Shown here: positions 1-14,227 of the stretch, piece by piece
Numbering within the stretch: position 1 is the stretch's first letter
How the letters are laid out: the number at the start of each line of letters is the position of its first letter
Assembly: GCA_046758445.1 (NCBI GenBank)
Contig: JBHIAE010000067.1
Coordinates: 1-14,227, forward strand
Length of the DNA: 14,227 nt
Source: Candidatus Thorarchaeota archaeon
GTDB lineage: Archaea; Asgardarchaeota; Thorarchaeia; Thorarchaeales; Thorarchaeaceae
Reading direction: 5' to 3'
Notes under the pieces: generated by a model
Told to the model about the DNA's origin: nothing
What the model saw: only the letters and a program-made list of their open reading frames with translations
Database searches by the model: none
Program-made: the position numbers and the translations under genes

Positions 1-140
1 GATAGCCGCTCTGTCTGGTCCAGTCAGCTGTACGACCTCATACGGGTCAAGCTTAAAACCGGCCAGCCGACACATCTGTGGTCTTCTGTCACATCCCTGC
101 TAGAGGTTTTTCATATCGTCAGCTGTCAACACACAGGGAC

Positions 141-1076
141 ATGTCCACGGCCAGCCTCTTGCAGTGTGGTTATCAACAGTCCACACTGGCATACCCGAAG
201 ACCATCACCGTTCGAGAGAGCAGGCCGTGGATGCCCTTCCAGTCCCACGACATCCGTTTCTTTGGCAACAACAAGACCAACGTCACTCCCAAGGGCAAGG
301 ACTACGGAAGGCGGAACATCACTGACATAGGTTTTCTTCTGGACACAGTTCGAGGATGTCCATTCGCTGCTGTGTATCAGGGGCACGGTTGCTACGGCCA
401 CTGCTACCTCTCAGAGAGCATGGCCCGTTACCATATGATGTACTGGATACCAGTGAGCAACCGTCTGAACGAGCAGGCACTAAGCAGGGATCTAGAGCGC
501 ATCAACTCGGACATTGTGAGGAATGGCGTGAACGGTGAACCGTCCTGCGACTGGTCACTGGCTGCGGACACAGCCGAGTTCTGCGACCTCTTCGATAAGA
601 CCACCGTTCTCCTCACTAGGTTTGCCATCGAGCCGCATTTGCTCATTTTGGAAAGGCTGGTCAGGGCAGAGGCTATCGTACATGGCTCGGTGAGCGCTCT
701 AGATCCATCCCAGCACATTGACAGGATTCTGAGGAACCTTGAGAGGTACGAGGAGCTTGGCGGACGCATCGTCGGGCGTGTCATCACTGCATGGTTCGGT
801 GATGAGGAGTCGAAGCTTTGGGAGGTTCAAGATGACCTCATGGCACCGGACTACTCGTTCCAACAGCCCCTGAGAATCCGTGGGACCAGCCCCGCTAACA
901 GACACCTAGACTTGTCCCATTACGGCCCGACCATCTCCAACACTGACGGGCGAATCAGCAACCGTTGGAGGAGTGCCCATGATGTGGGGTATGGTACACG
1001 CGGCTGCTACAGCATGTGCTACGAGTGCCTCAACAAGTGCATGAGCCATCCTAGAGTCTGGGGGGTGTGGGAGTGA
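141..1076 (+). CDS. Radical-SAM-like Fe-S protein with non-canonical CX10CX3C motif and C-terminal CX3CX2CX3C cluster (paralog A)
   Basis: ORF 78..1076. ATG at 141 preferred because a T/A-rich TTTTCATAT lies ~25 nt upstream; start uncertain. Motifs: DTVRGCPFAAVYQGHGCYGHCY; VRNGVNGEP (GGEP-equivalent); HGSVSALD; C-terminal GCYSMCYECLNKC. Colinear with the next ORF. Confidence 0.75.
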   Translation: MSTASLLQCGYQQSTLAYPKTITVRESRPWMPFQSHDIRFFGNNKTNVTPKGKDYGRRNITDIGFLLDTVRGCPFAAVYQGHGCYGHCYLSESMARYHMMYWIPVSNRLNEQALSRDLERINSDIVRNGVNGEPSCDWSLAADTAEFCDLFDKTTVLLTRFAIEPHLLILERLVRAEAIVHGSVSALDPSQHIDRILRNLERYEELGGRIVGRVITAWFGDEESKLWEVQDDLMAPDYSFQQPLRIRGTSPANRHLDLSHYGPTISNTDGRISNRWRSAHDVGYGTRGCYSMCYECLNKCMSHPRVWGVWE

Positions 1077-2044
1077 CTGCTGAGGCAGACCTACAACAAG
1101 TGGTCCAGATGTGTCTGGATGGCACAGTCCATCTCTCAGAGGCCAAGCGACGGACGTCCAAGTGGATTGACCCTGAGACTGGACACTTCATCCCAAGGGA
1201 CATCGAGGTCCGTGGCAACTCCAAGAACCCGAGGAACACCACAGACGTCGTGTACGGGTGTCCCTACTACTCCTTCAAGAACTGTCCTTGGGGATGCTAT
1301 GCGGGGTTCGGGTGCAAGAAGCTCAGTGCTGACTTCACAACCCCTGTCGAGATGATGTTCAACCCTGATGTTCTCCGACCTCAACTCAAGAGGGTGGCTG
1401 AGAGGATAGGCTGGGTCCGAATCGGCGTGATGAGTGAGCCAGGTCTTGCATGGGACAAGGTGGTTCAGGTCTGTGATCTATCCCATAAGTATGGCGTGAC
1501 TCCTGTGGTGTTCTCAAGGCTGTGGAAGAGGCCCACTAAGGCACAGATGAGAGAACTTGTCGACAACGGCGCGATGATTCATGCCACAGTCTCAGCCTTT
1601 GACAGTGACGACTTTCTCAGTCCCAGAGCCAATGTGTGTAAGTCTTACCTTCAGTTCGGTGGTCATTTCGCATGGCGTCCAGTGTCCTTCCACTTCGATG
1701 ACACGACCTCCGAGGGTCTGCGTCTGTGGAGCAGACAGGGTCAACTGATGAACGGGGAGCTTGGTGCGACGTCTGAGAGGTCACCCTGGGTCTTGGAGAA
1801 CCCTGCCCGTGTGATGAGGGGCAAGAAGGAGTACAACCCGAACTGGAGGATTTTGGCCGAGTGGGCGTACTTCAAGGCTCCCACGACCAAGCGACACAGG
1901 TTCAGTGCTCACAACCACAACTGGACTGCTGGTGTGTTGTATGATGAGGATGCCTGCTGGGTGGGCTGCCGTGAGTGTACGGTTCAATGTCTGGTTCCCA
2001 GGGTGAGGAAGTCGAAACAGTCTTGTGTCGAGGAGTTTGTCTAA
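1073..2044 (+). CDS. Radical-SAM-like Fe-S protein with non-canonical CX7CX3C motif and C-terminal CX3CX2CX3C cluster (paralog B)
   Basis: ORF 1067..2044. GTG at 1073 overlaps the upstream TGA (GTGA) after a G-rich SD. Motifs: DVVYGCPYYSFKNCPWGCY, VRIGVMSEP, HATVSAFD, ACWVGCRECTVQC. Confidence 0.75.
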   Translation: MTAEADLQQVVQMCLDGTVHLSEAKRRTSKWIDPETGHFIPRDIEVRGNSKNPRNTTDVVYGCPYYSFKNCPWGCYAGFGCKKLSADFTTPVEMMFNPDVLRPQLKRVAERIGWVRIGVMSEPGLAWDKVVQVCDLSHKYGVTPVVFSRLWKRPTKAQMRELVDNGAMIHATVSAFDSDDFLSPRANVCKSYLQFGGHFAWRPVSFHFDDTTSEGLRLWSRQGQLMNGELGATSERSPWVLENPARVMRGKKEYNPNWRILAEWAYFKAPTTKRHRFSAHNHNWTAGVLYDEDACWVGCRECTVQCLVPRVRKSKQSCVEEFV

Positions 2045-2056
2045 CAGGTGATGGGC

Positions 2057-3529
2057 ATGATCGAAGAGGAGCCCCTGGCAAGACTCATCCGACTCCGCAG
2101 GTACGAAGAGCTTGACAACGTTGTAGATCAGCTTCTCCAAGAGTCTGGTTGGCCGCAGGTCGCATCACAACTTGAGAACATCCCCACTCCGCATGCTCAA
2201 AGCGCGGGGCCGTTGGATATACTCAGTCCCACCCACTTTGATATGCCAGGAGAACCACCACATTACATAACGGAGCAAGTCCTTGTCGATCGACCATGGT
2301 ATCTCTCCAACGAGGACGTTGGTTGGGGAGTGAGGCGCGGAACGCTCCGAGATGGCATCGTCCACATCCTCGGTCTGCAGACAGTTCTTGGGATTGACCT
2401 TGACAGCCTCAAGCCCTTCGAGGGGATACAGGCATCGAGCCTTGACGAGCTCCGTCAGAGCGCCATTCCAGTGGCCATCGATTTTCTGAGGTCGCAGGCT
2501 GCCGATCACAGGACATTCTTCTTGGACGTGGATGCGATGTCGGTTTCCCCGTTCGCGGCTGCCGTTTCAGACATAGTCGAGGCGAGGAAGAGAGAGGTCC
2601 GGGCTCTAAGCGAGGAGTCGCAGACAAACGAGGTCGTGGGGACCTACTACGGCTTCAAAGTCTTGACAGAGGGCTCCATACAGAATACTCGTCCCGTAGG
2701 ATTCGCAAGCTCTGCCCTGGAGGCACTCGATGAGATGATTCAAGCCTTGGGGAAACAGACAAGGCTTAGTCACACGAGGTTCAAGTCTTGGCGCAGGGAT
2801 ACTTCCTCATGGCTCAAAGCCTGGGAGGGCTACGATGACCTTACACAGACCCTGCTGAAGGCCATCATGCTGGTGTCAATTGGTGGTAGGAAGAGGGGAA
2901 TCCCTGAAGGGCTGAGAGTCATGGGAGTCCTCGGCGACTCTAGGGCCCTGCCCACACTCCATCGGCTCTTGGAGCTGATACCCGTTCGAAGTGACAGACT
3001 GCAAATGCTCCTGGAGGCCATCGGATGTGTTGGACATCCCAGTTCCTTCGACTACATCCTGCCGCTGGCAAAGAAGAATACTGTCGCAGGAAGGGAGGCC
3101 TTGGCGCAGATGCCTCTGATTCGCAGTCCCAAGAGCACTGAGCATCTGCTCAAGGTCTTGGCAGAGGTTACTTGGCGTCAGCAATCCATAGTGGCCACCC
3201 GCCTCTGGATGACTTTTGACAGCCGTTCTGAGGAAGTAGTACGTGCACTATGGAACCGCGTCTCTGTCACCAACGACCATCGATGGTATAGGGAAAGAAT
3301 CATGGAATTTGTGCGTGCCAGACAGGCAGTCACCTCTCTTGCCCTGATTGGAGAGGAGGGCAGGACAGTCGTGAGGAAGCACCCTGACGTCGTTGCCTCA
3401 TTGATAGAAAGATTGCCATATACCCTTGATAAGATGAGGATGTTGGTGTTGCTGCGTGCCGTCGAGGGTCTTTTGGACCACCCTACCATCGCAGCAATCT
3501 GCGAAGACGTCTCTATTGAGCGGAGATAG
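2057..3529 (+). CDS. HEAT/PBS-lyase-like repeat-containing protein with uncharacterised N-terminal domain
   Basis: ORF 2048..3529. SD AGGTGA at 2046-2051 favours ATG 2057. Repeated helical hairpins LRVMGVLGDSRALPTL, LEAIGCVGHPSSFDYIL, LAQMPLIRSPKSTEHLL are HEAT-like. Confidence 0.7.
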   Translation: MIEEEPLARLIRLRRYEELDNVVDQLLQESGWPQVASQLENIPTPHAQSAGPLDILSPTHFDMPGEPPHYITEQVLVDRPWYLSNEDVGWGVRRGTLRDGIVHILGLQTVLGIDLDSLKPFEGIQASSLDELRQSAIPVAIDFLRSQAADHRTFFLDVDAMSVSPFAAAVSDIVEARKREVRALSEESQTNEVVGTYYGFKVLTEGSIQNTRPVGFASSALEALDEMIQALGKQTRLSHTRFKSWRRDTSSWLKAWEGYDDLTQTLLKAIMLVSIGGRKRGIPEGLRVMGVLGDSRALPTLHRLLELIPVRSDRLQMLLEAIGCVGHPSSFDYILPLAKKNTVAGREALAQMPLIRSPKSTEHLLKVLAEVTWRQQSIVATRLWMTFDSRSEEVVRALWNRVSVTNDHRWYRERIMEFVRARQAVTSLALIGEEGRTVVRKHPDVVASLIERLPYTLDKMRMLVLLRAVEGLLDHPTIAAICEDVSIERR

Positions 3530-3605
3530 CCTCTCTGAAGAGAAACCCTGTCATCGTGAAGACAATCCCCTACTGGAATGATCTTCATGGGCTTCTAGCA
3601 CGGGT

Positions 3606-3839
3606 CTAATCTTCCATCTCCTCAATCCTCTCCATCAGACCAAGGAGGGCACACATGTAGACCGCATCTGGAGTATGTGGTCGAGCGAACATTGTCCCGG
3701 CATCACCGAACTTCCTTGCATACTCGAAGACCTTGTCGAGTCTGGCCTTCTCCTCTGCGGTCAACTGCCTGCGGAAGTTCTTCCACTTGGCCTCCTCAAT
3801 CCGGATTGCCTTTCTGAAGGTGGGAATGGTGCGGCCCAT
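3606..3839 (-). CDS. Small conserved archaeal helical protein (arCOG07300-like, family usually linked to PolB2 operons)
   Basis: 77 aa, MGRTIPTFR...W..FRRQL...ARLDKVF..AR...P....LL. Matches from memory the MGRTxPxxR...WxxFRRxL signature of this family. Confidence 0.7.
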   Translation of the reverse strand: MGRTIPTFRKAIRIEEAKWKNFRRQLTAEEKARLDKVFEYARKFGDAGTMFARPHTPDAVYMCALLGLMERIEEMED

Positions 3840-3911
3840 GGTGATCTAGCTGACGTCCGGTGGCGGCTCAGATAAGGACCACCAAGTCTATTAGAATCAG
3901 GTCGAATCTTT

Positions 3912-3927
3912 CAAAAGCCTTTAGAGA
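3912..3927 (+). promoter_or_regulatory. Putative archaeal BRE/TATA promoter for the tcmP-like gene
   Basis: CAAAAGCC-TTTAGAGA about 45-60 nt upstream of ATG 3973; G-rich SD GTGGGGA precedes the ATG. Confidence 0.35.
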
Positions 3928-3972
3928 CAAGGGACTGTTGGATAGAAGCGCAACATAGAGTGGGGACGATAA

Positions 3973-5631
3973 ATGGGTCTTGAGTTCAAGCATAAAGCAA
4001 TAGTTCTGAGTGGAGTGGCAGGTACCAGACTCAAGACTAAAGTCCTAGGAAGGTACTATCGCTTCTGGCACTCAGTTCAATCAGGGGGTAAACGAGGAAG
4101 CTACCGTTATCCCACCTCAATAATAGATCTAAATGCTGGCACAGGCCTTCTCTATATCAATGAGGAGCGTGAGATTATTTATGGGTCAGCAGGACATGCA
4201 TTAGAACTGAAGTATAAGTCAATAGACATCGGGACAAAGAATCTTAGCGTCTTTCTTGTAGAAGAACACGATAAGTGCAGGGAGTACCTGCTTGAAAATA
4301 TAGAGGAGGAATGGGATGTCAAGCTCCAACAACAGAAGGGCATTAGCTATCCTGTCTGGACAAATGGGGCTGTCTGGCTTTTTGAGTCAGTAAAAGACTT
4401 CCTAGAGTTCACTGAATCTGGTTCAATGATTGATAGAGGTCTATTCTTGTTCGACCCACTTCTAGCTCCAGAATATGCAGTCATCGAAAGGGTAGCTAAA
4501 AGTAGAATAAGCATTCCCTTTCAGAGAGGAACTGAGTTCATTCTCTTCTTCTTCACCTCAGACTGGGTAAATGGAAGGAAGGGCTTCTCGCCACTACCAA
4601 GAGATGCTGATGAAAGCAAATGGAAAAAAGGAGAAACAGGGAGCGCACAGATAGCCGATGTCGCGTTTGGAAATCGGGCATGGCTCAGAGTAATGGAGAT
4701 GAATGGTTCATCTGATGTACTTCAAGACTCGCTCCTATTAGCCTATGAGATGAAACTAAGGAAATGGTTCAGGCTAGTATTACCAATACCATTTCAGCCC
4801 AAGAAAGGCCAGACTTACCACATTCTGTGCTGCTCAAACTACGAGGTGGGGATAAATCTAATTCGTTCCGAGTGGGAACACCTTGTCGGGATACACAAAG
4901 GTGAGAGAGTCCGCTCTGGAGTAATTGACCTGGCCAAGGATGTTTTTCCGCGATTCTCTGCTGAATATCCAGGGATAATGCTCTCAAGAAAGAAGGGGCA
5001 AAAACGACCCTCGGAATGGAGGGTCCTGTGGAAGGTTGCGAGAGAGTTCGCTGACGGAACCTGTGATCAGAACTGCAAGAGTCTAATCGATATTGCAGGA
5101 AGCTCTGCAGAAGTTGAGCGGTGTCTAGAATGGTCTGAGTCTGAAGGATTCCTCACTAGAGAAACCAAGATTCCATGGGCATGGGCAAAGCATCCTCAGT
5201 TTCCAAGATTTCGCGCGAACTACAACCGTCTAAACGAAGTGCTTGGAATATCGCTTCCTCTTCCAATGCGACCTTTGACAGCAGACGCATTGGCCTTCCA
5301 AAAAGGGGAACAAGATACTGAGTTCCTAAGCCCAAGAATCGATGGTCTTGAGATTGATGTAAGGTTCCGTTGCCCGAAATGTAATGATCTGGTTGTTTCG
5401 GATGGAGCGATTACGATTCTCCCACCATATTTTGCTGCTGATTCTGATGCTAAGTCAATACGGGAAGATTGGGAAACATTATGGTGCCAGAACAGAGATT
5501 GTGAGGAAGAGTATTCTCTACATTGGGTCCATTCAATGTATACTGGGCTCTACTTCCGAATTGAGGACACAAAGAAAGATCATCCCTTCTGGTACAGGGA
5601 ATTATCACTGTACGAAGATGAAGAACCATAG
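3973..5631 (+). CDS. tcmP: Three-Cys-motif partner protein TcmP-like (SAM-binding methyltransferase fold + winged helix) with C-terminal Zn-ribbon extension
   Basis: N-terminal K..VL..YY..W; motif-I-like IIDLNAGTG; GSAGHAL; LVEEH; LFLFDP; TEFILFF; YHILCCSN..G. Adjacent to a three-Cys radical SAM gene, as is typical for the family. C-terminal CPKC...CQNRDC. Confidence 0.75.
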   Translation: MGLEFKHKAIVLSGVAGTRLKTKVLGRYYRFWHSVQSGGKRGSYRYPTSIIDLNAGTGLLYINEEREIIYGSAGHALELKYKSIDIGTKNLSVFLVEEHDKCREYLLENIEEEWDVKLQQQKGISYPVWTNGAVWLFESVKDFLEFTESGSMIDRGLFLFDPLLAPEYAVIERVAKSRISIPFQRGTEFILFFFTSDWVNGRKGFSPLPRDADESKWKKGETGSAQIADVAFGNRAWLRVMEMNGSSDVLQDSLLLAYEMKLRKWFRLVLPIPFQPKKGQTYHILCCSNYEVGINLIRSEWEHLVGIHKGERVRSGVIDLAKDVFPRFSAEYPGIMLSRKKGQKRPSEWRVLWKVAREFADGTCDQNCKSLIDIAGSSAEVERCLEWSESEGFLTRETKIPWAWAKHPQFPRFRANYNRLNEVLGISLPLPMRPLTADALAFQKGEQDTEFLSPRIDGLEIDVRFRCPKCNDLVVSDGAITILPPYFAADSDAKSIREDWETLWCQNRDCEEEYSLHWVHSMYTGLYFRIEDTKKDHPFWYRELSLYEDEEP

Positions 5632-5814
5632 GTTCATTCACTGTAGAAATAATAGGGGGCTGAACTTACGAGTTTTTCAATGTGTGAGATGATGATTATT
5701 TGATGGAGTGTGTTGTGACTGACAATTGCATCATCGAGCGAACTCTTTCTCCAAGAAGCCACATCCAAGGGAGGGTGTATCCGAGCGATTAAGGGGACAT
5801 TTGCTAATTATAAG

Positions 5815-6738
5815 ATGCTTGACGGGACTTTACAGCGAAGGCTCAGAAAGATAGGAAGCGGGTCAATCATCAAGAGATTCGAAATGACGCCCTATCCTCG
5901 TAAGGAAGCTGATGTCGTCTGTCCACACTTTCTGGAGCTGAAATGGGGATACGGATGCCCATACGACTGTTCCTGGTGTTTCTTGAAGGGCACTCTTAGA
6001 ATGTTGCCTGAGAAGACTGCACCGAAGACTAAACCGAGGGATAAGGTCAAGAAGCATGTGCTGTCAGCTATCAAGTACAAATCACATCCAGAGATGTTCA
6101 ATACCGGTGAACTCTGCGACTCATTGATGGACGAGAGAGGAGCTGTGCCATTCTCAAAGTGGATAATTGATATCTTTGAGTCTCAGAATACGCACAAGGT
6201 CTTGTTCCTCACGAAGTCGTCATACGTAAAGCGACTCCTCAAAGTAGAGAAGCATAGGCAGGCTGTCATTAGTTTCAGCATCAACGCGGAGAAGGTGTCG
6301 AGGAAGTGGGAACGAGCCCCATCCGTAAGGAAGCGCATAGAAGCTGCTTCCAGACTATCAGAAGAAGGGTGGGAGGTCAGAGTGAGGATTGATCCGATGG
6401 TCCCACTTCCTGATTGGAGGGAAGCATATGCCAATCTTGTCGACCTCTTGTTCACAAGTCTGACCCCCAACAGAGTCACGCTTGGCACTCTTCGTGGACT
6501 GCAATCAACGCTGAATAACGTGAAAGACCATTCATGGATCAAGTATCTAGATGGTGACAACTCAGGTTGGGGAAAGAAGACTAATGATGATCTAAGAGAA
6601 AAGATGTACCAATGGATGTTTTCTCTATTGGAACCTCATATGTCCCTCAAGCATGTGGGCCTATGTAAGGAAACGCTCAGGATGATTCGAACATTGGGTC
6701 TTGATTTCAGGGAGCAAGTCTGCAATTGTATTCTGTGA
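5815..6738 (+). CDS. Spore-photoproduct-lyase-family (SPL-like) radical SAM protein
   Basis: Canonical CX3CX2C (GCPYDCSWCFL), FNTGELCDSL, FLTKS, SFSIN, RIEAA, RVRIDPMV, TLGTLR, C-terminal LCKE...CNC. The frame is open upstream to a CTG at 5719 (possible true start). Confidence 0.85.
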   Translation: MLDGTLQRRLRKIGSGSIIKRFEMTPYPRKEADVVCPHFLELKWGYGCPYDCSWCFLKGTLRMLPEKTAPKTKPRDKVKKHVLSAIKYKSHPEMFNTGELCDSLMDERGAVPFSKWIIDIFESQNTHKVLFLTKSSYVKRLLKVEKHRQAVISFSINAEKVSRKWERAPSVRKRIEAASRLSEEGWEVRVRIDPMVPLPDWREAYANLVDLLFTSLTPNRVTLGTLRGLQSTLNNVKDHSWIKYLDGDNSGWGKKTNDDLREKMYQWMFSLLEPHMSLKHVGLCKETLRMIRTLGLDFREQVCNCIL

Positions 6739-6776
6739 CCACTGCGTCCACTGAGTTATCAACTCTCAACGTCCTT

Positions 6777-8069
6777 TCAAGGGTGTCTTTGGTCTGAGTC
6801 TAGCCAGTTGGACAATCTAGCATTCAGCTTGTTCCTCTCCTGCCGGTTAGAGTCGACTTTGAGAGTATAATCAATAAGCCCTCCTCTAATGTTGAAGAGG
6901 ATTAGATAAGCTCTAAGGGCATTAGATGTAATCCAAAACAGTTCATTGACCAAGGATGTGTTCTTTGATTCGAATGAGGCTCCATGAACCAGAGGGCCTC
7001 TGACTGATCTGTGGATCTTCTTCAGTTTCTTCTCAACTTCAGCACGCTGACTCTCCGAAGTGCTAGTAATACTAGCAATTCTTGACGCCATGTCTTTGCC
7101 CCCAGTTCGAACAATTGTTTCTAGAATAATGGAGAGGTCTACTACCTCATCCTCAATGAAGTCGTTGCAGATTGCACGATTGTACCTCCGCAGAGACCTA
7201 AGCAGCCGTGGGACTTCTTCATGGTGCATTCTGACTGCCTTTCTCAGTCTTCTATGCAACTTTATCAGGAGCTTCCTTTGTGCGTGGTTCAAGATGAATT
7301 TGGAGTCCCATCTTCTGCTGAAGGCAGCTGGATGCACATCAGGTCTAGTGTTATGATGTAGGCTTATTACAACCGTACCCTTTCGTGGGCTCTCGTCGTT
7401 AGTCACCTGGTTCACACCAACGGAGCTAGGTGATAAGAGTCGGAGAGAACTCACCAAGAGGTCAAACTCTGGCAGAATATCACCTCGAATCATCTGTCTT
7501 GGTCCCTTGGCCCCAGTGCTCTTCCTTGAGGTCTTTGTGGTAGGCATCGTTTCCGCAATGACCTCCGCCCCAGTTCTCCCTCCAATAGCAAGACCCTGAC
7601 TGATGAAGTATGCCCTCTCAATAGGAGTGGCCTTTCTCAGGCGTAAGGGGCCATCAATGTCAACGATCTCATCATCCATCTCGAGTTGCTGGACATAGCA
7701 CCAGAACCTTCCCAGAGGTATCTTGACTAACGAGCAACTATTCAGGTCCTCAAGTGCATGTTCCAGATTCTTCGGATTGACCTCTGGAGGTCCATCAGGT
7801 AGGAAACACTCGGAAACAAGGCGACTGATGACTTTTGATAACGCTGCATCTAGCCCTTCACTACTCATGACTTCAAGCTGCCGAGTTTTAGCTGCCGCTT
7901 CTCGGATAAGTTCAATTGTTTGCTTCATCTCACTTGAGTCTTGGAGGATGCTCTCAATAGCAAAGATGGCAGTGGGTCCATATTTACGTGATTCAAGCCT
8001 CTCAATAGTAATCTCCAATAGTCGTTTAAACGAGTCTTGGAGCCTATTCATTGCATCAGCATCATTCAT
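6777..8069 (-). CDS. ApeA-like HEPN domain protein (putative RNase toxin/defence effector)
   Basis: C-terminal SLRRYNRA...EDEVVDLSIILETI...RIA...LKKIHRSVRGPLVHG carries the HEPN Rx4H motif (RGPLVH at 6984-7001) plus the upstream conserved Glu. Confidence 0.75.
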   Translation of the reverse strand: MNDADAMNRLQDSFKRLLEITIERLESRKYGPTAIFAIESILQDSSEMKQTIELIREAAAKTRQLEVMSSEGLDAALSKVISRLVSECFLPDGPPEVNPKNLEHALEDLNSCSLVKIPLGRFWCYVQQLEMDDEIVDIDGPLRLRKATPIERAYFISQGLAIGGRTGAEVIAETMPTTKTSRKSTGAKGPRQMIRGDILPEFDLLVSSLRLLSPSSVGVNQVTNDESPRKGTVVISLHHNTRPDVHPAAFSRRWDSKFILNHAQRKLLIKLHRRLRKAVRMHHEEVPRLLRSLRRYNRAICNDFIEDEVVDLSIILETIVRTGGKDMASRIASITSTSESQRAEVEKKLKKIHRSVRGPLVHGASFESKNTSLVNELFWITSNALRAYLILFNIRGGLIDYTLKVDSNRQERNKLNARLSNWLDSDQRHP

Positions 8070-8147
8070 CGATATCCCAATAGTTCAGGGAATAGCCTAG
8101 TTCTCATATCAAGGTTCTTTCAGAAGATGTGCAGTTCGCTACCGTGA

Positions 8148-8329
8148 ATTTAGTCATTGATGTCATCCAAGGAATAGTCAAGTCGAGTCAGTTCTTCACT
8201 CACTGAAGATGGAGGCGGCGATCTGCGACAGGACCCTGACCGGTCTACCGGATGAGTCTGATAAGACCAAACGAGAGGGATTTGCATCGACTTTTCATCC
8301 CCCGTCACTATTCTAGAATGATACTAAAT
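8148..8329. other. Candidate structured non-coding element (nested multi-helix fold)
   Basis: Seven mutually compatible complementary segments found by eye in the intergenic region between divergent genes (see findings). Confidence 0.4.
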
Positions 8330-8360
8330 CATTATCATTAGAAGTCCCGTTGAAGGAATC

Positions 8361-8714
8361 ATGACAGATGATGCCAGAGCCACTGAAAAGCAGATACGGT
8401 ATATCGGATTCTTGGTCAATGGCGAATATTCTGTTCCAACTGATGCAAAGATAGTTGAAGGTTATTTAACACAATTGGGTGGAGAGTCAATTGCAGACCT
8501 CACAAAGGAAGAGGCATCGAACCTAATTGATAGGCTACAGGCAAGACCAACAGAATATTCCTTTGTCTGTGGCAGGAAAGGAATGGTTGCAAGGTGGGAA
8601 GTGGGTAAGTTCATTACTACCGGGGACCTTGAGGCGTGTTCCCATGCATGTCCACTCGAGATTGACCCCAATGGCTGTGATGAATTTCAAGACTATTATC
8701 GACAAGAAATGTAG
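8361..8714 (+). CDS. Small hypothetical protein with ATEKQ...LTKxEASxLIDxL helical module and Cys-rich C-terminus
   Basis: 117 aa. AAGGA SD before ATG. ATEKQIRYI and LTKEEASNLIDRL motif; Cys pattern C...CSHAC...C. Confidence 0.7.
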   Translation: MTDDARATEKQIRYIGFLVNGEYSVPTDAKIVEGYLTQLGGESIADLTKEEASNLIDRLQARPTEYSFVCGRKGMVARWEVGKFITTGDLEACSHACPLEIDPNGCDEFQDYYRQEM

Positions 8715-9010
8715 TGAAATGCTGAGAGGGAAGGATTTCGTTCCTGTATTCACACCCAAAATCGCAGAACTCATAAAGCTAGTTGAGTGCAAGGTCACAG
8801 TAGCGTGCTTCGGGGTAGGGTGGCAAGACTTCTGTCCATTCCTCCAAGAGAAGAATGAAAGAGGTAGTTAGAATTGGCAAATGTTAAGACATACTGGGGT
8901 CCATTAGCCAGCTGCTACAAGACTTTCCGTCGAGTCCACCATCACAGGGCTTGTGTGAAACTTGGAATCATCAATTGTATCGATTCACAAGCACCTTGAC
9001 TGTGAGGAGA

Positions 9011-10156
9011 TCAATGTCCAATGACTCGCTCCCGCGAAGTGAGCGAGTGCCTCTCTTGGCACTGATTTTCCACGACCCAAGAGACAATGACTACTCGTCT
9101 ATCCCACTCTTGCATCTCGTCCATCAATACAAGTAGAAATGGGAAATTCATGACGGAGATGTGGTAGATAGAGTCGCAATTATGCGATGCTATTGACCTC
9201 AGGATGTTGTTTCGAATGATGAACTGAAGTGCGTCTTCAGGTTTCAAGTTCTTGACACGATCTAGCTGAAAATCGGTTTCCAAAAAATACACCAGACTTC
9301 TCATCAGTATGACACAACTCAGGACGCCGTGGTCATAGGAGTCTAATGCAACCATGAACTTGTGGTAGTATTTCGGCTGGACATGTACAGCGAACTCGTC
9401 ACTACTGTCGTCAACTCTCTTGATTGATGAAGAGGTCACCTTGAGAACTTGATCGCAAATGTTCTGGAACATTGGAGATACAACATACTCAAGTTCCTTG
9501 ACTGATAGCTTGCCTATTTGCTCAAAGGTGCTACGCACTGCCCTATTAAGGTCATAGATGTTCTCAAGCGCAAGGCCAAGATCATGACAAAGGGCTATGA
9601 AGCACCACATCGCCTCCTTTTCTTCCTCAGAAATCTCGAAAGCGAACTGCTTGTCACCGATTTCTATTTCCACATCACTGAATTCAGAGTCACCACACTC
9701 GATTCTTGCGAAACCTATTGAACTGTCCGAGAATATCCGCCAGCCTAGAAGAAACGTTCTAATGACATGCACAATGTGGTCTCTCGTTCTCTCAAGAATG
9801 GGAGAAACTGACTTTTCGAAACTTCCGATCCCATCGAACACTCTAGCCAGTTTCTCCACCCCAAATGCGAAAGCATCATGATAGTCTCGTTCTCGATAGT
9901 CCTTGTGCTTGAGGTACACAATTGCATCTTGGAGCAACGTTTCCCATAATCGGAATACTTTGTCCACCTGTTCACTGAGTGGAGTGTCAGATGACAGATT
10001 ACCAATGGCCTTGAATGTTCTGTTCTGCTTGGTTGTCTTCTTACGAATCTTATCTGCGAATCCGATGAATTTGCTTCGTTTGTATTGCTGCTGAAACTCG
10101 TCAATTAGCTTCTTGTCATCTTCAACTTTGAGGAGTATTGTAGTGCTCGAAGTCAG
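9011..10156 (-). CDS. HD-domain metal-dependent phosphohydrolase
   Basis: RDHIVH...ALCHDLG...DHGVLS...IASHN...LLVLMDEMQEWDR is a full HD metal-binding set. The ORF track starts at GTG 9967, but the frame is open to CTG 10156, which overlaps the upstream stop (CTGA) 9 nt after GGAGG; 381 aa if so. Confidence 0.8.
   Translation of the reverse strand: MTSSTTILLKVEDDKKLIDEFQQQYKRSKFIGFADKIRKKTTKQNRTFKAIGNLSSDTPLSEQVDKVFRLWETLLQDAIVYLKHKDYRERDYHDAFAFGVEKLARVFDGIGSFEKSVSPILERTRDHIVHVIRTFLLGWRIFSDSSIGFARIECGDSEFSDVEIEIGDKQFAFEISEEEKEAMWCFIALCHDLGLALENIYDLNRAVRSTFEQIGKLSVKELEYVVSPMFQNICDQVLKVTSSSIKRVDDSSDEFAVHVQPKYYHKFMVALDSYDHGVLSCVILMRSLVYFLETDFQLDRVKNLKPEDALQFIIRNNILRSIASHNCDSIYHISVMNFPFLLVLMDEMQEWDRRVVIVSWVVENQCQERHSLTSRERVIGH
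9024..9048. repeat. Short inverted repeat/hairpin at the 3' end of the HD gene
   Basis: ACTCGCTC (9024-9031) / GAGCGAGT (9041-9048), perfect 8-bp arms around CCGCGAAGT. Confidence 0.55.
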
Positions 10157-11166
10157 AAGACATCGCCTCCGATCTTGGACTGCACGTAGTCTTCTCCCGT
10201 TACGACTTGATGGACGGCTCCAGCATTGGTCAATGTTTGAGCTGGACAGGCATCAAGTCCCTGTGTCGACAGCTCAGAATACATTTGCCTTGCTTGGTCT
10301 ATCTTTGCTCTAGTCCATTGACAGTTCCATGCACTCTGCAGAGACTCGTCAAAGACATTTGGCCCATCTTGTACCGTTGCCAGTTGCTTGAACGCCTCGC
10401 AAATTGCCAGTGTCCCATCTGGAAGAATCGTCATCCGACAACCAAGCGTACACTCCTTCCCCTTGGTTTGAAAACCTAAGAATGAGAATGGCGCTCCCAA
10501 CCTTAGGAATGAGCGTTTCGAGTCGTCGAAACTCCGAAGCTTCCTAAGCATTAGAGCCAAGTCATATTTAGTAGGTTCAAGAAACGTGCGATTTGTCAAA
10601 CCTCGCCCTTGAGGTACGAATCTCAAAAGGCTCAGTCGATTTACTCTTTCATTTAGGGCGATATCCACAGTTTCGGCCAAGCGCGGAATGTTCTGATGTA
10701 AAGGAACAGTGTGAATTGAACATCTCGCACCTAGGTCCCTAATCTTTCTCAATGCATCCATGGTAAGGTCGAAGCTTCCAAGAACCCCAGTCAGGCGGTC
10801 ATGAATCGTTCTAGGTCCATGAATGCCGAAAACTACTTCATCAGCCAGCGCTGCAATGGATTCTGCGAGTGGATTACCCACGACCTCCAACTTGCTGGAC
10901 GTTACCTCCGAAACAATGCCAGTGGTGTAAACGATAGCCATCAATCCACGTCTTTTGACATGTTCCAAGACTCTCAGAAATCCCGGGTACATTAGAGGCT
11001 CTCCACCCGACAAACAAATCTTCTTCCCGCCGATATCAACAGTCTGATCAACAACATCAATCCAATCGGCTTGGCTGACATAATGAGAGCATTTCGGACT
11101 GGCATCTGATGAACAGAACCCGCACCAAAGAGGGCACTTCTTAGTGAGTTCCAGTGTAATCTCCAT
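10153..11166 (-). CDS. Radical SAM protein with SPASM/twitch-type C-terminal domain
   Basis: ELTKKCPLWCGFC (CX3CX2C), LSGGEPL, HDRLTGVLGSF, RFVPQGRG, CTLG..MTILPDG...IC...NV...L...W, terminal CPAQ. SD GGGGAG upstream. Confidence 0.9.
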   Translation of the reverse strand: MEITLELTKKCPLWCGFCSSDASPKCSHYVSQADWIDVVDQTVDIGGKKICLSGGEPLMYPGFLRVLEHVKRRGLMAIVYTTGIVSEVTSSKLEVVGNPLAESIAALADEVVFGIHGPRTIHDRLTGVLGSFDLTMDALRKIRDLGARCSIHTVPLHQNIPRLAETVDIALNERVNRLSLLRFVPQGRGLTNRTFLEPTKYDLALMLRKLRSFDDSKRSFLRLGAPFSFLGFQTKGKECTLGCRMTILPDGTLAICEAFKQLATVQDGPNVFDESLQSAWNCQWTRAKIDQARQMYSELSTQGLDACPAQTLTNAGAVHQVVTGEDYVQSKIGGDVF

Positions 11167-11178
11167 GTCTACTCCCCT

Positions 11179-11802
11179 CTATCCATTCTGAAGTGTTCTC
11201 GCAGTTCGAATAAGGTTTCTGAAGTAAGTAGGATATCTCTCTCTAGGAAGATGACCACCTCCACCTCGAACTGAATACCCAGGATGATATGCATGTACTA
11301 TGCGTGTGCCACATTCCATACGCAGTCTGCGTATCAGAGCACTCAAGTTTCCTCGCGCAAACTGTTCCCAGACTGTCCGCCCCAGTGCCACTACTAGTTC
11401 TGGTCGTATCAAGTCGAGTTCTTCCATCAGATACTCAGTGCAATTCTTGATCTCTTCTCTTGTGGGTGGTCTGTTTCTCCCAGTGGAGTCTTGTGGATTA
11501 CATTTGACGATATTTGTAACAAAGGCGATGAGGCGTGGATGCTTAAGAGTGGGTTCTGATTCTCTCGATAGTCCAGACAGAATCATCGCTTCCTGCAAGA
11601 GCCTTCCTGACGGGTCTCCCGTAAAGGGAATGCCTGTTTTATCTGCACCATTCCTGCCAGGAGCAAGTCCAACGAGCATGATGGCACTATCTGGCTTTCC
11701 ATATCCGGGAACAATCCTTTTTCGTGTCTTCACCAGTTCTGGACATCTGCTACAGCATACTCTTTTGCACCTGTCAAGCATGGTTCCTTGTTCCGCCTCC
11801 AT
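11179..11802 (-). CDS. udg: Uracil-DNA glycosylase superfamily protein, family-5 (UdgB)-like, 4Fe-4S
   Basis: CSRC...PGYG...MLVGLAPGRNGADKTGIPFTGD (family-5-like motif A), TNIVKC.P...NRPPT.EEI.NC, VVALG, YHP motif B. Start may be the second Met (MLDRC). Confidence 0.88.
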   Translation of the reverse strand: MEAEQGTMLDRCKRVCCSRCPELVKTRKRIVPGYGKPDSAIMLVGLAPGRNGADKTGIPFTGDPSGRLLQEAMILSGLSRESEPTLKHPRLIAFVTNIVKCNPQDSTGRNRPPTREEIKNCTEYLMEELDLIRPELVVALGRTVWEQFARGNLSALIRRLRMECGTRIVHAYHPGYSVRGGGGHLPRERYPTYFRNLIRTARTLQNG

Positions 11803-12040
11803 ACGCCCATGGCGATAGGAATAGAAGCTTCAGGTGTCTAAAGTATTTGTCGTCTAACAGACCGAAAGCAACCAGCTACCGATGGTTCCATGACCTCCAA
11901 AATCATCGGATCCGTGTCTGCAAGTGGCCTAATATTCCCGTCAAAAGACTGAGAACCACGTATGAGCCAAGCTTGTCACAAAGGCGCGTTTCAAGACTCT
12001 TGATTCTACCCGACATCCGGGTAATCCAGAAGCTATAGAC

Positions 12041-12268
12041 ATGGATAATGAATTCGAGGAGAAACGAACAACAGCTGGCCGACTTCATGCAATGCTTGAG
12101 CATTTGAAGGTGCTTAAGACATCGTCATTTGAGCAACAGTTGAGCAATCAGATAATCAAAATGAAACCTGCGGCTTATGATTCCGATGCTGCTAGAATAC
12201 ACACTTCTGAAGACGCAATTCGCTGTGAACAGTATCTTGGGATACTGATGCGGATTCTTTTCTCATGA
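12041..12268 (+). CDS. Possible small hypothetical protein or gene remnant
   Basis: 75-aa ATG-started ORF in an otherwise empty ~700-bp interval; no recognisable motif. Confidence 0.25.
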   Translation: MDNEFEEKRTTAGRLHAMLEHLKVLKTSSFEQQLSNQIIKMKPAAYDSDAARIHTSEDAIRCEQYLGILMRILFS

Positions 12269-12397
12269 CATATGGTGGCATCAAGTGAAATTCTGTGAAA
12301 AAAGAAGATGTGGCAACATGTAGGGTGTGTAAGTACCGAGCTTCGGCGAGGTATTCAGCTCACCGCTACTAATGTCCGAGGCGTGTAGTTTGAAAAC

Positions 12398-12427
12398 GTG
12401 ATTCGCGCAGTACCTAGAGTTGTCAAG
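12398..12427 (+). repeat. 30-bp direct repeat, copy 1
   Basis: GTGATTCGCGCAGTACCTAGAGTTGTCAAG; 29/30 identical to 14198-14227. Confidence 0.9.
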
Positions 12428-12522
12428 GTTTGAGTAGTTGTAAAGTGATTGCTTCCATCCTATGCAGGTCAACCTCAATGGTGTCTTCATTTCCACATTG
12501 ACTGATAACATGAGAATTCATC

Positions 12523-14055
12523 TCATAGTCTGTGCTTTGACAAATACACCACTCTATCTTTCCATTCGCGCGAGTAGGGTGGGCCATAACCATGTATCTC
12601 TTCCCTCAAGTTTTCGAGAGGTCCATCGGATTTCAATTCATCATCGAAAAATCCTTCCAGAAAGCCACGAAGGCCTGAAGCTTTCAGGAGATCTTCTCCT
12701 TTCTTATGTGTCGCAACAGTGCCCAGTATCATCATAGCAGCAGCCCTATAGCTAGCTCTCTCATCTTGAAGTGACTCTCCCACATAGGCGACCGCATCCT
12801 CTCCCAGTTCGTCTACCATGATTGCAGTGTCTACGTAGGTCTCCTCAGGCCATTCTCTGTCCGAAATGAACTCGTGTCTAAGCAACCACCCTCGCTCCAC
12901 GTGAGACGCGGCAAGGTCTAGAAGTGGCCCTAGGGCCTTCATGTTTGGAAAGATTCTGAAGTAGCTAGTGACACCGTTCTGCACTCTTCTGTTCTCAGTC
13001 TTCAGACGTTCAATTATAGCGTCATCCTCTCCCTTGAGATTGAGGCTCTCAAGCAGCTCTCTCTGTTCCGAGGCAGACCCGCAAAATAGCGAGCCGATGA
13101 GAGTCATATCAAGTGCTGATGGATGATTCTCCTCAGCCAAATAGTCAGCAACTGCCTTAATCGCTCCAGTGTACTCCCACCTGAAACCATCTCTGAGGTA
13201 TTCTACAAGAAGGTCTGCGCTATTTCCTCCTATTCTTCGTAGCATGTCCAACACTATATTCCCATCTTCTGTTAGGACAAGCTCGAGAAGACTCGGGACT
13301 GCGTCTTCTCCAATGCTTACAATTGCGTCAATAATTCTCGAATCATAGTAGGGCCTCTCAAAGACACATTGGAACGTGGCATGGTACCAGTCAAAGTGCT
13401 TCAGCAGCTCGTCAACAGCATCACCACGGAGAACTCCTGCGAGTCCCTTGGCGGCCCATTCTCCAAGTGTACCTCTGTGATAGACCGGGTCATCCCACAC
13501 AAGTGTTTCAAGGAATCTCCTGTAGATGGGGATCATAGACTCAGGATTATTCTTCAGGACTATTCTCTCTGCTATTTCAACTGTGTCTAATGAAGACCCT
13601 TCGAGGTAGGCTTGTGACTTACAGCCTTCTTCCCATGTTGCATGCCACCTTAGACCATTGAGATAGTCCAAAGCTAAGCCAGGAACTGCAGGATTGTCCA
13701 TGCCTTCTAATGCTGCAAGGCACCTACCATGAATCTCAGACGTAATCTCTGTCTGCTTAATACTATTCCACCGAGGATCAAAACGACCCCACCGGAGATC
13801 AATACGCCTGGGCCACTTAAGACTGAAAGTCCATTCACTGGTTAGTATTCGTTTTAGGTATTCAAACGCGTCTTGGTCATTACGCTCGCTCAGTTCGTCT
13901 ATTGCAAAAATCAAGACCTCTGCCCGAGGGGTTCCTCTATCTGTTACGAGAACGCTACTTCTGGGACCGACGATACTCTCCAACCTATCTATGTACTCGA
14001 AGACACTGATAGTTCTAAATATGAACGAATTCTCTACTTTCTGCACAGGTGTCAC
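12523..14055 (-). CDS. HEAT/PBS-lyase-like repeat protein
   Basis: 510 aa. Repeats such as AAKGLAGVLRGDAVDELL, IDAIVSIGEDAVPSLL, LRRIGGNSADLLV, ELGEDAVAYVGESLQDERASYRAAAMMILG. Possible CTG start at 14067. Confidence 0.75.
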   Translation of the reverse strand: MTPVQKVENSFIFRTISVFEYIDRLESIVGPRSSVLVTDRGTPRAEVLIFAIDELSERNDQDAFEYLKRILTSEWTFSLKWPRRIDLRWGRFDPRWNSIKQTEITSEIHGRCLAALEGMDNPAVPGLALDYLNGLRWHATWEEGCKSQAYLEGSSLDTVEIAERIVLKNNPESMIPIYRRFLETLVWDDPVYHRGTLGEWAAKGLAGVLRGDAVDELLKHFDWYHATFQCVFERPYYDSRIIDAIVSIGEDAVPSLLELVLTEDGNIVLDMLRRIGGNSADLLVEYLRDGFRWEYTGAIKAVADYLAEENHPSALDMTLIGSLFCGSASEQRELLESLNLKGEDDAIIERLKTENRRVQNGVTSYFRIFPNMKALGPLLDLAASHVERGWLLRHEFISDREWPEETYVDTAIMVDELGEDAVAYVGESLQDERASYRAAAMMILGTVATHKKGEDLLKASGLRGFLEGFFDDELKSDGPLENLREEIHGYGPPYSREWKDRVVYLSKHRL

Positions 14056-14138
14056 TGTGTCTTTCAGTCTACATCCCTACCCTCTGCATTGGCAATAGGA
14101 TTCACTAAGCATATTGTCGTAGCGAAGATGTGCAGATA

Positions 14139-14221
14139 AACTCCTTAGTACTGAGTTACTTCTTGCTGTGAGTGTTTGAACAACCACGTCAAGAGAAGTG
14201 ACTCGCGCAGTACCTAGAGTT
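14139..14221 (+). repeat. Long imperfect inverted repeat bounded by AAC...GTT (attC-like hairpin)
   Basis: AACTC/GAGTT; TAGTACTG/CAGTACCTA (one extra base); GAGTTACTTC/GAAGTGACTC (one G-T); TTG/CAA; inner GTG/CAC. Confidence 0.6.
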
Positions 14222-14227
14222 GTCAAG
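14198..14227 (+). repeat. 30-bp direct repeat, copy 2 (runs to the window edge)
   Basis: GTGACTCGCGCAGTACCTAGAGTTGTCAAG, exactly 1800 bp from copy 1. Confidence 0.9.

Follow-up and report, generated by a model that had tools for sequence, protein, structure and literature searches.

Among enzymes of the radical SAM superfamily, those that act on DNA are, to our knowledge, very few, and the DNA repair enzyme spore photoproduct lyase (SPL; SplB; PF20903) is the textbook case. It is a single-domain radical SAM barrel that carries the CX3CX2C cysteine motif and has no C-terminal four-cysteine (Cys4) site. Non-canonical cysteine spacings occur in genuine radical SAM enzymes as well, for example in ThiC, HmdB and QueE. 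The DUF5131 proteins are common in phages and mobile elements, and we know of no study in which their chemistry has been characterised or SAM cleavage by them demonstrated. As for radical SAM genes in tandem, the nearest described arrangement is presumably the Radical SAM mobile pair A/B (TIGR04471/TIGR04470), by its name an annotated but uncharacterised radical SAM gene pair on mobile DNA. In the RadicalSAM.org classification, DUF5131 (PF07505; the phage Gp37/Gp68 'three-Cys-motif' proteins) corresponds to megacluster 5-2 and shares megacluster 5 with SPL (PMC9477430).

Here, we analysed a stretch of 14,227 nt from a Candidatus Thorarchaeota archaeon (GCA_046758445.1, contig JBHIAE010000067.1, positions 1-14,227, forward strand), referred to below as the window, which carries near its start two overlapping genes, A and B (Table 1). 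We consider it somewhat probable that they are two anciently duplicated members of an unnamed branch of radical SAM enzymes and that their products act jointly on DNA. The stretch is present in three DNA datasets, all of them hydrothermal vent metagenomes from a single study, and no RNA datasets carrying it are listed. The likely start of gene A is ATG 141, since its homologues start there, and a longer frame from GTG 78 is disfavoured because it would enter the end of an IS110 element. The GTGA overlap between the two genes, reported in a first-pass annotation of the sequence, was read directly; B also has an alternative start at GTG 1067, which gives a 10-nt overlap with A. The same annotation had considered the two proteins paralogous on the strength of a series of peptide pairs. 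Every one of these peptides was found in the translations, and BLASTP aligned A and B with 26% identity over 281 residues (E 3e-19), far above chance. Between the three copies of the pair present in this genome, dN/dS is 0.09-0.11 for A and 0.11-0.20 for B, with a value of 0.11 between the two intact copies of B; A and B are real genes under purifying selection.

Table 1. Coordinates of the features of the A/B locus within the 14,227-nt window.
Feature	Position	Strand	Description
IS110-family terminal ~120 nt	1..120		Just upstream of gene A
Gene A	141..1076	+	ATG 141 to TGA 1076; 311 aa; radical-SAM-like, A clade
Cluster loop of A	357..404	+	C73-X10-C84-X3-C88, then Tyr
GGE-like motif of A	516..545	+	VRNGVNGEPS; at and after predicted strand 2
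C-terminal CX3CX2CX3C of A	1005..1040	+	C289-X3-C293-X2-C296-X3-C300; candidate second metal site, Fe-S or Zn
A stop/B start overlap	1073..1076	+	GTGA; direct sequence reading
Gene B	1073..2044	+	GTG 1073 to TAA 2044; 323 aa; radical-SAM-like, B clade
Cluster loop of B	1259..1297	+	C63-X7-C71-X3-C75, then Tyr
GGE-like motif of B	1415..1444	+	VRIGVMSEPG; conserved in A/B alignments
C-terminal CX3CX2CX3C of B	1955..1990	+	C295-X3-C299-X2-C302-X3-C306
PIP-like tail of B	2018..2041	+	QSCVEEFV; one aromatic residue only
Third gene	2048..3529	+	493-aa helical HEAT-like protein; co-oriented, 3 nt after B

The unusual cysteine spacings that had been read in the two proteins (CX10CX3CY in A, CX7CX3CY in B and CX3CX2CX3C at the end of each) were confirmed in the translations, and the cysteines proved to be conserved in homologues. 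Among 71 diverse family members, C73 and C88 of A are present in all (71/71) and C84 in 67/71, while C63, C71 and C75 of B are invariant in an alignment of 62 sequences. Across the whole family the motif takes the form C-X(3-15)-C-X3-C-[Y/F], of which CX3CX3CY is the shortest version, and the canonical CX3CX2C spacing is absent; the number of strictly conserved cysteines at the position of the SAM cluster is three, not four. The GGE-like motif, with the family consensus G-x-x-G/S-D/E-P-S, is equally well kept in the 71 members (G129 in 71/71, D/E133 in 70/71 and P134 in 67/71). At the C-terminal Cys4 site, 16 A and B homologues have C289 and C293 without exception, and at least 90% of them have C296 and C300; the alignment of 62 sequences gives C299 and C306 of B as invariant and C302 as present in at least 90%. 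This last motif is more variable in the wider family, being only CX2CX3C in the phage group and missing from one bacterial group.

Both proteins were modelled using AF2 (pLDDT 77.9 for A; pLDDT 92.8 and pTM 0.88 for B). The models consist of alternating strand-helix units, with the cysteine triads directly after the first core strand and the GGE-like motif on predicted strand 2; in A, the loop cysteines are placed between a predicted strand (residues 70-72) and a predicted helix (residues 89-96). Model confidence in the Cys4 region is low in A and 91-95 in B. When A was compared with solved structures using VIA-align, the best match was SPL (4fhc; Z 12.4 over 231 residues), followed by PFL-AE (12.2), and about the first 38 rows were exclusively radical SAM enzymes. 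SPL 4fhc was also the best match of B (Z 13.7 over 246 residues; runner-up 11.9), for which the first 44 rows were exclusively radical SAM. Foldseek returned HydE and SPL for A at E 1e-4 and listed ordinary TIM-barrel enzymes too among the matches of B; the highest TM-scores of both models, 0.45-0.48, were obtained with SPL 4fhc, all TM-scores being below 0.5. The radical-SAM-like identity proposed from the sequence is borne out by the TIM-barrel-type core of both models and by the roughly 40 top VIA-align matches of each; as modelled, A and B have a radical-SAM-like fold. A search of PDB sequences with 16- and 71-member profiles gave no meaningful match.

The first-pass annotation had recognised no described family with this arrangement, and indeed no curated family model covers A or B. 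Neither protein was recognised by the models of Pfam, NCBIfam, PHROG or PADLOC, and the models for radical SAM enzymes (including PF04055), for SPL (PF20903, TIGR04070), for DUF5131 (PF07505) and for the Radical SAM mobile pair (TIGR04471, TIGR04470) gave no score on them even at E 0.1. Among the 71 relatives, weak matches were limited to three for PF04055 (best E 1.3e-4), one for PF07505 (E 0.009), and two and one distant relatives for TIGR04471 and TIGR04470, respectively. Another lead, GP88 (PF17338), came from a language model with a score of 0.94; its Foldseek row was weak (E 0.049) and the Pfam model had no match among the 71 family members. A profile search extended the family, which we refer to as CXnCX3C, to at least 225 clusters, and no paper on it was found in a literature search.

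DUF5131 is the sole named family with a detected sequence link to A and B, a remote one by profile comparison, and the kinship pointed to at first reading is in this sense real but distant. In hhalign, the 71-member profile matched DUF5131 at 93.5% (E 2.2e-7) over 91 N-terminal columns only; this alignment spans the Cys loop, strand 2 and strand 3 and brings the GGE-like motif of A together with the second-strand motif of DUF5131. The 16-member A/B profile reached 35% (E 4e-4), and control profiles remained at or below 1.4%. The two families have in common a stretched first Cys spacing, a C-Y-A ending of the motif, an association with mobile elements or phages and the lack of characterisation. 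They differ in that five Asgard DUF5131 proteins show C-Xn-C-X2-C-YA, whereas the A/B family has C-Xn-C-X3-C-[YF]; in addition, homology is seen in the N-terminal third only, and A and B, unlike DUF5131, carry the C-terminal Cys4 site and have no adjoining TcmP (TIGR04474) partner. SPL resembles A and B in size, in its single-domain barrel and in a plausible DNA substrate, but differs from them in its cluster spacing and in having no Cys4 site. The PF20903 model, when used to search the genome, found a gene at 5815-6738 of the window alone. Comparison of the 71-member profile with a 16-member profile of this SPL-like gene gave 1.3%, and comparisons with the SPL-like gene and with the SPASM-type protein of the window as single sequences were not significant, so a close kinship of A and B with either gene was rejected.

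The ancient duplication proposed in the first-pass annotation is upheld by the tree, in which A and B form separate, well-supported sister clades (aLRT 98-99) and the B clade is old and diverse. The duplication, an old one, is restricted to Thorarchaeota. The order A-then-B and the overlap are retained even between pairs with only about 45% identity in their A proteins; the GTGA junction recurs in the other two copies of this genome (on contigs C19 and C96) and in genomes G134 and G108, and is replaced by TAGTG in genome G152. Conservation of the pair holds within Thorarchaeota but not family-wide, the phage and other Asgard relatives being single genes, and A-type and intermediate genes were found alone in several genomes. 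Since single-copy relatives exist, the fold does not require a partner. The three copies of the pair in this genome adjoin IS110 elements and lie in variable islands. Protein identity between them is 82-87% for B versus 92-94% for A, B being the faster-evolving of the two. The copy of B on C96 is degraded, with an in-frame TGA and loss of the E-P of the GGE-like motif, and B is truncated in both copies of G152. Where the pair is intact, each of its two proteins retains the cluster Cys triad, the Cys4 site and the GGE-like motif.

The surroundings of the pair are variable, IS-rich, defence-island-like DNA. The IS110 end upstream of A has copies with 82-94% identity on contigs C96, C53, C86 and C2 of the same genome; on C53 it adjoins a 378-aa transposase (PF01548, E 2.4e-28; PF02371, E 2.2e-25), and it is because of this repeat that the contig ends here. 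The third gene accompanies the pair on C96 (83% identity), is present on C19 with its first 140 residues only, and has a copy on C82 (66% identity) with no pair adjoining. Its product gave no match in Pfam, and its Atlas structure compares with HEAT proteins at TM 0.44-0.46. It is an optional companion and not a fixed partner of A and B. Further downstream, the gene at 3973-5631 has a weak, sub-threshold similarity to TcmP (E 6e-10); it adjoins the SPL-like gene and not A/B, and no TcmP-like neighbour was seen at other A/B loci. Among 13 Asgard loci, no neighbours are conserved besides the pair itself.

The phage relatives, examined in 154 IMG/VR viral loci, sit among genes for YqaJ, ERF, DnaB, primase and NinG, and in 107 of the loci the relative is directly adjoined by a protein of about 460 aa resembling N6/N4-methylases. 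This methylase-like partner is fused to the radical-SAM-like enzyme in one protein (P0077), and further fusions join the family to an ATP-dependent DNA ligase domain (P0116), to an amidohydrolase and to TauD. The phage proteins share the Cys triad and the GGE-like motif with A and B and belong to the same family. Unlike A and B, they are single-copy, measure about 250-270 aa, end in CX2CX3C and have a methylase-like neighbour or fusion, a feature that the Thorarchaeota pair does not show; a search of this genome, 92.7% complete, did not find the partner. Kinship of the methylase-like partner with the 493-aa protein or the TcmP-like protein of the window was ruled out (control hhalign, at most 1.4%). 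A tblastn search with A as the query found nothing among 50,697 phage records. The phage relatives form a different sub-branch, so that the transfer of their context to the Thorarchaeota pair is an extrapolation.

A second possible connection with DNA is found at the C-terminus of B. Of about 14 complete B-type tails, 8 carry the motif Qxx[LIVM]xxF and about 6 lack it or have it in degenerate form; among A-type tails it was seen in one aberrant sequence only. The B-clade tails are similar to the end of Fen1 of this genome (QSSLTDFF). Compared with the PIP-box Qxx[LIVM]xx[FY][FY], the tail of B has one aromatic residue instead of two, with V at position 4 in the window copy; the copy on C19 ends in QTTLEEFKI, again with a single aromatic. 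A search of this genome for NucS, as a second PIP reference, found none.

The support for action on DNA is solely indirect and comes from this PIP-like tail and from the phage neighbours and fusions; the pair might instead be radical SAM enzymes with another substrate, such as a nucleotide, a small metabolite, a protein or a peptide, the DNA context of the relatives not being transferable. The fusions to an amidohydrolase and to a TauD dioxygenase point to small-molecule chemistry in some branches, the Asgard copies have no conserved neighbours, and the PIP-like tail is an imperfect match that part of the B-type proteins lack. We nevertheless regard a non-DNA substrate as unlikely, given that a DNA repair enzyme is the best structural match of both proteins, that the phage relatives are strongly linked to the methylase-like protein (107 of the 154 loci, and a fusion), that a fusion to a DNA ligase exists and that the tail is specific to the B clade. 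As to the chemistry itself, we consider it quite unlikely that A and B have the fold and not the reaction: the cysteines strictly kept where the SAM cluster sits number three and not four, the GGE-like motif is conserved at strand 2, the roughly 40 best VIA-align matches are exclusively radical SAM enzymes, and ThiC, HmdB and QueE are genuine radical SAM enzymes with variant spacing. Under the hypothesis of a fold without the reaction, the cysteines would be ligands of zinc or of a structural or redox Fe-S cluster, and A and B would act as hydrolases, lyases, binding proteins or scaffolds; the non-canonical second Cys spacing, the failure of PF04055 to match, the ordinary TIM-barrel enzymes listed by Foldseek for B and the fact that, as far as we know, the related DUF5131 has never been biochemically characterised would be in keeping with it.

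A further question is whether both paralogs are catalytic. One of them could be a regulatory, targeting or decaying subunit or, at the extreme, the product of a redundant, neutral duplication. In favour of this, B alone bears the PIP-like tail, it evolves faster (82-87% identity between copies versus 92-94% for A), it is degraded on C96 and truncated in both G152 copies, and A-type or intermediate genes stand alone in several genomes. On the other hand, all three motifs are retained in both proteins of intact pairs, dN/dS of B is as low as 0.11 between its two intact copies, and the B clade is old and diverse, which leads us to consider a single catalytic paralog very unlikely.

A DNA-directed radical enzyme pair, although unproven, is the best reading, and one towards which we lean slightly. 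From the fold and the motifs, we infer that the Cys triad after strand 1 (C-Xn-C-X3-C) would hold a [4Fe-4S] cluster and that the G-x-x-G-D/E-P-S motif after strand 2 would aid SAM binding. SAM would then be reductively cleaved to yield a 5'-deoxyadenosyl radical, which would abstract a hydrogen from the substrate, and the C-terminal Cys4 motif may hold a second metal centre. A and B would be co-transcribed and probably translationally coupled, and their products most likely cooperate, be it as a hetero-oligomer or by carrying out successive steps. DNA is the most likely substrate, and the PCNA-docking-like tail of B could bring the pair to the sliding clamp for lesion repair or base modification. 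A bolder version of this proposal, which we consider tentative and rather unlikely, is that the family constitutes a new class of DNA-directed radical enzymes, which in phages would carry out an undescribed DNA modification alongside the amino-methyltransferase-like partner or as a fusion with it, and in Thorarchaeota would, after duplication, form an obligate A/B heteromer that is carried on PCNA by the tail of B and modifies or repairs DNA at the replication fork.

The CXnCX3C family is separate, with its own invariant cluster motif and neither a database model nor a solved relative, and three lines tie it to DNA transactions, namely the phage methylase-like link, the ligase fusion and the clamp-docking-like tail. 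If the chemistry is confirmed, the family could bring to light a new reaction that modifies or repairs DNA, and the DUF5131/SPL branch of the superfamily would become experimentally accessible. If the clamp-riding heteromer were true, it would be the first known radical SAM enzyme tethered to a sliding clamp. The Thorarchaeota pair offers a natural case for the division of work in a duplicated radical enzyme.

The peptide pairs and cysteine spacings that the first-pass annotation had quoted for genes A and B of the window were all found as given in the two proteins, and the GTGA common to the end of A and the start of B was read in place (see table). The proteins share 26% identity over 281 residues (BLASTP, E 3e-19), thus the proposed paralogy is not a product of chance. 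Gene A likely starts at the ATG at position 141, because its homologues start at the same residues and the 120 nt that precede it belong to an insertion sequence. The homologues of A and B carry the name Candidatus Thorarchaeota. The window makes up the entire contig C67 (14,227 nt) of a metagenome-assembled Thorarchaeota (Asgard) genome, whose 113 contigs sum to 3.25 Mb, with 92.7% completeness and 3.95% contamination.

Features of the window and of related loci
Feature	Position	Remarks
IS110-family element end	1-120	window
Gene A	141-1076	311 aa
GTGA common to A end and B start	1073-1076	
Gene B	1073-2044	323 aa
Gene 3	2048-3529	493 aa, HEAT-like helical protein; 3 nt after B
TcmP-like gene and SPL-like radical SAM gene	3973-6738	adjacent
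SPASM-type radical SAM gene	rest of window	adjoins family-4 UDG
HEAT proteins	rest of window	
Structured intergenic repeat	12323-12475, 14198-14227	
Same repeat, contig C53	L044 2312-2462	90-97% identity
IS110 repeat and transposase, contig C53	L044 3865-5141	
B copy, contig C96	L008 3348-4259	minus strand
B matches, Thorarchaeota genome G152	G152:C14:3044-3349, G152:C8:1144-1449	
Phage ~460-aa neighbour, example	L188:4616-6004	among IMG/VR loci L048-L205

Both proteins were modeled with AlphaFold2, A from a 16-sequence alignment (pLDDT 77.9, pTM 0.81) and B from 62 sequences (pLDDT 92.8, pTM 0.88), and strands and helices alternate in both models. An exhaustive structural comparison against 48,161 PDB representatives ranked the spore photoproduct lyase (SPL) 4fhc first for A (Z 12.4, 231 residues, rmsd 4.0) and for B (Z 13.7, 246 residues, rmsd 4.4), followed by PFL-activating enzyme, viperin, SkfB, BlsE, SuiB, lysine 2,3-aminomutase, NifB and others, all rows down to about the 38th for A and the 44th for B being radical SAM enzymes. 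Foldseek was in accord for A, with HydE and SPL at E 1e-4; for B its matches were weaker and more mixed, with SPL again showing the top TM (0.48). In the models, the likeness to solved structures is remote (TM < 0.5) but specific to the radical SAM fold, as the annotation of both proteins as radical-SAM-like had anticipated. In radical SAM enzymes the cluster loop is held between the first core strand and the helix that follows it, and the GGE motif lies at strand 2. The models of A and B agree in placing the first of the conserved cysteines right after the first core strand, the second and third at the start of the following long helix, and V-R-x-G-V-x-G/S-E-P on and after strand 2.

The annotation had recognised no described family with this arrangement, and indeed neither protein matched any Pfam, NCBIfam, PADLOC or PHROGs model at E 0.1, apart from a chance-level match of B to the NCBIfam model HybA (E 0.026; 13.6 bits, where the cut-off is 263); a comparison of the family profiles with PDB sequences gave nothing meaningful. 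When 1.84 billion representatives were searched with a profile, 225 clusters were retrieved at E < 1e-3, 67 of them below 1e-30. Motif conservation was counted in 71 diverse, near-full-length members: C73, C88, G129 and Q230 (numbering of A) are invariant, while C84 is kept in 67, D/E133 in 70, P134 in 67 and R245 in 68. The cluster motif is in all cases C-X(3-15)-C-X3-C with Tyr or Phe as the next residue, so that even its shortest form, CX3CX3CY, exceeds the canonical CX3CX2C by one residue. Three groups were distinguished by their C-terminus, one with CX3-4CX2CX3C that takes in the A and B clades, a large phage group with CX2CX3C, and a bacterial group of ~330-350 aa that carries C-L-P-x4-C-Y-G-N-C-F and has no C-terminal cysteines. 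The search for homologues thus upheld the cysteine triad as a family feature; the C-terminal cysteine motif turned out to be variable, the pair was found in few Asgard genomes, and the phage relatives are single genes. Searched with the models of Pfam, PHROGs and NCBIfam, the 71 members gave sporadic weak matches only (Radical_SAM in 3, DUF5131 in 1, rSAM_mob_pairA in 2, rSAM_mob_pairB in 1 and phrog_13321 in 2), indicating that a curated model for the family is absent.

As a reference for DUF5131, we used a small alignment of five Asgard proteins retrieved with PF07505, whose motif is G-C-x(3-6)-C-x2-C-Y-A. The hhalign alignment of the 71-member profile to it has a probability of 93.5% (E 2.2e-7), and its 91 columns span the Cys loop, strand 2 (GDPS vs M-x-D-L-F) and strand 3 (T-K). 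Used by itself, the A/B profile of 16 members reached 35% (E 4e-4) in the same region. Control comparisons of the 71-member profile, with the 16-member SPL-like family of the window and two unrelated proteins, gave 1.4% or less. At the level of sequence profiles, A and B thus appear as remote relatives of DUF5131, although neither matches its family model nor carries its C-x2-C-Y-A motif. In RadicalSAM.org, DUF5131 is megacluster 5-2, beside SPL as 5-3 (PMC9477430), a neighbourhood that fits the SPL-like structure and the DUF5131 sequence link of A and B. A language-model search, taken as a lead only, returned mostly unnamed viral clusters, plus GP88 and Radical_SAM/DUF5131 clusters. We place A and B in the radical SAM superfamily, as members of a family that has no name and lies close to DUF5131 and SPL.

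Six profile matches in the genome of the window form three A-then-B pairs, in the window, on contig C96 and at the end of contig C19. The ends of C53 and C19 share exactly 55 identical nt inside gene A, an overlap typical of an assembly k-mer junction, and therefore the two contigs are probably one locus split by the assembler at the repeated gene. The three copies share ~88% DNA identity, and dN/dS lies at 0.09-0.11 in A and at 0.11-0.20 in B, indicating purifying selection on both. In the B copy of C96, a W codon has become an in-frame TGA stop and S-Y-S replaces S-E-P in the GGE-like motif; this copy is thus decaying, the adjoining A being intact. Among 301 Asgard genomes, the proteins occur in 20, namely 15 of the 76 genomes in the family to which the window belongs, 4 of 28 in a second family and the window's genome itself, and were not found in the remaining families sampled; many of the matches fall at the end of a contig or contain stop codons. 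Subfamily HMMs identified A+B pairs in four genomes and, in five more loci, single genes of A type or intermediate between A and B; a fifth genome, G108, is represented by a pair junction with GTGA, located where a contig ends. In a quick maximum-likelihood tree, the B clade (16 rows, aLRT 99) is sister to a clade of A and the single genes (25 rows, aLRT 98; join aLRT 89), which places the duplication before the spread of the A and B clades within Thorarchaeota and agrees with the old duplication proposed earlier. The reading of A and B as radical-SAM-like paralogs of old origin is supported. The GTGA junction recurs in the pairs of G134 and G108, whose A proteins are 43-46% identical to that of the window, and reads TAGTG, not GTGA, in G152. 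This kept overlap is the main evidence suggesting that the two products would be made together. The B matches of G152 cover only profile positions 17-118 and sit in long open frames of 281 and 490 aa, suggesting that the N-terminus of B recombined onto something else.

Just after its C-terminal four-cysteine motif, B ends in QSCVEEFV, and the C19 copy in QTTLEEFKI; the Fen1 of the same genome, a classical PCNA client, ends in QSSLTDFF. The motif Qxx[LIVM]xxF was found at this position in 8 of ~14 B-type proteins with a complete C-terminus, with near-variants in three more, and in no A-type protein save one with an aberrant end. We call this tail PIP-like only, because the second aromatic residue is absent. 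From the annotation we retain as inferences an auxiliary cluster, an A/B heteromer and a DNA substrate, the last being hinted at by this tail, by the gene context of phage relatives and by some of the fusions.

The repeated IS110 end explains the contig start at position 1 of the window. Copies lie on C96, C53, C86 and C2, at least five in the genome, and on C53 the repeat abuts a transposase (DEDD_Tnp_IS110, E 2.4e-28; Transposase_20, E 2.2e-25). The IS end lies ~20 nt before the ATG of A in the window and on C96, and A may be transcribed from a promoter there; the third copy has instead a TATATAA box ~25 nt upstream of the ATG. Gene 3 accompanies two of the three pairs and also occurs elsewhere without them: its family has eight matches in the genome (C96, C82, C19 and C47 among the contigs), including a full copy on C82 with no adjoining radical-SAM pair and the N-terminal 140 residues only on C19. 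Further along the window, the TcmP-like protein (TIGR04474, E 6e-10, below cut-off) is encoded directly upstream of the SPL-family gene, which has a canonical CX3CX2C and >1,300 metagenome homologues. The structured intergenic repeat recurs on C53 and is thus a dispersed genome repeat, not specific to the locus. Other copies lie near weak AbiTii-like or HEPN-like genes, and the regions flanking the Asgard copies otherwise show no conservation. Overall, the single gene or gene pair appears as a unit complete in itself, located in islands that are variable and rich in IS elements.

In viruses, the CX2CX3C-type relative was always a single gene (154 IMG/VR loci), and in 107 of these loci its immediate neighbour encodes a ~460-aa protein, which lies upstream in 87, downstream in 18 and one gene further off in 2. 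This neighbour is strongly conserved (identity per column averages 70% in a sample of 15 sequences), with F-G-G-G and C-P-P-Y-Y motifs and a weak match to N6_N4_Mtase (E 0.004). YqaJ exonuclease, ERF, DnaB helicase, primase-helicase, NinG and terminase were also found nearby, the setting being that of a replication and recombination module. A search of the 92.7% complete genome of the window did not find this methylase-like partner, which also showed no kinship with the 493-aa and TcmP-like proteins of the window. In P0077 (746 aa) the enzyme is fused to this methylase-like protein, the C-terminal half matching phage ParB-methyltransferase genes, and in P0116 to an ATP-dependent DNA ligase domain (E 1e-19). 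Fusions to an amidohydrolase (P0118) and a TauD dioxygenase (P0122) count against a uniform DNA role of the family; the C-terminal cysteines are wholly absent from the bacterial group with these fusions.

This analysis adds how large the family is, the rule that its motif follows and the link to DUF5131; for the pair, it adds the number of copies, the analysis of selection and the IS110 setting. Further additions are the methylase-like partner seen in phages and the fusion proteins, and the phage enzyme with its ~460-aa neighbour looks like an undescribed two-gene candidate for DNA modification.

What the first reader, a model, noticed from the sequence alone, without database searches (positions are those of the whole stretch)
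9011..11802. UDG family-5-like + radical SAM/SPASM + HD phosphohydrolase operon: candidate novel base-modification or antiviral nucleotide system
Seen: three tightly linked minus-strand genes (12-nt gap with SD, then a 4-nt CTGA overlap). Known: family-5 UDGs excise uracil and other damaged bases; HD enzymes hydrolyse nucleotide phosphoesters. The UDG-linked radical SAM system I know (TIGR03916/TIGR03915) uses a different radical SAM family, not a SPASM/twitch-type enzyme. Inference: a pathway that recognises modified bases (e.g. in viral DNA) and makes or destroys an unusual nucleotide. No precursor peptide is evident, which argues against RiPP maturation. I do not recognise this trio as a described system.
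Basis: partly seen in the sequence, partly recalled or inferred. Interest (0 to 1): 0.72.

Follow-up and report, generated by a model that had tools for sequence, protein, structure and literature searches.

The report
Radical-SAM, HD-like, uracil-glycosylase gene module
Three linked archaeal genes belong to a widespread, horizontally mobile and apparently undescribed enzyme module that probably acts on uracil-type nucleotides or DNA bases in virus-host conflict, but the copy in this window has a damaged third gene.

Summary
The three minus-strand genes are real. They are a Fe-S uracil-DNA-glycosylase (UDG) relative (11802-11179), a radical SAM enzyme (11166-10153) and an unannotated HD-superfamily protein (10156-9011). 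The 12-nt gap and the CTGA overlap are as described.

The trio recurs widely:
- All 36 related loci with enough flank have this radical SAM family next to the HD-like gene.
- Six database proteins are fusions of the two.
- The third gene is interchangeable: UDG in 17 loci, DUF2284 in 16 and never both, 5-hmdU DNA kinase in 2, and one locus with none of these. It was swapped at least 7 times on the HD-like tree.
- The module occurs in anaerobic archaea and bacteria, patchily (7 of 87 genomes of this class). Restriction, TIR and Abi genes are among its variable neighbours, and it usually sits under a small HTH regulator.

Pfam, NCBIfam and PADLOC have no model for the HD-like protein or the system, and I found no paper describing it. 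The function is inferred, not shown. The most likely role is a pyrimidine nucleotide or DNA-base directed conflict system.

This window's copy looks decayed. CTG replaces the ATG start, and the conserved C-terminal ~120 residues are missing beyond position 9098.

Earlier agents of this scan found the same module on other genomes.

The parts
11179..11802 (-). Fe-S uracil-DNA-glycosylase superfamily protein (207 aa). It belongs to a cassette-specific subfamily with the motifs GLAPGRxGAD..PFTxD, TNxVKCNP and HP(G/S)Y.
   Evidence: Pfam UDG 97.5 bits. TIGR00758 (family 4) scores 102.5, below its cut-off of 125.3. The closest solved structures are family 4 (1vk2, 2e-35), then family 5 (2d3y, 9e-24). 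Four Cys (C17, C20, C101, C121), D63 and H173 are invariant in 12 cassette UDGs.
11167..11178 (-). 12-nt spacer AGGGGAGTAGAC with a Shine-Dalgarno-like purine run, between the UDG stop and the rSAM start.
   Evidence: Read directly from the sequence.
10153..11166 (-). Radical SAM enzyme (337 aa) with CX3CX2C (C11, C15, C18), an SGGEP motif, an RFVPQGRG motif and a reduced, twitch-like C-terminal Fe-S domain that keeps only C239, C256 and C307.
   Evidence: Pfam Radical_SAM 5e-15. The best NCBIfam hit is PqqE at 83 bits against a cut-off of 381. The profile against the PDB gives PqqE 6c8v at 1e-35. The alignment of 21 orthologues shows that most have a full CxxCx5C...GC SPASM motif, which is lost here and in L001.
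9098..10156 (-). HD-superfamily-like protein; the homologous part covers residues 1-353 of a roughly 475-aa family. CTG (10156-10154) stands where the relative has ATG, and the next canonical start is GTG at 9967.
   Evidence: 100 homologues, mostly of about 400-550 aa, none with a Pfam domain. H127, H130, H191-D192, H324, D345 and E349 are invariant and H275 nearly so (L001 numbering). AF2 model of the L001 orthologue has pLDDT 87.5. VIA-align top hits are nearly all HD or PDE folds: 1zkn Z 9.7, rmsd 5.2 over 229 residues; 6pbz Z 9.0, rmsd 3.6 over 170. The ATG in L001 lies at the CTG position.
9011..9097 (-). Unrelated 28-codon tail plus stop that follows the breakpoint. It replaces the conserved C-terminal domain (about 120 aa) of the family.
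   Evidence: tblastn and blastn homology to L001 and others ends at 9098/9097. The own-genome profile match covers positions 6-348 of 465, whereas four other close copies in genomes of this class (Thorarchaeota by the record titles) reach positions 447-463. The sequences diverge right after GAGTGGGATAGAC.
12300..12480 (.). Dispersed intergenic repeat upstream of the trio. This is context, not part of the module. A second partial copy lies at the contig end (14198-14227).
   Evidence: One search finds the 30-nt repeat at 12398-12427 and 14198-14227. Six copies occur in the genome on four contigs. Copies also lie on either side of the cassette region in L001.

Best explanation
The trio is one copy of a widespread, horizontally mobile three-part enzyme module of anaerobic archaea and bacteria. 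No database used here and no paper I found describes it.

Its invariant core has two parts that work together and are sometimes fused into one protein: a radical SAM enzyme of the SPASM/twitch type, and a new HD-superfamily protein with a probable two-metal phosphohydrolase-type site. The third part is interchangeable. It is a Fe-S UDG with a family-5-type active-site motif (as here), a DUF2284 Cys-rich protein, or a 5-hydroxymethyl-dU DNA kinase, sometimes with Nmad2, TIR or SLATT genes.

Inferred mechanism, none of it shown. The radical SAM enzyme does radical chemistry on a pyrimidine (uracil or 5-substituted-uracil type) deoxynucleotide or DNA base. The HD-like partner processes the phosphate ester of the substrate or product, much as OxsA serves OxsB. 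The UDG-type partner recognises or excises the corresponding uracil-type base in DNA. The overall role is most likely defence against viruses or other mobile DNA.

In this window the module is probably decaying. The third gene has CTG in place of ATG and has lost its conserved C-terminal domain at a sharp breakpoint (9098).
For: Shown:
- The genes and their coupling are as described.
- The rSAM and HD-like genes are adjacent in 36 of 36 loci with at least 2.5 kb flanks. The third gene is UDG in 17 and DUF2284 in 16, never both. Two of the three remaining loci carry HMUDK_hel at 1e-111 and 8e-114.
- One locus reads TIR, Nmad2, HMUDK, rSAM, HD-like (L033).
- Six rSAM-HD fusion proteins exist whose rSAM halves score 73-349 bits against the cassette rSAM profile.
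- On the HD-like tree the partner changes at least 7 times. This includes sister clades at 100% support in Thorarchaeota (window and L001 with UDG against L002, L006 and L034 with DUF2284) and in Bathyarchaeia.
- The distribution is patchy: 7 of 87 genomes of the class and 2 of 17 of the genus. Archaeal and bacterial hosts are intermixed.
- The family has 656 clusters at E<=1e-10 and 454 stretches in metagenomes.
- Among 145 flanking ORFs the neighbours vary and include Type I/III restriction, N6 methylases, ThsB-TIR, AbiEii-type ATPases and dCTP-deaminase-like proteins.
- HTH regulators lie beside the cassette: divergent XRE-type in 18 loci and small wHTH in about 22.
- The HD fold and motifs are supported.
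- The UDG keeps its Fe-S cysteines, the Asp equivalent to TthUDGB D75 and the motif-B His.
- Decay of this copy is documented.

Precedent from papers: a 5-hydroxymethyluracil kinase system was validated as anti-phage, and UDG, NMAD and MazG systems were predicted (PMC13092281).
Against: - No biochemical or phage-challenge data exist for any member.
- The defence context has no statistical control.
- DUF2284, which swaps with the UDG, did not model as a glycosylase fold. Its best matches are weak nitroreductase, CblC and MetH-activation-domain-like ones (Z<=6.7). A common DNA-base role for all third parts is therefore not established.
- The closest solved relatives of the rSAM are peptide-modifying enzymes (PqqE, SkfB, SuiB).
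- The window lacks the HTH regulator seen in most relatives.
- CTG can serve as a start in table 11, and the HD catalytic core is retained, so the copy could still be partly active.
- The 9098 junction could be a misassembly of this MAG contig.
Confidence: 0.5

Rival explanations
1. A housekeeping-type DNA repair module of anaerobes. The radical SAM enzyme reverses or processes a DNA lesion as spore photoproduct lyase does, the UDG excises damaged pyrimidines, and the HD-like enzyme cleans the phosphate ends.
For: Family 4 and 5 UDGs are established repair enzymes, and the cassette UDG keeps their catalytic and Fe-S residues. Spore photoproduct lyase is a radical SAM enzyme that acts on DNA (PMC8989533). 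All hosts are anaerobes.
Against: The module is patchy: 7 of 87 genomes of the class. It transfers across domains and its partner is swapped repeatedly. Its flanks vary and contain restriction, TIR and Abi genes. It is under dedicated repressors. The UDG can be replaced by 5-hmdU DNA kinase, Nmad2 and TIR or SLATT genes, which are not repair functions.
Confidence: 0.15
2. A DNA hypermodification (epigenetic marking) system. The rSAM and HD-like pair builds a modified thymidine or uracil derivative in the element's or host's own DNA, as in phage thymidine hypermodification. The third gene prepares or proofreads the target base.
For: The module is associated with 5-hmdU DNA kinase and Nmad2 in some loci. 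A radical SAM isomerase takes part in phage M6 thymidine hypermodification (PMC8989533). The architecture, an invariant core with a swappable accessory, resembles modification-restriction systems (inference).
Against: Only 1 related locus turned up in 2.9 million viral contigs, and there are no PHROG matches for the HD-like protein. No dUMP hydroxymethylase or aGPT-Pplase was seen beside the cassette. The M6 enzyme is SPL-like, not SPASM-type.
Confidence: 0.15
3. A peptide (RiPP) or cofactor maturation cassette. The SPASM radical SAM enzyme cross-links a small peptide or builds a cofactor, and the other two genes are tailoring enzymes.
For: The closest characterised relatives of the rSAM are PqqE, SkfB and SuiB. 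Small ORFs of 70-96 aa often lie just upstream in relatives.
Against: Those small ORFs hit winged-helix or XRE DNA-binding families, mostly weakly, and they are not one family. The window has none. All NCBIfam maturase scores are far below their cut-offs. The partners are a DNA glycosylase or a DNA kinase.
Confidence: 0.05

Closest known systems
OxsB/OxsA of oxetanocin-A biosynthesis (radical SAM enzyme plus HD-domain phosphohydrolase acting together on deoxyadenosine phosphates; from my own knowledge, and cited as reference 31 in PMC8989533)
   Same: A radical SAM enzyme is obligatorily paired with an HD-type protein. Here the two are always adjacent and are fused six times.
   Different: OxsB is cobalamin-dependent, and no B12-binding domain is detected here. 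The HD-like protein is about 475 aa, matches no Pfam HD model and carries an extra C-terminal domain. A third DNA-base gene is attached. No sequence relationship was shown.
TIGR03916/TIGR03915/TIGR03914: 'putative DNA modification/repair radical SAM protein' linked to a UdgX-type UDG domain protein
   Same: A radical SAM enzyme is genetically linked to a Fe-S UDG-superfamily protein.
   Different: The window UDG scores 78.5 against TIGR03914, whose cut-off is 189.95. TIGR03916 is not among the 25 best of the rSAM's 49 NCBIfam hits, the only ones listed. That system has no HD-like partner.
Family 4 (UDGa) and family 5 (UDGb) uracil-DNA glycosylases (1ui0, 1vk2, 4zbx; 2d3y)
   Same: The fold is shared, along with four Fe-S cysteines and the motif-B His. 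Motif A is GLAPG..PFTGD, as in family 5, including the Asp that aligns with TthUDGB D75.
   Different: The scores fall below the NCBIfam family-4 cut-offs. Overall sequence is nearer family 4 while motif A is family-5-like. The protein forms a distinct cassette-linked subfamily.
Anti-phage system containing a 5-hydroxymethyluracil kinase validated by DefensePredictor, and the predicted NMAD, UDG and MazG systems (PMC13092281)
   Same: Some relatives of the rSAM and HD-like pair sit in one gene string with TIR, Nmad2 and 5-hmdU DNA kinase (L033). The logic, nucleotide or base-modifying enzymes used in defence, is the same.
   Different: That paper does not mention radical SAM (0 occurrences). 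The window itself has no kinase, Nmad2 or TIR gene.
Prokaryotic viperins (pVip)
   Same: A radical SAM enzyme is used in defence by making altered nucleotides. There are weak PADLOC hits (2.7e-9).
   Different: The hits cover only residues 3-85, the generic Fe-S/SAM core. Viperins have no SPASM/twitch domain and no HD-like or UDG partner.

Membership tests
UDG superfamily (PF03167) | Pfam score above the gathering threshold | tested here: met
   97.5 bits against 24.3
Family 4 UDG (TIGR00758 / NF040953) | Score above the curated cut-off | tested here: not met
   102.5 against 125.3, and 100.9 against 250
Family 4 UDG | Motif A is GE(G/A)PG | tested here: not met
   The window has GLAPG. Family-4 structures align GEGPG at that place.
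Family 4/5 UDG | Four cysteines that ligate a 4Fe-4S cluster | tested here: met
   C17, C20, C101 and C121 are invariant in 12 cassette UDGs. Cluster binding itself was not tested.
Family 5 UDG (UDGb) | GLAPG-type motif A and the catalytic Asp of the FTGD motif (TthUDGB D75) | tested here: met
   The alignment to 2d3y places GLAPG..PFTGD opposite GLAPGAHG..PFTGD, and D63 is invariant.
Family 5 UDG (UDGb) | Closest overall sequence relationship | tested here: inconclusive
   The profile E-value to 2d3y is 9e-24, with only the first 120 residues aligned. Family 4 structures score 2e-35 over the full length.
UdgX-linked radical SAM system (TIGR03914/03915/03916) | UDG domain above the TIGR03914 cut-off, and an rSAM of TIGR03916 | tested here: not met
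   78.5 against 189.95. TIGR03916 is not among the 25 best of the 49 rSAM hits, the only ones listed.
Radical SAM superfamily | CX3CX2C motif and a PF04055 match | tested here: met
   C11, C15 and C18 are invariant. PF04055 scores 56.5 bits against 29.5.
SPASM subfamily | Seven-Cys C-terminal motif binding two auxiliary clusters (PF13186) | tested here: not met
   The window protein keeps only C239, C256 and C307 and has no PF13186 hit. Most orthologues and four of the five fusions with a Pfam radical SAM hit do have the motif. The family is therefore SPASM-type and this copy is twitch-like.
PqqE (TIGR02109) | Score above the cut-off, with PqqA and PqqD partners | tested here: not met
   83 bits against 381. 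No pqq genes occur in the window or in related loci.
Prokaryotic viperin (PADLOC pVip) | Full-length match to the pVip models | tested here: not met
   Only residues 3-85 match, out of 257-262 model positions.
HD superfamily | Conserved H...HD...D metal-binding motif | tested here: met
   H127, H130, H191-D192, H324 and D345 are invariant and H275 is nearly so in 54 sequences. All of them lie in the part the window retains.
HD superfamily | Match to a Pfam or NCBIfam HD model | tested here: not met
   There is no hit for the window protein or for five intact relatives, even at E 0.1.
HD superfamily | HD/PDE fold | tested here: inconclusive
   Nearly all of the 50 best VIA-align hits are HD or PDE proteins, but Z is only 9.7 (1zkn, rmsd 5.2, 229 aligned) to 5.8. 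Foldseek found nothing at E<=0.001.
OxsB/OxsA-type pair | Cobalamin-binding domain in the radical SAM enzyme | tested here: not met
   The only Pfam hits are Radical_SAM and Fer4_12.
5-hmdU-kinase/Nmad2/TIR defence systems | Presence of HMUDK_hel, Nmad2 and TIR genes | tested here: not met
   The window has none. They are present beside the rSAM and HD-like pair in L033, L107 and L111.

The most novel reading that the evidence does not exclude
The rSAM and HD-like pair is a new kind of enzyme couple that performs radical chemistry on a uracil-type deoxynucleotide or directly on a base in DNA. That would make it only the third radical SAM class known to act on DNA, after spore photoproduct lyase and phage M6 gp53. 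It would also be the engine of a new, cross-domain family of antiviral systems whose swappable third parts (UDG, DUF2284, 5-hmdU DNA kinase) set target or effector specificity.
Probability: 0.3. Interest if true: 0.85.

Novelty: new variant of a known kind. Interest (0 to 1): 0.58.

Why it matters
If the inferred role holds, this is a large module: 656 sequence clusters, found in archaea including Asgard lineages and methanogens and in anaerobic bacteria. It would couple radical SAM chemistry to nucleotide or DNA-base handling. It could reveal a new modified nucleotide or DNA base, a new use of Fe-S glycosylases in immunity, and a function for two unannotated families (the HD-like protein and DUF2284). 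A cultured carrier with a complete genome exists (Methanolobus sp. WCC5, L020), so the question is testable. For this window in particular, it also documents decay of such a module in an Asgard MAG.

Tried and rejected
- **Complex prediction.** Complex prediction of the rSAM (A7) with the HD-like protein (A2) scored 0.00. This is no verdict and is not used as evidence either way.
- **Foldseek against the PDB.** Nothing at E<=0.001 for either the HD-like model or the DUF2284 model.
- **Profile against PDB sequences.** The HD-like family gave no hit even at E 10.
- **Search for longer proteins.** The search for homologous proteins with 'longer' found no fusions. The exhaustive representative search later did find six, so the earlier negative came from the word filter.
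- **DUF2284 as a glycosylase-type protein.** This was an earlier agent's wording. My model (pLDDT 94) gave only weak nitroreductase, CblC and MetH-activation-domain-like matches and no UDG or HhH glycosylase among the top 50. That absence is not proof.
- **Virus-borne system.** Only one locus in IMG/VR and no PHROG family.
- **Second, intact copy in the genome.** None found.
- **Origin of the DNA downstream of the breakpoint.** The stretch 8070-9100 is unique in the genome, so no mobile element could be blamed for the truncation.
- **Literature.** Four searches found no description of the trio.
- **dN/dS against L001.** Synonymous sites are saturated, so only pN << pS could be stated.
- **RNA genes.** No tRNA and no Rfam family in the window.
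Full report
**1. Observation**

The window is a whole 14.2-kb contig of a MAG (3.25 Mb, 113 contigs, 92.7% complete). It is a Thorarchaeota-type genome, judged from its closest relatives.

Three ORFs follow each other on the minus strand:
- 11802..11179 (207 aa)
- 11166..10153 (337 aa)
- a frame open from 10252 that ends at 9011

The UDG stop and the rSAM ATG are 12 nt apart (AGGGGAGTAGAC). The rSAM TGA overlaps a CTG that opens the third frame.

The CTG matters. In the closest relative (L001, RDOC01000017, 74% DNA identity over the third gene) an ATG stands at exactly this position in an ATGA overlap. The 63 codons up to the window's first canonical start (GTG at 9967) are homologous to the N-termini of full-length relatives. 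They also show pN 0.23 against pS 0.91. The public annotation of L001 (412 aa) misses this N-terminus.

**2.

Homology of the third gene to every relative stops at window position 9098. After the shared GAGTGGGATAGAC the sequences diverge, and 28 unrelated codons lead to a stop.

The family profile is matched at positions 6-348 of 465 only. Four other close copies in genomes of the same class reach positions 447-463.

The missing part is a conserved beta/alpha domain of about 120 residues. It carries the invariant Arg412 and the nearly invariant LRSAV motif. No second copy exists in the genome.

Together with the ATG-to-CTG change, this copy is probably decaying. The HD core is intact, however, and CTG can initiate translation. 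A misassembly at 9098 also cannot be excluded without reads.

**3. What the three proteins are**

*UDG.* Pfam UDG scores 97.5 bits. The scores fall below the NCBIfam family-4 cut-offs. The nearest structures are family 4 (2e-35), then family 5 (9e-24), then UdgX. Motif A is GLAPGRNGAD..PFTGD. This is the family-5 form, including the Asp that aligns with TthUDGB D75. Four cysteines and the motif-B His are invariant among 12 cassette-linked UDGs, which form their own subfamily.

*Radical SAM.* The protein has CX3CX2C and SGGEP motifs. Its best NCBIfam hit is PqqE at 83 bits against a cut-off of 381, and its best solved relative is PqqE 6c8v. Most orthologues carry a full SPASM cysteine motif. 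The window and L001 keep only three C-terminal cysteines, which makes them twitch-like.

*Third protein.* It has no Pfam, NCBIfam, PADLOC or PHROG model, even for intact members. It does have conserved H..H, HD, H, H, D residues. An AF2 model of the L001 orthologue has pLDDT 87.5 and pTM 0.92. The 50 best VIA-align matches of that model are nearly all HD or PDE proteins: PDE4D Z 9.7, GppA 9.0, YhaM 8.9, SAMHD1 7.7, Cas3-HD 6.7. Foldseek alone found nothing. I call it a divergent HD-superfamily protein with a probable binuclear site.

**4. Conservation**

A scan of species-representative genomes gave 30 loci. These come from Thorarchaeota, Bathyarchaeia, Thermoproteota, Methanosarcinales/ANME-2, Methanoregula, Methanomassiliicoccales, Ignavibacteriaceae, Dehalococcoidia, Lachnospiraceae and Ruminococcus. 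A metagenome scan gave 454 stretches, of which 80 were kept.

I searched all ORFs with profiles built here. Of 36 loci with at least 2.5 kb on both sides, the results were:
- 36 have this rSAM family within 3 kb of the HD-like gene, usually overlapping it.
- 17 have the UDG.
- 16 have a DUF2284 protein, and never both UDG and DUF2284.
- 3 have neither. Two of these carry a 5-hmdU DNA kinase (HMUDK_hel, 1e-111 and 8e-114).

Gene orders vary: RHU, RUH, RHD and HDR' all occur. The URH order of the window is rare.

Other related loci add detail. L033 reads TIR, Nmad2, HMUDK, rSAM, HD-like. L109 reads Nmad2, HD-like, SLATT.

Six proteins in the exhaustive search are rSAM-HD-like fusions, with rSAM halves scoring 73-349 bits against the cassette profile. 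The family comprises 656 clusters at E<=1e-10.

On a quick maximum-likelihood tree of 85 HD-like proteins the partner label changes at least 7 times on well-supported branches. The window and L001 (UDG) are sister to three Thorarchaeota-type copies with DUF2284, at 100% support. Bacterial copies nest among archaeal ones.

**5. Context**

The module is patchy: 7 of 87 genomes of the class and 2 of 17 of the genus. Only one locus was found in 2.9 million viral contigs.

The flanks are not conserved. Among 145 flanking ORFs there are Type I/III restriction enzymes and methylases, ThsB-type TIR proteins, AbiEii-type ATPases, dCTP-deaminase-like proteins and PADLOC candidate families. I had no control for enrichment.

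Most cassettes have a dedicated HTH gene, either divergent XRE-type (18 loci) or small wHTH just upstream (about 22 loci). The window has none.

In the window the trio lies in a 46% GC stretch that follows 55% GC DNA. Its neighbours are a TcmP-like protein with an SPL-like radical SAM enzyme, and two proteins without a specific family: one has no Pfam hit and the other only HEAT repeats. A dispersed repeat lies upstream; it has six copies in the genome and also occurs in L001.

**6. Mechanism**

Shown:
- The rSAM and HD-like genes are an obligatory pair, and natural fusions exist.
- The third part is interchangeable.
- Two of the three alternative third parts, the UDG and the 5-hmdU DNA kinase, belong to families that act on uracil or 5-substituted uracil in DNA.

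Inferred:
- The pair performs radical chemistry plus phosphate-ester processing on a pyrimidine deoxynucleotide or a DNA base. OxsB/OxsA is the nearest functional analogy.
- The UDG excises or senses the corresponding base.
- The system serves in conflict with viruses or other mobile DNA.

Precedent comes from DefensePredictor, which validated a 5-hydroxymethyluracil-kinase system as anti-phage and predicted NMAD, UDG and MazG systems (PMC13092281).

The weak point is DUF2284. It swaps freely with the UDG, yet it modelled (pLDDT 94) as a weak nitroreductase, CblC or MetH-activation-domain-like fold and not as a glycosylase.

The rivals are a repair module, a self-DNA hypermodification system and RiPP or cofactor maturation. 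They are weighed in their own sections.

**7. Comparison and novelty**

The trio is not a member of the TIGR03914-03916 UDG-linked system, of PqqE, of pVip or of any PADLOC system. Four full-text searches found no description of it.

Earlier agents of this scan reported the same module on other genomes. I reproduced their main claims independently: the pairing, the fusions, the swappable partner and the HMUDK/Nmad2/TIR link. I did not reproduce the 'glycosylase-type' reading of DUF2284.

I rate the finding as a new variant of a known kind, that is, nucleotide or base-directed conflict systems built from known superfamilies. Its biochemistry is unknown. This particular copy is damaged.

Noticed in passing
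window 3973-6738 (+): A TcmP-like protein (TIGR04474, 6e-10, below its cut-off) is followed by an SPL-like radical SAM enzyme (PF20903, 3e-14). This is a second, unrelated radical-SAM pair in the same low-GC stretch.
   Followed up: no
window about 3500: GC content drops from about 55% to about 46% and stays low to the end of the contig. This suggests the right-hand 10 kb, including the trio, is acquired DNA.
   Followed up: no
window 12300-12480 and 14198-14227; L001 767-836 and 10313-10431: A dispersed intergenic repeat has six copies on four contigs of this genome and copies in the related MAG. The contig ends inside one copy. Another first-stage note reads these copies as attC-like hairpins.
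   Followed up: partly
L001 8335-9762: The public annotation of the relative's HD-like gene (412 aa) starts 63 codons too late. An ATG that overlaps the rSAM stop gives a 475-aa product that matches other family members.
   Followed up: yes
L028-L032 (Heimdallarchaeota, Promethearchaeati and Bathyarchaeia MAGs): Distant paralogues of the HD-like protein (24-28% identity) have no radical SAM neighbour. In L029-L032 they sit in a different conserved neighbourhood with proteins of about 1020, 830 and 316 aa (L028 is a short 3.8-kb contig).
   Followed up: no
L076 9205-10377; L109 1892-2347; L018 6643-6996: Three variants were seen: a cassette UDG fused to a weak SocA/Panacea-like domain; an Nmad2, HD-like, SLATT effector string; and a locus where the rSAM is reduced to a 117-aa fragment, which is another decayed copy.
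   Followed up: partly
window versus L001, the three genes: Between the same two genomes the three proteins diverge very unevenly. Identity is 79% for the HD core, 59% for the UDG and 48% for the rSAM.
   Followed up: no
window 8070-9010: The roughly 0.9 kb downstream of the breakpoint is unique in the genome and holds only short plus-strand ORFs. Another first-stage note places a structured element at 8148-8329.
   Followed up: partly
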